Part shown: piece after piece, positions 1 through 64,000 of the stretch
Position numbering within the stretch: position 1 is the first letter of the stretch
How the letters are laid out: each line of letters starts with the position of its first letter
Assembly (NCBI GenBank): GCA_963836235.1
Contig: CAWIIP010000002.1
Span: forward strand, 1,440,001 to 1,504,000
DNA: 64,000 nt
Direction of reading: 5' to 3'
DNA from: an uncultured Pseudomonadota bacterium
Lineage (GTDB): Bacteria > Oederibacteriota > Muellerivitia > Muellerivitales > Muellerivitaceae
Notes under the pieces: generated by a model
The model's database searches: none
Seen by the model: only the letters and a program-made list of their open reading frames with translations
What the model was told of the DNA's origin: nothing
Translations under genes and position numbers: made by a program

Positions 1-1212
1 CAAAGCCTTTAAGGCCTTTTGAATTTCCTGTTGATGGCGGGCGGAGGTCAAAACCACATCCTCCGCTGCGAGTGGCGTTTGGATCAGGTTTTCAATCTTT
101 TCGATTACCTGAGACAGGCCTTCGCCTGTCTGGCAGGAAAGGCTAAGACATCTTTCGGGATCCAAGCCTGAGTCTATCCAAGGCTGTCCACGCTTGATTA
201 AATCTTTTTTGTTAAATAAAAACCAAGTTCTTTCGGGGGGAAGTCTGTTGTTTTTCAATTCCCCCAAGGATTCTTGGGGGGCGGCCGCGTCCACTAACCA
301 GAAAATCATATCCGCTTCCTCGATGACTTGGTGGCTGCGGCGAATGCCTTCCACTTCCACAACATTCTTGGCCTCACGAATTCCAGCCGTATCAAAAAAT
401 CGGACCTTCACTCCCTTGAGGCGGATTTCTCCCTCGACTACATCCCGAGTGGTTCCAGCCAAAGGCGTTACGATGGCGCGATGGCTTCCCAGCAAGGCAT
501 TCAACAAGCTAGATTTTCCCACGTTGGGCGGGCCCACCAGGGCCACCTTCAAACCCTCCCGTATGACTTTTCCCTGCTGGTAGCTTCTCGAAAGTTTCTG
601 AAGTTCGGATTGGACCTCCGCCAGGTCCTTATCGAATTTCGCCAGGTCCAAAGGGGGAATACCGTCTTCTGAAAACTCCAGCCGGGCCTCAATTTTCAGG
701 TAAAGCGCCTTGAGGGCTTCCTCCATCGGCTCTAAATGGGCTGAGAGGCCACCGGTCAATTGACTCAAGGCTTGCCGCCGGGCCGCGTCACCCTGGGCGG
801 CTACCAGGGCTTCCACCGCCTCGGCTTGGGCCAGGTCCAACCGGCCGTTCACGAAGGCCCGGTAAGTGAATTCCCCCGCCCCCGCCGTCCGGGCGCCGAG
901 ACCCACTATAAGTTCCACTAGGTAGGCGAGAAGCATGGGACTTCCGTGGGCGTGGAATTCCACCACATCCTCGGCGGTATAACTGTGGGGTTTGGGCATG
1001 ACCAGCAAAAGCCCCTCATCCAGCGTTTCGCCGGTTTGGGGATTCTTGAATTTCCCGAAAAGCATCTGCCGTTTCGAAGACAATGAATTGGAAGAGGCGA
1101 AAAGTTGGCGGGCGATCTCCAGGGCCTTCGCACCCGAAAGACGGACGATGCCTAACCCTCCCGTTCCGACGGGGGTAGCGATGGCTACAATCGTGTCGTT
1201 AAGTTCATACAT
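1..1212 (-). CDS. mnmE: tRNA modification GTPase MnmE (3' end runs off the window)
   Basis: Manual translation from ATG 1212: MYELNDTIVAIATPVGTGGLGIVRLSG; contains GEFTYRAFVNGRLDLAQAEAV and GPPNVGKSSLLN; next to jag/yidC. Not in the ORF track because truncated. Confidence 0.96.
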   Translation of the reverse strand, partial: MYELNDTIVAIATPVGTGGLGIVRLSGAKALEIARQLFASSNSLSSKRQMLFGKFKNPQTGETLDEGLLLVMPKPHSYTAEDVVEFHAHGSPMLLAYLVELIVGLGARTAGAGEFTYRAFVNGRLDLAQAEAVEALVAAQGDAARRQALSQLTGGLSAHLEPMEEALKALYLKIEARLEFSEDGIPPLDLAKFDKDLAEVQSELQKLSRSYQQGKVIREGLKVALVGPPNVGKSSLLNALLGSHRAIVTPLAGTTRDVVEGEIRLKGVKVRFFDTAGIREAKNVVEVEGIRRSHQVIEEADMIFWLVDAAAPQESLGELKNNRLPPERTWFLFNKKDLIKRGQPWIDSGLDPERCLSLSCQTGEGLSQVIEKIENLIQTPLAAEDVVLTSARHQQEIQKALKAL

Positions 1213-1266
1213 AGGAAACCTAATTTACCACAGAGGCGGGAACCCCAGGGGTTCGTCCCGAAACTC

Positions 1267-1302
1267 AAAATAAAAAAGGCCCCTCCCGTTAGGGAAAGGC
1301 CT
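1267..1302 (-). terminator. Intrinsic terminator after jag
   Basis: Minus strand AGGCCTTTCCC-TAAC-GGGAGGGGCCT followed by TTTTTATTTT. Confidence 0.6.
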
Positions 1303-1333
1303 CGATTATCAAACGCCCAATTTTTAGAAAAGG

Positions 1334-2596
1334 TTAAACTCGGTTGCCAATGTTGTCGTCAATTGGCCTTTCATTCGGGATGGCGTTACCCGGTTCAGGA
1401 CGATCTGAAACCACAGGCTCTTCCACCTTCGCCGCCGGAGAGATCGGTTGGTTCTCGACAATCGGCTGTTTTTCAACCATGGGTTGGCTTTCCCTGGAAA
1501 CCGTTGGTTGATCTTCCACCGGAGCCGAACCTTCAACTCCGACATTGCCAGCCGCTTCCGCGGCGGCGGTGGCCTCGGGCGTCACATTCTCGGCCTTCAC
1601 CTTGGGCACGATAACGACCTTGCGGCGCAAACCCTCGCCGCGGCTTTCAGTCGTGACATGCTCGTGTTCCTTCAAGGCCATATGTACCACCCGGCGGTCC
1701 TTGGAGCTCATAGGGCGCATGGGAATTTCCACGCCCGTTTCCTTGGCCTTTTGGGCTAGGTTGACGGACAGTTCCTTCAACTTGTCCTTCTGGCGCTCCA
1801 GGTAATTTTCCACGTCCACGATGATGATGGATTTTTCGTCTCCCGTCATGCGTTGGACTGTCTTGGAAACCAGGTATTGCAACGCGTCCAGGGTATGGCC
1901 ATGGCGGCCGATCAAGGTACCGCTGGAGGGCCCTTGGATGTTCAGGACCGTATTGCCGTCATCATCCTTTTGGACCTTCACTTTGTCCGGCAAGCTCATG
2001 CCGCGCAAAAGCCGGCTGAGGACCCCTTCCGCGAAGGGAGCCACCGCATGGCTTTTCAAGGAAATCTTCACCTTGGAGGGCTTGGAACCTATCCCTAAGA
2101 ACCCCTTGCTTCCTTCCTCGAGAACTTCGGTCTTCAGGTCGTTTTTGCCGACGTTGAAGCGCCGGGAGGCCTCTTCAATGGCTTCCTCCACCGTGCGACC
2201 GGTCACTTCCACCCAGGAACTGCCTGTGCGGGGAGTGTAAGGACCTTCATGACGCTCGGAACGTTCTGGACGCCCCGAACGGTCGTTGCGGTAGTTGCCC
2301 GAAGAATGCGAAGGCCCCGGGCGATAGCCGCCTGACCGGTGCTCGCCACCACGGTTATCGTTGCGTTCGAAGCGGGGGTTGTTGCCTTTATATCCCCCTT
2401 CACGATTTCCGGCGCCACGGTATCCGCCGCCACGATTATCGCGACCACCCTGTTGTTCCCGATTATATCCTCCACCACCGCTAGGGCGGTTCCCGCTATA
2501 ACCACCGCGGTTTCCGCTGGGCGGCCTTCCATTGCCCCCGGAGGGTCTTGCCCCGCCGGACGGCCTGTCGCTGTTCTGATTTGAAAAATTCCTCAT
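1334..2596 (-). CDS. jag: Jag/EloR (KhpB) RNA-binding protein with Gly/Arg-rich N-terminal extension
   Basis: Jag_N (VEVTGRTVEEAIEEA...GSKGFLGIG), KH (LIGRHGHTLDALQYL), R3H (RRVVH); start ATG 2596 overlaps the yidC stop (ATGA). Confidence 0.92.
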   Translation of the reverse strand: MRNFSNQNSDRPSGGARPSGGNGRPPSGNRGGYSGNRPSGGGGYNREQQGGRDNRGGGYRGAGNREGGYKGNNPRFERNDNRGGEHRSGGYRPGPSHSSGNYRNDRSGRPERSERHEGPYTPRTGSSWVEVTGRTVEEAIEEASRRFNVGKNDLKTEVLEEGSKGFLGIGSKPSKVKISLKSHAVAPFAEGVLSRLLRGMSLPDKVKVQKDDDGNTVLNIQGPSSGTLIGRHGHTLDALQYLVSKTVQRMTGDEKSIIIVDVENYLERQKDKLKELSVNLAQKAKETGVEIPMRPMSSKDRRVVHMALKEHEHVTTESRGEGLRRKVVIVPKVKAENVTPEATAAAEAAGNVGVEGSAPVEDQPTVSRESQPMVEKQPIVENQPISPAAKVEEPVVSDRPEPGNAIPNERPIDDNIGNRV

Positions 2597-4320
2597 GATT
2601 TTACGACCTCGACTTTCTTCTTGGCTTTTTGGACTTCCCGGTTCACCACTTTCTGCTGCAGCATCGAAAGGACGTTCGTCACCACCCAGTAAAGCAAAAG
2701 CCCCGAGGGCCACTTGGTGGAAATAAACGTGAGCACAACCGGCATCATCCACATCATCATTTTTTGTTGACCAGCGGCCTGGGTGGCCATCTGGCCCGAC
2801 ACCTTCTGTTGGAGGATCATGGTCCCGCCCATCAGAAGGGGTAGCACGTAAATCGGATCATGGAGGGTAAGGTCCCCCAGCCACAAAAAGTGGGCTCCGC
2901 GCAATTCGATACTGTGATTCAGGGTGGCGTAAAGGGCCCAGAAGACGGGCAATTGGAACAGCATGGGCAGGCATCCCCCCAGGGGATTGATTCCCGCCTC
3001 GTTGAACAGCTTCATTTGTTCCTGCTGTTGTTTTTGCTTGTCATCGGGATACTTACGCTTGAGGGCGTCCACCTTCGGCTGGACTTCCCTCATTTTTTGT
3101 TGGGTCATGTACATGTTTTTGTAACTGTTATGGGTCGGAAGCCACAGCAGCAACTTAACCGAGACGGAAAGGAGGATGACCGCCAGGCCCCAGTTATGAA
3201 CAATGGTGAAGAACCACTGCAGAAGGGCCAGCATGTAAACACTGATGAAACCAAAGAAGCCCAAATCGATCACTTTTTCCAATTGAAGATTGAGGCTTTT
3301 GAGAAGGGAATAGTCCTGGGGGCCAATGAAAACTTGAAATTTTTCTTTAAAGCTTTGGCCTTGTTTCAACTCAGGCGTCTGAAAAATTAAAAGGGGACGG
3401 GGCGTGAAAGTTTTGGGATCCAGGCCTGGAGTGGGATCTTCCGGCGTGGGGCTTTTAAAAGCGTTATTATCCCGCACTACTTTAACCGAGGCTCCTCCGG
3501 AAGCCGGATCCGGAATCAAGGTTGCCATAAAAAACTGGTTGGCTAAGGCCGTCCAAGTGATGGGAGATGGGATTTCGGCGGATTCCTGGGATTTTTTCGG
3601 GCTCTGTGAATCCACATGGTCGCCTGCCAGTGTCGCCACGCGATAACCCTGAACCCTGGAGTTGGTTCCCGCTGTCATTTCCTCTTGGCCCAATGTATCG
3701 GCCCATTCCACCGTGAGCATTCCCGCGGTAAGGGTGCCTGGTTTTGCCTGGCTGACGGTGACTTCGGCGCCAATCAGGTAACTGCCGTTTTTAAAGGTAA
3801 ACTTTTTTTCCAGGACCGATCCCTGGGGATCGCGGTAACGGAAAAGAAGTTGAGCTTCTTCGTTCGCATGGTCGAGCTTTTGGGAGGATCCCACAATTTC
3901 AAATTTTTGATCATTCAATTGGGGAATAGAATATTGGACCGTGAAAGGCTTAGGGTGTGCCGGATCGGAGTTAACCAATTCTATGGGTTGATGGGTTTGG
4001 CGGTTTTGGTATTTCTTCAATTCGAAACCGGTAAGCACGGCGCCTTCATTGGAGAACACGGCGGTGTAATTGTCAGTATCAATGGTCACCGAAGCCGCGG
4101 GAATATTGGAGGGCTTGGTTTCTTGGATTTTCGAGGAGATGCCGGCGTTCGATTCATCGGGGGCTTGAATCGTGGAACTCGTCACCGTCGCTGCGGATTG
4201 CGAAACCGGGTTTGAGGGATTGACAGGCACCGGCGGCGGCACCGGGATAAAAAATTGGGAAATACCCAGGACCACGATGCAAGAAACCAAGAAGAAAACC
4301 ACTCGGCTGTTGTTATCCAA
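2593..4320 (-). CDS. yidC: Membrane protein insertase YidC
   Basis: Periplasmic domain plus NWGLAVILL, GINPLGGCLP, LLLYWVVTN motifs; canonical gene order. Confidence 0.96.
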   Translation of the reverse strand: MDNNSRVVFFLVSCIVVLGISQFFIPVPPPVPVNPSNPVSQSAATVTSSTIQAPDESNAGISSKIQETKPSNIPAASVTIDTDNYTAVFSNEGAVLTGFELKKYQNRQTHQPIELVNSDPAHPKPFTVQYSIPQLNDQKFEIVGSSQKLDHANEEAQLLFRYRDPQGSVLEKKFTFKNGSYLIGAEVTVSQAKPGTLTAGMLTVEWADTLGQEEMTAGTNSRVQGYRVATLAGDHVDSQSPKKSQESAEIPSPITWTALANQFFMATLIPDPASGGASVKVVRDNNAFKSPTPEDPTPGLDPKTFTPRPLLIFQTPELKQGQSFKEKFQVFIGPQDYSLLKSLNLQLEKVIDLGFFGFISVYMLALLQWFFTIVHNWGLAVILLSVSVKLLLWLPTHNSYKNMYMTQQKMREVQPKVDALKRKYPDDKQKQQQEQMKLFNEAGINPLGGCLPMLFQLPVFWALYATLNHSIELRGAHFLWLGDLTLHDPIYVLPLLMGGTMILQQKVSGQMATQAAGQQKMMMWMMPVVLTFISTKWPSGLLLYWVVTNVLSMLQQKVVNREVQKAKKKVEVVKS

Positions 4321-4341
4321 AACGATTCCCCCGTGACTGAA

Positions 4342-4563
4342 TTAATGGACGGGGTGGAATCCTCCGGATGAAGCGGGATGGCAACGGCTCAAACGCTTTA
4401 GGCCCATCCAAAGGCCCTTCCCGGCGCCATAACGAACCACGGCTTGACGGGTATATTCAGAGCAAGAGGGCGTAAACCGGCAGGAAGGGGGTAGGTAAGG
4501 CGAAATCATCAGCTGATACCCCTTGATGAAAATTAAGAGCCCCTGCTTTAAGAGTTTGTCCAT
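4342..4563 (-). CDS. yidD: Membrane protein insertion efficiency factor YidD
   Basis: YQLMISP...CRFTPSCSEY...RCHP...GG motif. Confidence 0.95.
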   Translation of the reverse strand: MDKLLKQGLLIFIKGYQLMISPYLPPSCRFTPSCSEYTRQAVVRYGAGKGLWMGLKRLSRCHPASSGGFHPVH

Positions 4564-4564
4564 T

Positions 4565-4930
4565 CTAAGATCCCTGCTTCATCCGGGGGAGAAGGCCCGC
4601 CCTGGTCGCGAGTGAGAGAAAGGAATTTCTCAACTCGTCGAAGGTGCGCGCCGCACTTCCGCGCCTGGGGATCAGGATGACCTGGTAACCCCCGCGGAAT
4701 CTTTCTTTTTCCACCCGGTAAATTTCCTTGAGGCGCCGCTTCAGGCGGTTTCGAAGGTAGGCCTTCCCTAAGGCCCGACTCAACGAGACGCCAAATTTCC
4801 GAAGGGCGGCATCCTCACTGAACTGTACGTAGAAAGCTAAACAACCATCTTCCAACTTGCGACATTGCTGAAAAACCGCTTTAAACTCCCTTGATTGTTT
4901 CAGCCGCTCCGACTTTAAATATCGCGGCAT
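4565..4930 (-). CDS. rnpA: Ribonuclease P protein component
   Basis: RLK..REF and GKAYLRNRLKRRLKE (RNR motif). Confidence 0.93.
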   Translation of the reverse strand: MPRYLKSERLKQSREFKAVFQQCRKLEDGCLAFYVQFSEDAALRKFGVSLSRALGKAYLRNRLKRRLKEIYRVEKERFRGGYQVILIPRRGSAARTFDELRNSFLSLATRAGLLPRMKQGS

Positions 4931-4955
4931 AGATTAAACCAATGGACGCGCCCGT

Positions 4956-5093
4956 TTATTGGACGCTGACTTTACGACGGCCTTTTTTGCGGCGGCTGCT
5001 CAAGACACGGCGACCCCCGACCGTTTTCATGCGACTGCGAAAACCGTGAACCTTTTGGCGTTTACGTTTGTTGGGTTGATAGGTTCGTTTCAT
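4956..5093 (-). CDS. rpmH: 50S ribosomal protein L34
   Basis: Manual translation [45 protein letters not shown] (too short for the ORF track). Confidence 0.97.
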
Positions 5094-5284
5094 AAGAGAA
5101 AAACCATTCCTTTAATACAGGTTCCGCAGGGGAACCCTTTTTGGTGCGGCAAGCCGGTGAAAAGAGCGCTGATTTTATCCTATATATATTCAAAAGGTCA
5201 ACGTAAGCTTGAAGCGCCGCACAGTGGCCCCCAAATGATGCGTTTGGCCTTGGCCCTAACCGCTATCAATGGTAAAAGGACCCC

Positions 5285-5824
5285 ATGAGTGCCTCTCTTC
5301 AACTAATCCTTGGCGGCGCGAAATCAGGTAAATCCCGGTTCGCTTTAAGCCAGGGCAATGAAAACCTTTTTGAGCCTCGAATTTTTCTCGCCACCGCTTC
5401 ACCGGGAGACGAGGAAATGCGACAGCGCATTCATCGTCATCAATCCGAGAGAGGGAGCGATTGGCAAACCCTGGAGGAATCCTACCAACTGCTAGAAGCC
5501 TTAAGCCGGTCGGCCATCCACGAAAAGGGATTGGTGGTTGTGGATTGCGCCACCCTTTGGATTTCAAATTTGTTGTGTGGAATGGGCGGAAAAGTAAAAT
5601 CAGTCACCGAAATCGAAAATGAATTTGAAAAACTATTTCAAATACTTCCTCTTTTAAAAGGAAGTATTCGTTTCATTTCAAACGAAGTCGGCCTGGGAAT
5701 TGTTCCTGATAATTTGTTAAGCCGCCAATTTCGTGACCTTCAAGGAATATTCAACCAATCCGTCGCTTCCATTGCCAATCAAGTTATTCTTTTGACCGCG
5801 GGCATTCCTCAAAAAATAAAATAA
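5285..5824 (+). CDS. cobU: Adenosylcobinamide kinase / cobinamide-phosphate guanylyltransferase
   Basis: LILGGAKSGKSRFA, EMRQRIHRHQ, VDCATLW, SNEVGLGIVP, FRDLQG, AGIP. Confidence 0.95.
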   Translation: MSASLQLILGGAKSGKSRFALSQGNENLFEPRIFLATASPGDEEMRQRIHRHQSERGSDWQTLEESYQLLEALSRSAIHEKGLVVVDCATLWISNLLCGMGGKVKSVTEIENEFEKLFQILPLLKGSIRFISNEVGLGIVPDNLLSRQFRDLQGIFNQSVASIANQVILLTAGIPQKIK

Positions 5825-5904
5825 ACAACATCTCAAAACTTGAAAATATTTTCAAAACTTGGTTAACTATTCCGGCCTTAAAATCTGCACAAAGAGAGTC
5901 CACT

Positions 5905-6519
5905 TTGTCATTCAAAATACCTTCTGGTGTCCCAAAATCCAAATGGCTTCAGGGCCTTTCCATCTTAAATGGCTTATGGAAAAAAGGTCTTTTTCCTGAA
6001 GACTTGGAACGCCATTATTTCCTCCACTGGTTCGTGATTTACAAAGGAAATATTATTCAAACGGCGAAAGCTCTGGATATTCACCGCAATACCATTCAAG
6101 GGCATTTCTTAGAATTGGGATATTCCAAAAAATCCGTCAAACTGCGGCACACTTGGCAGGAAATGGAAGCCAAAAAAGGAACTTTTGAAACTAAGTTCTT
6201 CAATTTTTATAACCGGTTCGGCGGGAAGCCCCGATTCTCGGCCCAAGAAAACGCCGCCTTGGTGGGTTTGTGGCAAGCCAAGTTCCCCTTTAAAACCCTC
6301 ACCCCCCATTATCTCCTCTGGACCATCCGCAGCGGAAAACCGAAGAATTGGGTGGAAAAAAAGCTGGGCTATTCTTACCGGCATCGGGCCCGCTTATTGA
6401 GCAGCCTTCCAAAACCTAAGACAAGGGATGGCTTCTGGCTTTCCCCTTTAAAACCTCAGGTGAAGGAAATCTATTCACGCCGCTATCAAACCATCCTTTT
6501 AGGCCAGAAGAAACACTAA
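5905..6519 (+). CDS. Hypothetical basic protein with a Fis-like HTH and an internal duplication
   Basis: GNIIQTAKALDIHRNTI resembles a Fis/HTH_8 helix-turn-helix; TTG start, exact start uncertain. Confidence 0.6.
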   Translation: MSFKIPSGVPKSKWLQGLSILNGLWKKGLFPEDLERHYFLHWFVIYKGNIIQTAKALDIHRNTIQGHFLELGYSKKSVKLRHTWQEMEAKKGTFETKFFNFYNRFGGKPRFSAQENAALVGLWQAKFPFKTLTPHYLLWTIRSGKPKNWVEKKLGYSYRHRARLLSSLPKPKTRDGFWLSPLKPQVKEIYSRRYQTILLGQKKH

Positions 6520-6620
6520 GTTTTCAAAAGCATGTTTAGACTCAGTAAGTCGGCTTTTTATTCCTCTTTTGGTTATCCCTTTTGCGGCTAAAATATCCAA
6601 CATCCAAAAAGGGGAAACTC

Positions 6621-7712
6621 ATGAAACTTTTTAAAACCATCGCTTCCATTCCCACGCTTGATTCCAAGGCCATGCAGAAGGCCCAAAAAAGGCAGGCCCA
6701 GCTCACCAAACCCGCTGGAAGCTTGGGAAGGCTGGAAGCCATCGCTATCCAAGTGGCGGGTATCACCGGCCAAGCCATTCCCTTGCTTGGAAAAAAACAG
6801 GTTCTCTTATGCGCGGGCGACCACGGAGTGACGGTGGAAGGCGTCTCAGCCTTTCCCTCGGCGGTCACCCCCATGATGGTTCTTAATTTCCTGAAAGGCG
6901 GGGCGGCCATTAACGCTCTCGCCCGGCAGGCGGGGGCGGAAGTGAAGGTGGTGGACGTCGGTGTCGCGACGGACCTACCCAAGCACAAGCAACTTCTTTC
7001 CGCGAAAATCGCGCGGGGAACAAAAAATTTTAAAATCGAATCCGCCATGACGGAAGCCCAATGCCAAAAGTCCCTGGAATTAGGATTAAAGCTGGCGGAT
7101 CAAGCCAAAAAAGAGAAAGTGACTTTCGTGGTTTTAGGTGAAATGGGAATCGGCAACACGACTTCCGCCGCCGCGCTCATGGCCGCCCTTTTACCTTGCG
7201 CGGTGGAGGATGTCACTGGTTTTGGAACCGGCATAGACCGGACCCAGTGGATGAACAAATGCCGGGTGATCCAGGAATCGCTGCGGCTTCACCTTTTAAA
7301 ACCCGAAAAACCCCTGGATGCGCTCCAAAAGGTCGGCGGCCTGGAAATCGCGGCCTTGATCGGCGTGGTCCTGGGCTGCGCCAAAAACCGGATTCCGGTG
7401 GTGGTGGACGGCTTTATCACCTCTTCCGCTTTCCTTGTGGCCTACCGCCTCAACCCAAGAGTGAAGGATTTCGCTTTCTTTTCCCACCGTTCCGAGGAAC
7501 CCGGCCACACGAAATTTTATGAGATGCTGGGCGTCGAACCCCTGCTGGAAATGAAAATGCGCCTAGGGGAAGGATCGGGCGGCGCCTTGGCCCTGAATAT
7601 CCTGGAAGCCGCGCTCCGTGCCCACGCGGAAATGGCGACCTTTGAAAGCGCCAAAGTACCCACCAAAATCGAAAAGAAAAAAGCCGCCGCCCGCAAAACC
7701 ACCCAAAAATGA
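6621..7712 (+). CDS. cobT: Nicotinate-nucleotide-dimethylbenzimidazole phosphoribosyltransferase
   Basis: LTKPAGSLGRLE, GDHGV, GEMGIGNTT, GGLEIAA, RLGEGSG; ATG 6621 after AAGGGGA. Confidence 0.96.
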   Translation: MKLFKTIASIPTLDSKAMQKAQKRQAQLTKPAGSLGRLEAIAIQVAGITGQAIPLLGKKQVLLCAGDHGVTVEGVSAFPSAVTPMMVLNFLKGGAAINALARQAGAEVKVVDVGVATDLPKHKQLLSAKIARGTKNFKIESAMTEAQCQKSLELGLKLADQAKKEKVTFVVLGEMGIGNTTSAAALMAALLPCAVEDVTGFGTGIDRTQWMNKCRVIQESLRLHLLKPEKPLDALQKVGGLEIAALIGVVLGCAKNRIPVVVDGFITSSAFLVAYRLNPRVKDFAFFSHRSEEPGHTKFYEMLGVEPLLEMKMRLGEGSGGALALNILEAALRAHAEMATFESAKVPTKIEKKKAAARKTTQK

Positions 7713-8455
7713 AATCCCTGCTGGTCGCCCTCTCGACCCTCACCGCCCTTCCGCTTTCCCCGAAGGAATGGACGGATAAGGACCTGAAACAATCCGTGGT
7801 TTTCTATCCGCTGGTGGGCACGCTGATCGGCGGCTTGCTGGTCCTGGCTGGTAAAATGCCCATGGCCCATGATTTAAAAGCCCTGCTCCTTCTGCTGCTT
7901 TGGGTGGCGATCACCGTGGCTTTCCATTTGGACGGCCTGAGTGATTGCCTGGATGGCTTCTTCGGAGGCAAAACACCGGAAGAGCGGCGGCGTATTATGA
8001 AGGATCCCACCATCGGCGCTTTTGGCGTCACGGGCATCGCCCTGGACCTTCTCTTTAAATATGTCCTTTTAACCCATCTTCTGGCCGAGGGGGAAAATTG
8101 GAAATGGCTTCTTCTGGTTCCCATCGCCGCCCGCTGGGCCGTGACCCTCGCCTGTCTTCTCTTTAAAGCGCCGTCCGGGGATAAGGGTTTGGGCTCCCAA
8201 GTGCTGGGCCTGCCCGCCCCCTGGTTCGCGGCCTCCACGGTCGCCACTCTGGCCATTGGAATCGGGCTTTTGAAAACTCAGGGAGTAGAATCGATTCTTA
8301 TCGCAGCCGCGGTGGCGCTTGCCGTGGGTTTTCTTTCCCGGTCCCGCGTCGGCGGCTTGACGGGCGACGGCATGGGAGCCATCGTTGAATTGAGCGAGGT
8401 CTCGCTTCTTTTCATGGCTTGCCTGGCTATGGCCAAACCTTTTTTTTCCCTCTAA
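7709..8455 (+). CDS. cobS: Cobalamin synthase
   Basis: YPLVG, HLDGLSDCLDG, IMKDP.IGAFG, GGLTGD.MGA. Confidence 0.95.
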   Translation: MKSLLVALSTLTALPLSPKEWTDKDLKQSVVFYPLVGTLIGGLLVLAGKMPMAHDLKALLLLLLWVAITVAFHLDGLSDCLDGFFGGKTPEERRRIMKDPTIGAFGVTGIALDLLFKYVLLTHLLAEGENWKWLLLVPIAARWAVTLACLLFKAPSGDKGLGSQVLGLPAPWFAASTVATLAIGIGLLKTQGVESILIAAAVALAVGFLSRSRVGGLTGDGMGAIVELSEVSLLFMACLAMAKPFFSL

Positions 8456-8472
8456 TCGGGTAAAATGAATCG

Positions 8473-8838
8473 ATGAAAAAATGCGTCCTCATCATCAGCC
8501 ACGGCAGCCGGGAAAAATCCGCCAACAACGATTTCAAACGCCTGGTTCGAAAATACGTGAAGCTCCATTCCAATTGGAAAGTTTCCCACGCCTATTTGGA
8601 GATGGCCAGCCCTTCCATTCCGGAAGCTTTGGAAGTACTTGCCTTAAAATCCAATGAGATTCTTGTCTTGCCCCTATTTTTCTTCGCGGCGAAGCACATT
8701 AAAAAGCATATCCCTGAAATCCTGAAGGCCTTTCAAAAAGACCACCCAAAAACCAAGGTGAAATTGGCCAGACCCTTGGGTTCGGATTCAAAGTTATTGG
8801 AGATTTTGGATGAAAGACTCGATGAAATATCGAGCTGA
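8473..8838 (+). CDS. cbiX: Short CbiX/SirB-family chelatase
   Basis: IISHGSR, AYLE..SPSI, LPLFFFAAKHIKKHIP, ARPLG; single-domain size. Confidence 0.85.
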   Translation: MKKCVLIISHGSREKSANNDFKRLVRKYVKLHSNWKVSHAYLEMASPSIPEALEVLALKSNEILVLPLFFFAAKHIKKHIPEILKAFQKDHPKTKVKLARPLGSDSKLLEILDERLDEISS

Positions 8839-8862
8839 TCTTCGGGAATTCCAGTGAAAAAT

Positions 8863-9561
8863 TTATTCCGCTTCCGCTTGCCGCAGAAAATCCATTATTT
8901 CTTGGGAAGGTGCCAGCCCCCACCCGTCATAATAAACCGCCTCGGATAAGGGGATTCGGGGAAGCCAGCCGGTCGTCTGGAACAGGGGCTTTTCGGGAAA
9001 CTCTTCCACATAACCCAGACACAAATAAGCCACCGGATCCACGTGGCTGGGAAAACCCAAAAAATTTCTTAATTTTTCTGGTTCCAGAATGCTGACCCAG
9101 CCTACTCCCACGCCCTCAGCCCGGGCCGCCAGCCAAAGATTTTGCACCGCACCACAGGTGCTGTAAATGTCGGTGTCCTTCATGGTATTTCGGCCGATGA
9201 CGGTGGGGCCGAAGCGGGTGCGGTCGCAGGTCACGCAGACATTCACTGCCGAATCCAGAATGCCTTCCAACTTATAGGAGAGGTACTTTTCCCGCCTCTC
9301 ACTCTCAAAATTTTCGGCAGCTTTGAGCCTTTCCTGAGTCACGTGGCTGTGGATCTTCGAACGAAGGCCCTTATCTTCGATAACGATAAAGTTCCAAGGC
9401 TGGCAATAGCCCACCGACCCCGCTTGGTGGGCGGCCTTCAGAATTCGAGCCAGCACTTCTTTTTCCAGGGGTTGGGATTTAAAAGAGCGCATATCCCGCC
9501 GCCGGGCAATGGCCTCGTAAACTCCCTGCCGCCATTCTTCCGGAAACCGATGTTCTGTCAT
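8863..9561 (-). CDS. bluB: 5,6-dimethylbenzimidazole synthase
   Basis: RRRDMRSF, AHQAGSVG..QPW, KLEGI, QNLWLAARAEGVGVGWVS; start MTEHRF after GGGGAAGAG. Confidence 0.92.
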   Translation of the reverse strand: MTEHRFPEEWRQGVYEAIARRRDMRSFKSQPLEKEVLARILKAAHQAGSVGYCQPWNFIVIEDKGLRSKIHSHVTQERLKAAENFESERREKYLSYKLEGILDSAVNVCVTCDRTRFGPTVIGRNTMKDTDIYSTCGAVQNLWLAARAEGVGVGWVSILEPEKLRNFLGFPSHVDPVAYLCLGYVEEFPEKPLFQTTGWLPRIPLSEAVYYDGWGLAPSQEIMDFLRQAEAE

Positions 9562-9645
9562 CTCTTCCCCCTTTGGAACTAGCACCCGTATCCCAAAGGA
9601 ATCCCCCCCCTCTTTGAAGCCCGGCGTCCCCACGCCGCTGTCACT

Positions 9646-11670
9646 TTAGAATGAAATCTTCGTCCCTCCATAGGCTGACAATCCTGGAGCACTATAACCA
9701 TATGTCTCTTCGTACCATTGATTGAAAAGGTTATCGACCCGCGCGAACAGCCGGACCTGGGAATTCACCTGATAGGATGCCCTCAATTTCACCAGGAAAT
9801 AGCTGGGCAAAATCAGCGAATTACCCGAAAAATCCGTGTCAAAACTAGTTCCAGTATAAGTGAGGGAAGCCCCCACTCCCAAGGCACCCCATTGATAATC
9901 CATATCGCCGCCAGCCCTGTTTTGAGGACGCCGCACGAGGGGCGTATTGGTGATCAAGTTTTGCGCGTAGGTATAGGTATAGCTGCCTCTCATATTCAAG
10001 TTTTGGATCCCTTTAAATTCCACGAAACTCTCCACGCCATAAGTCCGGGCTTGACCGATATTCGCCGCGATGAAAGTCGCCGGATCATAGGTAATGAGGT
10101 TCGTCAGGTCGTTGTCGAAATAGTCGGCCCCAACCTGAAGAAAATCCTTCCCACCAATGGGCTGCTCAAGCCCGAAGTCATAACCCAGGCTGGTTTCGGG
10201 TTGAAGATTCGGATTCCCATAGGAGGGGTCATAAAGCTGGTACAAAGAGGGGGCTAAAAAGCCCGTTCCATAATTGGCCTTGAGCTTGGTTTCCAAACCC
10301 GGAACGAAATAGGCCAACCCAGCCTGGTAAGTCGTGTGAACGCCGAATTGACTGCTCTTTTCCCATCGGCCACCCAAATTGAAAAACAACTGGTCGTTAA
10401 TGGAAGTTTGGCTCTCGACAAAACCTGAACCGGTTTGAACGTTCGTCACCGGGATCGCGTCCGGCGGATAAGGCCCTAAGTCACTGTACCCGCTCGTATA
10501 GTTCTCATAGGCCCATTGTTCCTGTCCTTGTATTCCTAGAATCAGGGTTTCTTCCTTAGCCACGCGGAGGGTGTTCTGCCAATTGACCTGGGCGGTCTGG
10601 CCGTCGTAATTTCCATTGGCGTAATAAGTGTTATAAGAATTTGCCGTAGCCGTATAAATCCGGTTGTCATCGGAGAAGGAAACATTTAATTGTTGGTTCC
10701 AGGTTCCATCCAAAAGTTTCCAGTCCGCGTGACTGTCCACCAGAAATTGTTTCTGAAGGGCGAAGTCATCCGGATCATCCCCCAAAACATAGCTGCTGTT
10801 GTAAGCGTCCACACTGGTATTGGACTGGCTGTAATGGATAAAAACCTTTTCCTCAAGGTTAGAGGACAGATTCGAGCCCAAGCGAAGGGACGCGGTGTTG
10901 TTATCGTCCCCATTGTTGACCGACCCCGCGTTGGCGCTTTCCAAAGCCGCGTCAGAGGCATCCAATCCCCTGACATTCAAAACCGGGAAACCCGCGGTGT
11001 TGAAATGCGACGCGTCAAAATTGAAATACCCGCCTTTATCGCCACCCTGGGCCGCAACCGCTTCATGGGAAGTTCCATAGGAACCGCCTTCCACGAGGAC
11101 GGAGCCGCCCAAGGGGACGGGGCCGCCTTGCGGGATGATGTTGATGACCCCTCCGATGGCGTTGGAACCCCAAAGGGTGCTCTGGGGCCCCCGTACCACC
11201 TCGATTTGTTTCACGCCATCCAGGGAAAGGCCATCCAAATACTCATAATCAAAAGGAGTTCCGACCGGGTCATTGAGCGGAATGCCATCCAAGAGGACCA
11301 GTGTATTTTCGGAATTATTGCCGCGGATATAAACCGCGGATATTTGACCTGGCTGGCCGCTCTGGACAACACCCAATCCCGGGACGCCTTGAAGCGTTTC
11401 CATTACCGTGCCCGCTTGTTTTTGCTCAATGTCCTTGGCCGTAATCACGGTCGTGGAATCGGTCACCTGTGAAACTGGGGTGTCCAAACGATTAGCCGTA
11501 ATTACGACTTCCGGGAGCGCGAGGGAAGACTGGGCCGGAGGGGTATTGGTGGAGGCTTCAACTGTGGGGGTATTTCCGGCCGGTTCGACAACCGACGGAT
11601 CAGCCCAAAGAAAAGAGGGTACGGCGGACGAAACAACCCAAAGACAAACACAACAAAAACCTTTATTCAT
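9646..11670 (-). CDS. btuB: TonB-dependent cobalamin receptor
   Basis: Signal peptide, TonB box EVVITANR, plug IEVVRGPQSTLWGS, C-terminal Phe; downstream of a B12 riboswitch. Confidence 0.9.
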   Translation of the reverse strand: MNKGFCCVCLWVVSSAVPSFLWADPSVVEPAGNTPTVEASTNTPPAQSSLALPEVVITANRLDTPVSQVTDSTTVITAKDIEQKQAGTVMETLQGVPGLGVVQSGQPGQISAVYIRGNNSENTLVLLDGIPLNDPVGTPFDYEYLDGLSLDGVKQIEVVRGPQSTLWGSNAIGGVINIIPQGGPVPLGGSVLVEGGSYGTSHEAVAAQGGDKGGYFNFDASHFNTAGFPVLNVRGLDASDAALESANAGSVNNGDDNNTASLRLGSNLSSNLEEKVFIHYSQSNTSVDAYNSSYVLGDDPDDFALQKQFLVDSHADWKLLDGTWNQQLNVSFSDDNRIYTATANSYNTYYANGNYDGQTAQVNWQNTLRVAKEETLILGIQGQEQWAYENYTSGYSDLGPYPPDAIPVTNVQTGSGFVESQTSINDQLFFNLGGRWEKSSQFGVHTTYQAGLAYFVPGLETKLKANYGTGFLAPSLYQLYDPSYGNPNLQPETSLGYDFGLEQPIGGKDFLQVGADYFDNDLTNLITYDPATFIAANIGQARTYGVESFVEFKGIQNLNMRGSYTYTYAQNLITNTPLVRRPQNRAGGDMDYQWGALGVGASLTYTGTSFDTDFSGNSLILPSYFLVKLRASYQVNSQVRLFARVDNLFNQWYEETYGYSAPGLSAYGGTKISF

Positions 11671-11772
11671 GGCCCACTCCCCGAGGCCGAAGGCTCAAAC
11701 GGGGGAGCGGCAGAGGGACTTCCGATGGAAGGACTCTCCGCTTCTTATTCCCGAAGAAGCATTCGAAGATTT

Positions 11773-11911
11773 CTCAAGGCCGGTCTCCTGACTTGGGGCT
11801 TTCTGCTCCTTGAGCCTTCCCGTTCTTTCAAACAGTGGCACAAGAAAAAATTTCGCCCCTTACAGTGGCGGGTCCGCGCCGGATTCACACCGGCTTCCCG
11901 AACACCTTGAG
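11773..11911 (-). promoter_or_regulatory. Cobalamin riboswitch
   Basis: Minus strand: GGGAAGCCGGTGTGAATCCGGCGCGGACCCGCCACTGT...GCCACTG...GGGAAGG...AAGTCAGGAGACCGGCC (B12 box), closed by P1 CTCAAGG/CCTTGAG; upstream of btuB. Confidence 0.95.
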
Positions 11912-11960
11912 TTGTAGGTTGGTGATACTCCTGCTCACCAAACTTGTCAACGGTGAAGTT

Positions 11961-12110
11961 AGCTGTCATTGCGAGGAATGCTCGCCGAATAGGCGAGCGA
12001 TTATGACGAAGCAACCCCAGTTTAAAAAATTTGGAAAAGTCATATTAAAACCTGGGTTGCTTCGTCGTAATCAATCCGCTATTCGCGGATCACTCCTCGC
12101 AATGACAGCT
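11961..12110. repeat. 150-bp palindromic element (REP/RPE/MITE-like)
   Basis: Terminal IR AGCTGTCATTGCGAGGA / TCCTCGCAATGACAGCT, inner IR GACGAAGCAACCC / GGGTTGCTTCGTC, plus two side hairpins. Confidence 0.8.
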
Positions 12111-12112
12111 TA

Positions 12113-12982
12113 TTATTTTTTTCGAGCGGCCTCGAAAATTTTTGATAGGTACTCCGCAAGGTTGGCCATGGTCGGCCCGGGGATCAGGTAATCCTCGTTG
12201 TCGAAGCAATAGACCTGATGGTTCTTGACCGCCCTTAAACCGGGCATGGCGTCCCAGACAGCCGCTTCCCCGACAATCCCATCGGATTTCAGGTGGGCTT
12301 CCGCCAGCGCGTTCACGATAACCTCCGGGTCCCTCTTGATCAGTTGTTCCTTGGAAACCAAGGGATAGGGTTCTTTCGCGTCAGCGAGGATATTCACGCC
12401 CCCCGCCCAACGGATCAACTCGTCCACGAAATTATTCGGGCCCACTCCGTAGATCTGTTCCAAGGCCCCGGGAGTGCGGTCGATCACGAAAAGCACGGGT
12501 ACGGGCTTGCGCTTCTTCGCCTCGGTTTTTACCTTATCCAACCTTTTAGCCAGCTTGGCTTTAGCAAGCTGTGCTTCCTTTTCGCGCCCCAGTTTACTCC
12601 CGAGAATATCGTAAGCGTCCAAAACATCCTGGACGGTCATGCAGTCCAACACCAAAACCGGAACTTTCAATTCCCTCAAGTTATCCACGGCTTTGCCGTG
12701 GAACTTCAACGCTAGAACCAAATCCGGCTTCAAGGAAAGGATCTTCTCGTAATTGGGATTAATCCATCCGCCTATTCTTGCCTTGGACCGGGCCGCGGGG
12801 GGGAACTTACAAAAATCCGTCACCCCGACCAAAAGGTTCTCCGCACCGATGTCGTAGACGATTTGTGTCAGGTTAGGCGCCATGGAAATGACGCGCTTTG
12901 GAATGGGCATGGAGAGGGGTTGGGCAAAAAGATTTTGACCCGTGAAAAAGAGCGTTAGAAAAAAGGCGGAAAACAATCGCAT
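12113..12982 (-). CDS. btuF: Periplasmic cobalamin/metal-chelate binding protein (BtuF-like)
   Basis: Signal peptide, RVISMAPNLTQI, LVGVTDFC, PNYEKILSLKPDLV, PGP. Confidence 0.8.
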   Translation of the reverse strand: MRLFSAFFLTLFFTGQNLFAQPLSMPIPKRVISMAPNLTQIVYDIGAENLLVGVTDFCKFPPAARSKARIGGWINPNYEKILSLKPDLVLALKFHGKAVDNLRELKVPVLVLDCMTVQDVLDAYDILGSKLGREKEAQLAKAKLAKRLDKVKTEAKKRKPVPVLFVIDRTPGALEQIYGVGPNNFVDELIRWAGGVNILADAKEPYPLVSKEQLIKRDPEVIVNALAEAHLKSDGIVGEAAVWDAMPGLRAVKNHQVYCFDNEDYLIPGPTMANLAEYLSKIFEAARKK

Positions 12983-13035
12983 AATAGGCCTTCGCTTCGT
13001 TTGGATTAACGGGGAGCTAGTGTACAATCGGCTTC

Positions 13036-13236
13036 GTGGCGAATCAAAACAAACCCGAGATCAAAACCTGCGGCCGTTGCGGTAAAACTTTCGACTGTTT
13101 TTCCAAATCGGGGGGATGCTGGTGCGAAAGCCTTCCACCCCTCACTAAGGCCGTCCCGGACTGTGACTGCCTTTGCCCGGACTGCTTGAAGAAAGAAATC
13201 CAAGACCAGCCTTCGGTGAATATAAATCAATCATGA
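13036..13236 (+). CDS. Cysteine-rich CWC family protein
   Basis: CGRCGKTFDC...GCWC...CLCPDCL pattern; stop overlaps the next start. Confidence 0.8.
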   Translation: MANQNKPEIKTCGRCGKTFDCFSKSGGCWCESLPPLTKAVPDCDCLCPDCLKKEIQDQPSVNINQS

Positions 13237-14156
13237 ATGATCTTCGAATCGCTTCTTTCCTACCCTCGGCGACTGAGATGGTCTGCGCGCTAGGACTAGG
13301 CGACCATTTGGTGGGCATTTCCCACGAATGCGATTATCCGCCCGAAGTGAAGGGAAAGCCGGTCGTTGTAAAGTGCGCCATGGACCTAGTTTCGCTGAAT
13401 CTAAACCAGATTGATAAGGCTGTCAGCGAAAGAGTGGGGCAGGGCGGAAGCGTTTATGCGGTGGACGAGGTCGAAATCCGCAAGGCCGCTCCCAACCTGG
13501 TAATCACCCAGGACCTCTGCCAGGTTTGCGCCCCCTCGGGCAACGAAGCCACCCAAGTATTGAAGTCCCTCGTTTCTAAACCCGAGATACTCTGGCAAAC
13601 ACCCCACTCTTTTGAGGATGTACTGAAAGACATTTTGGCCCTGGGGGAAAGGACCGGCACAAAGGAAAGGGCCGAAAAACTAGTAACCGAGATGCGCCAA
13701 AGGGTCACGAAAGTTTCTTCCGTCACGGCCAAACTTCCCACCGTGAAGGTCTTCTTTCTCGAATGGGTGGACCCGATCTATTGCGGTGGCCACTGGGTGC
13801 CCCAAATGCTTCAATGGGCCGGAGGAGTGGACGGGATTTCCAGGAGTGGTGTGGATTCGGTTCGTATCGCCTGGGAAGAAGTTGTACGTTTCAACCCGGA
13901 AGTGCTGATTGTTTCCCCCTGCGGCTTCAGCACGAAGGACGCCCTGAAACAAGGAGACCTGCTGAAAACCCGCCCCGGCTGGAAAGATATCAAGGCCGTG
14001 CAAGACGACCAGGTCTTCGCCGTGGACGCCAACGCTTATTTCGCCAAACCGGGTCCCCGACTGGTCGAGGGAGTGGAACTGCTGGCCTACTTGATTCATC
14101 CCGAAATCTTCTCTTGGCGAGGCCCCCTTGGCGCCTTTGCCAAGATCAAGATATAG
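13233..14156 (+). CDS. BtuF/TroA-like cobalamin-binding protein lacking a signal peptide
   Basis: RIASFLPSATEMVCALG, VGISHECDYP, TQDLCQVCA, GGHWVP, YFAKPGPRL; starts MNDLRIAS with no hydrophobic leader. Confidence 0.82.
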   Translation: MNDLRIASFLPSATEMVCALGLGDHLVGISHECDYPPEVKGKPVVVKCAMDLVSLNLNQIDKAVSERVGQGGSVYAVDEVEIRKAAPNLVITQDLCQVCAPSGNEATQVLKSLVSKPEILWQTPHSFEDVLKDILALGERTGTKERAEKLVTEMRQRVTKVSSVTAKLPTVKVFFLEWVDPIYCGGHWVPQMLQWAGGVDGISRSGVDSVRIAWEEVVRFNPEVLIVSPCGFSTKDALKQGDLLKTRPGWKDIKAVQDDQVFAVDANAYFAKPGPRLVEGVELLAYLIHPEIFSWRGPLGAFAKIKI

Positions 14157-14166
14157 TGGAATTCTC

Positions 14167-14814
14167 ATGACCCCTCCAACCTTCCAACCCATCCTTTACA
14201 CCGTCGGTCATTCCAATCGCGACCTCAAAGATTTCCTCACGCTTTTAAGGGCCCATTCGATTGGGCGAATCGTGGATGTTCGAACCGTTCCTAAATCTCG
14301 CCGTGTTCCTTGGTTCAATGAGGAAGCTCTGGCCCCAGCGCTCAATCAAGCCCATATCCGCTATGCCCACCTCCCTGAATTGGGAGGCTTAAGGCATCCG
14401 AAGAAAGATTCCACCAACCTGGGCTGGAAAAACGAGAGCTTCCGTGGATTCGCCGACTACATGGAAACACCTGAGTTTGAAAAGGGGTTGGAAAAATTGA
14501 ACTCGATGCTCTCGGATCTCAAGACCGCCATCATGTGCGCGGAGGCCGTGCCCTGGCGCTGTCACCGGTCCCTTATCTCGGACTCGGAAATGTCACTGGG
14601 CATCGCGGTGGAACACTTGATGAGCCCGACTTCCAAGAAACCGCATGAGATGACTTCCTTCGCGTTTGTGGATAAGAAATCCAAGCCGCCAAAGGTAAGC
14701 TATCCCGCCAATGTGGAAGAAAAGGCTCAGCCAGCTCTTCCCGGAATCCCCTTATCGGGGAGAATGCCGCCAACCGCTCCGAAGAAAAACCACGCTAAAA
14801 AACCTCAACCTTGA
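14167..14814 (+). CDS. DUF488 family protein
   Basis: YTVGHSNR, VDVRTVPKSRR.PWFN, LGGLR, FRGFADYM, MCAEAVPWRCHRSLISD. Confidence 0.88.
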   Translation: MTPPTFQPILYTVGHSNRDLKDFLTLLRAHSIGRIVDVRTVPKSRRVPWFNEEALAPALNQAHIRYAHLPELGGLRHPKKDSTNLGWKNESFRGFADYMETPEFEKGLEKLNSMLSDLKTAIMCAEAVPWRCHRSLISDSEMSLGIAVEHLMSPTSKKPHEMTSFAFVDKKSKPPKVSYPANVEEKAQPALPGIPLSGRMPPTAPKKNHAKKPQP

Positions 14815-15818
14815 AGATAGGCCTTGCGGCGAAATAAGAGCCACAAGAGAACGGGCACTCCCAATAGCGAGGTGAGAACCCCTACTGGTACCTCTGTGGG
14901 GCCGAAGAAAGACCGGGCCACGGTGTCGCAAATCATCAGGAACGCCGCGCCTCCTAAGGTACTGCAAGGCAAAAGGAATCGATGGTCGTTGCCAATCCAA
15001 AGCCTGTAGATATGGGGAATGATGAGCCCGACAAAGGCGATGGGCCCGGTTAAGGCCACTACCGCGCTGGTCATCAGCGACGCCACTAGAATGGAAACCA
15101 AGATCACCCGGGAAGTCGGCACGCCCTTCACCTTCGCCAATTCCTCTCCCGCTGAAATCAAGTTCAATTCCCGGGCTAAGGCGATCAAAACCATAAACCC
15201 CGCCACGATTCCCAGCGAAAGTTTTTCTACCGTCATCAAGTCAATCACGTCGAGGCTCCCGATCATCCAATGGATCATGGCGTAGGCCTGGGTGAAATCC
15301 GCGATGTAATAGGCGAGAAGCACCAAGGCATTGAAGAAATAATTGATGGCTACCCCCGCCAGCAAAAGCGTGATGGCGGAAAAGGATCTGAGCAGGGTGG
15401 CTAGGGAATAGACCAGAAAAAGGGAAAAAAGGGCTCCCAGGAACGAGAAGAGAGTAATCCAGGAAAACCCGTGAACCGCCGTGGTCAAACCCAAAAGGAT
15501 GGCGATAACCGCGCCAAAAGAACTTCCCCCCGCCACACCCAAGGTGAAGGGGCAGGCCAATGGGTTCCGCAGAACCGCCTGGAAAATAATCCCCGCGGAG
15601 GCCATCGCCGCGCCCGCCAGGGCGGCCAGAAGGCACCGTGGAAGACGCACGCTGAAAAAGATTTGGGCATCCGTGTTATCCGGCGCCGGAGGCCAGACAT
15701 GAAAAACTTTTTCGTAAGAAAGAGTCGTGGGCCCCACGAAAGGACAGCCAAATAAAACGAAACCGAAAAAAACAAACGTCAGAAGCAGAACGATATTTTT
15801 TGTTCCGGCTTGGTTCAT
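14805..15818 (-). CDS. btuC: FecCD/BtuC-family ABC permease
   Basis: RLPR.LLA, RNPLA.PFTLG, GPIAFVGLIIPH, EVPVGVLTSLLGVP. Confidence 0.85.
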   Translation of the reverse strand: MNQAGTKNIVLLLTFVFFGFVLFGCPFVGPTTLSYEKVFHVWPPAPDNTDAQIFFSVRLPRCLLAALAGAAMASAGIIFQAVLRNPLACPFTLGVAGGSSFGAVIAILLGLTTAVHGFSWITLFSFLGALFSLFLVYSLATLLRSFSAITLLLAGVAINYFFNALVLLAYYIADFTQAYAMIHWMIGSLDVIDLMTVEKLSLGIVAGFMVLIALARELNLISAGEELAKVKGVPTSRVILVSILVASLMTSAVVALTGPIAFVGLIIPHIYRLWIGNDHRFLLPCSTLGGAAFLMICDTVARSFFGPTEVPVGVLTSLLGVPVLLWLLFRRKAYLQG

Positions 15819-16612
15819 GTCTTGACTGCCTTTTTATTTCGCGGGACAAAATAGGACAAGTTTTTCCCATGACTCAACCTATCAACATCCACGTTGAGAA
15901 CCGATTTAATAATTCGAGGCGTTAACACCTTTTGGGGAGGACCATCCGCCATGATCTTTCCACTTTTCATCAACACTAGGCGATCCAGAAAACGCCCCGC
16001 CATATTCATTTCATGGGTGGCAACCACGACCGTAAGACTTTCTTCCCGGTGGAGCTTTTGGATGATTTCAAATAAAAGGATTTGGTGGGAAAGGTCTAAA
16101 GACAAAGTGGGCTCGTCCAAGAGAAGAACCTGTGGGGTCTGGGCTAAAGCGGAGGCCAATAAAACCCGCTGACGTTCCCCGCCGGAGATCTCGTCATAAA
16201 ACCTATCTTTAAATTCTAACGCGTCACAAAGCTTTAAAGCTCTTTCACAAATGGAATGATCTTCACGGTTGAGCGGTTGAAAACGACCCAAATAGGGATG
16301 CCGGCCCATCTCCACAATCTCGATGACGCTCAAGGGATAAGTAAAATGCATGGACTGGGGTACATAGGCGATTTTCTTGGCCCGATCCCTAACCGCGATT
16401 TCCTTCAGCGGTCTTCCCTCAAAAAGAACTCGTCCCGATATCGGGGAAACCAAGCCCACCATCAATTTAAGAAGAGTGGACTTTCCCGCTCCATTGGGGC
16501 CTAGAAGCCCGACCAATTCGCCCTGGTTAATCGAAAGGTCGGTTGGGTGAAACTCGAAGTTGGAGTGGGAAGGGTAACAAAAGGAAAGTTCTTGGATTTC
16601 AAAAAGCGCCAC
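15815..16612 (-). CDS. btuD: ABC ATPase, iron-chelate/cobalamin type
   Basis: GPNGAGKST, SGGERQRV, LLLDEPT, H-loop. Confidence 0.85.
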   Translation of the reverse strand: MALFEIQELSFCYPSHSNFEFHPTDLSINQGELVGLLGPNGAGKSTLLKLMVGLVSPISGRVLFEGRPLKEIAVRDRAKKIAYVPQSMHFTYPLSVIEIVEMGRHPYLGRFQPLNREDHSICERALKLCDALEFKDRFYDEISGGERQRVLLASALAQTPQVLLLDEPTLSLDLSHQILLFEIIQKLHREESLTVVVATHEMNMAGRFLDRLVLMKSGKIMADGPPQKVLTPRIIKSVLNVDVDRLSHGKNLSYFVPRNKKAVKT

Positions 16613-16763
16613 GGAAAACCTTTTGTAAAGTTAATTTCAAGGGAGGTCAGTGTAGGCCGCTTTGAAAAGACCGTCAACTTTGGGTGGATTGATTAGCTTC
16701 TCTTGTAATCCCGATCCAGCAAGAATTAAGCTGTCCTTCGCCGGTTCAGAAGAAGGAGCCTGG

Positions 16764-18104
16764 ATGGACGCTTTAACCTTAGCCCGCGCGCAGTTCGGCT
16801 TCACCATCGCTTTCCACTATATTTTCCCTCCCTTAAGCATTGGCTTGGGGCTCATCCTGGTCCTCATGGAAAGCTTTTACTACTTCACCCGAAAAAAGCT
16901 TTATCTGGAAATGGCCCAGTTCTGGACTCGTATCTTCGGTCTCATCTTTGCCATGGGAGTCTCCACCGGAATCGTGATGGAATTTGAGTTTGGGACTAAT
17001 TGGGCCGCTTATTCCCGGTTCGTGGGAGACGTCTTTGGCAGCGCCCTGGCCGCCGAGGGTATCTTTGCCTTCTTCTTGGAATCGGGATTTCTGGCCCTCC
17101 TCCTTTTTGGCTGGGATCGTATCAGCCCCCGAATCCACTTATTCGCCACCAGCATGGTGGCCTTAGGCGCCCATTTCAGCGCGGTTTGGATCGTGGTAGC
17201 CAATTCCTGGCAACAAACGCCTGCCGGTTATCATCTAGTAGGCCAACCAGGCGGGGGAGTCCGGGCTGAAGTAACGAGCTTTTGGGAAGCGGTTTTAAAC
17301 CCTTCCACTTTAAGCCGTATCTGGCATGTTTATATGGGTGCCTGGCAAGCCGGAGCCTTCGCGGTCTTAAGCGTGAGCGCCTATTATCTCTTGAAAAAAA
17401 AGAATGTCGAATTCGCCAAGGCGGGGCTTAAGATCGCGCTTCTCGTGGCGGCGACGGCTTCCCTTCTCCAATTGGTTTCCGGTCATGAGAGCGCCAAAGT
17501 CGTCAGCTCGACTCAGCCGGCTAAGTTGGCCGCCTATGAGGGCCATTATGAAACCGCTCCGGCGGGCCTCTACCTTTTTGGCTGGGTGGATGAAAAGGAA
17601 GGCAAGACCCATGGAGTGGCTCTCCCCGGCTTGTTAAGCTGGTTGGTGACCGGCAAGACCGACACTCCTGTTATCGGTTTAGATTTTTTTCCAAGGGATC
17701 AAAGGCCTCCCGTTAATACCGTGTTCCAGACTTACCACGCCATGGTGGCTATCGGAATGGCCCTCATTGCCATTTCCTGGACGGGGCTTTTCCTCTGGTG
17801 GCGGGGAAAACTTTTTGAGACCCGCTGGTTCCTGGCCCTTCTAGTGGGGTCGGTGCTTTTGCCTCAGGCCGCCAACCAATTGGGATGGTTTTCCGCCGAG
17901 GTGGGCCGCCAACCCTACATCGTCTATAACCTGATGAAAACTTCGGACGCCCTTTCCAAGGTCGTAAAACCCGGTGAAATTTTCTTTTCCATCCTGCTTT
18001 TCGGCTTCATTTATTTTCTTTTGTTCATCCTGTTCATTTATTTACTCAATGACAAAATCCAACACGGGCTTCATATGAAGGTTGAACGAGGACATCGCGC
18101 ATGA
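16764..18104 (+). CDS. cydA: Cytochrome bd oxidase subunit I
   Basis: [36 protein letters not shown]; ATG 16764 after AAGGAG. Confidence 0.96.
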
Positions 18105-19123
18105 ACTTCGGCTGGCAGACCCTTTGGTTCATCCTGGTGGGGCTTCTCTTTTCCGGTTACGCCATTTTGGACGGCTTTGACCTCGGCGTAGGCGCGCTCC
18201 ATCTTTTCGTCAAATCCGATAAGGAACGCCGGACATTCTTGAACGCTATCGGACCTATCTGGGACGGAAACGAAGTCTGGCTCGTTACCGGTGGCGGCGC
18301 GCTTTTCGCCGCCTTCCCGGACGTCTATGCCACCGTCTTCTCCGGCTTCTACTTGGCCTTCATGTTGTTACTCGTCGCGCTCATCTTCCGCGGTGTGGCT
18401 ATCGAGTTCAGGAGCAAGCAACCGATGAAATGGTGGCGGGATTTGTGGGATACGAGCTTTTCCATCAGCAGTATCGCCTCTTCTTTTTTGATCGGTGTGG
18501 CCCTCGGAAATATCGCCTGGGGAGTTCCCCTGACCGCCGATCATGAATACGCGGGGACTTTTCTGTCCCTCTTAAAACCCTATCCACTTTTATTGGGTCT
18601 GACGACCGTCGCCCTATTCATGATGCACGGGTCCATTTATATCGTATTGAAGACCGAGGGGCCCTTACAAAAAAAACTAAAAGGTTGGGTCAAGAACACC
18701 ATGATCTTCTTCATCCTCTGCTACGTCCTCGCCACTATGGCCACCTTGCTTTACGTGCCGCATATGCTTAAGACCCTCCAGCAATATCCCCTTCTGTTCA
18801 TCGTGCCGGTCTTGAGCCTTCTTTCCATCGCCAATATCCCCCGGAACGTCAGTAAAGGCCAAGGCTTGGGGGCTTTTCTTTCCTCCATCGCCGCCCTCCT
18901 CACTCTGATGGCTTTGTTTGGAATTGGAATGTATCCGTCCCTGGTTTATTCCAATCCATTTCCCGAAAACAGCCTCACAATCATGAACGCCGCTTCCTCA
19001 CTGAAGACCCTAAAGATCATGACCTTAATCGCTGCCATTGGAATGCCCTTGGTGTCTTCCTATACCGCCAGCATCTATTGGATTTTCCGCGGCAAGGTGA
19101 AGTTGGATCCGCATAGTTATTGA
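18101..19123 (+). CDS. cydB: Cytochrome bd oxidase subunit II
   Basis: LDGFDLGVG, PIWDGNEVWL, AAFP..YA, RGVAIEFR. Confidence 0.96.
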   Translation: MNFGWQTLWFILVGLLFSGYAILDGFDLGVGALHLFVKSDKERRTFLNAIGPIWDGNEVWLVTGGGALFAAFPDVYATVFSGFYLAFMLLLVALIFRGVAIEFRSKQPMKWWRDLWDTSFSISSIASSFLIGVALGNIAWGVPLTADHEYAGTFLSLLKPYPLLLGLTTVALFMMHGSIYIVLKTEGPLQKKLKGWVKNTMIFFILCYVLATMATLLYVPHMLKTLQQYPLLFIVPVLSLLSIANIPRNVSKGQGLGAFLSSIAALLTLMALFGIGMYPSLVYSNPFPENSLTIMNAASSLKTLKIMTLIAAIGMPLVSSYTASIYWIFRGKVKLDPHSY

Positions 19124-19454
19124 TTCCTTTTTCCAAGAATTGTTTCGAAAAATTGTCAAGCGTTTCTTCCAATGCCGGAAAAATAATTTTTCACAAAAGA
19201 AGAGCCGAATATATTTTTGTGCGGAAATATTTTTAGAAGACGACAAAAAAGCCCGAAACAAAAAGCTTTTCAGGGAAAAGAATTTCAGCTTCGATGACAA
19301 AATTTTCTTGACTTAAACCAAAAAAGATTTAAAAGAGGTGAAGCAACTTCACTTTTTGAAAATTTTAACCACTCCTAAAAATTTTTTCGTAACCGGAAAT
19401 TGTTCCGATAAACGAAAAAATTTTTTTCGTCTCTGGACAAAATTTCAAAAGCAA

Positions 19455-19745
19455 TTTTGTGGATTCATGTGGATATGTTGTGAACGATCTTGAAGTAAGG
19501 CTTAAAAAGGCAGAAAGTAAAAAGACTTTTACCCTAGCGCTTAAACAGCTCTGAAAGAAGCTGTAGCGAATTGGATATCCAGTGGATCTGTTTTCCTAAA
19601 TTTAACAAGGGTTTTACGGAAGACGCTTTTTAAAGTTATCCACAAAACTATGCACAGCTGTGAATAACTTGGCTGCTATCTTCTCTCGATAGAGGCACCA
19701 AAAGGTAGCAAGATTTTCTGGGGATAAACAGGGGATAGATTTTAA
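19455..19745. promoter_or_regulatory. DnaA-box cluster upstream of dnaA (oriC part 1 / dnaA promoter)
   Basis: TTATCCACA at 19636-19644, TGTGAATAA at 19659-19667, TGTGGATTC/TGTGGATAT at ~19458-19476, in AT-rich intergenic DNA. Confidence 0.8.
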
Positions 19746-19810
19746 CGAGAGCTTATTTACCCATATTTTAAAGGGTTTTCACGCGTTTCTTATCAATCGG
19801 AGGTTTGTGG

Positions 19811-21208
19811 ATGAATGCTTCAGCTGATCTGTGGGATCGCTGTCTAGAGAACCTCAAAAAAGACTTAAATCGCCAAAGTTTTGAAACTTGGTTCAAGCCT
19901 ACCAAAGCTTCCGTAACCGAAAACAACACTCTTAAAGTCCAGGTTCCCAATGAATTCTTCCGGGATTGGATCCGGGACCATTACCAACCTCAAATTCAAA
20001 AGGCTTTGAAAGCCCTTCATCCAGAGCAATTGGAAATTCAATTTGAAATAGAACCCGTTAAGCCTCATCAAACAACCCTTCCTCTTCCGGGATCAGTCGA
20101 AGAAAAGCTATCAATGGAAGTCGTTGAAAAACCCCGCTTGAGCATGCCCACGCCTACCAAATCAGCTGGAGATTCTGAGTTCACGCTTAATACAAAATTT
20201 AACTTTGAAAGTTTTGTCGTGGGAAATAGTAACCGTTTTGCCCACGCCGCATGCCTAGCGGTAGCGGAGTCTCCGGCCCGGTCCTACAACCCCTTGTTTA
20301 TCTATGGGGGAGTTGGTTTGGGGAAAACTCATTTGCTTCAGGCTATTGGTAACTTCGTCGTGGAACAGAATCCTAATATCAAGGTTCTTTATATCTCTTC
20401 AGAGAAGTTCATGAATGATTTCATTCAAGCCATCCAATCGGGCCGCCATCAGGATTTTCGAAATAAATACCGGACAGTCGATGTGCTCCTGATCGACGAT
20501 ATTCAGTTTTGGGAAGGTAAGGAATCAACCCAGGAAGAGTTTTTCCATACGTTCAATGTTTTATATGAAGCCCAAAAGCAAATCGTCGCCACCTCCGACA
20601 GTCATCCCAAGGAAATCAAGCTGGAAGAACGGTTAAAAAACCGATTTGAAATGGGTCTTATCACTGATATTCAGGAACCAGATATTGAGACTCGAATCGC
20701 TATTCTTCGCAAGAAAGCGGAGAGTGAGGGTATTCTGGTTCCCAATGAGGTGACCGTTTTTATCGCCAATCACGCCAAAGCCAATATTCGTGAGCTGGAA
20801 GGCGCTATGTTGCGGGTGATCGCTTTCGCCTCCCTAACGCGCCAAGAAATCTCCTTGGAACTCGTCAAAGAAGTCTTGAAAGACACTTTGCCCAGCGAGG
20901 ATAGAAGAGTCTCCGTGGACTCAATCCAAAGGGTAGTCGCAGAACGTTACAACTGTAAGTTCTCCGATATGAAGTCTAAAAAACGAACCAAACAAATCGC
21001 TTTTCCCCGGCAAATCGCCATGTATCTCTCCCGGGAACTTACCGCCCATTCTCTAAGTGAAATAGGGGCGACTTTCGGTGGAAAAGATCACACCACGATT
21101 ATTCATGCTTACGAAAAAATAGAAGAACTCTTAACTACAGACATCACTCTTTTAGCCGAAGTAAACAGTATTAAGAAACAGCTTTCCGAAGGAAATTACT
21201 TCGTTTGA
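19811..21208 (+). CDS. dnaA: Chromosomal replication initiator DnaA
   Basis: YNPLFIYGGVGLGKTHL, LLIDDIQF, QEEFFHTFN, RQIAMYL, GGKDHTT. Confidence 0.98.
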   Translation: MNASADLWDRCLENLKKDLNRQSFETWFKPTKASVTENNTLKVQVPNEFFRDWIRDHYQPQIQKALKALHPEQLEIQFEIEPVKPHQTTLPLPGSVEEKLSMEVVEKPRLSMPTPTKSAGDSEFTLNTKFNFESFVVGNSNRFAHAACLAVAESPARSYNPLFIYGGVGLGKTHLLQAIGNFVVEQNPNIKVLYISSEKFMNDFIQAIQSGRHQDFRNKYRTVDVLLIDDIQFWEGKESTQEEFFHTFNVLYEAQKQIVATSDSHPKEIKLEERLKNRFEMGLITDIQEPDIETRIAILRKKAESEGILVPNEVTVFIANHAKANIRELEGAMLRVIAFASLTRQEISLELVKEVLKDTLPSEDRRVSVDSIQRVVAERYNCKFSDMKSKKRTKQIAFPRQIAMYLSRELTAHSLSEIGATFGGKDHTTIIHAYEKIEELLTTDITLLAEVNSIKKQLSEGNYFV

Positions 21209-21632
21209 TTTATCCGTCAAATCAATAAATAATACTTTTTTTGAATTCAACTCTTGTTTGTTCCAAACCCCTGTCAACTTTATCTCATTTTTCAGTCCAC
21301 ATTTATTCACAATAATCTACTCACATGTCCCCATTAGTTTGTGGATTAAATGAAATACGCATCCTTTTCCACATCTCTTTCGGGATAAGACCGGTATAAA
21401 ATGAGAACAAGTAATGAGATAAACCAAAAAAGTTGCGGGCTTGTGAATTTACCCTATAATGTCCCCAAATTACTCCCAGGAATTAAAATCGTTACCGACA
21501 TTAGATTAAAACAAAATAAAGCTTTTCATACACATATCCCCCACACCTACTACTACTACTAGTCTTTAAATTTAAAAATCTTTTTAGAAGAATTAGTCGT
21601 AAATCCGTTAATAAGTTTTAGAGGAGCTATCG
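21209..21632. other. Replication origin oriC (dnaA-dnaN) with DnaA boxes, DnaA-trios and AT-rich unwinding region
   Basis: TTATTCACA 21303, TGTGGATTA 21340, TTTTCCACA 21365; TCATACACA-TATCCCCCACA then CTACTACTACTACT (21547-21560) and TTTAAATTTAAAAA. Confidence 0.88.
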
Positions 21633-22751
21633 ATGAAAGTTGTTCTAACAAGAGGCGATCTTTTAAAAGGAATTTCGACCGTTCAAAGCGCTGTCGCGGC
21701 TAAAAATACCATGCCTATTTTGGCAAATGTTTTATTAGAGGCCCGGGATAAAAAACTAGAATTTGTGGCGACTGATTTAGATATGGGAATTCGCTGTAGT
21801 GTCCAGGCAGAAGTAGTGGATAAGGGAAGTATCACGATTAATGCCAAAAAATTATCGGATATTGTTAGGGAATTACCGGAAGCCTCTGTGGATTTAGAAA
21901 TAGATGATAATCATAAGATGATTTTAATCTGCCAAAAATCAAATTTTAAGATACATGGCCTTCCAAAAGATGATTTTCCTATTTTACCCGAGGTTAAAAA
22001 AGATAAGGTTTTTAAAGTAAAAGGTTCTTTACTTCAGGAGATGATTCGTAAAACCATATTCGCCGTTTCCACGGATGAGACCCGTTATGTCTTGAACGGT
22101 GTTTATTTTCAAGTCGAAGGTGGAAAAATAAGAATGGTTGCCACGGATGGACACCGGTTAGCTTTTATTCAAAAGAAGGTGGAAGGTAAAGCCGAAGAAA
22201 AATGCAATGTCATTATTCCTACGAAAACCCTTAATGAATTGACCAAAGTTATCACGGACGTAGGCAAGGGCAAAGAAGATGAAGTCATCGTGGAAATCAT
22301 GGCTACAGACAACCAAATTAAATTTGTTATTGAGGGAGTGGAAATCATTTCCCGGTTGATCGAGGGCCAATTTCCCAATTATGAACAGGTCATCCCCAAG
22401 GAATCGGATAAAAAAGTAGAAGCTTCGACTTCTGAGTTGGCTTCGGCTACCCGCCGCGTGGCCATCCTAACTTCTGAAAAATCGAATTCTATTCGGTATC
22501 AAATTAAAGCGGGGAAACTAACTATTTCTTCCAAAACACCCGATATGGGCGAAGCCAAAGAAGAGATGGACGTGAATTACAAGGGTGAGGAAATCGCGAT
22601 TGCTTATAACGCCAAATATGTGCTGGATGTCCTGAAAAACGTGGGAACGGATTCGGTCAATATCGAATTGACCCAGCCTTTGAGCCCGGGCATTCTCCGC
22701 CCCAAGGGTGATACGGACTATCTTTGCGTGATTATGCCAATGCGAGTGTAA
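21633..22751 (+). CDS. dnaN: DNA polymerase III beta clamp
   Basis: ATDLD, STDETRYVLNGV, VATDGHRLA, SRLIEGQFPNY, IMPMR. Confidence 0.98.
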   Translation: MKVVLTRGDLLKGISTVQSAVAAKNTMPILANVLLEARDKKLEFVATDLDMGIRCSVQAEVVDKGSITINAKKLSDIVRELPEASVDLEIDDNHKMILICQKSNFKIHGLPKDDFPILPEVKKDKVFKVKGSLLQEMIRKTIFAVSTDETRYVLNGVYFQVEGGKIRMVATDGHRLAFIQKKVEGKAEEKCNVIIPTKTLNELTKVITDVGKGKEDEVIVEIMATDNQIKFVIEGVEIISRLIEGQFPNYEQVIPKESDKKVEASTSELASATRRVAILTSEKSNSIRYQIKAGKLTISSKTPDMGEAKEEMDVNYKGEEIAIAYNAKYVLDVLKNVGTDSVNIELTQPLSPGILRPKGDTDYLCVIMPMRV

Positions 22752-22785
22752 AGCTTATTGGCGAGTTGGATATTTTAAGCCAAAG

Positions 22786-22819
22786 AAAAGCCCAGGAAAC
22801 TTTCTGGGCTTTTTTATTT
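22786..22819. terminator. Intrinsic terminator after dnaN (probably bidirectional)
   Basis: AAAAGCCCAG-GAAACTTT-CTGGGCTTTTTTATTT between convergent genes. Confidence 0.85.
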
Positions 22820-22838
22820 AGGAATCAGGGAATAAAAC

Positions 22839-23024
22839 TCAACTCTCGTAACCTGCCGGTATTTTCTGATGTTCCAAACTCATTGCCGTGATAATCGCCA
22901 AACGAAAGAGACAATCGGGACAATAGAATAAATGGCGCTCAATCATTCCCTTTTCGGGGTGATCCAACCGAAATTCCCTATAATCCGCCAGCTTTTTGCG
23001 AACCTGTTCGCATTGAATCTCCAT
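22839..23024 (-). CDS. Small zf-HC2 (ZAS anti-sigma-like zinc finger) protein
   Basis: C...LADY...IERHLFYCPDC (HxxxCxxC); strong RBS GGGAGGTG. Confidence 0.75.
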   Translation of the reverse strand: MEIQCEQVRKKLADYREFRLDHPEKGMIERHLFYCPDCLFRLAIITAMSLEHQKIPAGYES

Positions 23025-23079
23025 AAACTCACCTCCCGACTTTCAGTTGGGAAGAACAGTTAACCCAATTCCCTAAGAG

Positions 23080-23095
23080 TGCAGAGTTCGTGCCA
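23080..23095 (-). promoter_or_regulatory. Sigma54 -24/-12 promoter
   Basis: Minus strand TGGCACGAACTCTGCA with exact GG-N10-GC spacing, ~55 nt upstream of the zf-HC2 gene. Confidence 0.7.
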
Positions 23096-23315
23096 AAAAT
23101 CGTAAAGTCTTTGTAACAACGGAATTAATGTTAAATCGGCTTATTAATAGAAGGTGAGCTCCTGGTTTTTTTCGAATCTTCATAAATGGGATTAAGTGAT
23201 CGAGCTTTGAAACAACAAAAACGTTACTTTTCGTAAAAGATTTCACAAGTGGTTGTTAGAGTTTTGCCATTCCGACCGCCGAAAAGGAAGGAAAGCAGAA
23301 GGATGAAATGGTTTA

Positions 23316-26057
23316 TTAATGCAGGACCATGATCTTTAAGATTTGTTGGCCAACCTTTCCGCCGTTATTGCTTAAAAGGTCCGCGGTTGCCAAGTAAAGC
23401 CCGCTGGCGTAGCCACTGGCGTCCCAAGTAGCTTGGTTGGTCCCTGAATTTCCCTGGGTTTCAGCGGCAAGCTCACCCGCTAAGGTATATATCCTTACCC
23501 TGAGGGTTAAATTTTGACTGGAGTAATACTTAAAAGTAGTCCTAGTGACGCCCGTTGAAACCGTCAAGAGGTTGGGTTGCGCAACAAGAGTTCCATCGCT
23601 TCTGTTTCCATTCGCCGTCACCAAAATTCCTCTAGAAATATCCGATGTTCCGCCTTGTCCGTCGAACCAATGGGCTCCCAGCAGGTAATAACCGGCGGAT
23701 ACATAAGCTCCACTGTCGTTGGTCCCATCCCAAGACAAGGTAACGGCCGTTCCTGAGGTTTGGACCGCAATCAGCAAAGTAGAAGGCTGGCTTCCTCCGG
23801 CCGGGGCGCCGGGTTGCAACACGGCACTGCTTAAAACAACGTTGTTCATTTGCGCGCCAAGTGGATCGTCCACCCAGGCCAAAAGATGTTTTACCACCTC
23901 GCCCGCTTCGTTATAGACGTTCACCGATATTTTCGCCAAACTCCGGCTGACCGTGGCTTGCTGTGTGATGGTAGTCACCACTCCATAAGGGTCGACACTG
24001 TTCGCTTTGATGAAATAAACACCATTAGACACCGGATCTCCGTTGGAGTTTGTTCCGTCCCAAACCCCTAAGAGGTATCCTTGCGAGTAGATATAAATCT
24101 TGCCACTGGTCCCGGTGAGGCTGGTGATGGCGTTGCCTTGTAAGTTCAAACTGTTCACGGATTGGGATAATTGAACTACCTTAATTTGGTTGATCAATTC
24201 CCCTGCCTCGTTATAAACGCCTACATTGACAGCGTATTGGCCGGTCACCTGCACCGTGACGCTGGAAGTCAGGGGAATTCCTAATCCCGGAAAAGTCAGT
24301 TGGGCCCCATTCACGATATTGGTCCCGCTCGGAGTGAAGGGATCAACCTGGGTTTTGTAAGACAAGGTATATATTCCGGGTGTCAGGGTGGATGGCAAGC
24401 TCCAGCTGATTTGGGAGAGGTTTGAATAAAAAGTCGCGTTTCCGGCGCTGGGCGTCCCAGCGGAAACAAAGCTGACGTTGGCGGGCAAGGTATCCGTCAC
24501 GATCACATTACTCAGCGTCGTTCCCGTCAAAGTGACCCCCAAGGTATAAGTCAGCGTGTCGCCGGATTTGGCTTGGGGTTCGGATACTTGTTTTCCCATC
24601 GAAAGACCCAGGGTGGCCGTGGGTGTGGCTGTTGAAGTGTAAGTCTGGGTTGAAGTGGTTGTCCAAGAAGGCGTCAAGGTGATCGCAGGCGTATTCGTGG
24701 GCGTAAAGCTGGGCGTTGGCGTATCAGTGAGAGTGGGCGTGCTGGAAGGGGTGTTCGTGGATGTCGAGGTGGGCGTGGGAGTAACGGTGGGGCTGCTGGT
24801 TGGGGTCAGGGTTGGAGTTGGTGTTTGGGTGTTGGTGGGCGTGTAAGTAGCGGTGGGGGTGGTTGTCAGGGTAGGGCTATTCGTCGGGGTCAGAGTAAGG
24901 GTGGGTGAACAAAGTCCCGTAATCACCTCAGCCACGCCATTGCCGTAATCCACGTCGTAAAGATTACCCTGATAAAAGGCGAGGGCTTCAGGGTGGGACA
25001 GATTGGCCGAGAGGGCCGGTCCGTTGGCGGTATAACCTCCGACCCCGCTTCCGGCGACCGTGAGGATTGTACCCGTCCCCTTCACCACTTCCCGAATGAC
25101 ATGGTTGAAGTCGTCAGTCATGAATAGGTCCCCGTCACAGCCGATGGCGATGCCGTCGGGCCCACTGTTGGTGGCCAGGGTGGCGGGGCCGCCGTTTCCC
25201 GAAGCGATTCCGGAAACACCCGTCCCGGCCACGGTGGATATCAAGTCCGTTCCGGCGGCCACCATTCGGACCACGTAGTTTCCGGGATCGGCGATGAAAA
25301 GGTTTCCGGTCGCGTCGAAAGCCAGCCGTTGGGGGGCGTTCAAGGCCGCCAGGGTGGCGGGGCCCCCATCGCCCGCGTATCCGGTAACGCCCATTCCCGC
25401 CACCGTTGAAATAAGGCTGGTTCCCGCGCTGACCTCCCGGACGACGTTATTGGAGGAATCGGCGATAAAGAGATTGCCCGCCGCGTCAAACGCAAGGCCG
25501 TAGGGGCCAAAAAGCTCGGCTGAAAGGGCAGGGCCCCCATCTCCAGAATATCCTTGGAAGCCATTCCCCGCCACAGTCGTGATGGCGCCGCCAGCGGCGA
25601 AGACCTCGCGGACCACGTCATTGTAATAATCCCCGATATAAAGATTGTTATTAGAATCCACAGCGAGACCGGCCGGATAATTCAGTTCCGCGGAAGTCGC
25701 GGGCCCGCCATCCCCCGAATATCCGCAATCACCGCTGGTGACTCCCGCCGATATCACGTAGGAACCGGCGACCGTCGAAATGATGCCGGTTCCAGCGGCG
25801 ACTTTCCGGACGACGCAATTGTTGGCGTCGGCGATGTAAAGGTTCCCAAGGGAATCAAAGGCAAGGTCGTCGGGGGTTTCAAACTGGGCGAGGGTGGCGG
25901 GCCCGCCATCTCCCGAATACCAGACGGCCAAAGTGCTTGGGCCGCTGCCGGCGATCGTGGTGATCGTTTGGCCCCAAGCCGAAGTTAAAGACAAGCTTCC
26001 GAATCCTAGAAAAATAAAAAAGCATGCCGATAAAAAGAATTTAATAATCCACCGCAT
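23316..26057 (-). CDS. Secreted NHL-repeat beta-propeller protein with Thr/Pro linker, DUF11-like and FlgD-Ig-like domains
   Basis: Signal peptide; repeats [14 protein letters not shown]..P.GLA.D..GNL.IAD; TPT tract; GDTLTYTL...VTDTLP; three VYN/T.AGE...WDG units. Confidence 0.85.
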
Positions 26058-26383
26058 CCATAGGTTCCTGATTCCGGGATAACTTCACTCTATAGACCGG
26101 CAATAAGCCTTTTATTCCAAGATAATTTATGGATTTAAAGCCTTGGTTTTGGGTCAAAAGCCCTCTTTTTGTGATAAAGGCGCTTGTTCATCCTCTGTAC
26201 TTAGGCCTGCCACAAACGATTCCGCGACTTCACCGCTGTTATTCCTAAAAGTAACAGATAGCGGCTTCTTGGCCGGTGAACTCAAGTTTTACATTTGAGA
26301 TAAAATATCTGTTCGATCATTCAAGTAAAAAGGTCCAAGCCGATACCCTACCCGATAGGGAAGGCCAAGCTTATAATCTTTCC

Positions 26384-29380
26384 ATGTTTTTAAAAACCGC
26401 TCCCTCCACCCGCACACCCAATCAGATACTCTCCCATTTGAAATCACGTGAGGACTTAAGGGACCGCATCAAACACGTGGAGATGATCGCTTCCCGGCCG
26501 CCCCGATTCCACGCCTGGCCCAAGACCCTTTCAAAAGACCTCGTCCAACTTTTGGAGAAATCCGGCTATGAGGCGCTCTGGTCCCACCAAGCCCACGCGG
26601 TGGAGGCCCTCCACCGGGGCAGCCACGTGGCGGTGACCACGCCCACGGCCTCGGGCAAGACCCTTTGTTTCAACCTGCCTGTCATGCAGTCGGTCCTGGA
26701 AAACACCAAGGCCCGGGCGCTTTATCTTTACCCCATGAAGGCCCTGGCCCAGGACCAATTGAAAACCCTGCAGGAATGGATGGGGCGGCTGAAGGCCGCC
26801 AAGCTCCCGCCCTTCAGCGCCGAAATTTACGACGGGGACACGGCCACGGGCGTGCGGGCCAAGATCAAGAAAAACCCGCCCAACATCCTGCTCACCAACC
26901 CGGATATGCTTCACCTCGGCATCCTGGCCTTCCATGACGGCTGGGCGGAATTCTTCAAGAACCTCAAGTACGTGGTAGTGGACGAGGCCCATAGCTACCG
27001 GGGTATCTTTGGCTCCCATGTGGCTCATGTGCTTCGCCGCTTGAGGCGCGTCTGCCGCTATTACGGGGCCGATCCCCAATTCGTCACCTGTTCGGCCACT
27101 CTGGGAAACCCGGAAGAATTCCTGACCCAATTGACAGGGCTCAATTTCGAGATTATTTCCGAAACCGGCGCCCCGCAAAACGCCAAGACCTTCGTGCTCT
27201 GGAACCCCGACACCACCTCGCCCTACTCGGAAGCCGTGACGCTTCTGATTGAACTTTTAAAGGCGGGAATGAAAACCATCGTTTTTACCAAGGCCCGCAA
27301 GATTACCGAACTCATCAGCCTTTGGGTGACCCAGGCTCGGCCCGAGTGGGCCCCGCAAATCAAAAGCTACCGGGCCGGTTACCTGCCCGAGGAGCGCCGG
27401 GAAATCGAGGCCAAGCTTTTCAAGGACGAACTCAAAGCCGTCATTTCCACCTCGGCCCTGGAAGTGGGCATCGATGTGGGCGGGCTGGACGCCTGCATCC
27501 TGGTGGGCTATCCCGGCACCATGATTTCCACCTGGCAGCGCTCGGGCCGGGTGGGACGGGGGGAAGCCCCCTCGGTGGTTTTCTTGGTGGCCATGGCCGA
27601 CGCCATGGACCAATATTGGATGAAGCACCCGGCCAGATTTTTCACCATGAAGCCCGAATCCCTCATGGTGGGCTTCGAGAACGAGAATATCGCGAGGGCC
27701 CACCTGCGCTGCGGGGCCTCGGAAGTTCCCCTGACATCGGAAGACAAGTTTTTCTACGGCAAATTATTGGACGAGCTCCTGCCTCCCATGGTGAAGGAGG
27801 GAAAGGTCTTGGAATCGGCCAGCGGGAACAAATGGCTGGTGACGGACAAGAACCCCCAGCGAGGCATTAATATCCGTGACATGGGGGAGGGCTATCAAAT
27901 CATCACCCAGGAAACGGGTGAACTCATCGGCACCATCGACGGAATGCGAGCTTTCCGGGACTGTCACCCGGGGGCGGTCTACCTGCACCAGGGGGTGCAA
28001 TATGTAGTCAAAGAATTCCAGTGGGAACAGCACAAGATCCTGGTGTCGGATGAGCCGGTGGACTATTACACCCAGGTCAATTACGAGGAAGAAACGGAGA
28101 TTTTGGAGGAAATGAAAAGGCGGCCCTTGGGGCCGGGAAAATCCAATTGCTCCATCAAATGGGGGAAGGTCAAGATCACCCAGCGCTTTATCAATTACGA
28201 GGTGCACCGTATCGTGGATCGGTCGCTGGTCTCCACCTATCCCCTGACCCTTCCGCCCCAAACTTTCGAGACCCGGGCCCTTTGGATGGTCCTGCCGGAC
28301 TGGCTTCAGCGGCACCTGGCCGACCGAAAGCTTCATTTTATGGGAGGCCTGCACGCGGCGGAGCACGGCACCATCGCCATGATGCCCCTGCACGTGGTCT
28401 GCGATCGGTGGGACCTGGGCGGCATCTCCACCCCCGCCCATCCGCAGGTGCCCCAGCCCGTCATTTTTATTTACGACGGTTATCCGGGGGGCGTGGGCCT
28501 CACCGAGAGGGCCTATGAGACCATGGAAGAACTTTTAACCACGACCTTTGAAATGATCCGGGACTGCGAATGCGAGGAGGGATGTCCTTCCTGCGTGCAG
28601 AGCCCCAAATGCGGAAGCGGGAACCATCCGTTGGACAAAAGGGGCGCTCTTCTCATCTTGGGCCATATCCTTGGAAGGGAGGATTTCAAATCGCAGTCGG
28701 GATCGGTGCCTTCCCACCCCCGGCCTGAAAAACTTGCCCCGATTGAGCTCTTGCCCCAAGGCGAGGAGCTGGAACTTTCACCGGCGCCCCAAACTTCGGC
28801 GGTGCCCTTGCCGAAACAGCCCCCGCCGCCCTCCCAAACCGGTCCCGTGGTGTTCGACATCGAGACCCAATTTTTAGCGGGGGAAATTCCCGGGGGATGG
28901 AGCAACCTAGTTGGAATGAAGCTTTCCTGCGCGGTGGCCTACGACGTGGACCAGGACAAGTACTACACCTACGTGGAAGAAAACGTGCAGGACCTGATCG
29001 CCCACCTGCGCGCCTCCAGTCGAGTGATCGGTTTCAACAGCCTGCGCTTCGACTATGGCGTCTTGCAGGGCTATACCACCTTCCAACTCCAAAACTTACC
29101 GACGCTGGATCTCATGGCGGACTTACAGAAAAAACTGGGCCACCGCCTGTCCCTGGCGCACTTAGCCGAACATAGTTTGGGTGGGGCTGAAAAAAGCGCC
29201 GACGGTCTTTTGGCGGTCCAATGGTGGCGGGAAGAAAAGTATGAGCAGGTCATCGACTATTGCCGACAGGACGTGAAATTGACTTACGACCTTTGGAAGT
29301 TCGGCCGGGAGAAGGGCCACGTGTTGTTCAAGCACAAACAGTCGGGCGAGATCGTGAAGTGCCCGGTGAGTTGGGGATAG
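26384..29380 (+). CDS. DEAH helicase (MrfA/YprA/Hrq1-like, DUF1998) fused to an RNase_H_2/DEDD exonuclease domain
   Basis: TPTASGKT, DEAH, SAT, QRSGRVGR, four-Cys CECEEGCPSCVQSPKC; C-terminal FDIET...IGFN..RFD...YCRQDV. Confidence 0.9.
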   Translation: MFLKTAPSTRTPNQILSHLKSREDLRDRIKHVEMIASRPPRFHAWPKTLSKDLVQLLEKSGYEALWSHQAHAVEALHRGSHVAVTTPTASGKTLCFNLPVMQSVLENTKARALYLYPMKALAQDQLKTLQEWMGRLKAAKLPPFSAEIYDGDTATGVRAKIKKNPPNILLTNPDMLHLGILAFHDGWAEFFKNLKYVVVDEAHSYRGIFGSHVAHVLRRLRRVCRYYGADPQFVTCSATLGNPEEFLTQLTGLNFEIISETGAPQNAKTFVLWNPDTTSPYSEAVTLLIELLKAGMKTIVFTKARKITELISLWVTQARPEWAPQIKSYRAGYLPEERREIEAKLFKDELKAVISTSALEVGIDVGGLDACILVGYPGTMISTWQRSGRVGRGEAPSVVFLVAMADAMDQYWMKHPARFFTMKPESLMVGFENENIARAHLRCGASEVPLTSEDKFFYGKLLDELLPPMVKEGKVLESASGNKWLVTDKNPQRGINIRDMGEGYQIITQETGELIGTIDGMRAFRDCHPGAVYLHQGVQYVVKEFQWEQHKILVSDEPVDYYTQVNYEEETEILEEMKRRPLGPGKSNCSIKWGKVKITQRFINYEVHRIVDRSLVSTYPLTLPPQTFETRALWMVLPDWLQRHLADRKLHFMGGLHAAEHGTIAMMPLHVVCDRWDLGGISTPAHPQVPQPVIFIYDGYPGGVGLTERAYETMEELLTTTFEMIRDCECEEGCPSCVQSPKCGSGNHPLDKRGALLILGHILGREDFKSQSGSVPSHPRPEKLAPIELLPQGEELELSPAPQTSAVPLPKQPPPPSQTGPVVFDIETQFLAGEIPGGWSNLVGMKLSCAVAYDVDQDKYYTYVEENVQDLIAHLRASSRVIGFNSLRFDYGVLQGYTTFQLQNLPTLDLMADLQKKLGHRLSLAHLAEHSLGGAEKSADGLLAVQWWREEKYEQVIDYCRQDVKLTYDLWKFGREKGHVLFKHKQSGEIVKCPVSWG

Positions 29381-29456
29381 AGAGAAAGCCCCCCAACCCG
29401 TTTGGGGCAGGCTGGAGGACCCGGAGAGAGAAGCGAAGAAAGCCACTTCCCTTGGG
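29378..29456 (-). ncRNA. Candidate sigma54-dependent small RNA (~80 nt)
   Basis: Lies between a -24/-12 promoter and the hairpin CCCCAA-ACGGG-TTGGGG followed by GGCTTTCTCTCT; pyrimidine-rich body. Confidence 0.45.
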
Positions 29457-29466
29457 AATAAACTAA

Positions 29467-29482
29467 AGCAAAAGTCATGCCT
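29467..29482 (-). promoter_or_regulatory. Sigma54 -24/-12 promoter
   Basis: Minus strand AGGCATGACTTTTGCT; GG at 29481/29480, GC at 29469/29468. Confidence 0.6.
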
Positions 29483-29642
29483 CGTGAATCATTGGGAAAT
29501 GCGGGTCTTCTCCCTTCGAGAGGGCTTCAAAAAAGTAACCTTAATCCAAAACTGTTTGAAATAACATCTTTCTAAAATGGACTTAGTCCGAATCAGTCAC
29601 CCGAAGTTGAATTAAATGGCTTGGAAAGGTTATATTTCTTCC

Positions 29643-30050
29643 ATGAAAAAACCCGCTAAGACAAAAGTCACGATTGAGATGGCCATCATGTCCTTCGAGA
29701 CGGACTATCAGGGCATCGTGAACAACACCGAGTTTATCCGGTTCGTGGAAAGGGTGCGCTACGCCCTGTCCAAAAAGCTGGGCTTCTCCTTTAAGCAGGT
29801 CCGCAACGCCAAGCTTTGGACCGTGATGGCCCATGTGGAGATCAACTACCACACCCCGGGACGCTTTGAGGACATCATGCTGGGCACCGGATGGGTCGAG
29901 AGGGTCGGCAATACGTCCCTGACCCTGGGTTATGAATTTAGGCTTAAAGGGGTGAAACGCCTGATCGCGGACGCCAAACAAGTGTTGGTCTTCGTGAATA
30001 CGGATTTAAAGCCCACGCCTATCCCCGCCCACCTTCGAAAAAAATTGTAA
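29643..30050 (+). CDS. Acyl-CoA thioesterase (4HBT/YbgC hotdog fold)
   Basis: ETDYQGIVNN..F.RF.E.R, INYHTPGRFED, RVGNTS. Confidence 0.85.
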   Translation: MKKPAKTKVTIEMAIMSFETDYQGIVNNTEFIRFVERVRYALSKKLGFSFKQVRNAKLWTVMAHVEINYHTPGRFEDIMLGTGWVERVGNTSLTLGYEFRLKGVKRLIADAKQVLVFVNTDLKPTPIPAHLRKKL

Positions 30051-30154
30051 CTTACCCGAAAAAAGAGCTATATATTTGGGTTAGCAGGCCCTTGTATTGA
30101 GGCCGGTTCAAGGGTATTTTAACGGCCTGCCGCAAAGTGATGACAAGGATTCTT

Positions 30155-31360
30155 ATGCCAGCCAAAATGAACGCCCGTGGGCTCCAAGAACAACTGCTGA
30201 CCCTGAATAAAATTGGAATCGCCCTTTCCAAAGAACAAGACCTCAACCAGCTTTTGACCCTCATCCTCACCGAGAGCCGCCAATTCACCCATGCTGAAGC
30301 CGGAAGCCTTTACGTGCGCGAGGGCCAGCAACTGCGTTTCTCTGTTTCCCAGAACACCGTTCTGGAAGCCCGCAAAAAAGCGGAGCTGAAGGCCCTCAGG
30401 AAGCCTTTGGAAGTGGTGCCTTCCACCTTCACCGGTTTTTACGTCTCCCTCGATAAAAGCTCCCTGGCCGGTTATGTAGGCGTGACGGGGAAAGTCCTCA
30501 ACCTTCCCGATGCCTACAAGATCCCTTCTGGCAAGGAATACAAGTTCAACCGTTCCTTCGACGAGAAAAACAATTACCGCACCAAGAGCATGCTCATCGT
30601 CCCCATGAAAGACGCTTCGGGCAACGTGGTGGGAGTCATCCAACTCATTAACGCCCACAAGGGAAAAAATATCATTCCCTTCGACAAGCATTTCGAGAAC
30701 CTGGTCTCCTCCCTGGCCAGCCAGGCGGCCATCGCCATCAAGAACACCATGCTGACCCAGGAACTGAAGGAAGCCTATCTCGACACCATCTTCCGTCTGT
30801 CGATCGCGGCAGAATATAAGGATGACGATACCGCGGTTCATATCCACCGCATGAGCCGTTACTCGGCCATCCTGGCCGAGGGATTAGGACTCTCCGTGGC
30901 GGAGGTGGAAAGCATCCGCTACGCCTCACCCATGCATGACATCGGCAAGCTGGGCGTGCCCGATGCCATTCTCATGAAGCCCGGCAAACTCACTCCGGCG
31001 GAATTCAAGGAAATGCAAAACCACACGGTTTTCGGCGCCAAGATTTTGGAAAACGCCAAGGCGGAGCTTTTGAAGGTTTCCGAAGTCATCGCCCTGACCC
31101 ACCATGAGAAGTGGGATGGTTCCGGTTATCCTCGGGGCACAAAGGGGGAGGCCATTCCCCTGTCCGGCCGCATCGTGGCTTTGGCCGACGTGTTCGACGC
31201 ACTCACCACCAAACGCTGCTACAAACCGGCCTTCTCTTTGGAAGAATCCATGAAGATCATCAAGGAAGGCATGGGCCGCCACTTCGATCCCCAAGTGGTG
31301 CAGGCTTTTGACAACAACATCGAGAAAATCCTCGCCGTGAAAGCCCAATTCAGCGCCTAA
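30155..31360 (+). CDS. GAF + HD-GYP cyclic dinucleotide phosphodiesterase
   Basis: GAF (NRSFDEKNNYRTKSML..VIQLIN), MHDIGK, HHEKWDGSGYP, ADVFDAL. Confidence 0.92.
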   Translation: MPAKMNARGLQEQLLTLNKIGIALSKEQDLNQLLTLILTESRQFTHAEAGSLYVREGQQLRFSVSQNTVLEARKKAELKALRKPLEVVPSTFTGFYVSLDKSSLAGYVGVTGKVLNLPDAYKIPSGKEYKFNRSFDEKNNYRTKSMLIVPMKDASGNVVGVIQLINAHKGKNIIPFDKHFENLVSSLASQAAIAIKNTMLTQELKEAYLDTIFRLSIAAEYKDDDTAVHIHRMSRYSAILAEGLGLSVAEVESIRYASPMHDIGKLGVPDAILMKPGKLTPAEFKEMQNHTVFGAKILENAKAELLKVSEVIALTHHEKWDGSGYPRGTKGEAIPLSGRIVALADVFDALTTKRCYKPAFSLEESMKIIKEGMGRHFDPQVVQAFDNNIEKILAVKAQFSA

Positions 31361-31383
31361 CCCGGTTTTTGATCTTTTCTTTA

Positions 31384-31399
31384 TGTGACCTCCGTCATA
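31384..31399. promoter_or_regulatory. CRP/FNR-family-like site upstream of the SulP gene
   Basis: TGTGA-CCTCCG-TCATA, close to TGTGA-N6-TCACA. Confidence 0.45.
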
Positions 31400-31468
31400 T
31401 TTCCGGTATTTTTACCCGTTAAAGTGATGTGTTTTTAATATGAGTTTCAATACATAAGGGCGGATTCC

Positions 31469-33097
31469 ATGTTTGTTCCCAAATCAATCGTTTGCTTGCG
31501 CGACTATTCCTGGAAACAATTCCATTCCGATTTGGTGGCGGGAATCGTCGTCGGCCTGGTGGCCCTGCCCCTGGCAATGGCCTTTTCCATTGCCTGCGGG
31601 CTTCCACCGGAGCGCGGCCTCTATACCGCCGTAGTGGCGGGCTTTCTCATTTCGGCCTTGAGCGGAAGCCGGGTGGCCATTGGCGGACCTACCGGTGCCT
31701 TCATCGTGATCGTGGCGGGTATCGTCGCTAAATTCGGGTATGACGGCCTGGCCGTTGCTACGGGCATGGCAGGGTTAATCCTGATCGTGATGGGCCTCAC
31801 CCGCATGGGTACCCTAGTGAAATATATTCCCTATCCCGTCATCACGGGTTTTACTTCCGGCATAGCGGTGGTCATTTTCAGCACTCAAATCAAGGACTTT
31901 TTCGGCCTTCAAATGGCGGCTGTTCCGGCGGATTTCATCGATAAATGGGCCGTTTACTTGAAGGCACTTCCAAGCTTTAGTCCTTACGCCCTGGGAGTGG
32001 CCTCTTTCACCACCCTTTGTATTTTTTTCTGGCCCCGCCAGTGGAAGGTTCCGGGGTCCATCGTGGCTTTGACCGTCACCGCCGCCGCCGCGGCTTGGGG
32101 CCATTGGCCGGTAGAAACCATCGGCACCCGTTTTGGGGGCCTTCCCCAAGGCCTTCCCCATCCCCAATTCGTTCTCCAATCCTGGTCCCAAATGAAGCTT
32201 CTTCTTCCCTCGGCCTTCACTGTGGCCGCCTTGGGGGCCATCGAGTCGCTTCTTTGCGCGGTGGTGGCGGACGGAATGATTGGGGGAAGGCATAAGTCCA
32301 ACATGGAGCTGGTGGCCCAGGGTGTGGCCAACTGCATATCCCCAGTTTTTGGAGGCATCCCGGCGACGGGGGCTATCGCGCGCACCGCCACCAATGTGCG
32401 GAATGGCGGCCGCACTCCCGTGGCCGGAATGATTCACGCTATCGTGTTATTTATCATCCTCCTGTCGGCGGGCCCCTTGGCCGCCCGCGTGCCATTGGCG
32501 GCCCTGGCCGGAGTCCTGGTGGTGGTTTGTTACCACATGTCGGAATGGCATTCCTTTAAGTTTATCCTGACCGGCCCCTTGAGCGACGTGGCGGTACTTT
32601 TAACCACTTTTCTCCTGACGGTTTTCGTGGACCTGACCACGGCGGTGGGGGTGGGCATGGTCCTGGCGGCCTTTCTTTTTATGCGCAACGTGTCGGCCTT
32701 GAGCGAGGTTAAGCAACTCACCCACGAGAGGGAATCGGAAAGGAAGGCTAAGACCCCGGTTCCTCCTGGAGTGGAAGTTTATTCCATCAATGGCAGTTTC
32801 TTTTTCGGCGCCGTGGAAAAATTAATGGAAGTGGAACAATCGCTTTTTAAGGCTCCCCAAGCCCTCGTCTTGGACATGGCCGGTGTCTTTTACATGGACT
32901 CGACCGGCTTGAAAACGGTTCGGGATATCCGGCAGCGGTGCCAATCCCGGGGAACCCGGTTGATGCTGGCGGGGGTCCAGCCCCAGCCCCTTTCGGTGCT
33001 CCACAAAGCCAAGAAGGTGGACAAGATCGGCAAGGACAATTTCAAGCCGACCTTGGAAAAGGCCCTGGAACAATTAGCCGTCGATTCTAAAAGATAG
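31469..33097 (+). CDS. SulP-family anion permease with STAS domain
   Basis: DLVAGIVVGLVALPLAMAF, GGPTGAF, GAIARTATN, STAS (MDSTG). Confidence 0.93.
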   Translation: MFVPKSIVCLRDYSWKQFHSDLVAGIVVGLVALPLAMAFSIACGLPPERGLYTAVVAGFLISALSGSRVAIGGPTGAFIVIVAGIVAKFGYDGLAVATGMAGLILIVMGLTRMGTLVKYIPYPVITGFTSGIAVVIFSTQIKDFFGLQMAAVPADFIDKWAVYLKALPSFSPYALGVASFTTLCIFFWPRQWKVPGSIVALTVTAAAAAWGHWPVETIGTRFGGLPQGLPHPQFVLQSWSQMKLLLPSAFTVAALGAIESLLCAVVADGMIGGRHKSNMELVAQGVANCISPVFGGIPATGAIARTATNVRNGGRTPVAGMIHAIVLFIILLSAGPLAARVPLAALAGVLVVVCYHMSEWHSFKFILTGPLSDVAVLLTTFLLTVFVDLTTAVGVGMVLAAFLFMRNVSALSEVKQLTHERESERKAKTPVPPGVEVYSINGSFFFGAVEKLMEVEQSLFKAPQALVLDMAGVFYMDSTGLKTVRDIRQRCQSRGTRLMLAGVQPQPLSVLHKAKKVDKIGKDNFKPTLEKALEQLAVDSKR

Positions 33098-33106
33098 GAA
33101 AAAGTC

Positions 33107-33466
33107 ATGTATCCCCACGTCAACGCTGAAGCCTTCGCCAAAGAATGGGTCGAGGCTTGGAACAGCCGCCAATTAGACGCTATCCTTTCGCATTACGCCG
33201 ATAAGGTCCAATTCACCTCGCCCTTTATCGTGAAGCTGATGAACGAACCCTCGGGAACAATCACCGGCAAGGACAAGTTGCGGCCTTATTTTGAAAAGGG
33301 CTTGCAGGCCTATCCCGACCTTCATTTTGAGCTGATCGAGGTTTTGGAAGGAGTCGACAGTGTTATCCTCTATTACCTCAGCGTGAAAAACCTCATGGCG
33401 GCGGAAGTTATGTTTTTTGATGAGAAGGGAAAAATCAGCCGCGTGGTTGCCCACTACAATAGTTGA
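33107..33466 (+). CDS. SnoaL/NTF2-like protein
   Basis: FAKEWVEAWNS..LDAILSHYA..FTSP, PDLHFEL. Confidence 0.85.
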   Translation: MYPHVNAEAFAKEWVEAWNSRQLDAILSHYADKVQFTSPFIVKLMNEPSGTITGKDKLRPYFEKGLQAYPDLHFELIEVLEGVDSVILYYLSVKNLMAAEVMFFDEKGKISRVVAHYNS

Positions 33467-33625
33467 ATCATTCCAAACCACTTATTTTCTGGGGATTTTC
33501 CTAAAGTGGAGGAGCGGCTTTCCCATCGAGATTTCACCTTAAAAAGTCCAGGCCCCTTTTATCCCAGCCCAAAACAGGTATGATCTTCGGGCCATACCGC
33601 TAATCAGAACCCAAGAGAGGGAAGC

Positions 33626-34159
33626 ATGATCGAGGAAAATCCGATACCGATGGAAGAAACCAAGGCGGAAGAACCGAAACCCTCCCGCTTATCGCCGGCG
33701 GCCCAGAATAAAATCCTTGCCGCCACCGTCGTTCTCCTCTTAATGGGAGCTTCCTTTGTGGCGGGGCGTTTTTCCGTCCAAAACAAACCTTCGGTTCCCG
33801 ATACCTTCACCCAAATCCCCACGCCTCAACCTTCCATGCCTCAGGCCGTGGTTCCGGAATCCGCCTTACCGATGATCGATTTCACGAGCGTCTCGGAAAC
33901 CAAGAAAGCCGAAGTCTTGTCGGCTTTTAATACAGAGCTTTGCCGGTGTAATTGCAAAATGTCGGTTGCCGCCTGCATCGTGAGGGATCCTAATTGCCCC
34001 TATTGGAAGGAACACGTGACCGAGTTACAGAAGGCCCTGGGCAACGGCAAGAAACCCAACTTATCTAAGGCGCCCAAAAGAACCATGTCGATGCAACAGC
34101 TTTCGATACCGCCCGGAAGCCCGAGTGGATTTACCTTCCCCCAAGGAACGGGTAAGTAA
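33626..34159 (+). CDS. Single-TM protein with a Cys cluster (CRCNC...C...DPNC)
   Basis: One hydrophobic segment followed by a four-Cys motif; RBS GAGGGA. Confidence 0.65.
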   Translation: MIEENPIPMEETKAEEPKPSRLSPAAQNKILAATVVLLLMGASFVAGRFSVQNKPSVPDTFTQIPTPQPSMPQAVVPESALPMIDFTSVSETKKAEVLSAFNTELCRCNCKMSVAACIVRDPNCPYWKEHVTELQKALGNGKKPNLSKAPKRTMSMQQLSIPPGSPSGFTFPQGTGK

Positions 34160-34310
34160 CCCCCTTTTTTATCCCACTTAAATCAGGTTTTCTCCCCCTT
34201 CCCTAAAACCTGGGATTGGACTAAGCTTTTACTGTCTAAAAGTAGTCGAATATGCCGCTTCTCTTATTTTCATGGATGCTAATGAGGTTGATGTGGTTGA
34301 GAGGGACAAT

Positions 34311-35546
34311 ATGAATCGGAAATTTTTTTATGGGGCGGCCGCTTCTTGGTTGCTATTGGCCGGGATGGTATTAACGGGTTGTCCAAGTAAATTAACCATT
34401 CCTACCGCGCCTCCTCCTCCCCCGACAGCGACTTCCACCCTCGTCTCGACGAACAGCCCTTCCTTGACGCCCACAGGAACCCCGCCACCCGCCACCCACA
34501 CGCCTTCTTCGACCTGCAGTTTCACCCCGACGAATACCATTTCCCCCCCAACACCCACCTCGACCGCCACCAACACGGCCACGAATAGCCCGATCATCAC
34601 TTCGACGAATTCCCCGACCAACAGCGCCACTTCCACGAATACATTTACGGCCACCTTCACCCCGACGGCCACGCCCTCATTCACGATCACCAACACCCCA
34701 ACCGCCACCCCGACTCCCACCGGTCCTACCTCAACCCCGACCAGCACTTTCACTCCTCCCGCTTTCGACTTTTCTTCCGGCGTGACCAATTTGACGACGG
34801 GCCTTTATACTTTTAGCTGCGTCCATATTGGGGCCGGGGGTGTGGTGTCCATTTACGGCGCCGTCACCATTATGACGACCTGCTTTACCCTGGACGCCGG
34901 GGCGACTATTTCGGGAACGGGGAATGGGTACTTAGGAAATACCGGCGGGGGGCCGGGTGTCGGTTGGGGCGGCGCGGTGACTTGCGCCTGTGTTCCGCCT
35001 CTGTTGGGTTTTGGCGGGGGCGGGGGCCATGGTGGGGCGGGAGCGACTTTTTGCGATGGCGCTTCCTGCGCTCCCGGGGGAACCACCAACGACAATCCCG
35101 CGAATCCCACTTTAATGGGAAGCGCCGGGGGAAATGTCCAAGGTCTTTTAATCGGTTCCGGCTCAGGTGGAGCGCTGCTGAAAATCATTGTTTATGACCC
35201 TGTCGCAAACGCGGTGGCCCCGGCGACCGTGAATGGGACCATCGACATGACCGGGGGCGCGGGCGGGAGCGACTATACGGATGACGAATATAGCGGCGGG
35301 GGCGCGGGGGGAGCGGTCTACCTTGAGGCCAGCACCCTTTCCGGAACCGGGCTCGTGCAGGCCAACGGCGGGGCGGCGAATTATTCGGGCGGCGGCGGGG
35401 GGGGCCTAATCTCTTTCCTTGAAAATTTAACCTCCTTTCCGGGAACAACTTCCGTGGTGGGCGGCATTTCGGCCAGCAGTTCTTCCGACGACGGCGCTCC
35501 CGGAACGGTGACCTTCACCACGGCGCCGGTGAGCGGCTACCTTTAA
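34311..35546 (+). CDS. Lipoprotein with Thr/Pro stalk and Gly-rich C-terminal domain
   Basis: Lipobox LTGC; TPT repeats; GGGGGHGG.G and GGGAGG motifs. Confidence 0.8.
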   Translation: MNRKFFYGAAASWLLLAGMVLTGCPSKLTIPTAPPPPPTATSTLVSTNSPSLTPTGTPPPATHTPSSTCSFTPTNTISPPTPTSTATNTATNSPIITSTNSPTNSATSTNTFTATFTPTATPSFTITNTPTATPTPTGPTSTPTSTFTPPAFDFSSGVTNLTTGLYTFSCVHIGAGGVVSIYGAVTIMTTCFTLDAGATISGTGNGYLGNTGGGPGVGWGGAVTCACVPPLLGFGGGGGHGGAGATFCDGASCAPGGTTNDNPANPTLMGSAGGNVQGLLIGSGSGGALLKIIVYDPVANAVAPATVNGTIDMTGGAGGSDYTDDEYSGGGAGGAVYLEASTLSGTGLVQANGGAANYSGGGGGGLISFLENLTSFPGTTSVVGGISASSSSDDGAPGTVTFTTAPVSGYL

Positions 35547-35630
35547 ATTTCCAATAAACTTTTACAATCGCCTTGAAAAGGGTGTGAAACGCGGCCGGAA
35601 AAGCAAATTGCGCCCTCCGGCGGGGGTAGA

Positions 35631-35658
35631 ATATTGCGCCCAGGGCCCGTCACGGACA
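35631..35658 (+). repeat. Degenerate left boundary site (right arm conserved)
   Basis: ATATTGCGCCCAG-GG-CCCGTCACGGACA; right arm 11/13 identical to CCCGTCGTGGACA. Confidence 0.55.
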
Positions 35659-35692
35659 ATGTCCTGGTGAGAAACTTGAATAGGAGTCGCTG

Positions 35693-36121
35693 ATGAATTC
35701 ACAATGGGCTTTTGTTTTATTGACCACCCTCTCTTTTGGTTTTTTTAATATTTTCATCCGGGCGGCGGGGCCGAAGATCGGCGGTATTTTAGGGCCCTTG
35801 TTCGTGGAGGGGTTCGCGGCGGCGGTTCTCCTGCTGTTTTTCCTTTGGCGGAAATGGAACGGGTCGGTGGAGCCGGTGACTTCCCTGGGAGCGGCCTATT
35901 CCATGGCCGCCGGCTTTTGCGCCGCCGCCGGTTCGATCGGGTTCTTCGTCGTCTTTTCCAAGGGAGGGATGCTTTCAGCGGCCGGTTCCTTTGTCTTGAT
36001 CGGAAGCACGATGCTGACCATCTTGGGCGGCTTTGTCCTTTTTAAGGAACCGGTCAACGCCTACCGTGCCGTGGGAATCCTATTGGGGCTTGTCAGCCTT
36101 TACCTATTGCGCATGGATTAA
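35693..36121 (+). CDS. EamA/DMT-family small transporter (cassette 1)
   Basis: About five hydrophobic segments, C-terminal LFKEPV...GILLG. Confidence 0.8.
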   Translation: MNSQWAFVLLTTLSFGFFNIFIRAAGPKIGGILGPLFVEGFAAAVLLLFFLWRKWNGSVEPVTSLGAAYSMAAGFCAAAGSIGFFVVFSKGGMLSAAGSFVLIGSTMLTILGGFVLFKEPVNAYRAVGILLGLVSLYLLRMD

Positions 36122-36169
36122 AAAAGTCGGTGGATTCTTTGTTAGGACCAACGAAGCGTTCTGTAAAGT

Positions 36170-36197
36170 TGTCCACGACGGGGACCCTTCGTGGACA
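36170..36197 (+). repeat. 28-bp cassette site 1
   Basis: TGTCCACGACGGG-GA-CCCTTCGTGGACA. Confidence 0.9.
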
Positions 36198-36230
36198 GGT
36201 AAATTTAATGCGGGACTAAAGGAGAAACAA

Positions 36231-36536
36231 ATGCTGGAATTGAGGCCCACTTGCGAGAATTGCAATAAACCTTTGCCGCCTGAATCCCTAGAAGCGAGGA
36301 TTTGTACCTACGAGTGCACATTTTGCTCGGCTTGCGTGGAGCTTCTTGAAAATGTATGCCCCAGTTGCGGCGGTGGATTCTGTCCCAGGCCCATCCGGCC
36401 AAAAACCAATTGGAAGGGCGATAATTATCTGGGGAAAGACCCGGCGAGTACTAAGATCAAGCACCGCCCCGTTGATTTAAAAGAACATGCCCAGTTTTCT
36501 CTTCCGATTAAGAATCTGCCGCCTGAAAAAAGATAA
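36231..36536 (+). CDS. DUF1272 family Cys-rich protein (cassette 2)
   Basis: MLELRPTCENC...ARICTYECTFC..C...CPSCGG...RP.RP; RBS AAGGAG. Confidence 0.88.
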   Translation: MLELRPTCENCNKPLPPESLEARICTYECTFCSACVELLENVCPSCGGGFCPRPIRPKTNWKGDNYLGKDPASTKIKHRPVDLKEHAQFSLPIKNLPPEKR

Positions 36537-36543
36537 TGGGCGT

Positions 36544-36562
36544 TGTCCACGATGGGGACCCA
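36544..36562 (+). repeat. 28-bp cassette site 2, left part (interrupted by the intron; remainder at 38493-38501)
   Basis: TGTCCACGATGGG-GA-CCCA | intron | TCGTGGACA rejoins to a perfect 13-bp inverted repeat. Confidence 0.9.
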
Positions 36563-38492
36563 GCGCGCCAAGAAAGCTGTTGTTCATCCAGTCGGCTGAA
36601 ATGTGCCGACCCAGACAAAATTTGGCAGTCTGGTAGCAGGGAGCCGAATCGGGCAGGGTAACCTGCCAGGTTCAAGCGGCTCGACAAAGGGCGGCAAAGC
36701 GCCCGATGCGAAAGGACGGGTCGTAACACGTGTGAACCTAGGTGTAACCTCGTAACGTCGAGATTGAGGAGGGTGACCCTTTTGGGTCTTGGGGAAACCA
36801 GTATTCCATGCGGGAGCCAGAAATACGCATGGGACTGCTTCGGGGTAACAGGGGCGACACGTCCAGACGGAGAACAACGGAACTTGGGAGACCCATAGGG
36901 AAGCACAAGGTACCTGCCTATAAGTCTAAGCGGCGAAATGGCAGGGAGAGCCTATGGGAGTCAGACAAGCCTACAGTAGCTATGAGGGCTAGGACTAAAC
37001 CTAGTCAGAGCAAAGGGGCTTGACCTGGGTAGAGCTTGGCCAGGAGAGAGGGACAAGGGATTGGCGATGAGCCTAGTAACCCTACAAAAAGTTCAGGATC
37101 TTCAGCACAAGCTAGCTGGGAGGAGTAAGTCAAAGCCGAAAGAACGTTTCTACAGTCTCTACGACAAGGTGTGCCGGAAAGAGGTTCTGTGGGAAGCATG
37201 GCAGAAGGTGAAGGGCAATGGAGGTTCCGGAGGAGTGGACGGGGTAACGGTGGAAGGTATAAAGGCCACCGGAGAGAAGGAATACCTGCGGGCACTCTGG
37301 ACGGAGCTGAAGGAAAAGGAATATAAGCCATTGCCGCTCAGGCGGGTTTGGATACTAAAGGCCAACGGGAAGAAAAGGCCCTTGGGGATACCGACGGTGA
37401 AAGACCGGATTGTACAGCAAGCGGTACGATTCGTTATGGAGCCGATCTTCGAGGCGCACTTCTCGGAAGTGTCCTTTGGATTCAGGCCAGGCCGGGACTG
37501 CCATCAGGCCATCACCAGAGTGGTGACATACCTAAATTGGGGTATGGTGAACGTGGTTGAGACGGACATTGTGGACTGCTTCGGAAGTATCCCACATGGA
37601 AGGCTGTTGAAAGCGGTGGCTCGCAGGATAGCCGACAAAGGTATCCTGAGGGTGATCCGGCAATGGCTGAAATGCGGGGTGATGGAAGAAGGGCAGTTCC
37701 AAGAAACGACCACGGGAACGCCTCAAGGAGGGGTGATTTCGCCGCTTCTGGCGAATATTTACCTGGATGCGCTGGATCAACTTTGGAAGAAGCGGAAGAT
37801 GGATTCCAAAAGCGGATACAACGCCCAAATGGTCAGATACGCCGATGACATGGTAATTCTCACGGATCGGAGCCCCCGGGAGGCGGAAAGGCTGCTGAGG
37901 GAAACCTTGGGCAGACTGGATTTGAAGCCTCACCCGGAAAAGACGCGGGTGGTGAACGCAAAGGCAGGGGATTTTAACTTTCTGGGGTTCAATTTCCGAC
38001 AGCGGAAGAATCCCCGAACAGGGAGAAGCCAATGCCTGTTTCAACCCTCGCAGAAGGCCCAAAAGAATGTGCGGGAGAAAATCAGACTGGCTACAGCAAG
38101 CCCGGAGTTAAATGAACTGGGTAAGGTGGTCAGAGAGAAAGTTAATCCCATTCTGAGAGGGTGGGTGAATTACTTTCGGATCGGAAACTCCAGCAAAACT
38201 TTTAATAATCTCCGGAACTTTGCAAAGAAGAGAGTCCTGCGATTTATTCGCAGGAGGAAGAAACAAAGCGGGCCAGGTTGGGACAGGATCAGCGAGGATT
38301 TCCTTTATGGGAAGCTGGGCCTGTTTAAGGAATACCGGGTGAAACGGTTTTCTCAACCCGCTGTGGCTTAGACGAAGGGCCTCCGGTGAATACCCTTGGA
38401 AAGCCGTATGCGGGAAAACCGCACGTACGGTTTGATGAGGAGGCGTTGGAAACGTGCCGGTTATCCGGTGACGCGCCAGTGCTTTACTCTAT
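36563..38492 (+). mobile_element. Group II intron (IIB-like, full-length domain V)
   Basis: 5' GCGCG, domain V AGCCGTATGCGGGAAAACCGCACGTACGGTT at ~38402, domain VI ending ACTCTAT; removal restores the flanking repeat exactly. Confidence 0.92.
37067..38371 (+). CDS. ltrA: Group II intron reverse transcriptase/maturase without endonuclease domain
   Basis: RPLGIPTVKDRIVQ, GFRPGR, GTPQGGVISPLLANIYL, RYADD, FLGF, X domain NPILRGWVNYF. Confidence 0.95.
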   Translation: MSLVTLQKVQDLQHKLAGRSKSKPKERFYSLYDKVCRKEVLWEAWQKVKGNGGSGGVDGVTVEGIKATGEKEYLRALWTELKEKEYKPLPLRRVWILKANGKKRPLGIPTVKDRIVQQAVRFVMEPIFEAHFSEVSFGFRPGRDCHQAITRVVTYLNWGMVNVVETDIVDCFGSIPHGRLLKAVARRIADKGILRVIRQWLKCGVMEEGQFQETTTGTPQGGVISPLLANIYLDALDQLWKKRKMDSKSGYNAQMVRYADDMVILTDRSPREAERLLRETLGRLDLKPHPEKTRVVNAKAGDFNFLGFNFRQRKNPRTGRSQCLFQPSQKAQKNVREKIRLATASPELNELGKVVREKVNPILRGWVNYFRIGNSSKTFNNLRNFAKKRVLRFIRRRKKQSGPGWDRISEDFLYGKLGLFKEYRVKRFSQPAVA

Positions 38493-38501
38493 TCGTGGAC
38501 A
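38493..38501 (+). repeat. 28-bp cassette site 2, right part (3' exon)
   Basis: TCGTGGACA directly after the intron 3' end. Confidence 0.85.
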
Positions 38502-38524
38502 CTTAATTGACGGAAAGGGCATTT

Positions 38525-39148
38525 ATGCATGACCGGGAACTAAGAATAAAAATGGTAAGTTTTGTCAAAGAATCGCCAAGCGCGACCCTTTTGCTTTGTT
38601 TTATGGCCGGCATTGTCATCACGCGAACGCTTACTACTTTTGGTTTTGGCTTTAATTATTTCTTTGCGTTTTTATTGCTTTCCGGCTCATTCTTGATTTT
38701 TAGGGTATTGAATTTAAACAGAACGGCTGTCCTTTTAAGCCCCGATTCCATCCAATTTTTCGAATCGATTCCCGTGCAAAGTTTTATCCTGGCTACGAAA
38801 AAAGTGAATGCTAAATGGGAGGATGTGACAAAAGTTCAAACCTATGAAACGTTGATGCAAAAATGGGAATATCGGCAACCTAAAAGTCCCGCTTTTGGGG
38901 GGGCGGTATGGGGTTCGGAGATTCAGTTGAATGATTTGTTTATATTAAAAACTAAACTTTACGTGAGGATTGCGGACAGTTTGAAAGAAAAAAGTTTTAC
39001 GATTTCTATGACTAATGAAAAATATCCCGAATACCTGATTTATTTAAAAAACAAACTGGATCCTTCGAAAATGGATTCGAAAACGATTGAGCTGCAAAAT
39101 CCAAAAATATTGATGGACGAGATGATGAAACGAAAAGTTTTTATTTAA
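38525..39148 (+). CDS. AT-rich hypothetical two-TM protein (cassette 3)
   Basis: Two hydrophobic segments then a soluble domain; stop 7 nt before site 3. Confidence 0.7.
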   Translation: MHDRELRIKMVSFVKESPSATLLLCFMAGIVITRTLTTFGFGFNYFFAFLLLSGSFLIFRVLNLNRTAVLLSPDSIQFFESIPVQSFILATKKVNAKWEDVTKVQTYETLMQKWEYRQPKSPAFGGAVWGSEIQLNDLFILKTKLYVRIADSLKEKSFTISMTNEKYPEYLIYLKNKLDPSKMDSKTIELQNPKILMDEMMKRKVFI

Positions 39149-39155
39149 GCAATAT

Positions 39156-39183
39156 TGTCCACGGCGGGGACCCATCGTGGACA
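39156..39183 (+). repeat. 28-bp cassette site 3
   Basis: TGTCCACGGCGGG-GA-CCCATCGTGGACA. Confidence 0.9.
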
Positions 39184-39234
39184 CCTAAGAAAGCAATAAT
39201 CAGTACTTGCCACGGAGAAACTTTGGGCATAAAA

Positions 39235-39252
39235 TGTACATCATCATGTACA
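39235..39252. promoter_or_regulatory. Phd/YefM-type TA operator
   Basis: Two TGTACA palindromes 12 bp apart just upstream of the antitoxin RBS. Confidence 0.7.
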
Positions 39253-39265
39253 TAAGGAGTTGCTC

Positions 39266-39547
39266 GTGACACCAACTAGCTTTACCATTGCACAGGCCCG
39301 AATCCATTTTCCCGGGCTCATCCACGATGCGGAAAAAGGGAAGCCGGTGGAGATAACCCGGCGAGGGAAACCGGTTGCCGTCTTGGTATCGGTGGATGCC
39401 TACCGGCATTTGACCGCACCCCGTCCCGGGTTTTGGGAGGTTGTTTCGGCCTTCCACGGCCGTATCAAAGCGAGTAAGGCCGGTTTGGAACCTAAAGATC
39501 TCCGGGGAATCCGCGAAACCGGACCCGGAAGAGAATTTAAGTGGTGA
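39266..39547 (+). CDS. Phd/YefM-family antitoxin (cassette 4)
   Basis: IAQARIHFPGLI..AEKGKPVEITRRGKPVAVLVS; GTG after AAGGAG. Confidence 0.9.
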   Translation: MTPTSFTIAQARIHFPGLIHDAEKGKPVEITRRGKPVAVLVSVDAYRHLTAPRPGFWEVVSAFHGRIKASKAGLEPKDLRGIRETGPGREFKW

Positions 39548-39975
39548 AGCCCCGGTACTTGTTAGACACCAATGTCGTTTCGGAAGCAGCCCGTGTAAAA
39601 CCAAATCCCAATGTGATGAGAAAACTTGAGCGGCACAAAGACGAAATGGGAATCGCAAGTATTGTTTGGCATGAACTCGTCTTCGGCTGCGACCGCTTGC
39701 CACCCTCCGAAAAACGGACCCTTTTAGAGGAATTCCTTTCGGAATTAGCAAACTCCTCCATGTTAATTTTTCCTTATGACACGGAAGCGGCTGCTTGGCA
39801 CGGCCGGGAGCGTGCCCGTTTATCCAGACTGGGACTTACACCGGCATTCGCGGATGGGCAGATTGCTTCCATCGCGAAAGTCCATGATTTGATCCTGGTC
39901 ACCAACAACATCCGGAATTACCGTCATTTCGATCAACTGAAGATGGAGAATTGGCACGGCATGGCTAAAAATTGA
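39544..39975 (+). CDS. vapC: VapC PIN-domain toxin (cassette 4)
   Basis: YLLDTNVVSE, EL.FG, DGQIASIA, LVTNN..Y.HF. Confidence 0.92.
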   Translation: MKPRYLLDTNVVSEAARVKPNPNVMRKLERHKDEMGIASIVWHELVFGCDRLPPSEKRTLLEEFLSELANSSMLIFPYDTEAAAWHGRERARLSRLGLTPAFADGQIASIAKVHDLILVTNNIRNYRHFDQLKMENWHGMAKN

Positions 39976-39983
39976 AAAATGCT

Positions 39984-40011
39984 TGTCCACGATGGGGACC
40001 CGTCGTGGACA
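39984..40011 (+). repeat. 28-bp cassette site 4
   Basis: TGTCCACGATGGG-GA-CCCGTCGTGGACA. Confidence 0.9.
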
Positions 40012-40076
40012 ATCATTTCTGCCACAAAAGGGTTAATATAAAGACGCCGTAAGTTGTTGCGTTGGAGAGGTGAATT

Positions 40077-40571
40077 ATAAAAAAAATATTATCAGGAATT
40101 TTAATATTTTTTGTTGGAGCTTTTGCATTCTACTTCCCTAGCTTTGTGGGTCACGCTTTTTCCGGGAATGGGGAATTTTCGAAACCAGAATTTTTTTTAA
40201 TATTCATTTGTCCTTTTATAACTTCACTTTTAATGCTTCTTTGGTTTAGAAAAAAATTCGTTTTAATTCCCAAAGGGTTAATTTCCTTAATTTTTATTTT
40301 GGGGATATGGATTTTGGGAACATTTGCAACTATGGCGAGCGCTAGCTTAGCAGGCGCAGGGTTTACAAAAATAGCTTCATTTTCTGATTGGAAAGATTTG
40401 ATCGTTCTAACTCTATGTTTTCCTCTTTCGACATTTGAGTGCACTACTTATGATGGAACATTAGGGGCATTGTTTGCTTTTTCTCTGTTTGTTCTTATCT
40501 GGATATTGATTGATGTTATTGTTTTAGTCAAAAAGGGCGGCAAAAAGAAGTTAGCCATTGATCGAACATAA
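40077..40571 (+). CDS. AT-rich multi-TM hypothetical protein (cassette 5); apparent ATA start
   Basis: Frame is open from ATA 40077 after GAGGTG, giving (M)KKILSGILIFFVGAFAFYFPSFVGHAF...; ORF track starts at GTG 40146. Confidence 0.6.
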   Translation: MKKILSGILIFFVGAFAFYFPSFVGHAFSGNGEFSKPEFFLIFICPFITSLLMLLWFRKKFVLIPKGLISLIFILGIWILGTFATMASASLAGAGFTKIASFSDWKDLIVLTLCFPLSTFECTTYDGTLGALFAFSLFVLIWILIDVIVLVKKGGKKKLAIDRT

Positions 40572-40656
40572 ATTTCTTCATGCGCTCCTTTATGGTCGAA
40601 TTACCTGGGATTTGTTGGTTCGTAAATCGGAATGGGGTCTTTGGTCATTTAGAGCT

Positions 40657-40684
40657 TGTCCACGACGGGGACCCACATTGGACA
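40657..40684 (+). repeat. 28-bp cassette site 5
   Basis: TGTCCACGACGGG-GA-CCCACATTGGACA. Confidence 0.85.
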
Positions 40685-40698
40685 AGGAAAATGTTTTA

Positions 40699-40725
40699 AT
40701 ATGTACGGAATAATACCGTACATAT
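40699..40725. promoter_or_regulatory. Operator of the DUF1778-GNAT TA operon
   Basis: Perfect 10-bp IR ATATGTACGG-N7-CCGTACATAT upstream of the antitoxin. Confidence 0.7.
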
Positions 40726-40752
40726 GGTATATTTAAAACAGAGGTAATGGCC

Positions 40753-41034
40753 ATGACGAAAGCCCTAAAAACCAAGGAAGAACGCATTGAACTAAGGGTA
40801 AGACCCCAGGATAAGCGATTGCTGGAAAAGGCGGCTCAGGCCCAGGGTTTGAGCCTGAGTTCCTATCTCGTGACGCGGTCCCTCCATGCGGCCCAGGAAG
40901 ACGCGATCCCGGTTAAAACCTATGTTCCGCCTAAACGGGACGTGGACTTATTCCTGAGGCTTCTAGAAAACCCTCCCGCGCCTAACGAAAAGCTTAAGGC
41001 GGCGGCACGGCGCTACCAAAAAGAAATATCCTGA
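40753..41034 (+). CDS. DUF1778 RHH antitoxin (TacA/AtaR-like; cassette 6)
   Basis: KEERIELRV...K.LLEKAA..QGLSLSSY, F..LLENPPAPNEKL. Confidence 0.9.
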   Translation: MTKALKTKEERIELRVRPQDKRLLEKAAQAQGLSLSSYLVTRSLHAAQEDAIPVKTYVPPKRDVDLFLRLLENPPAPNEKLKAAARRYQKEIS

Positions 41035-41043
41035 TTTTCCGTT

Positions 41044-41562
41044 ATGACAGGCCCAAAATGGAAGTTTGTGCCCATCACAGAAAAACCGGACCTCGAATGT
41101 TTTGATTCCGGCATTCCTGAACTCAATGATTATCTGAAAAAATACGCGGGCCAGAACCACCGCAAGGGGTTAGGAAGCACTTATGTCCTCGTTCCGGCCG
41201 AAGGAGAACCGGTTGCGGCTGGTTATCACACCTTGAGCATGGCTCAGGTGGAATTGCATTCGCTGCCGGAATCCCAACGCAAAAACCTCCCGAAGTATCC
41301 GGTCCCCGCGGTCCGATTGGGACGCCTTGCCGTTGACCGCCAATGGCAAGGAACTGGATTGGGGGAGATATTACTGATCGATGCCATCCGCCGGTCTGTT
41401 GCCGCCGTCCAATCGGTGGCCGCGAAGTATATGATCGTCGATGCCAAAAACAAAAAGGCTGAGGAGTTTTACCACCGATACGGGTTTCAACCCTTTGAAG
41501 GCGGTTCGCACTCATTAGTGGCAGCCATTGATACCTTAAAAGTACTTTTTACGAAAGGTTGA
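41044..41562 (+). CDS. GNAT acetyltransferase toxin (TacT/AtaT-like; cassette 6)
   Basis: FDSG..ELNDYL, PVPAVRLGRLAVD..WQGTGLG..LL.DA, VDAKN..A..FY..YGF. Confidence 0.9.
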   Translation: MTGPKWKFVPITEKPDLECFDSGIPELNDYLKKYAGQNHRKGLGSTYVLVPAEGEPVAAGYHTLSMAQVELHSLPESQRKNLPKYPVPAVRLGRLAVDRQWQGTGLGEILLIDAIRRSVAAVQSVAAKYMIVDAKNKKAEEFYHRYGFQPFEGGSHSLVAAIDTLKVLFTKG

Positions 41563-41569
41563 AAAATCC

Positions 41570-41597
41570 TGTCTAAGACGGGAACCGCATTGAATGG
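41570..41597 (+). repeat. Degenerate right boundary site (left arm conserved)
   Basis: TGTCTAAGACGGG-AA-CCGCATTGAATGG; left arm 11/13 identical; 7 nt after the GNAT stop. Confidence 0.6.
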
Positions 41598-41616
41598 CTT
41601 AAAAAAAGAAGAAAAA

Positions 41617-42099
41617 ATGAAAAGTACTTTTAAATCTAGTTGGCCCCCCCGCATCATTAGCTTCATTTTTTGTGCCTCACTGGCGTTGGGCCTGGGCGGC
41701 TGCGCGGTGGGGCTTTACGATTCTCCGGCGGTGGCTAAAGGGGTGGATGCCCAGGTTTCTTTTCCCGCGTTGAAATCCGAGGAGGTCTACTTTTTTCTTT
41801 CCAAAGAGGCTTTTCCCGCGGATCTTCAATCGACCCCGGTGGGCACCCTTTATACCCCCGAGAACAGCCAATGGACCGATAAGAAACTTGTCGGGGAGTT
41901 TCAAAAGAAAGCCGCTGAAATCGGGGCCAACGCGGTGGTGTTTGAAAGCATTCAAACAGGCAAGCTGCTTTATGGCTTCCTCTATTACACGGGCTACGCC
42001 ACCGCTTACCGGCTTTACAAGGAAAACCCCCTGGAAGACGCCGACTTAAGCAGCACCCAATATGGAACCCAAAACCCCGACCTGCAAAAGGTGAAATAA
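41617..42099 (+). CDS. Hypothetical lipoprotein (YbjQ-like segment)
   Basis: Lipobox LGGC; KKAAEIGANAVV. Confidence 0.7.
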   Translation: MKSTFKSSWPPRIISFIFCASLALGLGGCAVGLYDSPAVAKGVDAQVSFPALKSEEVYFFLSKEAFPADLQSTPVGTLYTPENSQWTDKKLVGEFQKKAAEIGANAVVFESIQTGKLLYGFLYYTGYATAYRLYKENPLEDADLSSTQYGTQNPDLQKVK

Positions 42100-42277
42100 G
42101 AGCTTGGCTGGTGGGGTCTATCCATGCCCCTTTCATCCCTTTAAAACAGGCCTTTTTCACTTCTTTAAAATAATTTGGATTTAACCGGCCTTTTCCCGTC
42201 TAAAGGTTGGCGGTTATGACGCTAGTCCTATTTCCATTATCCCCTGGGAGGAGATGATGGTTCTTACGGGGGAAAAT

Positions 42278-43606
42278 ATGGAACGGAAATTCTTTCTCGG
42301 GGTAGTGGTCTCTTGGATGTTGTCGGCCGGACTGGTTTTAACAGGTTGCCCCAGCCACCTCGGGGTTCCTTCCGCGCCCCCGCCTCCCTTGACGGCGACT
42401 TCCACCTTCGCTTCGACCAATAGCCCTTCTTTAACGCCCACGGCAACCGCCCCGGCGCTCACTCTGACGGGGACTCCCACCCAAACCGTAACAAGTACCG
42501 CCACCAACAGTCCGACATTTACCCCCTTGTCTTCCACCGCGACCTTCACCTTTACGCCCAGCTTTACGCTGAGCCCCATCCCAACACTCACCGTCACGAA
42601 TACGCCGACTAGCGGGGCGAACACTTTCACCCCGACTCTCACCTGGAGTCCGACCGGCATCGTCCCCCTCACCTTTACCCTTACCACCACCGCCTGCCCG
42701 ACCCACACCGCCACCTTATCTGTCACACCTACCCCCTCCAATACGGCCACGGTGACTCCTATCGGTTCTTGGTATACCTCCACCCCAACGGGTACTCCCA
42801 CCATCACCGGAACTCCCACTCTCACCGGCACGCCCACCCACACCGGAACCCCGACTAGCACCCTGCCGCCACCGCCCACTTTTACCGGCACGCCGACCCA
42901 GACTCCCAACGCCACGGCGACTTCCTGCCCTCCCGGTTTCGTGATGGGGAACAACAGCGTGGGGCTTTATGAGGATACGGACACCCAAAGGCTGAAACTC
43001 AACCGTTACACCGCGCCTTATAACACGACCCTCTATAGCATCACCGGCGCTTATTACAACGGAGGATTCACGCCGGATTTCACCTTCGCCGTTTACGACG
43101 ATAACGGAAGCGGAACCGCGCCGACCACCTTGTTGAGCCAGGCGGTTTATCCCTCCACCAGCGGCAGTTATGCCTACAGCTATCCTTGGGCCACCTTCAA
43201 CCTGGCGACTCCGGTCACCGTCACGACTAGGAAATATTATTGGCTTGGGTACAGCCTCAACGCGGGTTATTTCTTTTACAGTCCGACCACGTCGGTGACT
43301 TACGCTTATCAATATCCGGCCCCGCCGCAATCCTTGCCCTCCAGTTTTTCGGGAACCGTCAATCCCGTCGGAACTAACTACGTCCTGTCCCTTTACGTCA
43401 ACGGCTGTCCCTTCACCCCCCTGCCCAATACCCCGACTTACACGGCGACGATGACGCCCACTTCCAGCTTCACTTTCACGGTCACGCCGACGCCCACCGA
43501 CAGCCTCACGCCGACTCCCACGCCGATAGGAAGCTGGTTCACCGCCACCCCGACCATGACTCCCACGCCGACAATCACCTTCACTCCCACCGCCACGCCG
43601 ACCTGA
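42278..43606 (+). CDS. Lipoprotein with Thr/Pro stalks and an aromatic-rich central domain
   Basis: Lipobox LTGC; N-terminus paralogous to the 34311 gene. Confidence 0.8.
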   Translation: MERKFFLGVVVSWMLSAGLVLTGCPSHLGVPSAPPPPLTATSTFASTNSPSLTPTATAPALTLTGTPTQTVTSTATNSPTFTPLSSTATFTFTPSFTLSPIPTLTVTNTPTSGANTFTPTLTWSPTGIVPLTFTLTTTACPTHTATLSVTPTPSNTATVTPIGSWYTSTPTGTPTITGTPTLTGTPTHTGTPTSTLPPPPTFTGTPTQTPNATATSCPPGFVMGNNSVGLYEDTDTQRLKLNRYTAPYNTTLYSITGAYYNGGFTPDFTFAVYDDNGSGTAPTTLLSQAVYPSTSGSYAYSYPWATFNLATPVTVTTRKYYWLGYSLNAGYFFYSPTTSVTYAYQYPAPPQSLPSSFSGTVNPVGTNYVLSLYVNGCPFTPLPNTPTYTATMTPTSSFTFTVTPTPTDSLTPTPTPIGSWFTATPTMTPTPTITFTPTATPT

Positions 43607-43811
43607 TAAAATTTAATAGCCCAAGCGAGGCCCTTTGTGTCCATCTCGTTTCGGAGCGGTTTTTAGGCAAACCACATTCCTCCCTCCTCCTTCACGCCTC
43701 CGAAAGGGAAAACCAACTTAAAAAGTGTTTAAATTAAGGCTTGTTAAGGCAATTACCGGGTTGGGACCGTAATATCCCCATTGATATTGAAAAGGTCGTT
43801 ATGATAAAAAA

Positions 43812-44549
43812 ATGACCATGGAAATTGACTACAGCAAGCCCATAGGCCGAATCGCCGTTGAAATCAGCGGGGCGGTATCGCTCTTTGAAAAATACGGGAT
43901 CGATTATTACCGGGAAGCTGAAAAGGAACTTGTAACGGCTTGTTCCATTGCCGGGGCACCCTTGGATCAGGTCGAATCCGAGCTGAAAAAAATCAAGGAA
44001 CCCATACCTGCCCTTTGGTATCAGCAGGAACCCGACTGGTCGCGGGAAACCATGGCCTCCTTGATCCACTACATCGTCCAGGTCCACCACACCAAAGCCC
44101 GTTCGCTTTTGGATGACATCGTGAGGGAGTTAGACCTCTCGCGGGAAACGAAACAAGAGCCCGGGAGATTGCAGGTCCTTCGGAACCTTTTCTTGGAGTT
44201 TGAGGCCGAACTTCGCAATCACCTGTTGGAGGAAGAAGAAACCATATTCCTTTATTTAATCCATACCGAGAGGGCTTTGGAAAAGGGCCAAGCCCCGGGG
44301 AATCTCGCGCCCATGGAAAAGGGCTTTTCCAACTCGATCCGCGAGATTCTTTTCGAACACCGGTTCATGGACAGGGGGTTCGAACAGATTGAGAAGCTCA
44401 TGCACTTGATCAATGACGAAGCCTCGGCGGTATCCTTGAAAAACCTGGTGGAAGCGTTGTCGGCTTTAAAAAAAGACAATGAAAAGCATGTCCACCTGGA
44501 AAACAGAAAACTTTTCGGGCGCAGCGCCCAACTGGGGCTGATGGATTAA
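43812..44549 (+). CDS. Ric/YtfE/ScdA-like di-iron hemerythrin protein, copy 1
   Basis: ScdA_N-like FEKYGIDY, LIHYI..HH, H..EEE.IF, EH, HVHLEN..LF. Confidence 0.85.
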   Translation: MTMEIDYSKPIGRIAVEISGAVSLFEKYGIDYYREAEKELVTACSIAGAPLDQVESELKKIKEPIPALWYQQEPDWSRETMASLIHYIVQVHHTKARSLLDDIVRELDLSRETKQEPGRLQVLRNLFLEFEAELRNHLLEEEETIFLYLIHTERALEKGQAPGNLAPMEKGFSNSIREILFEHRFMDRGFEQIEKLMHLINDEASAVSLKNLVEALSALKKDNEKHVHLENRKLFGRSAQLGLMD

Positions 44550-44653
44550 AAAAGGCCGCTGAATAAGTAGACCCCCTCGGTTCTTCCCTAAAAGAAATTA
44601 AACTCCACCCCACCCAAAAATCATGAATCAAAACGATGTAAATGACACCCCTT

Positions 44654-44669
44654 TATGATCCCCGTCATA
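44654..44669. promoter_or_regulatory. CRP/FNR-family-like site upstream of Ric copy 2
   Basis: TATGA-TCCCCG-TCATA palindrome. Confidence 0.45.
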
Positions 44670-44730
44670 GGGAGTAGGAAAAAGGGGCGATATCTTTTTT
44701 AAAAGACAGGGAAGGACCCGTTAAACCAAA

Positions 44731-45459
44731 ATGGAAATAGACACTACCAAACCCATCCGCCAAATCGCCGTTGAAGTCAGCGGGGCGGCCACTCTCTTCG
44801 AGAAATTCGGGATCGATTATTACGGCGAGGGAAACCGGGAACTGAAGGTGGCTTGTTCCATGGTCGGCGTGCCTTTGAGCCATGTCGAGACGGAATTGAA
44901 AAAGAGATACACGATTCCCGCCTCCTGGCGCGAGCGGGAACCCGATTGGTCGCGGGAAAACATGGCGTCGCTGATCCATTACATCATTCATGTCCACCAT
45001 GTCAAAACCAGGGCGCTGTTGGACGACATCGGGCGGGAACTGGCCCTTTTGCGAGACAGCCACAAGGAACGCGAAAGATTGGATGTCCTCCGAAATCTTT
45101 TCCAGGAAATCGACGACGAACTGAGGGACCATATGTTGGACGAGGAAAAAGTGATCTTCCCTTACCTCATTTACGCCGAGAGAGCCTTGGAGAAGGGCGA
45201 GGTGATTGGGGACGTTCTTCAGATGAACAAGGGTTTTTCCGACTCGATCCGCGAAATCCTTTTTGAGCACCGTTTCATGGACCGGGGATTTCAAGAGATG
45301 GATAAGCTTATGTACCTGATCAATGACGAAAGCGCGGGAGATTCCCTGAAAGCCCTGGCGAAGGCGGTGGAGGCCCTCATCCAAGACAACGAAAAGCATA
45401 TCCAACTGGAAAACAACAAACTCTTCCGCCGCAGCGCCCAACTGGGGCTGATGGAATAA
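44731..45459 (+). CDS. Ric/YtfE/ScdA-like di-iron hemerythrin protein, copy 2
   Basis: Tandem paralog with the same His/Glu ligand motifs. Confidence 0.85.
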   Translation: MEIDTTKPIRQIAVEVSGAATLFEKFGIDYYGEGNRELKVACSMVGVPLSHVETELKKRYTIPASWREREPDWSRENMASLIHYIIHVHHVKTRALLDDIGRELALLRDSHKERERLDVLRNLFQEIDDELRDHMLDEEKVIFPYLIYAERALEKGEVIGDVLQMNKGFSDSIREILFEHRFMDRGFQEMDKLMYLINDESAGDSLKALAKAVEALIQDNEKHIQLENNKLFRRSAQLGLME

Positions 45460-45476
45460 GCCGCCGGTCCCCGCAA

Positions 45477-46871
45477 TTACTCGTCCCACCCTCCCGTACT
45501 GTTAAAGTGATAAACCAGTTCGTTCGAGGCTTTCTCCAAAAAGTCGATGTCGGCCCGGCTGAAGCCCCGCTTCGCCAGGTACCGCGACAGGAAAGGGAAG
45601 GCGCGCCGGTGAATGATGGTTAAATCCACATCCGAGGGCCGGGTCACCAAGCGGGGCAGGAGATTTTCGAAGATCCGGCGGAAAGTCTGCTTGTAGGTCA
45701 GGCGAATCCAAATCACCGTATCCCGGTAATTCATTTCCTTGATGTCACCCCGCAGTTTTGGCGGATACCTGTAATCCGCGAACATGTCGTCCGAAAGAAT
45801 GTCCTCCAGGCATTGGGCGATCACGAGGGGATCGTTTTTTTGGGGCCCCCAGGGCTTTTTGTTCAAAAGCTCGAAAAGCTTCCAGGGGGATTGTTGCTTC
45901 TTCGGAGTCTTGGCCGGGGCGGCCTTCGGGGGGGTGGCGGGCCGGCAAGCCGCGTTGCGGCCCCGGCCCACCCGGATGATGCGTCCCTCCCTCAGGAGCT
46001 TTTCCTGGAGCCGGTTGACGGCTTTTCGATTCATCCCCAATCCCTTAACTAATTCGCTGGTCTTAATCTCCCCTTTTAGTTCAAGCACGGACATGATTTG
46101 AAGTTCCAAGGCGAAGGTGGTTTCCTTGGGAGGCCGGCCCGGGGCCTTACCCTTCGATAGGGTTGGGGCAGCGGGGATAACCGCCGGGGGGGCGAAAGAG
46201 TTCAGGCTAGGGGGAGGTTGGGGAAGAATTGGCTGTGGTTGGCTGGGGTAGCCGGTTCCAACCGGGGCAAGAAGGTGGTATGGGGTCTCAGGCGTTTGAG
46301 GTTCTGGCGCGGGAGCAGGCTTATCGATCATGATGTCGGACACCCCCGACCATACCTGTTCTTTGGCCGGGGCGGGAGCCGCCGTCGGGGCTAAAACCTT
46401 ACCGCGAAGGAGCGCCACCAAGAGATGCTGAAGCCCCCATAGCGCGGCACAGATGGCCAGGGTTTCGTCCAGGAAGGTGGGCATGGCCTGGATCAAGCCC
46501 TTGGCCCGGTAATAGTGGGCGATTCCCGACAAGACGGCCCATAACAGCAGGGAGGAAGTCCCGGGGCCCACCGTTTGTAGCAAGAAAGGCGGCTTCGTGT
46601 CGGAGTCTGGCCCCAACCACACCTGCATGGCGGTTACCCAAACCACGTAGATGAAATAGGCCAGGAGATAGGCTTGGTAGGTTTGGGTCCAGGACAGGGG
46701 GTTCAGGTAGTCCACCCACCCTTCGGGGGGCTGGTGCTCCCCGTTGAGCTGGGGGTTCCAGAAAAGGGACGAAAGGATATGGCTCCCGTGGAAAAAGGCG
46801 GTAAGCCACAAAAAAGCCTCTAAAAGCAGGGTAATGGGAATGATCACCATAATTACGGGACATTTTACCAA
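45477..46871 (-). CDS. Membrane protein with Pro-rich linker and winged HTH
   Basis: About four TM segments, P-rich tract, then IMSVLELKGEIKTSELVKGLGMNRKAVNRLQEKLLREGRIIRVGRGR; start uncertain. Confidence 0.65.
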   Translation of the reverse strand: MVKCPVIMVIIPITLLLEAFLWLTAFFHGSHILSSLFWNPQLNGEHQPPEGWVDYLNPLSWTQTYQAYLLAYFIYVVWVTAMQVWLGPDSDTKPPFLLQTVGPGTSSLLLWAVLSGIAHYYRAKGLIQAMPTFLDETLAICAALWGLQHLLVALLRGKVLAPTAAPAPAKEQVWSGVSDIMIDKPAPAPEPQTPETPYHLLAPVGTGYPSQPQPILPQPPPSLNSFAPPAVIPAAPTLSKGKAPGRPPKETTFALELQIMSVLELKGEIKTSELVKGLGMNRKAVNRLQEKLLREGRIIRVGRGRNAACRPATPPKAAPAKTPKKQQSPWKLFELLNKKPWGPQKNDPLVIAQCLEDILSDDMFADYRYPPKLRGDIKEMNYRDTVIWIRLTYKQTFRRIFENLLPRLVTRPSDVDLTIIHRRAFPFLSRYLAKRGFSRADIDFLEKASNELVYHFNSTGGWDE

Positions 46872-46903
46872 CCGGATTCGGGCCCTTCCAGGGGGTTGGG
46901 GAA

Positions 46904-46941
46904 GAATTATGTCTCAATTAACCCGAATTATGTCCCAATTA
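46904..46941. repeat. 17-bp direct repeat, 21-bp period (candidate operator)
   Basis: GAATTATGTCTCAATTA and GAATTATGTCCCAATTA. Confidence 0.7.
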
Positions 46942-46962
46942 CGAAGAGGGCTTCTTTTGAGC

Positions 46963-47745
46963 TTATCTTCTGGAACAGGTATAAACCTGGGTCTCATAGG
47001 GTATCTCGAACTCGGTCCGGCCCTGGGTTTGGGGGTGGGCGGCCAGGAGGGCCCTTACCTCATCCGCTACCCTTTCCCGGGCGGGGGAGGGTAGGGCGGC
47101 GATGAAGCTGACGGAGGTCGCCCGGTCGACGACCATCCCGGCGTCTCCCTTTTGAAGCTGGGGAAAACCCCGCTTTTCTAGGGGGGTAAAGAGGAGGCTG
47201 GCCTCGAAGGCCCTTTCCCACTCCAAGGTCTTAAAACGGGGGGTAGCCCCCTCGTGGCTATTGATGATCCGGCTCAGTTGGCCTACCCAATCCACCGATT
47301 CGTCCCGGACATTCCAAACCAGCCCCAGCCTCCCCCCGGGCTTCAGGACCCGGTGGATTTCCGCCAGGGCTCGGGGCCCGTCGAACCAATGGAAGGCTTG
47401 GGCCACGACCACTACATCCAAGGACTCGGAGGGAAGGGGAACGGCCTCGGCAGTACCTTCTAGGATTTCGACGCCGGGCAGGAGTGCCGAGAACTTCCGC
47501 CGCATTCCTTCCACCGGCTCCACCGCCGTCAACTTGGCGCCCGTGGGCACCAGCCGCCGGGTGAGCTTGCCGGTCCCCGCCGCCAAATCCAGCACATAGG
47601 AGCCCTGGTTGATATTTAGGTTTCGTATAAGGAACTCAATGGCTTCCGCAGGAAAGTCCGGCCGGCCCCGTTCGTAAGTATCCGCCCCCGCTTGAAAGCC
47701 CTGCGCAGCAGCGGAGTTGATGTTTAATTTCTTTTCGTTCGTCAA
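46963..47745 (-). CDS. Class I SAM-dependent methyltransferase
   Basis: YERGRP, VLDLAAGTGKLT, AQAFHWF, RVLKPGG. Confidence 0.9.
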   Translation of the reverse strand: MTNEKKLNINSAAAQGFQAGADTYERGRPDFPAEAIEFLIRNLNINQGSYVLDLAAGTGKLTRRLVPTGAKLTAVEPVEGMRRKFSALLPGVEILEGTAEAVPLPSESLDVVVVAQAFHWFDGPRALAEIHRVLKPGGRLGLVWNVRDESVDWVGQLSRIINSHEGATPRFKTLEWERAFEASLLFTPLEKRGFPQLQKGDAGMVVDRATSVSFIAALPSPARERVADEVRALLAAHPQTQGRTEFEIPYETQVYTCSRR

Positions 47746-48566
47746 TCGGTTTGTCCCAAGGGAATTTTAAAATTATTTCCGCAAGCCTCTAGGTACCATT
47801 TCATCGCTTCTTTATGATCACGGATAACCCCGCCAAGCCCATCGTCATAAAGGTACCCGATGTTAATTTCGGCCGGTGCGAATCCTTTCTTGGCGGCTTT
47901 TCGATACCATCTCATCGCCGAATGAAAGTCTTGATCTCCATTTTCAGTGCGTCCAGTACTATATAGTTCACCTATGCTGTTTTCCGCATTGGCATTTCCA
48001 AGATCGGCGGCTTTTCGATACCAAATCATTGCTTGAGTATAATCCCCGGACTTTTCAGCTTTTAATCCCTTGTTCAACTCCACCAACCCGGGAGAAGATT
48101 CCGCGCAAAAGGAAAGACTTTTGAGGACTTCAATGTTTTTTAGCGCTGCTTTGTCCCCCTGAGCAAAGGCTTTTTGAAACCAATTCATGGCTTCCGTGTA
48201 ATCCATCCACACCCCAAGACCTTTTTCATAACAAATACCGATGGCGTTTTCGGCACCAATATTTCCTTTACTAGCGGATTGCCTGTAATACATCATGGCT
48301 TGTTCATAATCTTGATCTTGGGTTGCTCCCAAACCATTAGCATATAAGTCACCTATTTCTTTTTCGGCTTGGTCATTTCCTTGTGCTGCGGCTTTTTGGA
48401 ACGATTGCATAGCGTGGACATAATCCCCGATTTTTGCAGCACTTAAACCAACTTTTAATTCATCGGAACCAGCCGAGGTTTGTGCCAAAAGGAAAGTGGA
48501 ATTCCAAAAAACAATCCCGAATGAAAGTAGAAGAGTTAAATAGCTATGGGCAAAAGAATGTTTCAT
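47742..48566 (-). CDS. Secreted Sel1-repeat protein
   Basis: Signal peptide; repeats A...IG.LY..G.G..QDY..AM.WY.KAA..G. Confidence 0.88.
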   Translation of the reverse strand: MKHSFAHSYLTLLLSFGIVFWNSTFLLAQTSAGSDELKVGLSAAKIGDYVHAMQSFQKAAAQGNDQAEKEIGDLYANGLGATQDQDYEQAMMYYRQSASKGNIGAENAIGICYEKGLGVWMDYTEAMNWFQKAFAQGDKAALKNIEVLKSLSFCAESSPGLVELNKGLKAEKSGDYTQAMIWYRKAADLGNANAENSIGELYSTGRTENGDQDFHSAMRWYRKAAKKGFAPAEINIGYLYDDGLGGVIRDHKEAMKWYLEACGNNFKIPLGQTD

Positions 48567-48582
48567 GCCTTTCTCCTTAAAG

Positions 48583-48981
48583 TTATTGAGGCTTTTGGGG
48601 AACAATCGGTTTCATCTTACAAACTTTTGAAACCAAAAACCGGTTGCGGTTGAAGACGCGATAGGCCATCCAAAAAAGACTTCTCAAACCTGGAAGGCTG
48701 AAAAAGTAACCGATTGGGCTGGTCCACCAAATATTTCTGAAGATATAAAGATAAGCGTCGGCCCCAGAAATGATGCTGTTGTCCTCAAACAATATTCGAA
48801 TGTCCCGGGTTAATTCCTCATCCGTAAAGCCGGTGCGCTTTTGGACCCACTTCGCTTGCAGGGGTTCAATCTTGAAACCCTTTGAGGCCAGTAAGTCGCC
48901 CCAGAAGGGTATCCACCAACTGCAAAAGCCGCAGGCCCCATCGTAAAGCACCCAGCCTTTGATTTCTTTTGGAGTTTTCAT
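48583..48981 (-). CDS. DCC/DUF393 thiol-disulfide oxidoreductase-like protein
   Basis: VLYDGACGFC; Y..F.RNR. Confidence 0.85.
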   Translation of the reverse strand: MKTPKEIKGWVLYDGACGFCSWWIPFWGDLLASKGFKIEPLQAKWVQKRTGFTDEELTRDIRILFEDNSIISGADAYLYIFRNIWWTSPIGYFFSLPGLRSLFWMAYRVFNRNRFLVSKVCKMKPIVPQKPQ

Positions 48982-48985
48982 TCGG

Positions 48986-49753
48986 CTAGACCTTTCGACC
49001 GGGATAGATATTTACGTGAGAACCTTCCGCCACAAAAGCGGAATGGGGTTTACGGCTTAAGGCTGCCGAAAACCGGTCGCCGTAAAAAGAACGGACCGCT
49101 TTATCTACCGTCATCTTGAGGTGGCTCCAATATCTCCAGGGTTCATGTTGTACCCGATACTCTTTGACGGAGCCATTCTTTTGCCGGGTATAACCCCAAT
49201 AATGCTCCAAAATAAATTCTTCGATCGACTTTTTTCGGAGAGGTTGCGGATTTCCGGTTGTTTTGGCCGTGAACCCGACCCACTTTTCCCCTATTTTCCA
49301 CTCATAGGTACACTCGTACCTATTCTTCGGGTTTGATACATCTTTCTGAAGTATCAGGTGCCCCATGGGATAAGCCACATAGGGTTCGTTGTATAAAACC
49401 CGTGCGCCCCAAGCAATGGGGGCGAACGGAACAATCTCACGGATAAAACAAACCGCCCGGCGAATTTCATTACCCACTTTTTTACGGACATAAAACCTAA
49501 GATTAATCTCTTCAAAATTTTGAAAAGGAAACATCGGAATAACGCCGAAAAGTTTTGTGTTTTGAAACAAAAATCCGACCAAGCTGATGAAGGTTTTCTT
49601 TTGGTAAGAGTCTAATTCGGTTCCAGGAGGCACCAAGGGCTTCAACAGGGCGGGATTAATTTGATAGTTGATGACGATTAAATATCGCCAATAGGAACTG
49701 AGCAATGGGAGGGATGGCCGGGTGGGACCGCTAATATCTTTATTCGCTTGCAA
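48986..49753 (-). CDS. DUF2071 (YqjF-like) protein
   Basis: WRYL...NY, P.GTELD, FEEINLRFYV, FILEHYWGY, Y.V.H.PW. Confidence 0.85.
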   Translation of the reverse strand: MQANKDISGPTRPSLPLLSSYWRYLIVINYQINPALLKPLVPPGTELDSYQKKTFISLVGFLFQNTKLFGVIPMFPFQNFEEINLRFYVRKKVGNEIRRAVCFIREIVPFAPIAWGARVLYNEPYVAYPMGHLILQKDVSNPKNRYECTYEWKIGEKWVGFTAKTTGNPQPLRKKSIEEFILEHYWGYTRQKNGSVKEYRVQHEPWRYWSHLKMTVDKAVRSFYGDRFSAALSRKPHSAFVAEGSHVNIYPGRKV

Positions 49754-49781
49754 CTAGATCTCCATATGGACAAGCTTCAAG

Positions 49782-50141
49782 TCAGTAAATTAAACCTGAA
49801 TGATCGTTTTTAAAATCTGTTGGAGAGTTTTTTTGATCGCTGGCGTGAAGACGGCCCATTTTTTGAATCACTAAATTCTTCTCAATCGTAGTCAAGATGG
49901 GCTTGAAAACGGAAGGCTTTAAAAGGCCTGCTCCTTTCCAGTGGGAAAGACTAGTTCCCCCAAACACGGTCGAAGCGGCGGGTTGGCTGGTTAAGGCCAG
50001 GATAATCAGGTCGGGGCGGGAAAGGTTGTAGGTTCTTGAGCTTATAACAACGGCAGGACGCTTCTTAACGGCGGTTTGGTTGGAGAAGGGAAAAGGAACG
50101 AGGAGAACATCTCCAAAATCATAGTTTGTCGTAGATGGCAT
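49782..50141 (-). CDS. PemK/MazF-family toxin (possible frameshift near C-terminus)
   Basis: FGDVLLVPFPFS....KKRPAVVIS, GLLKPS; start overlaps the antitoxin end. Confidence 0.85.
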   Translation of the reverse strand: MPSTTNYDFGDVLLVPFPFSNQTAVKKRPAVVISSRTYNLSRPDLIILALTSQPAASTVFGGTSLSHWKGAGLLKPSVFKPILTTIEKNLVIQKMGRLHASDQKNSPTDFKNDHSGLIY

Positions 50142-50325
50142 CTTCGGGATTATCCCAGACCTTTGAAAAAGACTTTTCGGAAAGTTTAGAAGCGGCTTTG
50201 GCCAATTGCCTGTCGGAACCTTTGTGGCCAAGGAACTCCACGAAATTCTCAACTTCATTGATCTTGTCGGCGGGAAGAGCCTCGATTTTTTTGATGAGCG
50301 TTAAGACGTTTTTCTTGGTTCTCAT
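50119..50325 (-). CDS. DUF2281-like antitoxin
   Basis: IEALP.DKINEV.NFVEFL...SE..F.KVWDNPED.IYD, directly upstream of the toxin. Confidence 0.8.
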   Translation of the reverse strand: MRTKKNVLTLIKKIEALPADKINEVENFVEFLGHKGSDRQLAKAASKLSEKSFSKVWDNPEDAIYDKL

Positions 50326-50433
50326 GAAAATCATTATACCTTTTTAACGGATAGTCCAAAAGTTGAAAAAATAAACCGCACGAAAATCGGCCACTTTGTT
50401 TACAACCGATTCTTTCGGCGATACTCATTCGAC

Positions 50434-50605
50434 TTACTTCTTAAAAAAGACAAAAAAATCATGAATGGCCCTTCCAGAGTTTCCTTTCTTGACGGGCTTA
50501 TGTGGAACGGTCTTAAAGCCAACCTCCACTAGCCATTTGGCATAGGTAGGATGATCGTCGTGGCTCCAAAATATTTTCGCTCCAAACATCGGGCCTGGGT
50601 CCAGT
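50434..50605 (-). pseudogene. 3' fragment paralogous to the methyltransferase at 54700-55323
   Basis: Translates MFGAKIFWSHDDHPTYAKWLVEVGFKTVPHKPVKKGNSGRAIHDFFVFFKK* versus WFGAEMFWSHADHETYTQWLEETGFKIVRHKPVKEGKSGKAIHDLFFCLKK*. Confidence 0.8.
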
Positions 50606-50695
50606 AAAAACCTTTATTTGAAGGCCTTTTCTTGGGGCCGCCGTGATTTTATGGGATAATTGGGTCTGAGATAAAACCACTTTTGAAAGCTACCC

Positions 50696-53600
50696 ATGCC
50701 CCTTTCCTTTCTCTTTACCGACATCGAGGACTCCACCGCCAAATGGGAAGCGGATCACCGCGCCATGAGCCGGGCCCTGCTTCAGCATGATCGGGTCTTG
50801 AATGAGGCGGTTCAGGCGGCGGGCGGGAGAATCGTCAAGCACACCGGCGACGGCATTTTCGCGGTTCTTTCCAGCGAGGATTCCTTAAGGTGCGCGCTGG
50901 ATATTCAGAAGCGCGTGGGGGCCTGCCACTGGGAGCCCTTTGCGGGTTTCCGAGTGCGCATTGGGCTGCACGCGGGCGAAGCCGAGGAGCGTAACGGGGA
51001 TTTTTTCGGGCCTGTCATCAATTGCGCGGCGCGGGTCATGTCCAAGGCGGGGGGCGGGCAGGTGTTGGCGACCCAGGAGGCGGTGCAGGAAGGGGCCTTG
51101 CCGGAGCAAGCCACGGCCGCCGACGTGGGGGTCTTCCGCCTGAAGGGCATCGAGAAGCCCCACCGGCTTTTTCAACTGCACCATCCCCAGATGGAACAGC
51201 GTGTTTTCCAACAGATCAAAAACGACGATGTCACCCTCTCCGGCCTGCCCACCGCCACCGAACAAATGCAAGGCCGCCAGAATGAGTTGAAGGAAGCCCT
51301 GGCATTATTTGAAAGCGGGCGGTTAGGCCTGCTGACCATAACGGGCCAGGCCGGGGTGGGCAAAACCCGCTTCGCGCTGGCCTTGGGCGAGCGCTTGAGT
51401 TCCCATTATCCCGATGGCACCTGCTTCATCGATTTGTCCACGGTCGACGGACGGGACACCCTGGGCAAAAGCGTAGCCCAGGCCCTGGGGCTGAACCTAC
51501 CCCATACGGAAGAAACCGATTTGGTGGTCTACCAATATCTGGCAGAGCGGCAGTTGCTCTTGATCCTCGATAATTTCGAACACCTGACCACCAAGGCGCT
51601 CTTCGTGGGCAGGCTCCTCAAGGCCGCGCCCTTCGTGACGGTCTTGGCCACCTCGCGGGTGCGGCTGAACCTGCCCGGGGAAAAAATCTTCAATCTCTTG
51701 GGCCTCTCCGTGGAGCCGGAAGGCGGGGCGCTGGAAATGGCCGTGGCGGTGGCGCTGGCCTCGGGACGGGCCTTGAACAAGGCCGAGCGCGCGACCCTGC
51801 GGGAAATTTGCGTTTTATTGGAAGGCAACGCCCAGGCCATCCGCCTGGCGGTGGCGCTTTGCGCCGAAATGGAGCCAGAATCCCTTCTGAATCTCCTGCG
51901 GGAAATTCTTAGCGAGATGGGCGGCGATCGTTCCCTGGAAATCAGCGCCGGATTGAAGGGCGCGTTCGAGGCCCATTGGTGCACCCTCGACAATGACACC
52001 CGGGGGGTTCTGGCGAGGCTTTCGGTTTTCCACGCTGGCTTTTCCACCGACGCGGCGAGGGCCGTGAGCCAGGCCACTGAGGATCAGCTGGCGCGCCTTG
52101 GCCGTCGGCACCTACTTTTATCCCTGGAGGGCCGCCATCACCTGCACGAGTCGGTACGCCAAATGGCCCTGGCCCAACTGCAATTGGACCCCGCCGCCCG
52201 CGAGGCCAGCTGGCGGGCCTACCGGCGTTATTACATGGGTTTCCTGCGCGAGCACGCCCTGGAACTGCAGGGTGGCCCCCGCAAGGTGGAGCTTTTGAAA
52301 ATCATGGACCGCGACTTCGCCAATATCAGCGAAGCCTGGCGGCTGGCTTGCGAGGCGGACGGGGTGGCGGAAATCACCGAAGGGTCGGAGTCGCTTTGCC
52401 AATATGTCGACTTCCGCCATATTTACCGGGAAGGCACGCGGCTTTACGGCATGGGCCTGCAAAAATTGGAAGCCCAGGGGCGAAGCCGGGCCCTCGCCGA
52501 GATGTATATTCGGCAGTCCAACTGCCTGACTTTCCTGGGCCGCCTGGAGGAGGCGGACCATCTGCAGGCCATGGCCCTGGACTATTATCAGGCTGAGGGG
52601 AACCGCGAGAAGGAAGCCGCCACCTTCACCTTGATGGCCCAAGTGGCCAGTTCCCGGGGGGATTTCGCCGCCCAAATCCGCAACGCCTCCCAGGCGCTGG
52701 ATATCTGGCTTCAGTTGAAGGACGCCAAGGGCCAGGCCTGGGCCATGACCTATCTCTGCCAGGGTCATTTCCGGCGGGGCGAGTACAAGCCGGCGAAAGT
52801 CCGGGGAGAAGCGGCGGTCAAAATTTATGAGGCGGCGGGGGACATTTCGGGCCAGCTTTGGTCCATGAGCATCCTGGCCGAGGACATCTTCATGCTCGGG
52901 GAGATCAACGAAGCCCGGGCCCTTTGCTACAAAAGCCTGGAACTGGCCCGCCCCCTGGAGGAGCTTTGGGCCCTTGCCCGCACCAACAACATGCTGGCCC
53001 GTATCGCCGAGCTTCAAAGCGAATACCGGGAAGCCCGCCATTACCTCAAGGCCTGCAAGAAATATTTCATGCGCCTGGGGCTTGACCCGCAGATGGCCTT
53101 CAACCTGCGAAACCTCAGTGTGGAAATCCAGCTGGCGCTGGGGGACTACGCCGAGGCCGAGCGACTGCTGAGCGAATCCCTCGACACCAAGAACGCCCCC
53201 GAAAGCCGGATCGACCTAACCTGGCCCCTCAACCTCTTGGCCCAGTTGCGGCTGCAACAGGGCGATTTCAAGGGCGCCGCCGACATTTGCGACCAGGGTT
53301 TGAAGGAAGGAACTATGTACGCCGACGGCGGTTCCTGGTTCAAGGAAAACCTAGCGATAGTGCTGGCCGCCCTGGGCGAATATCCCCGCGCCTTGGACCT
53401 GACCCGGGAAAGCCTGCGGCAATCCATCCAAGCGGACTTTCCGCGAGGCCAGGCCTGGGGCCATATCCGGCTGGCGTCCGTCCTGGTGCCCTTGGGAAAA
53501 CTGGAGGAGGCCCGGGTGGCTTTGGATACGGCGCGAAAACTTCACGCCCAGCTGGGCGAGCCCCACGGCATGGCTTCCAACGACCTGCTGTTGGCCAAGA

Positions 53601-54058
53601 TCGAGCGCCTGGAGGGAAAGGTGCCGTCCGCCCTGCGCCTAGCCGCCCGGGGCCGGGACACCTACGCTAATTTAGGCATGCCCCGAAGCCTGGCCCTGGC
53701 CCACCTGGAACTGGGAAGCGCTTTGGCCGCCGCCGGGGACAAGGACCTGGCCGCCGAGCATTTTTCCACGGCCTTCAAGACCGCCGCCAAAGTAGAAGCC
53801 CTTCCCGTGGCCATGGCCGCCCTTCAGCGCCTGGCGGTGGTGAAAGCGGCCCGGGGAGAACCGTCTTTAGCGGTGCAGGCCCTCTTCGCGGTAGTGGAGG
53901 AGGAGGCTTGCGACGCCGAAACCCGCGAAACCGCCCAGCGTGAATTGGACAGCCTAACCCAGGCCCTGCCGAAGGAGGTTTTGGAGGAGGCCCGCCAAAA
54001 GGCCCGGGAACTGGGATGGAAAAAAACGGGAGAGTTGTTGGGCGTTGTTTTTGAGTGA
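50696..54058 (+). CDS. Class III nucleotide cyclase + STAND/NB-ARC ATPase + TPR protein
   Basis: FLFTDIEDST, GDG, RIGLHAG, FFGP.IN.AAR; GQAGVGKT, LLILDNFEH, TSR; helical repeats. Confidence 0.9.
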   Translation: MPLSFLFTDIEDSTAKWEADHRAMSRALLQHDRVLNEAVQAAGGRIVKHTGDGIFAVLSSEDSLRCALDIQKRVGACHWEPFAGFRVRIGLHAGEAEERNGDFFGPVINCAARVMSKAGGGQVLATQEAVQEGALPEQATAADVGVFRLKGIEKPHRLFQLHHPQMEQRVFQQIKNDDVTLSGLPTATEQMQGRQNELKEALALFESGRLGLLTITGQAGVGKTRFALALGERLSSHYPDGTCFIDLSTVDGRDTLGKSVAQALGLNLPHTEETDLVVYQYLAERQLLLILDNFEHLTTKALFVGRLLKAAPFVTVLATSRVRLNLPGEKIFNLLGLSVEPEGGALEMAVAVALASGRALNKAERATLREICVLLEGNAQAIRLAVALCAEMEPESLLNLLREILSEMGGDRSLEISAGLKGAFEAHWCTLDNDTRGVLARLSVFHAGFSTDAARAVSQATEDQLARLGRRHLLLSLEGRHHLHESVRQMALAQLQLDPAAREASWRAYRRYYMGFLREHALELQGGPRKVELLKIMDRDFANISEAWRLACEADGVAEITEGSESLCQYVDFRHIYREGTRLYGMGLQKLEAQGRSRALAEMYIRQSNCLTFLGRLEEADHLQAMALDYYQAEGNREKEAATFTLMAQVASSRGDFAAQIRNASQALDIWLQLKDAKGQAWAMTYLCQGHFRRGEYKPAKVRGEAAVKIYEAAGDISGQLWSMSILAEDIFMLGEINEARALCYKSLELARPLEELWALARTNNMLARIAELQSEYREARHYLKACKKYFMRLGLDPQMAFNLRNLSVEIQLALGDYAEAERLLSESLDTKNAPESRIDLTWPLNLLAQLRLQQGDFKGAADICDQGLKEGTMYADGGSWFKENLAIVLAALGEYPRALDLTRESLRQSIQADFPRGQAWGHIRLASVLVPLGKLEEARVALDTARKLHAQLGEPHGMASNDLLLAKIERLEGKVPSALRLAARGRDTYANLGMPRSLALAHLELGSALAAAGDKDLAAEHFSTAFKTAAKVEALPVAMAALQRLAVVKAARGEPSLAVQALFAVVEEEACDAETRETAQRELDSLTQALPKEVLEEARQKARELGWKKTGELLGVVFE

Positions 54059-54107
54059 GGTTTATAAAACCGTAACCGCAGGGACCTAGCGGGCCTTTAA
54101 ATTTCTT

Positions 54108-54644
54108 TTAAAGGCCATAACGTAAATCCAAAACCAAACCATTATTTTGGGGAGACAGATTCCAAGTCACCGAAGGGGATTGCTTCGTCACGCGGTTATA
54201 GCGTTGGACGGCGGTGTACTTGGCGGTTCCCGCCTCCAATTCCAGAAGCCCGCCCGCAACCCCCAAGACCGCCCCTGGAATGGCAATGGGCAAATAGGGA
54301 GTGGAAATATCCAGGCCCACCACATAGATGTGGGTGTTGGGAAAGAAAAGGGAAAGAACCGATAGGGCCACCGAACCGCCCAAGCCAAAAAACCCCAGGG
54401 TTTCATCCGACTCGGATTTACTCAAGAGGGAGCTGGCTTGCGGGTCGCTAATAGAATCAATCGCGTTTTTCAACTGCGGCCCGGAAAGCACCTTGTCGTT
54501 TTGCAAATATTGCATCCCGCCCAGGGTGGTCCAGTGGGTTTGGATGGGGGAATAGGTTGGAGTGGAATCGGGGGAGGCATCTTCCGCCCAAGCCACCGGC
54601 ACCAACGAAGAAATTAAAAAAACCGCGAGAAAAAACCGGATCAT
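54108..54644 (-). CDS. Hypothetical exported/membrane protein
   Basis: Signal peptide, two hydrophobic segments, AV.RYN; RBS GAGGA. Confidence 0.7.
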   Translation of the reverse strand: MIRFFLAVFLISSLVPVAWAEDASPDSTPTYSPIQTHWTTLGGMQYLQNDKVLSGPQLKNAIDSISDPQASSLLSKSESDETLGFFGLGGSVALSVLSLFFPNTHIYVVGLDISTPYLPIAIPGAVLGVAGGLLELEAGTAKYTAVQRYNRVTKQSPSVTWNLSPQNNGLVLDLRYGL

Positions 54645-54699
54645 GAAAGTCCTCTCATTAATTCGAAGCGTGTTTTAAATTCACGCCGACCATTATCTT

Positions 54700-55323
54700 T
54701 TATTTCTTGAGACAAAAGAATAAATCATGAATGGCCTTCCCTGATTTTCCTTCTTTAACGGGCTTATGCCGAACGATCTTGAAGCCCGTTTCCTCAAGCC
54801 ATTGGGTATAGGTTTCATGGTCGGCGTGGCTCCAAAACATCTCGGCGCCGAACCAATTTTTTTCCCGGCCGGTCCAGCGGCCATGGCCGAGCATGGCGGC
54901 AAAGGCCCCGCCCGGCTTGAGCCAGCGGCAAATACGCCGCAACAAGGGGCGTTGTTCCTTCATGGGCAAGTGGATGATCGAATAAAAGCTGACGACGGCA
55001 TCAAAGCTTTCCGCCGGAAATCTTAGCTGGGTCATGTCCGCCCGCCGGAACCGGCCCTGGGGCACCAGCTTTTTCGCGCGACGGATTTGGACGTCCGAAA
55101 TGTCCACACCCAAGTAAGAATGGTTCCGGGCGAAATATTGAGCCGCCGGGACACCCATCCCGCAACCCAGCTCTAAAACCTTCCCGCCCTTTTCCGATCG
55201 CCGTCCGACCCAAGCCAGCCAAGGAAGCATGTTCTTGGCGTCCTCGCCCCGGCCTTGGTCGTCACGGTAACGAAAGGAAATGCGGTTATAACCTTTTCGA
55301 ACCGTTTGCTTGGAACCGGGCAT
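54700..55323 (-). CDS. Class I SAM-dependent methyltransferase
   Basis: VLELGCGMG, GVDIS, FDAVVSFYSIIHLP, WLKPGG. Confidence 0.9.
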   Translation of the reverse strand: MPGSKQTVRKGYNRISFRYRDDQGRGEDAKNMLPWLAWVGRRSEKGGKVLELGCGMGVPAAQYFARNHSYLGVDISDVQIRRAKKLVPQGRFRRADMTQLRFPAESFDAVVSFYSIIHLPMKEQRPLLRRICRWLKPGGAFAAMLGHGRWTGREKNWFGAEMFWSHADHETYTQWLEETGFKIVRHKPVKEGKSGKAIHDLFFCLKK

Positions 55324-55350
55324 GGGAACTCCTGGGTAGGTTTTGTCTCT

Positions 55351-57948
55351 TTATCGGACCAACAAAACCCTGGCCTGGTGGACACCCGTGGGTTCGACCA
55401 GCCGAAGGATATAGGTGCCGCTGGCCACCAGATCACCGTACTTATTTTTTCCGTCCCAAGTGAGCTGAAACGATCCCGCCGGTTGATTGGCGTAATTACC
55501 CAGGGTTCGGATGTGCTCACCGGCCGAGTTGTACACCATCACCGAACAGGCGCCCGGAAAGCAAAGGAAGGAGGTTAAAGTCAGGGGCTGGCCGGCTTGC
55601 GGGGTAAAAAGGTTCAGCGAAGCGGAAAGTCCGCTTTGGCAGATGGGGGTGGGGCTGAAAGTCGGTGTAAAGGTGAGTGTCGGTGTGGGACTGATGGTGG
55701 GGGTGGGCGTATTGACGGCGAACTTCATGACGAAGGCATCCTCCGTTCCTCCCCCGTAATTCACTTGAAAGGCTCCGGCCGTGGTCGGAAAATTTCCGCT
55801 GGTATAACCCGTTAAATAAATGTTTTCCGAAGGGTCCAGGGCCACTTTGTAACTGGAGTCTTCCCCTGATCCCCCCAAATAAGTGGAATAAATTAAAGCC
55901 GTTCCCAGGGGATTGAAAATGGTCATAAAACCATCATAGGTCCCGCCGCCATAAACCGTCTGGTAGGCGCCGGCGGTGGTCGGAAAACTTCCCGAGGTCA
56001 AACCAGTCGCATAGACGTTCCCCGCGGGATCCACGGCGATACCGCCCCCTTCGGTAATGCCCCCTCCACCCAAGTAAGTCGAAAAAATAAGGGCTGTTCC
56101 GTTGGGATTCAATTTGGTAACGAAAACTTCCACGCCACCCGGGAAAACCGTCTCATAGGCACCGGCGGTGGTGGGGAAGTTTCCACCCGTGGAACCAATG
56201 ATGTAAGCGTCTCCGGCGGCGTCCAACGCGATGCCATAAGACGCGTCGTTATTGTTTTCCCCCAGGTAGGTGGAATAGACCAAGGCGCTTCCGGCCGGGT
56301 TCAACTCAGTGACAAAAACGTCCCAACTACTCGTGGCTCCATAAACGGTCTGATAGGCTCCCGGCGTGAGGGGGAAATCCGGGCTGGTCGTGGGACCTGT
56401 GATATAAACGTTTCCGGCGGCATTCACCGCAATGGCTTCCGCCATATCGTTGCCGCTTCCCCCGACATAGGTGGAATAAAGCAACGCGCTTCCAGCGGGG
56501 TTTAATTTGGTGACGAAAGAGGACTGAACACCCGCGGCAACAGTCTGAAAAGCGCCGGGCGTGACGGGAAAAGATCCAGTGAAATAGCCGGTGACATAAG
56601 CGTTTCCCGCCCCGTCCACCGCGATGCCGTTGGCCTGCTCGTTGCCGCTTCCCCCCAGGTAGGTCGAATAAACTAGGGCATTTCCGGCGGGATTCAGTTT
56701 GGCCACGAAAGCATCGGAGGTCCCGCCGCCGAAAACCGTTTGATAGGCTCCGCCCGTGGTGGGGAAGTTAGAGCTATCCGTTGCGCCCGTCACATAGGCA
56801 TTCCCGGCGCCATCGATGGCGACGCCAAAGCCATCATCTTCTCCATTTCCACCGAGATAGGTTGAATAAACCACCGCGCTTCCCGTGGGGTTTAACTTCG
56901 TCACGAAGGCATCCGAGGTTCCACCTTTAAAGGCTGTTTGGAAGGCTCCCCCTGTGGTTGGAAAGTTGGGGCTGTCGGTGGTACCTGTCACGTAAGCGTT
57001 ACCCAAAGCGTCGGCCACGATATCCATGCCATTATCATCCCCGCTGCCGCCCAGATATGTGGAATAGGCCAGGATCGGGTCGATCACCAAGGGCTTAGCC
57101 CGGTCATAATTTTGAACCTCAAAACCCGCCTCGTCCCGGCCGAGCTTCACGAACTTTCCCTGGATTTTCGTTCCCTCACCTTTCTCAACCTGGTAAACCG
57201 CCGGAACCTGAAAGGTGAGGGCGCCGGTTTTAGTTTGAAGCACCAAAGCGCCGCGAGAGTCGACCTTCACGAGTTTCGCCCCGGTGAACTTCAGCCGAAT
57301 GGCTTTCGGGTCCGCCCCCGGTTTCACCCAGAAGTCATACTCCAGCTTCCTTTGGTCGCCGTAGTAAAGCATATCGACGCCGGGATAAAGTTCCTCCATC
57401 TTGACCTGGGCGTACTGGGCCACGCCCTTTCGCCAATGGTCCGGGTTATTGCCGATGAAATAGTTGGATTTGCCTTTTAGTTCTTCCAGCCCCTCCATGC
57501 GGCATAAGCGGTTTGCGCCTTGAAAGCGCATCCGAATAACACCGGAGGGGGATGTTTGTAAAGAAGCGGTTTTTTGATGGTGGTGGCCAGCCGAAAAACT
57601 TTTGGACGGTGTGGAGCGAAAACGGAGGACAGCCTCCGCCGGGGTCAGGAACAAATGATAGTCCCGGCCCTTGGCCAGGAACCGCACCGAGGGATCGGTC
57701 TGGCCCTCGTTTTTTTCGAAGCTCATCGGCAAGTCCCCATAAGCCCGGAAAATCCTCTTGCGGGCCTGGATGTCGGGCCTAAAAGACGAACCCTTGGGCG
57801 AAGGGGATGAGGAAACCGGGAGGCGGTCCAGGGAAAAGGCGAGGAGACCGGCGGGTTGGGCCAGAAAACAAGACAATAGGCATCGCAAAAGTAATTGAAA
57901 GCGTTTGGGGGCCTTGATTAGAAAAAAGGAAGGTAGGTCTAGCGGCAT
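55351..57948 (-). CDS. Secreted SBBP-repeat beta-propeller protein with FlgD-Ig-like C-terminus
   Basis: LPMSFEKNEGQ..., repeats YSTYLGGSG.D....IAVD..GNAYVTG.T.S.NFPTT.GA.Q; VYNSAGEHIRTL...WDGKN..G.LVASGTY. Confidence 0.88.
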   Translation of the reverse strand: MPLDLPSFFLIKAPKRFQLLLRCLLSCFLAQPAGLLAFSLDRLPVSSSPSPKGSSFRPDIQARKRIFRAYGDLPMSFEKNEGQTDPSVRFLAKGRDYHLFLTPAEAVLRFRSTPSKSFSAGHHHQKTASLQTSPSGVIRMRFQGANRLCRMEGLEELKGKSNYFIGNNPDHWRKGVAQYAQVKMEELYPGVDMLYYGDQRKLEYDFWVKPGADPKAIRLKFTGAKLVKVDSRGALVLQTKTGALTFQVPAVYQVEKGEGTKIQGKFVKLGRDEAGFEVQNYDRAKPLVIDPILAYSTYLGGSGDDNGMDIVADALGNAYVTGTTDSPNFPTTGGAFQTAFKGGTSDAFVTKLNPTGSAVVYSTYLGGNGEDDGFGVAIDGAGNAYVTGATDSSNFPTTGGAYQTVFGGGTSDAFVAKLNPAGNALVYSTYLGGSGNEQANGIAVDGAGNAYVTGYFTGSFPVTPGAFQTVAAGVQSSFVTKLNPAGSALLYSTYVGGSGNDMAEAIAVNAAGNVYITGPTTSPDFPLTPGAYQTVYGATSSWDVFVTELNPAGSALVYSTYLGENNNDASYGIALDAAGDAYIIGSTGGNFPTTAGAYETVFPGGVEVFVTKLNPNGTALIFSTYLGGGGITEGGGIAVDPAGNVYATGLTSGSFPTTAGAYQTVYGGGTYDGFMTIFNPLGTALIYSTYLGGSGEDSSYKVALDPSENIYLTGYTSGNFPTTAGAFQVNYGGGTEDAFVMKFAVNTPTPTISPTPTLTFTPTFSPTPICQSGLSASLNLFTPQAGQPLTLTSFLCFPGACSVMVYNSAGEHIRTLGNYANQPAGSFQLTWDGKNKYGDLVASGTYILRLVEPTGVHQARVLLVR

Positions 57949-58119
57949 TCAAATATCCTTACATGGAATAGATGAAGAGATAGAGCTTTCAAATTTACCA
58001 CGAAAGGGCGGCTTTAGGCCTTTTACCGAGAATTCCCGTTCCGCGCTTTTGGCTCTAAGGCTTAAAAACGTTATGGGATGGCTATTTTACCAGGCACGCG
58101 AAAGAGCGCTCCATAGAAC

Positions 58120-58150
58120 TTGAACCTCACGTTACGTGAGGTCTTATACT
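58120..58150 (+). promoter_or_regulatory. MerR-type promoter/operator
   Basis: -35 TTGAAC, 19-bp spacer, -10 TATACT; dyad ACCTCACGT-T-ACGTGAGGT. Confidence 0.88.
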
Positions 58151-58157
58151 TACTCGC

Positions 58158-58895
58158 ATGGGTATTCGAATCTGGAAAGTCGGGGAGCTGGGGAGGATCA
58201 CGGGCCTCAGCATCCGGACCCTTCACTATTACGAGGGGATGGGGCTTTTAATCCCATCGGGCCGCACGGACTCGGGCCATCGGGTCTATGGCGAGAAAGA
58301 CCTGGTGCGGCTTCAACAAATTCTTTCGCTTAAACAGCTGGGTTTTCCGCTGGAAGACATCAAGAGCTGTCTTAACGAGGAAAAGATGTTCCCGGTCCAG
58401 ATCGTTCGGGCGCACAAAAAGCGAATCGAGGAGGAAAAAGCGAGGATAGAAAATCTGTATGGGCTCCTTTCCAGCCTGGAAAAGGCTTTGGCGGCAAAGG
58501 AGAAAATTTCAATTGATGAGGTGATTAAAACCATGGAAGCGATCACGATGTATGAAAAATATTTCACGAAAGAACAGCTTGATAAACTTTCCAAGATCAG
58601 GAAGTCCCTGGGCGATAAAAAATTAAAAGACCTTAGGGACCAATGGCCCAAGCTCATCAAGGCCGTGCGGGCTGAAATGAAGCGGGAAACCCATCCGAAC
58701 GATCGGAAGGTCCAAAAACTGGCGAAGCAATGGAGAAAGCTCAGTGACACCACTACAGGCGGGGATATTGACCTAAGCTTGGGGTTCGCGGAAATGTATA
58801 GAAAAGAACCCCAGGCTTTAAAAAGGTTGGGTATCGAACCGAAGCTTCGAGAATATGTGGGGAAAATGTTGTTCTGCTTTTATAGAAACAAATGA
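58158..58895 (+). CDS. MerR-family regulator (TipA/Mta-like)
   Basis: VGELGRITGLSIRTLHYYE.GLL.P.R..SGHRVY, LGFPLEDIK; TipAS-like W..LI...P....VQ.LA..W. Confidence 0.9.
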   Translation: MGIRIWKVGELGRITGLSIRTLHYYEGMGLLIPSGRTDSGHRVYGEKDLVRLQQILSLKQLGFPLEDIKSCLNEEKMFPVQIVRAHKKRIEEEKARIENLYGLLSSLEKALAAKEKISIDEVIKTMEAITMYEKYFTKEQLDKLSKIRKSLGDKKLKDLRDQWPKLIKAVRAEMKRETHPNDRKVQKLAKQWRKLSDTTTGGDIDLSLGFAEMYRKEPQALKRLGIEPKLREYVGKMLFCFYRNK

Positions 58896-58987
58896 AGTGT
58901 GGATGGCCTAAAAGAATGGCTCCCCATTCCGTACGATTTGCGAACCATTAAATTTGCGATAATTTGATAACTATTACCGTTCGGCGA

Positions 58988-59443
58988 TTACTTATTGTCA
59001 AGATTCACGACTTTTGTGATTTCAACAGAATCCACGCAAACCTCTTGCATAACTCCAGGTTCAGACTTGGTTAAGGGGCAAACCGTGAATTTACCGTAAA
59101 CTTCAACGCTGAAATTGTTGTTTATTGCTTTTTTAAAATTTTCAGGGATGCAAGGCTCTTCGCCCGTGGTTTCGTTAAAAGTTTCGTGAACGCCCAAAAT
59201 TCTTTTAGTGCCGATTCTCCAAATTCTTAAAGAAGGATTACCGTTATACAAAGAAGCGCGACCTTTAAATGTGAAACAACCGCTAACAATTCCTTCGAGA
59301 TTGTTACATGGCTTTTTGGGCTCAATTTTTTTTGTTTGAATTGATTCTGTCGGCATTCTTGTCGTTTCAGGATTTTCACCAAAACTATTAGCATTTACTA
59401 ACATCAAAGAAACATTAATCAGAACCACTATCGCTAATTTCAC
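58988..59443 (-). CDS. AT-rich hypothetical secreted protein
   Basis: Signal-like N-terminus, several Cys, NGNPSLRIW.IGTKRILGV; RBS GGAGG. Confidence 0.7.
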   Translation of the reverse strand: MKLAIVVLINVSLMLVNANSFGENPETTRMPTESIQTKKIEPKKPCNNLEGIVSGCFTFKGRASLYNGNPSLRIWRIGTKRILGVHETFNETTGEEPCIPENFKKAINNNFSVEVYGKFTVCPLTKSEPGVMQEVCVDSVEITKVVNLDNK

Positions 59444-59511
59444 TTTTAATACCTCCCCGCGTTGGACTCGAATTGTTCGACGGGCTCATCAACATTGCCG
59501 AGACATTACAT

Positions 59512-61416
59512 TTATTTCACTGTGAACTTCAAATCTTTCACCAGCATCCGGCCAGAACCCTGGTTTTGAGGGAGGTAAAACTCCACATCCTGCAAGGCCT
59601 GCAAGTCCAAGATGTTGTTCCCGTGCTGGTTGCCCCAGACCGTGCGGCGTTCCAGCTCGGAAAGGTCCACCCGGTAGTCTTCCCATTTGCCCGTGCCGGT
59701 GAAAGGGGGAAAGGCGTAGGATTCGCCGTCCGCGCCGTTTTTGCCGTCGTATTGGGCCTGGTCCGGCGCGGCGCAACCCGATTCGCTCATATAGATGGTG
59801 AAGCTGACACCCTTGGGAACGAAAGCTTTGAACTGGAAAAAGTTATATCCCCTCAAATCCACGGTGCCACCATCGGCAAAGGGAGGAATGTTGGAAGGAA
59901 TGGAAGCCCCGCAGCCCCAACCGACACCGGTTTCGTAATCCATCACGATGGTCCCCGTCGTGGTATTGGCGACCGCTTTTCCGCCCTTGGCGCCATCACC
60001 CCAAGTGTCCACGTGGGCGCTGTTATCAATCTTGAGGAAATCGCGCGACGAGGGCACCTTCATCCCCGCATCGGCTTTGCGGTAATCGGCGCCCAAGTCT
60101 TCCTTGAATTCCGAAGGCAAGGGAACCAGGGATTTCTTATGGAGCGGGGCCGCGATCAAATTTAGCTTCGTGTGTTCCTGGGTGACGAGGGGATAGGCAT
60201 GGTCCTTAAGATCCACCAGACCGTAATTGCAATCCTCGCCGTCGAAACGCCCCTCGGGGGACTCATCGGCCCATTCGTACCAATGCAGGCCCACGATATA
60301 AGGAAGGCTCAATAGCTGGCGGGCGTAGTTATCCAAATGACCGGCCCGGTCCTTTTGGGTGGGGAGGGCCACGTCCGCGCCGTGGTCGTTGGGATCGCCA
60401 CTTTGGTTTTCCATGGCGCTGAAGGAATATTCCGAAATGAGGACGGGCTTTTTGGCCCGGGCGTAAAAATTATCCAAGAGGGGTTGGTTGATATTGCCGG
60501 ACTTCGCATAAGTGTTCACCGAAACCACGTCGCAATATTTGGCGCAGGCTTCCACGGCCTCCCAGGGGTTTTCGCCGGCGAAGCGGACGCCTAAAATTAA
60601 ATGGTTTTGGTCCACCGCCCTGAGGGCTTGGGTGGTCACCGAGAAATAACGCTCCGCCACCACGCCCACCCAGGCCATGGCGTCGGCCTTTTGTCTTTTA
60701 GTTTTGACCGACAAGGTGACGGGAGCTTCCAATTCTCCAAAGGATTGCAGTTGAAGGCCCCAGGCCTCATCGAATTGCTGGACGTCCTGGTCGTAGCGGT
60801 CCTCGAAAAATTTTTCCAAAGCCTGCTTGTTGGCGTCGTCCACGCCCTTAAGGGCGTATTTTTCGAGCAGGGTCTTTTGTCCGTTGTCGTGCCAGCCGTA
60901 ATCCCCCCACCAGGGCAATTCGTTATCGAGGAAATAGCCGATCAGATAAGGATCATCCTTGTATAGGGCGGCCTTTTTGGAATTCTCTTTCGCCCGGGTC
61001 GCGAAGTCGTCGGTGAAAACGGACAAGAGCACGTCATCCCAGGGGTTGCCCCGGCCCAAGTAAAGCATATCCGTGTAAGGAAATTTTTGGCCCAACAAGG
61101 CCTCATCCCCCCAGCAACCGATGGTGTTGAAATGCCATTTCTTTAAACGGGTGAAGACGCCCTTGATCCAGGCTTTTTTGTTCCCGTCATATTGGTTTTT
61201 GACGGGGTTGTAATAATGATCGTTGGGCGCCCGGTAGGATTGGTCCCCGATGGCATTGACCCCCATGGAAAGGAAGGGTTTGCCCGAAGGGGCCGTAAAC
61301 CAAGCCTTGCCGTCTTTCCAACCGACGGTGAAAAAAGGCTGGGGTTTGGCCTCCAGAAGAGGCATTCCGAAGGGAAAAAGGGTTAAAAGTAAAAAGAAAG
61401 TTAAGAATTTCCTCAT
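59512..61416 (-). CDS. Secreted clan GH-A glycoside hydrolase (GH50/agarase-like) with CBM-like C-terminus
   Basis: Signal peptide, FNTIGCW, LIGYFLDNELPW, HLILGVRF, PVLISEYSF, VGLHWYEW.DE...ED.NYGLV; substrate not assignable. Confidence 0.75.
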   Translation of the reverse strand: MRKFLTFFLLLTLFPFGMPLLEAKPQPFFTVGWKDGKAWFTAPSGKPFLSMGVNAIGDQSYRAPNDHYYNPVKNQYDGNKKAWIKGVFTRLKKWHFNTIGCWGDEALLGQKFPYTDMLYLGRGNPWDDVLLSVFTDDFATRAKENSKKAALYKDDPYLIGYFLDNELPWWGDYGWHDNGQKTLLEKYALKGVDDANKQALEKFFEDRYDQDVQQFDEAWGLQLQSFGELEAPVTLSVKTKRQKADAMAWVGVVAERYFSVTTQALRAVDQNHLILGVRFAGENPWEAVEACAKYCDVVSVNTYAKSGNINQPLLDNFYARAKKPVLISEYSFSAMENQSGDPNDHGADVALPTQKDRAGHLDNYARQLLSLPYIVGLHWYEWADESPEGRFDGEDCNYGLVDLKDHAYPLVTQEHTKLNLIAAPLHKKSLVPLPSEFKEDLGADYRKADAGMKVPSSRDFLKIDNSAHVDTWGDGAKGGKAVANTTTGTIVMDYETGVGWGCGASIPSNIPPFADGGTVDLRGYNFFQFKAFVPKGVSFTIYMSESGCAAPDQAQYDGKNGADGESYAFPPFTGTGKWEDYRVDLSELERRTVWGNQHGNNILDLQALQDVEFYLPQNQGSGRMLVKDLKFTVK

Positions 61417-61694
61417 CCAAAGCCTCCCGATCGCCTGAACTTTCCAAAACAGTATAGCTTCCCTCCGGGAAAATAGAAAAACCCGGAAGATCGATTTTAG
61501 CAAGTTGACGCTGGTAGACCCCCTGGGGATAATGTGCCGATTTTCCATCAACAGTTCATGTATGGGAATCGGCACAATACCGACCTCTTTGAAAAATTTT
61601 CATTTCTAGGAAAGTCGGCATGACGCCTTCTTCCGGACAGCCTGTGGATTTTGGGCTTGTTAAGACGCCGGAACAAAATTAAGGAGATGAAACG

Positions 61695-62357
61695 ATGAAG
61701 AAGTTATTTGCCGCCGCTGCCAGCCTGTTGCTGTTATTTGCCGCTCCTCTTTTCGCCGACGATCAAACTGCCGCCCCGGCCGCCGGGACCACCGAGGCCG
61801 CTCCCGCGGCTGGTACCATCCCAAGTGTGGCCGCGACGCCGATGGGGAAAAAGGTAACCGGCTCCGACGCTGAAATTCGCACTACCCTCGATGAGATTTC
61901 CGCCGATTGGGCCTCCGGGGACGCCCATAAAATGGCCTCCCATTGGCTGGAAAAAGGATCGCTGATCACGCCTTTCGGCAAGGAAGCCTGGAACCGCGCC
62001 GAAGTCGAGGAAGCCATCGCCGGGGACCTCGAAATGATGAAGGGAAGCACCCAAACTTTCAGCGATCCCAAGATCGACTGGATTCTGGGTGGATGCGCCT
62101 TGGTGGATACGACCGGAACCATCGGCGGGATGAAGAACGCCGACGGAACCGACGCTCCCTCGAAGGAATTCCATGTTTACATGGTCCTCGTCCAACGGGG
62201 CAGCAAGTGGATGGCTCGCGCGGTCCGGCCTTACGCCTTCTTGCCGGCGCCGGATGGGTCCGCCGCAGCTCCCGCCGCTGCTTCCACCACGCCTTCGGAC
62301 TCGACCGTTCCGCCAGCCCCCGATAGCGACTCGAAGAAGGACGACAGCACGAAATAA
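61695..62357 (+). CDS. Secreted NTF2/SnoaL-like (DUF4440-like) protein
   Basis: Signal peptide; IR..LD....W..GDA..MA..W...G.LI.PFG; RBS AAGGAG. Confidence 0.7.
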   Translation: MKKLFAAAASLLLLFAAPLFADDQTAAPAAGTTEAAPAAGTIPSVAATPMGKKVTGSDAEIRTTLDEISADWASGDAHKMASHWLEKGSLITPFGKEAWNRAEVEEAIAGDLEMMKGSTQTFSDPKIDWILGGCALVDTTGTIGGMKNADGTDAPSKEFHVYMVLVQRGSKWMARAVRPYAFLPAPDGSAAAPAAASTTPSDSTVPPAPDSDSKKDDSTK

Positions 62358-62378
62358 ACCGGCTGTTAGAAATCTTTC

Positions 62379-62417
62379 AAAGCCTTCCTCCCTCTGGGGG
62401 GAAGGCTTTTTTATTTT
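62379..62417 (+). terminator. Intrinsic terminator
   Basis: AAAGCCTTCCTCC-CTCT-GGGGGGAAGGCTTTTTTATTTT. Confidence 0.85.
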
Positions 62418-62499
62418 AGCGGGATTATGAGGAGGATCAGACTTTTCGATCTGAGGATCGTTATAATCCCTTTACCTTTTTTCATTTCGGGGGAATAGC

Positions 62500-63639
62500 T
62501 TGAGTCGTGGCAAGATCATCATCATTGGGGGAGGGGTCATCGGCCTCTCGATCGCGGACCATTGCCTGCGCCGGGGTTTCCAACCGGTCGTCCTGGACAA
62601 GGGGTCTTTCGCCAAGGAAGCTTCCTGGGCCGGCGCCGGATACCTGGACCTTCGAAGCGCTTCCCGGGTGGGGGGCGCCTTTTTTGACCTTTGCCGGAAA
62701 TCCTACGATCTTTTTCCCGAATGGGCCGCTCGTCTTCATCAGGAAAGCGGGATCGACCCGGAACTTTTAAATTCGGGAAGCCTGGACGTGGCTTTCTCAA
62801 CCGAAGAAGAAAATTCCATCCGCCAAATGGAAAGCAACCTGAAAACCTTCGGCTTTTCGGGCGAATGGTGGACCGCCCCGGAGGCCGTCAAAAGGGAACC
62901 GAAACTCTCGACCGGATTAAAATCGGCTTTCTTCTTTAAGGCCACCAGTCAGGTGCGCCCACCCCGATTGACCCGGGCCATTCTTCGAGTCCTCCAAAAG
63001 AGCGGAGCGGAATTAAGGGAGGTGGAACCGGTCGAGGACATCCTTTTTAAAGGAAACCAAGCCGTCGGGGTGAAAACCTCCAAAGGGGTCTTGGAGGGGG
63101 AAGCGGTGGTTTTGGCTTCGGGCGCTTGGTCGGGCCTGATGGCGGAAAAAATCGGAATCCCCCTGGCGGTGAAGCCCTACCGGGGCCAGGTAGTGATGTT
63201 CCGGGGACAACCGGGAACCCTGCGCCACATCCTTTTCACCGGCATCCAAAAGGCCTTTACCTACCTCGTGCCCCGGCTGGACGGGCATATTTATGTCGGC
63301 AGTACCCTGGAAGACCAGGGCTTCGATAAGAACACCAGCTCGGAAGGCATGGATAAGCTCAAAAACGGGGCGGTCAAATTATTGCCGGGGCTTTCTCAAC
63401 AACTCATCGAGGATACCTGGGCTGGCCTAAGGCCGGGTTCGGTGGATGGATGGCCCTATCTGGGCCGGGTGCCGGGCTTTGAAGGGCTTTGGATCGCCAC
63501 GGGACATTTTACCCATGGACTTTTACTTTCGGCGGTGACGGGACAAGTGATGGCGCAAGTGTTATCGGGAGAGAGGCCGGCCTTGGATTTAAGCGCCTTC
63601 GCGACTGACCGCCAGCCCCACCCGGTGGCCGGGATATAA
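62500..63639 (+). CDS. thiO: Glycine oxidase ThiO / DAO-family FAD oxidoreductase
   Basis: IIGGGVIG, ASWAGAG, GAWS, RGQ, YLVPR.DG..VGST, WAGLRP, ATGH..HG.LL. Confidence 0.8.
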   Translation: MSRGKIIIIGGGVIGLSIADHCLRRGFQPVVLDKGSFAKEASWAGAGYLDLRSASRVGGAFFDLCRKSYDLFPEWAARLHQESGIDPELLNSGSLDVAFSTEEENSIRQMESNLKTFGFSGEWWTAPEAVKREPKLSTGLKSAFFFKATSQVRPPRLTRAILRVLQKSGAELREVEPVEDILFKGNQAVGVKTSKGVLEGEAVVLASGAWSGLMAEKIGIPLAVKPYRGQVVMFRGQPGTLRHILFTGIQKAFTYLVPRLDGHIYVGSTLEDQGFDKNTSSEGMDKLKNGAVKLLPGLSQQLIEDTWAGLRPGSVDGWPYLGRVPGFEGLWIATGHFTHGLLLSAVTGQVMAQVLSGERPALDLSAFATDRQPHPVAGI

Positions 63640-63714
63640 GCGGGTTAAGAATTTATTAATCAAAATTTATTCTCGTTTATAATGCCCTTCCAAATCTTCT
63701 CATAAAGGAAGTTC

Positions 63715-64000
63715 ATGAGCCTCATTTTGACGGGTGCCTATGGGTTTATCGGAGCCCGTTTGGCCCATTCCCTCCTGGAAAGAGACCAAGAGGACCTTCT
63801 GCTCGTCGACAAGCCCGATTACCGGAAGAACCGCTCCTGCGTGAGGGGGTTGGAAAATCTCCCCATCATCGACCGGGAAAAGTTTTTGAACGAGCTTCCC
63901 AAGCTCAAGAACATCACCGCCGTTATCCACCTGGGCGCCTGCACCGATACCGGCAATCATGACCAGGCTTACATGTGGAAAATGAACACGGATTACACCA
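63715..64000 (+). CDS. hldD: ADP-glyceromanno-heptose 6-epimerase (runs off the window)
   Basis: Manual translation MSLILTGAYGFIGARLA...LVD...VIHLGACTDT...MNTDYT. Confidence 0.8.
   Translation, partial: MSLILTGAYGFIGARLAHSLLERDQEDLLLVDKPDYRKNRSCVRGLENLPIIDREKFLNELPKLKNITAVIHLGACTDTGNHDQAYMWKMNTDYT

Follow-up and report, generated by a model that had tools for sequence, protein, structure and literature searches.

The window, by which we mean the whole 64,000-nucleotide stretch of DNA analysed here, carries on its forward strand a row of small genes separated by copies of a 28-bp palindromic site. Five copies in the same orientation, as the original prediction had stated, were recovered: four by a pattern search for which 100 shuffles gave an expectation of zero hits in the window, and the fifth, split by an intron, by reading the sequence. 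The array begins with a degenerate right half-site (35646-35658, two mismatches to the 13-nt right half) whose left half is unrecognisable; we estimate that chance alone gives a few equally good 13-mers per window, and this one is plausible because it lies 35 nt upstream of the first cassette gene. That gene (35693-36121) encodes a small membrane protein with a weak EamA match (Pfam, 20.7 bits, cut-off 28.2), and is followed by site 1 (36170-36197, no mismatches) and by a gene for a DUF1272 protein (36231-36536, Pfam E = 1e-24). The left 18-19 nt of site 2 (36544-36562) are separated from its right 9 nt (38493-38501) by a group II intron lacking an endonuclease domain (36563-38492, from Rfam and Pfam matches, boundary ±1 nt). 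The third cassette gene is an AT-rich ORF without a Pfam family (38507-39148; unit G+C 0.37), and site 3 (39156-39183, zero or one mismatch) leads into a fourth cassette (39260-39975) with Pfam matches to a Phd/YefM antitoxin (39260-39547) and a PIN/VapC toxin (39541-39975). Beyond site 4 (39984-40011, no mismatches) lies an AT-rich ORF for a membrane-like protein, also without a Pfam family (40146-40571; unit G+C 0.35), and beyond site 5 (40657-40684, three mismatches), which combines a consensus left half with a variant right arm, a sixth cassette (40747-41562) encodes a TacA-like antitoxin (40747-41034) and a GNAT acetyltransferase (41044-41562), both identified with Pfam. A degenerate terminal site, recognised by reading the sequence (41570-41597), lies 8 nt past the GNAT stop codon.

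The sites do part unrelated co-oriented genes, since the Pfam families (weak EamA, DUF1272, PhdYeFM with PIN, TacA with GNAT, and two proteins without a family) differ from unit to unit. Site-to-site distances of 374, 681 (intron excluded), 828, 673 and 914 bp agree with the predicted range of about 370-910 bp, as does the expected shift in base composition, G+C running from 0.35 to 0.54 between units. The stop codon lies 7-8 nt ahead of the site in the four cases claimed, namely DUF1272, the first AT-rich membrane protein, VapC and, at the degenerate site, GNAT; in the two remaining cassettes the gap is 48 and 85 nt. Profile searches with PF00589, PF00239 and PF01797 returned no match inside the window, placing any recombinase outside it, as had been supposed.

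The intron matches RF02005 (36600-36855) and RF00029 (38399-38492), and its reverse transcriptase/maturase ORF (37061-38371) carries RVT_1 and GIIM domains. It is inserted after position 19 of the site, with an uncertainty of 1 nt, and a second copy, 99.85% identical, occupies the same position in another site (G000 C1:223030-224988), while a second intron lineage, found in relatives, starts immediately 3' of the palindrome. Group IIC-attC introns, too, are group II introns without an endonuclease that home to recombination sites in cassette arrays; these are described as inserting in the bottom strand, opposite the cassette genes (PMC3001079), whereas the intron in the window lies in sense orientation inside the palindrome.

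The predicted 28-mer recurs well beyond the window. This genome holds about 77 sites, 70 of them in 13 arrays and seven as singletons, and 69 of the 70 array sites follow the direction of their array; at loci in other genomes 221 of 225 adjacent site pairs share one orientation (median spacing 838 bp). Array ORFs of at least 60 aa in this genome are mostly co-oriented (70, with 18 opposite, the latter including two IS transposases and shadow frames). With the 18-nt left part as query (at most one mismatch; 0-1 hits with the reversed pattern as control), the site was found in 22/24 other family genomes and in the single sister-family genome, and in 1/15 genomes elsewhere in the phylum. Genomes of this uncultured family bear candidate division FCPU426 labels. 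Across at least 16 genera the sequence and polarity of the site are strictly conserved. The cassette cargo is unrelated: besides toxin-antitoxin pairs it includes HAD hydrolases, a LOG-family protein, a GNAT, an outer-membrane barrel and unknowns.

Several comparisons bear out the claim of gene capture, the sites delimiting discrete, variable and exchangeable cassettes. A 1.27-kb unit is present twice at 100% identity (C2:1195350-1196625 and C4:57528-58803), the identity stopping at the sites, and two arrays share a BrnT/RHH pair (91% identity). For four cassettes, counterparts of 96-100% identity exist in other genomes, the alignments stopping no more than 11 nt from the site border on either side. 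At the orthologous locus of the congeneric G001 the flanking genes are present and the array and its sites are absent. Moreover, one clean empty/occupied pair was found: at locus L203 of a relative an intact variant palindrome directly follows a serine recombinase gene, and at its counterpart in this genome, which has homologous flanks, the left and right halves of this palindrome lie 3311 bp apart (C2:168009 and C2:164698), the filling being two cassettes and one consensus site. The window holds one array out of at least 13 in this genome, each a row of small mobile cassettes in an integron-like gene-capture system built without integron parts.

To locate the exchange point we compared the flanks of 422 sites, among which 35 pairs have the upstream flank alone in common and 171 the downstream flank alone. 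Variants at position 11 track the upstream flank and those at positions 16-28 the downstream flank, which would place the exchange at the site centre, bracketed by positions 11-16; there are exceptions among flank-sharing pairs, such as L074:4536 versus L103:1642, which show two left-arm differences. Terminal sites have a good left half (mean 0.92 mismatches) and a poor right half (mean 2.67). Conservation is 93-100% in the outer arms, 89-99% in the centre and 60-84% in the inner arms.

It is very improbable that the palindromes are ordinary REP-like elements, RNA 3'-end stabilisers or terminators with no role in mobility. Each site can fold into a hairpin of 12-13 bp (-10 to -13 kcal/mol with DNA parameters), most lie within 60 nt of a co-oriented stop codon (49/60 here, 245/301 elsewhere), hairpin-homing intron lineages use them, and the genome encodes three Y1-transposase genes, all of which would suit such a role. 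However, no site lies within 9 kb of these transposase genes, no T-run follows the hairpin, the inner arms lack compensatory pairing, orientation is maintained despite a symmetric stem, and 70 of the 77 sites fall within accessory-gene arrays, where they form the limits of cassette homology; hybrid end sites and the empty/occupied pair also argue against it. REP/RAYT systems are similar in having short, GC-rich, lineage-specific palindromes behind genes in tens of copies per genome, but here no Y1-transposase gene adjoins the sites, which are clustered, co-oriented and located at homology breaks, with no inverted pairs. A hairpin-only role is largely refuted by the identical units ending at sites, the flank linkage, the empty/occupied pair and the cross-genome matches.

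We consider it highly probable instead that any two sites can recombine, conservatively and site-specifically, with exchange in the centre, and that cassettes are excised and inserted in this way. A cassette would be one or two co-oriented genes with a right half-site at its start and a left half-site at its end, and strand exchange would take place within the invariant centre GGGGACCC, with its asymmetric GA; because the exchange would fall at this asymmetric GA, insertion would always yield direct repeats. Arrays would build up at the 3' end of a resident gene pointing the same way.

The expected association with a recombinase was found outside the window, both in this genome and in relatives: at 13 of 14 loci a serine recombinase gene or its remnant physically adjoins the array, ending 18-48 bp from a site and converging on the array. 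The candidate (C2:163827-164663 in this genome; 275-281 aa across copies) is a relative of the large serine recombinases that keeps the catalytic Resolvase and the DNA-binding Recombinase domains and has lost the zinc-ribbon/coiled-coil part, and five intact short copies share one end point, ahead of the zinc ribbon. Its dN/dS of 0.08-0.16 indicates, from sequence comparison, that the short form is under purifying selection. All four metagenome relatives with at least 81% identity are short, and three of these have an adjacent site with at most six mismatches to the consensus; at L203, one of the three, this is the intact variant palindrome, at L205 the site lies 111 nt past the recombinase stop in opposite orientation, and the fourth relative (L204) has its contig end within a partial variant palindrome. 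Among relatives with at most 68% identity, 58/65 complete ORFs are at least 470 aa long, and none of the 76 has the site. In large serine integrases the missing part is described as reading the outer half-site and enforcing attP x attB pairing (PMC3783163). A protein without it would suit a site of two 13-bp halves flanking a 2-bp crossover, and would be able to pair identical sites.

This short serine recombinase is the most likely enzyme to run the cassettes, at about even odds. In that case the variant site adjoining its gene would act as an attI-like entry site, and arrays such as that in the window may be served in trans, as are integrase-less integron cassette clusters. Intact copies occur in 5/31 family genomes and any match in 13/31, and no match was found in the site-rich G005, G010, G021 and G023, with only a fragment in G018, which has the most sites. 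This is not what is predicted for a required enzyme; such absence is weak evidence, because fragmented metagenome bins break at arrays. Of the 13 arrays here, 12 lack a neighbouring recombinase gene. A rather unlikely alternative is that real cassettes are moved by another recombinase, or that the 28-bp repeats exchange with the help of RecA or through hairpins; the short serine recombinase would then be an island integrase that attaches at the palindrome much as two intron lineages target it. ArdC- and RadC-like island genes adjoin the recombinase in three relatives (G042, G045 and G001), so that it may be an island integrase and the site merely its target; in addition, the recombinase-bearing stretch of G045 is flanked by two co-oriented sites, copies are often truncated, and many site-rich genomes lack an intact one. 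We also counted for it that 28 bp of identity is close to the lower limit for homologous exchange. Against it, the strict conservation of the site across those genera points to a reading protein, the short form is kept at one length under selection, and cassette insertions fall precisely within the site adjoining the recombinase gene; homologous exchange predicts crossovers throughout the repeat, whereas the left arm was linked to the upstream flank and the right half to the downstream flank.

The original prediction also allowed an 11-6-11 tyrosine-recombinase reading, which is weakened and stays a rival. The same cassettes would then be run by the one Xer-like tyrosine recombinase that the host encodes (353 aa, C1:328834-329895) at a dif-like site, comparably to Xer-exploiting elements or Acinetobacter dif modules. 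The 28-bp length and the exchange bracket, which would equally suit cleavage by a tyrosine enzyme at 11|12, are compatible with this, as is a left arm better conserved than the right, described likewise for XerD versus XerC arms (PMC6449649). The protein matches the XerC, XerD and XerA models, all below cut-off, and motif scans of this genome found no canonical dif-like site. In 23/24 other genomes of the family, and also in the sister family, there is one ortholog per genome at 56-79% identity, and other families of the phylum give hits of at most 35% identity, often two per genome, so this order-specific recombinase matches the spread of the site; that phyletic match, however, amounts to a single evolutionary transition. 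The near-invariant centre and most variable inner arms are the reverse of the dif/pdif profile, where the centre is described as variable and the inner arms as conserved (PMC6449649), and the recombinase gene is nowhere near a site in this genome. Moreover, G003 (99% complete) has one three-site array only, which does not coincide with a GC-skew switch, and G017 (97% complete) encodes the recombinase with no site within three mismatches; therefore the Xer-like recombinase seems to own another, housekeeping site. Altogether we regard this reading as unlikely. Acinetobacter dif modules do resemble the present system in having 28-bp sites around small toxin-antitoxin or adaptive modules and varied contexts, and both would rely on a host enzyme acting in trans, but in the same description they are mainly plasmid-borne with inversely oriented sites (PMC6449649), in contrast to the chromosomal direct repeats found here.

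Among serine recombinase systems, the best named matches of the candidate are CcrB and CcrA of the staphylococcal cassette chromosome (SCC), which have the Resolvase and Recombinase domains in common with it; its score of 75 bits is nevertheless far below the CcrB cut-off of 900, and it has neither zinc ribbon nor coiled coil. Like the cassettes here, SCC elements can be lined up in tandem at a single site, with ccr-less ones mobilised in trans; the units here are single genes, and their arrays occupy many loci. The site may resemble Tn3/gamma-delta res site I, as the original prediction proposed: res site I, hix and gix have two inverted half-sites of about 12-13 bp, with polarity set by the asymmetry of the central dinucleotide. 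Small serine recombinases resolve cointegrates or invert segments, are not known to build cassette arrays, and carry a small C-terminal helix-turn-helix, unlike the 'recombinase' domain of the candidate. Large serine integrases are described as using attP/attB pairs of 40-50 bp (PMC3783163, PMC12286644), compared with the alike 28-bp sites here.

In layout the system resembles integrons and their integrase-less cassette clusters (CALIN), which are likewise described as having co-oriented, mostly single-gene, unrelated and toxin-antitoxin-rich cassettes, a palindromic site for every cassette, sites that become chimeric on insertion, a dedicated entry site adjacent to the recombinase and many recombinase-less arrays (PMC4889954). 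As originally proposed, this is nonetheless not an integron: IntI was found in 0/31 family genomes, and the site, unlike attC, is a near-perfect palindrome without R/L boxes or extrahelical bases. Exchange is placed centrally rather than near one end of the site, genes point to the candidate recombinase gene whereas integron cassettes point away, 13 arrays are seeded behind ordinary genes in one genome, and the candidate is a serine recombinase, the integron enzyme being a tyrosine recombinase. The system may be the first serine-recombinase analogue of the integron.

The 28-bp palindrome TGTCCACGRYGGGGACCCNTCGTGGACA, in which two 13-bp arms surround a central asymmetric GA, lies on the + strand of the window at 36170, 39156, 39984 and 40657, where none is expected (100 shuffles), and a fifth copy at 36544 is interrupted after position 19 by a group II intron of 1.93 kb. 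At 35646-35658 there is a 13-mer resembling the right half, and a degenerate site at 41570-41597 closes the array. According to Pfam the sites separate a weak EamA-like membrane protein, a DUF1272 protein, two AT-rich proteins of no family, a Phd/PIN pair and a TacA/GNAT pair, with the G+C content of the units ranging from 0.35 to 0.54. The original prediction, which described co-oriented copies, one of them intron-split, separating unrelated genes, was accurate in this respect, and also in placing the recombinase elsewhere, no recombinase family match being found within the 64 kb. The window array is a genuine integron-like cassette array built on a simple 28-bp site. On either side of it, at 34272-35546 and 42254-43606, are two large paralogous Pro/Thr-rich proteins with lipoprotein-like N-termini, and a similar protein is present at the orthologous locus of the congeneric genome.

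The genome that holds the window (G000; 3.97 Mb in five contigs, C1 to C5) carries 70 sites in 13 arrays of 2-14 sites, together with 7 singletons, and 69 of the 70 array sites point the same way as the rest of their array. Within these arrays the ORFs of 60 aa or longer mostly follow the sites (70 co-oriented, 18 not, the latter including two IS transposases and shadow frames), and an array typically has its first site just downstream of a co-oriented resident gene. The largest array carries genes unrelated to one another, namely two HAD hydrolases, a LOG-family protein, BrnT/RHH, GNAT, an outer-membrane barrel and unknowns. Site or array orientation tracks the sign of the local GC skew in 15 of 20 loci (12 of the 13 arrays), and therefore the top strand of the site tends to be the leading strand, a link that may merely reflect gene orientation. 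Within one array, 49 bp off a normal site, we also observed a perfect 28-bp palindrome of related but different sequence (C1:436587-436614), with a symmetric centre and other outer letters.

Sites bounding variable genes, which the original prediction had proposed to look for in this genome and its relatives, were found in these 13 arrays and, using the 18-nt left part of the site with at most one mismatch, in 22 of the 24 other genomes of the family Muellerivitaceae (2-99 hits each). The same left part was present in the one sister-family genome and in one of 15 genomes from the phylum's other families (a single one-mismatch hit), against 0-1 hits for the pattern reversed as a control. When one genome from each of 185,579 species was scanned for exact matches, 92 stretches were returned, and their record titles refer to candidate division FCPU426 or to unnamed metagenome bins and in one case to Firestonebacteria; as regards phage carriage, a viral contig collection held no exact 18-mer match. 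Among loci fetched from other genomes, 221 of 225 neighbouring site pairs were co-oriented, with a median spacing of 838 bp.

Several observations indicate that the units move. In G000 two arrays on different contigs share a 1,276-bp unit with 100% identity, which ends at the outer edges of the flanking sites, and the BrnT/RHH pair is present in two arrays with 91% identity. Moreover, four cassettes are 96-100% identical to cassettes in loci of other genomes (L032, L081, L054 and L121), with both alignment ends no more than 11 nt from a site border and the neighbouring cassettes unmatched. Content and order fixed across relatives, the pattern that by the original prediction would refute it, were not seen: the only congeneric genome (G001) has the genes that flank the window array, separated by 3.2 kb with no site. 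[quoted passage not shown] For circles or deletions, 12 sequencing runs were available, all stored as contigs, in which rare circles are invisible, and four of them (X1-X4) were compared. One contig of run X1, joining 36187 to 39156, was discounted as evidence, its shorter side being just 21 letters and in an odd register, and loose ends at 36168 and 36543 were accounted for by other site or intron copies; runs with a small share are uninformative on habitat. Two kinds of IS were noted in G000, one of about 1.7 kb in six copies (C1:372050-373762 and five other places; five are 99.1-99.8% identical, one of them a 665-bp partial, and the sixth 87.9%) and one of about 1.5 kb in two (C2:1203197-1204690 and C5:2863-4355), and copies of both sit within cassette arrays.

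The point of exchange was analysed with 422 distinct sites and their 100-bp flanks. Only the upstream flank was shared by 35 pairs and only the downstream flank by 171, the latter being non-independent because one intron family contributes many of them. Odd letters at site position 11 accompany the upstream flank and odd letters at positions 16-28 the downstream flank, as illustrated by a right half starting GGC instead of CCC on a 100%-identical upstream flank that elsewhere bears the normal right half. This linkage, to which there are exceptions (L074:4536 and L103:1642 differ at two left-arm positions), places the exchange between positions 11 and 16 of 28, in the invariant centre, and bears the hallmark of conservative site-specific recombination acting on a simple site. 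Terminal sites have a good left half and a poor right one (0.92 versus 2.67 mismatches; 0.22 versus 1.17 in internal sites), which would follow if arrays had started with insertions into chromosomal look-alikes that match the site poorly.

Other elements also use the site. The window intron, which matches Rfam RF02005 and RF00029 and encodes a reverse transcriptase with RVT_1 and GIIM but no endonuclease domain, recurs with 99.85% identity at the same position in another G000 site, and run X4 contains a 96.6%-identical relative after the left half-site with a different 3' flank. In other genomes an ORF-less lineage of about 0.8 kb (RF02003 and RF00029) begins directly past the palindrome; it was seen at L107:2586-3385, L076, L063, L054 and some ten more loci, with many copies per genome and sometimes two within 1.7 kb. 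Three G000 sites, at C2:427130 (-), C2:1231169 (+) and C2:1943049 (+), have inserts of 22-46 nt at the position of the window intron, beginning ATTCGAC and ending CAGGC; these inserts may represent either a footprint or a miniature element. A parallel is described for attC and dif sites, which likewise serve as targets of introns and insertion sequences (PMC3001079, PMC10132070); compared with the attC-targeting introns in the former (PMC3001079), that of the window differs in sitting in the sense strand.

Among known systems, the window array was rejected as a member of the integrons, the dif modules, the large serine integrase elements and the REP elements. It resembles integrons in its co-oriented cassettes, with one site each, that vary between relatives. 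However, attC sites are longer than 28 bp; they are described as imperfect palindromes that have R and L boxes as well as extrahelical bases and that recombine in the form of folded single strands, the crossover lying near one end (PMC4889954), unlike the near-perfect site studied here with its central exchange. The integron integrase IntI (TIGR02249, cut-off 265 bits) was found in none of the 31 family genomes including G000, where the best score was 84.5 bits, and the initial view that these are neither attC sites nor an integron therefore holds. REP/RAYT systems consist of dispersed repeats, often in inverted pairs, that flank a Y1 (HUH) transposase gene, whereas 70 of the 77 G000 sites are in co-oriented arrays; the three Y1 transposase genes (PF01797) lie at least 9 kb from any site and were discarded as the enzyme. 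No description of the 28-bp site or of such a system was found in the literature covered (subscription journals and supplements lie outside this scope), nor did three 15-letter pieces of the site, searched as text, match any paper.

The recombinase inventory of G000 comprises eight tyrosine recombinases (six paralogous integrases, a 425-aa integrase and an Xer-like protein), two serine recombinases and the three Y1 transposases, of which only one touches an array. This is a 278-aa serine recombinase (C2:163827-164663) that converges on a three-site array, with its stop codon 35 bp from the last site. The six paralogous tyrosine integrases (366-386 aa; C2:508543, C2:1185612, C2:1373842, C4:195984, C4:244739 and C5:272301), one of which adjoins a 515-aa large serine integrase, probably mark integrated elements; they and the 515-aa protein were dismissed as the cassette enzyme since none adjoins an array, the nearest being 5.4 kb from C2:1192093-1205568. 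Separately, trios of adjacent tyrosine recombinases of about 330 aa, unrelated to the arrays, occur in several relatives (G018:C97:110447-112259, G043:C134, G015:C1, G023:C34, G012:C8 and others).

The Xer-like protein (353 aa; C1:328834-329895) would run the cassettes if the site were read as 11-6-11. The bacterial family and its sister family have one such divergent recombinase, as single-copy orthologues with 56-79% identity, while in the phylum's other families the hits are at most 35% identical and often two per genome; the gene therefore co-occurs with the site at the order level, and since the 28-bp length, common to Xer/dif modules, also fits, this reading stays alive. The protein scores 169 bits against the XerC model (cut-off 335), and it and its relatives measure about 350 aa, where other families often have two Xer homologues of ordinary length. 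The site, however, has a different profile. In dif and pdif sites the inner arms are conserved while the centre and the outer arms vary, and dif modules are bounded by inversely oriented sites (PMC6449649); here conservation is 89-99% at the centre (97-99% for the GA), 60-84% in the inner arms and 93-100% in the outer arms, and the sites are direct repeats both in G000 and in the neighbouring pairs elsewhere. In addition, one genome that is 99% complete (G003) has a single three-site array off any GC-skew switch, and another, 97% complete (G017), has the Xer-like recombinase with no site at up to 3 mismatches. Both genomes argue that this recombinase uses another site, and control of the cassettes by the Xer-like protein seems to us improbable. 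The position of the sole array in G003 also led us to reject the 28-bp site as the chromosomal dif. Motif scans of G000 for a canonical dif gave nothing convincing, and a palindrome at C1:305857, in the likely terminus zone, was set aside because it is not conserved (matched in 2 of 31 genomes including G000), so dimer resolution in this lineage may use another, undescribed site.

The short serine recombinase has only Resolvase (PF00239, E 4e-22) and Recombinase (PF07508) domains, the catalytic domain thus being of the kind found in serine recombinase systems, with its conserved serine motif: the block R18, S20 and S21 is invariant in all five intact copies, the nucleophile serine being presumed from known alignments. 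The zinc ribbon and coiled coil of large serine integrases, looked for after the recombinase domain, are absent, and all five copies terminate at one common point, which corresponds to the start of the cysteine-rich zinc-ribbon part in the 515-aa paralogue. Intact copies of 275-281 aa are present in 5 of the 31 family genomes (13 of 31 for any match including remnants), and their dN/dS is 0.08-0.16 with synonymous sites near saturation. As to clustering of the sites next to a serine or tyrosine recombinase, which the original prediction had proposed to test, 13 of the 14 loci with the gene or a remnant have a site 18-48 bp past its 3' end, always in one relative orientation, and the half-site adjoining the gene is usually a lineage-specific variant. 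The four metagenome relatives with at least 81% identity are all short, and three have an adjoining site with no more than 6 mismatches to the consensus; specifically, the site is an intact variant palindrome in L203 and lies 111 nt past the stop in the opposite orientation in L205, while the L204 contig ends 22 nt past the stop, within a partial variant palindrome. None of the other 76 relatives (at most 68% identity) has such a site, and 58 of their 65 complete ORFs have at least 470 aa. Since short ORFs and sites occur in close relatives only, and dN/dS indicates purifying selection, the short form derives from an ordinary large serine integrase and is both specific to the lineage and under selection.

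In large serine integrases the inner half-site is read by the recombinase domain and the outer part of the 25-bp half-site by the zinc ribbon, whose coiled coil limits pairing to attP with attB (PMC3783163). A protein devoid of that module should need about 13 bp per half-site and accept identical partners, and a 13-2-13 site with an asymmetric GA would match such a protein. Serine recombinases make a double-strand cut at a central dinucleotide, a part that the GA may play in this site. Against the short serine recombinase, several genomes rich in sites yielded no copy (these are fragmented bins, in which contigs break at arrays), its gene adjoins ArdC-/RadC-like island genes in three relatives, and in G045 the gene-bearing stretch is bounded by two co-oriented sites; it may therefore be an island integrase targeting the palindrome, or an autonomous cassette. 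We give the short serine recombinase about even odds of being the cassette enzyme, and consider something other than it or the Xer-like protein unlikely.

The comparison of G000 with L203 shows the site beside the recombinase gene in two states. The two loci have in common the recombinase gene (85% nucleotide identity; 89% for the protein), a helix-turn-helix gene and the immediate left flank. In L203 the intact variant palindrome, both arms of which differ from the consensus, lies directly past the stop codon and is followed by the helix-turn-helix gene. In G000 (C2:164698-168036) the left half of this palindrome is at C2:168009 and its right half at C2:164698, each joined at the centre to a consensus half, and between them are 3,311 bp comprising two cassettes and one consensus site. 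The cassettes therefore entered the centre of the site beside the recombinase gene, an entry point like that of attI beside intI in integrons, an analogue seen once only. The loci are otherwise not identical: in G000 an additional 264-aa ORF separates the left hybrid site from the helix-turn-helix gene. For the second recombinase lineage, no symmetric empty site was found in the available sequence, and in G042, G045, G022 and G018 the recombinase-linked arrays showed no matching variant left half at their far ends.

We propose a scenario in which a large serine integrase would have lost its zinc-ribbon and coiled-coil module, and with it the discrimination between attP and attB. The shortened integrase would then have been domesticated as a cassette recombinase, with an attI-like site at the 3' end of its gene, and would shuffle single-gene cassettes on identical 13-2-13 sites, in about a dozen chromosomal arrays per genome and between genera of this uncultured family. 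Tentatively, this could be the first serine-recombinase analogue of the integron, a shortened and domesticated integrase that shuffles cassettes within the genome and between genera.

Apart from integrons, which rely on one special tyrosine recombinase and folded attC sites, to our knowledge no well-understood system exists in which single promoter-poor genes are stockpiled and shuffled as cassettes. If our proposal is true, there would be a second, mechanistically unrelated solution, based on a 28-bp double-strand site, central exchange and probably a minimal serine recombinase, and gene capture in cassette arrays would have evolved more than once. The recombinase and site would form a very compact pair (about 280 aa and 28 bp, with no attP/attB asymmetry), a natural case of a large serine integrase stripped of its directionality module, and the system would account for a large part of the accessory genome in a widespread soil lineage.

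Follow-up and report, generated by a model that had tools for sequence, protein, structure and literature searches.

The window, that is, the whole 64,000-nt stretch of DNA that was analyzed, includes a full-length group II intron of 1930 nt (36563-38492, + strand). The intron is placed between two gene cassettes, 7 nt past a stop codon and in sense orientation, and the + strand carries both it and the flanking ORFs. Two Rfam families match it: RF02005 (group-II-D1D4-6) at 36600-36855, with 60.4 bits against a cut-off of 49, and RF00029 (domain V/VI) at 38399-38492, with 51.5 bits against a cut-off of 40. When the intron is cut out, TTGTCCACGATGGGGACCCA and TCGTGGACA are rejoined and a copy of a palindromic repeat (site 2) is restored, which fixes the intron boundaries. 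The Rfam domains, the restored repeat, and a second intron copy that occupies the identical position in a different copy of the repeat agree with the limits proposed in an earlier note on this DNA. The features of the region are as follows.

36169..36197, + strand: repeat site 1, GACCCT variant, empty, downstream of an EamA-like ORF
36543..36562, + strand: 5′ exon, repeat left arm and centre (TTGTCCACGATGGGGACCCA), from the sequence, repeat family D11, and the identical junction in the second copy
36557-36562, + strand: IBS1, GACCCA, last six bases of the 5′ exon
36563..38492, + strand: full-length group II intron, 1930 nt (RF02005, RF00029, second copy, repeat restoration)
36756..36760, + strand: CGUCG, weak candidate for EBS2, internal loop; left unpaired by the consensus fold, with exon CGAYG (-13..-9) as potential partner
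36783..36788, + strand: EBS1, UGGGUC; the terminal loop that holds it has 11 nt and is closed by CCCU/GGGG (Rfam alignment, consensus fold of three relatives, loop/exon covariation)
36848, + strand: candidate EBS3, the A in parentheses in GGGGUA(A)CAGGGG (internal loop of the coordination type); its proposed partner is T38493, the +1 base
37067..38371, + strand: intron-encoded protein, 434 aa from ATG, reverse transcriptase (RT) and maturase, without a D/En domain (Pfam)
38401..38492, + strand: domains V and VI (RF00029 alignment)
38402-38404, + strand: AGC triad (sequence and Rfam alignment)
38486, + strand: candidate branch-point A (RF00029 alignment only)
38493..38501, + strand: 3′ exon, repeat right arm (TCGTGGACA), identical in the second copy; IBS3 is T38493
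39155..39183, + strand: repeat site 3, GGGGACCCA followed by T, fits EBS1 and EBS3, empty
39983..40011, + strand: repeat site 4, GACCCG variant, empty, 8 nt past a VapC (PIN) stop codon
40656..40684, + strand: repeat site 5, GACCCA followed by C, right arm diverged, empty; the +1 C is unsuited to EBS3 = A

The boundary consensus of group II introns is 5′-GUGYG...AY-3′. The intron ends are 5′-GCGCG...CUAU-3′, and the unusual 5′ end had already been read correctly in the earlier note. It deviates from the consensus at position 2 only; relatives begin with GAGCG, and GNGCG is conserved within the lineage. The 3′ ends (AU or AC) agree with the consensus. In the consensus fold of the relatives, which includes only three sequences, 31 of 117 pairs were kept through changes on both sides.

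The intron ORF (37061/37067-38371), situated in domain IV, encodes an RVT_1 domain (residues 98-312, 1.5e-36) followed by a GIIM domain (residues 335-404, 5.2e-13), and YADD could be read at 37838-37849. The absence of an endonuclease domain, claimed before, was borne out by a Pfam search, which found no endonuclease family in this ORF and left about 30 residues beyond GIIM. The top one of the 8000 RT homologues listed is 98% identical, and the closest proteins (P0001-P0005) are 74-98% identical. A scan of genome contigs with the intron protein returned one relative (30%) among the matches listed, and the best 80 loci in a scan of metagenome contigs with alignment-based generic patterns were all at most 48% identical. 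The nearest plasmid RTs share just 41-45% identity.

The RT showed no preference when compared with solved RTs (191.8 and 188.2 bits with those of IIC introns, 184.1 bits with a IIB one), while the RT of another lineage described below (lineage 2) favours the solved IIC type (234.7 versus 185.8 bits). In a tree of 66 rows, in which classes C, D and E have no certified reference, the RT belongs to a 26-row clade (SH-aLRT 98), and its neighbours include introns with a IIC-like, hairpin-directed behaviour. Two plasmid loci, which from the organism names we take to be Rh.js.I1 and Ca.ac.I1, fell outside this clade. With these as the anchors of class G (g1) of Toro and Martinez-Abarca, assignment to that class is not supported. 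The Rfam D1-D4 type was also discarded as a class marker: the window intron and L007 match D1D4-6 best, whereas the close relative L006 and the g1 anchors match D1D4-4 best. The AGC triad is present as claimed; the deduction drawn from it, that the intron is not IIC, does not hold, because lineages with IIC-like behaviour found here have AGC too. The narrower claim that this is not a IIC-attC intron is supported: the genome has no integron integrase (the top TIGR02249 score was 40.9 bits versus a cut-off of 265), the intron runs in the direction of the cassette genes, and the RT does not prefer the solved IIC enzymes.

The repeat is a near-perfect palindrome of about 28 nt (28-30 nt) with an 11-6-11 arrangement, TGTCCACGACG GGGACC CGTCGTGGACA. 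A 26-mer search of the window returned four matches (36169, 39155, 39983, and 40656) and none in 100 shuffles. Sites 3 and 5 carry GACCCA and are empty, as the earlier note had stated, with GGGGACCCA at 39166-39174 and 40667-40675. There are about 78 copies in the genome (at most 2 mismatches), arrayed in the same orientation, and this intron occupies two of them; among the CGAYGGGGACCCAT sites, seven are empty and two are occupied. Since these seven sites and the EBS1/EBS3-compatible site 3 are empty, homing would be inefficient, recent, or dependent on something more. The expectation that the site would be widespread was correct within its own family (f1), where 27 of the 30 other genomes have the repeat, but not beyond it, as it was found in none of the 67 genomes of families f3-f23 of the same phylum.

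Small gene cassettes, among which toxin-antitoxin genes are abundant, are arranged in arrays with the repeat between them. Cassettes are mobile between arrays: four site pairs show one-sided homology with breakpoints in the repeat, among them a cassette of about 660 nt common to two arrays. The intron insertion point is a base or two from the mapped breakpoints (after GGGGACCC). The genome encodes tyrosine recombinases. No recombinase or integrase gene recurring at the array borders was found. Two other identities for the repeat were rejected. An intrinsic terminator would have a T-rich tail, which was seen at only one of the four intact window sites, and none of the three Y1 transposase genes in the genome adjoins a repeat, as would be the case for a RAYT-associated REP. 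After dropping four single, chance-like matches with 2 mismatches (C2:320134, C4:485753, C4:782189, and C5:325292), 72 of 74 sites are on the G-rich strand; this bias is the one observation suggesting that the repeat may be exposed as single-stranded DNA. Intact sites modeled in that form fold with -6 to -14 kcal/mol.

The sequence UGGGUC is complementary to GACCCA, the final six bases of the 5′ exon. The loop/exon pairs are UGGGUC with GACCCA in the source genome (G000), CGGGUC with GACCCG in G051, AUUUGAG with CUCAAAU in G021 (L007), and AGUGAAU with AUUCACU in G049 (L122). The fold, the Rfam alignment, and the covariation over these four pairs confirmed, at the level of sequence, that UGGGUC is the EBS1 for GACCCA; the earlier note had located it exactly. 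It had also proposed to place EBS1, EBS2 and EBS3 by folding domain I. EBS1 did fall in a terminal loop and A36848 behaves as EBS3, but EBS2 was not established. The base at the EBS3 position covaries with +1 in all four introns, although only two states are represented (A/T in G000 and G051, U/A in G021 and G049). A delta pair is impossible because the base 5′ of EBS1 is U and would face the +1 U. Recognition of the 3′ exon is then of the IIB type, through EBS3 and not through a delta base beside EBS1. In L007 and L122, the loop equivalent to the EBS2 candidate is complementary to the exon over 4 nt at most, and a different candidate, GUCGU at 36721-36725, was discarded, as it is conserved in relatives whose exons differ. 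The heptamer GACCCAT occurs 436 times in the genome, just 22 of them within GGGGACCCAT, and therefore six base pairs plus one cannot account for the exclusive use of the repeat. Targeting specificity exceeds 7 nt.

In the second copy of the intron (G000:C1:223050-224979), 2 of the 1930 positions differ, and its place within the repeat is identical. The left arm has CGAC instead of the CGAT found in the window, and the outer flanks are unrelated. This copy is on a weakly C-rich strand, so a strict preference for the lagging-strand template fits poorly. In G051, a genome of a sister genus, two identical ORF-less copies of 711 nt follow GACCCG; they are 97% identical to the window intron over the first 396 nt. 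A search of this genome (96% complete) with the intron RT as query found no group II RT of any kind, and none of the 30 other family genomes yielded this RT lineage. The ORF-less derivatives of the lineage are a point absent from the earlier note, as are the two other lineages described below. The near-identity of the two G000 copies and the identity of the two in G051 represent indirect evidence of splicing or retrohoming activity.

Contigs from public sequencing runs provide additional junctions. The left arm is followed by the intron in three of them: one of 2187 nt from a different study (about 96.6% identical), one of 237 nt from a third study, and one of 146 nt from the best-matching run, the flank of which is not in G000. 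Neither a spliced junction nor the empty site was seen in these runs. In contig X2 the left arm is present, and the right arm is missing after the +1 T. Contigs from an RNA library (X11) cover parts of a relative with 90-96% identity, in which carry-over of DNA is possible. More distant relatives in G021 and G049 have unrelated flanks, non-palindromic 5′ exons, and a different EBS1. The earlier note would have counted relatives with unrelated flanks against the idea of an intron programmed for the repeat. Such relatives do exist; their EBS1 loops, however, differ correspondingly, which supports programmability and suggests that the lineage was retargeted onto the repeated site by ordinary base pairing.

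Two more intron lineages of the family, from sister genera, insert in the repeat after CCACGAYG and after GTGGACA, each with an 8-nt EBS1 matching its own segment. Lineage 2 has EBS1 UGUCCACG for insertion after CGTGGACA (47 junctions in 10 of 31 genomes), and lineage 3 has EBS1 CGUCGUGG for insertion after CCACGACG (17 junctions in 6 of 31 genomes). Lineage 2 directly follows a hairpin. In G000, the third intron of the genome (C2, about 504.7-506.8 kb) directly follows a stem-loop. L017 is located between a stem and its T-run. The use of the repeat by lineages 2 and 3 as well indicates that it is a landing site common to group II introns of the family.

The intron is very probably an active or recently active retroelement lacking an endonuclease (En) that retrohomes into a family-specific palindromic repeat through EBS1 and EBS3 pairing. 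Comparison of the relatives shows target choice by RNA-DNA pairing of EBS1 (36783-36788) with GACCCA and of A36848 with the +1 T. En-less introns such as RmInt1 are described as priming cDNA synthesis in a replication-dependent manner (PMC4424553, PMC5894124), and the lack of an endonuclease in the intron protein suggests that priming is replication-dependent here as well. Given its intercassette location, 7 nt past a stop codon and in sense orientation, the intron would be co-transcribed with the cassettes, and its removal by splicing would re-form the hairpin of the transcript. Changes in EBS1 would explain how the G000 intron and its ORF-less derivative in G051 fit two repeat variants and how distant relatives fit unrelated sites. 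Two further lineages have colonized the same repeat, each with an EBS1 for another segment.

The insertions could also be the product of structural targeting as in IIC introns, with the RNP reading a DNA hairpin or single-stranded palindrome and EBS1 only setting the exact phosphodiester. We consider this unlikely, even though specificity is greater than 6+1 base pairs allow, intact sites fold as single-stranded DNA, lineage 2 and the third intron directly follow a hairpin, and the RT-tree neighbours include introns that behave in this manner. If the G-rich strand is the leading one, the 72 sites on it would also be on the lagging-strand template. Nonetheless, the insertion is inside the 3′ arm, and the stem partly hides IBS1 (GA from the loop plus CCCA), which means that EBS1 can pair only once the hairpin has opened. 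The junction in X2 lacks the right arm after the +1 T, which implies that insertion does not require a complete hairpin. In G051 a compensatory change of one nucleotide implies that pairing matters, and the G021 and G049 relatives reside in non-palindromic 5′ exons.

It is far less probable that the two copies originated by duplication at the DNA level, or by site-specific recombination of an intron-bearing cassette, with no independent retrohoming. Homology between them starts and stops exactly at the first and last base of the intron, the 40 nt upstream of the repeat are only 0.30 identical, and the left arms and the sequences past the right arm differ. The G051 copies and the metagenome contigs add independent contexts. 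These observations weigh against the recombination scenario despite the evidence that cassettes do shift between arrays with breakpoints in the repeat, including the four one-sided-homology site pairs. The two arms can also be seen as inverted repeats flanking the intron, as if the half-repeats belonged to the mobile unit (e.g., as the inverted-repeat ends of a composite element) and the repeat were not a pre-existing target. This is the least credible explanation: the intron is in only two of 78 repeat copies (at most 2 mismatches), the repeat is in 27 of the 30 other family genomes and the RT lineage in none, and the intron 5′ end aligns with those of relatives that have other flanks.

Retrohoming by EBS1/EBS3 pairing into a pre-existing repeat may be part of a broader picture, which we put forward tentatively. 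The palindrome could be the core site of a non-integron cassette-shuffling system restricted to one family and, at the same time, a common safe harbour entered independently by at least three group II lineages, with EBS1 evolved for the left arm, the centre, or the right arm and with ORF-less derivatives moved in trans. Since insertion occurs within a base or two of the breakpoints, introns may block recombination at the site and fuse cassettes.

The target habits described for bacterial group II introns are long homing sites, post-terminator positions, and attC sites (PMC4424553). To these would be added a short, family-specific, cassette-bounding palindrome that serves three lineages at three fixed positions with a matched EBS1 in each, widening the attC story beyond integrons and class C-attC introns. 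In this system nature offers a clear case of EBS1/EBS3 retargeting to a harmless, repeated site, with one single-base compensatory change. Two further resources come with it: small natural ribozymes of about 711 nt without an ORF, and an RT that lacks En and has a defined target of 7 nt, which could be tried as a targeting tool. The cells of this family tolerate interruption of the repeat, which bears on its role. A limited literature search found no published report of this repeat or of several lineages on one non-attC palindrome.

The usual length of attC sites is 57-141 nt, and the site described here is a near-perfect palindrome of 28-30 nt. IIC-attC introns, a class C sublineage, insert into the attC sites of integrons (PMC4424553, PMC7923331). 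They resemble the intron in the window in being, as described there, an En-less lineage specialized on a repeated, recombination-type site that bounds cassettes, with several copies per genome and toxin-antitoxin-rich arrays. Their orientation is opposite to the cassette genes (PMC7923331), in contrast to the intron described here, which has the cassette orientation, inserts inside the palindrome through a 6-bp EBS1, is found in a genome without integron integrase, and has an RT showing no preference for solved IIC RTs over a IIB RT. Class C introns also insert after intrinsic terminators (PMC4424553). The third intron of the genome and lineage 2, right after a stem-loop, and L017, between stem and T-run, are similar, but the window intron is within the stem and appears to be guided by sequence rather than by a post-hairpin position. 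IIC introns have a short IBS1, whereas lineages 2 and 3 would pair by a longer, 8-nt EBS1.

RmInt1 and RmInt2 (class D) home into ISRm2011-2 and the inverted repeats of ISRm17 (PMC5894124). As described in that source, they are En-less, their homing site is itself a repeated element, they spread to many of its copies, priming is replication-dependent, and empty sites remain. The intron described here targets a short palindrome between genes, not an insertion sequence, the RT lineage is different (the nearest plasmid RTs being 41-45% identical), and for EBS2 there is only a weak candidate. Sonbol and Siam (2021) described group IIB introns, UHB.I2 (CL1) and H.ha.F1/F2 (class E), in integron/CALIN arrays of halophiles (PMC7923331). 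They are also non-IIC, En-less, and cassette-sense in toxin-antitoxin-rich arrays, in one case with no nearby integrase (PMC7923331). They are single or truncated and follow attC sites, they have no demonstrated EBS-site match, and their flanking exons are not conserved (PMC7923331). In the family analyzed here, in contrast, one position is reused, EBS1 and EBS3 covary with the exons, and three lineages share the repeat.

The element at 36563-38492 (+) is a complete group II intron. Domain I was matched by Rfam model RF02005 (group-II-D1D4-6) at 36600-36855 with 60.4 bits (cut-off, 49), and domains V and VI by RF00029 at 38399-38492 with 51.5 bits (cut-off, 40). The termini are GCGCG (5′), as the earlier note had read, and CUAU (3′); all the coordinates in that note were correct on rechecking. 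An ORF of 434 amino acids (37067-38371) includes RVT_1 and GIIM domains, and the YADD motif of the reverse transcriptase (RT), read from the sequence, is intact. No more than about 30 residues remain beyond the maturase domain, and the protein is therefore without a DNA-binding/endonuclease part, in agreement with the earlier reading. The flanks are TTGTCCACGATGGGGACCCA (5′) and TCGTGGACA (3′). Joining them produces the palindrome seen at 36169, 39155, 39983 and 40656, which confirms that removal of the intron restores the repeat. A 26-mer search of the window returned four matches versus none in 100 shuffles.

The window is C2:1440001-1504000 of the source genome (G000). A second copy there (contig C1, 223050-224979), with 2 differences over 1930 nt, occupies the identical position in a different repeat copy. 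Its left arm is CGAC versus CGAT in the window, and beyond the repeat the two copies have unrelated surroundings, with an identity of 0.30 over the 40 nt upstream. Of the 436 occurrences of GACCCAT in this genome, just 22 are within GGGGACCCAT; finding two of two intron copies in the repeat is therefore unexpected from the 7-mer alone. The window intron reached its place by homing and does not lie there by chance. Contigs of public runs show the intron directly behind the left arm in other contexts too. One, of 2187 nt, comes from another study and is about 96.6% identical; its 3′ exon retains the T without the right arm. Another, of 237 nt, is from a third study, and one of 146 nt has an outer flank that is not in the source genome.

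The sequence comparisons showed that the target is chosen by EBS1 together with EBS3. The Rfam alignment placed UUUUGGGUCUU in the terminal loop of a domain I hairpin, and the consensus fold of the window intron and its two closest genomic relatives has a CCCU/GGGG stem with a 10-11 nt loop. TGGGTC falls in this loop, and the relatives covary with their exons, so the proposal that TGGGTC is the EBS1 matching GACCCA was borne out. The pairing spans 6 bp and could be lengthened by two G-U pairs to the GG at -7 and -8.

EBS1 loop cores and 5′ exon ends of the window intron and its relatives
Window intron (source genome, G000): EBS1 UGGGUC; exon end GACCCA
G051, two identical 711-nt ORF-less derivatives, 97% identical over the first 396 nt: EBS1 CGGGUC; exon end GACCCG
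G021, RT 66% identical: EBS1 AUUUGAG; exon end CUCAAAU
G049, ORF-less, 80% identical: EBS1 AGUGAAU; exon end AUUCACU

This loop and exon comparison (alignment A4) is decisive for EBS1; between G000 and G051 one base differs in both loop and exon, a compensatory change on the two repeat variants that are most common. The G051 derivatives (locus L121) lie in two repeat copies:

G051:C4:35261-35971 (-), ORF-less derivative of the window intron, 711 nt
G051:C4:39169-39879 (-), identical copy, 711 nt

A search of G051 (96% complete) with the window RT as query turned up no group II RT. The G021 5′ exon (L007, contig C17), ...GGTGCTGCTCAAAT, resembles that intron's own bases 14-26 (GCTGCTGCTCAA), and this intron may sit in the remnant of a related one.

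Base 36848, in an internal loop (GGGGUA[A]CAGGGG), varies with the first base of the 3′ exon as EBS3-IBS3 pairing predicts: an A goes with T in G000 and G051, and a U at the equivalent position goes with A in G021 and G049. This pairing accounts for the lack of an intron at site 5, where a C comes after GACCCA, and does not account for the empty site 3. No EBS2 was established by fold, alignment or exon complementarity with the G021 and G049 introns. GUCGU at 36721 was rejected as a candidate, being conserved whatever the exon; for CGUCG at 36756-36760 a pairing with CGAYG is possible, and the equivalent G021 and G049 loops mismatch their own exons. The extra specificity for the repeat could be due to an EBS2 that escaped detection, to contacts between the protein and the left arm, or to how accessible the palindrome is.

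By analogy with En-less introns, as described in PMC4424553 and PMC5894124, the intron would reverse splice into the strand bearing GACCCA|T, and a nascent strand at the replication fork would prime cDNA synthesis. At 18 loci, 72 of 74 sites, a count that left out four doubtful single hits, have the GGGGACCC strand as the locally G-rich strand. This bias fits a lagging-strand template; genes that run in the direction of replication would explain it equally well. Around the C1 copy the skew is weak and of opposite sign.

Two other lineages use the same repeat. Lineage 3 (RT 40-41% identical to that of the window; 5′ end GUGCG) splits it as TTGTCCACGAYG|...|GGGACCCATCGTGGACAA at L014, in the same genus, and L015; its EBS1, CGUCGUGG, complements the last eight exon bases. 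It forms 17 such junctions, spread over 6 of 31 family genomes, and G067 alone has 12. A lineage 3 relative, L017, lies between a stem and its T-run. Lineage 2 (RT 44-47% identical) directly follows the whole palindrome, ...TCGTGGACA|UCGUGCC..., with 47 junctions in 10 of the 31 genomes. Its EBS1 at L010, UGUCCACG, is complementary to CGTGGACA; in the L011 subgroup the best EBS1 match stops three bases short of the apparent junction, which makes the exact 5′ splice site of this subgroup unsure. Lineage 2 introns start with UCGUG or GCGUG rather than GUGYG (L010, L011, and junctions in genomes G066 and G054). Their 5′ splice site may lie upstream of a GUGYG-like motif, by analogy with C.te.I1, for which this is reported (PMC4424553). 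A third source-genome intron, of the lineage 2 clade (C2, ~504.7-506.8 kb), lies 13 nt past an unrelated long hairpin. Lineages 2 and 3 thus show IIC-like habits; the window intron instead uses the repeat centre.

The earlier note had taken a full-length domain V with an AGC triad to rule out class IIC. The triad also occurs in lineages 2 and 3 and, being common to all these groups, does not exclude IIC; that class argument is weak. Rfam D1-D4 types fail to separate the groups as well. In an RT tree of 66 rows (IQ-TREE short search, SH-aLRT only), none of them a certified class C, D or E sequence, the window RT, metagenome proteins and the introns of G021 and G027 made up a clade of 16 rows. 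This clade grouped with three metagenome loci and with lineage 3, to which Bradyrhizobium and B. thuringiensis plasmid introns belong, in a 26-row clade (support 98). Lineage 2 was elsewhere, beside Leptospira, E. coli plasmid and Rhodococcus jostii plasmid introns. The last and the Ca. Paracaedimonas intron were taken to be Rh.js.I1 and Ca.ac.I1 (g1) by organism names in PMC3552965. Against solved structures, the window RT scored 191.8 (GsI-IIC), 188.2 (E.r. IIC) and 184.1 bits (T.el4h IIB); lineages 2 (234.7 and 226 versus 185.8) and 3 (187.6 and 170 versus 128.3) favour IIC over IIB.

The source genome has 78 repeat copies (≤2 mismatches) at 22 loci, 10 of them with 3 to 14 sites, in uniform orientation inside each array. 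Each window site lies 7-85 nt after a small ORF or ORF pair: EamA-like, DUF1272, a protein without family, VapB-VapC (PIN) and a membrane protein. A GNAT/antitoxin pair comes next, and a degenerate copy (CCTGTCTAAGACGGGAACCGCATTGAATGG, ~41568-41597, +), a sixth array site recognised by eye only, lies 5 nt past the GNAT toxin gene. Four site pairs share flank homology on one side only, breaking at or just past GGGGACCC, and a ~660-nt cassette occurs in two arrays; the repeat is therefore a recombination breakpoint bounding mobile cassettes. An integron was rejected because there is no integron integrase (40.9 bits; cut-off, 265). The repeat is far shorter than attC. An intrinsic terminator was also rejected, since just one of four intact window sites resembles one. 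As single-stranded DNA the intact sites are predicted to fold with -6 to -14 kcal/mol. None of the eight tyrosine recombinase genes in this genome is at an array border, and no gene recurs at these borders. Six tyrosine recombinases of near-equal size (open frames of 369-374 aa; C2:509098, C1:328990, C5:272844, C4:245282, C2:1374385, C2:1186149) are candidates to act on the 28-mer; one gene is 2.3 kb from the third intron and another 5.5 kb from the largest array. The site had been expected to be widespread, which holds inside family f1 (27 of 30 other genomes, often with dozens of copies) and not beyond it (0 of 67 genomes in families f3-f23; one 3-mismatch match in the single f2 genome).

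In three repeat copies a second repeat of ~21 nt (TTCGACAAGCTCATGGCAGGC and variants) follows right after GGGGACCCA, exactly at the intron insertion point:

C2:427138-427158 (-), second repeat at the insertion point
C2:1231168-1231210 (+), second repeat at the insertion point
C2:1943048-1943100 (+), second repeat at the insertion point

In one of them the right arm picks up again ~24 nt on. The unit is also found elsewhere, at times as inverted pairs, and may be another small element using the same spot. Elsewhere, the window includes a cobalamin riboswitch (11761-11924, -; RF00174, 106.8 bits).

IIC-attC introns are a known lineage specialised on cassette recombination sites. IIB introns have been reported singly from integron or CALIN arrays (PMC7923331), and homing into repeated mobile DNA is known for RmInt1 and RmInt2 (PMC5894124). 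A search of a limited collection of literature found no description of an equivalent. The core of the earlier reading, an intron tuned to a cassette repeat, stands on EBS1/EBS3 covariation and on two copies at the equal repeat position. The specialisation resembles that of IIC-attC introns, although the target here is a non-integron palindrome. What is new is that three lineages target this one palindrome at three positions, with an EBS1 tuned base for base, also to the site's A and G variants, and with ORF-less derivatives.
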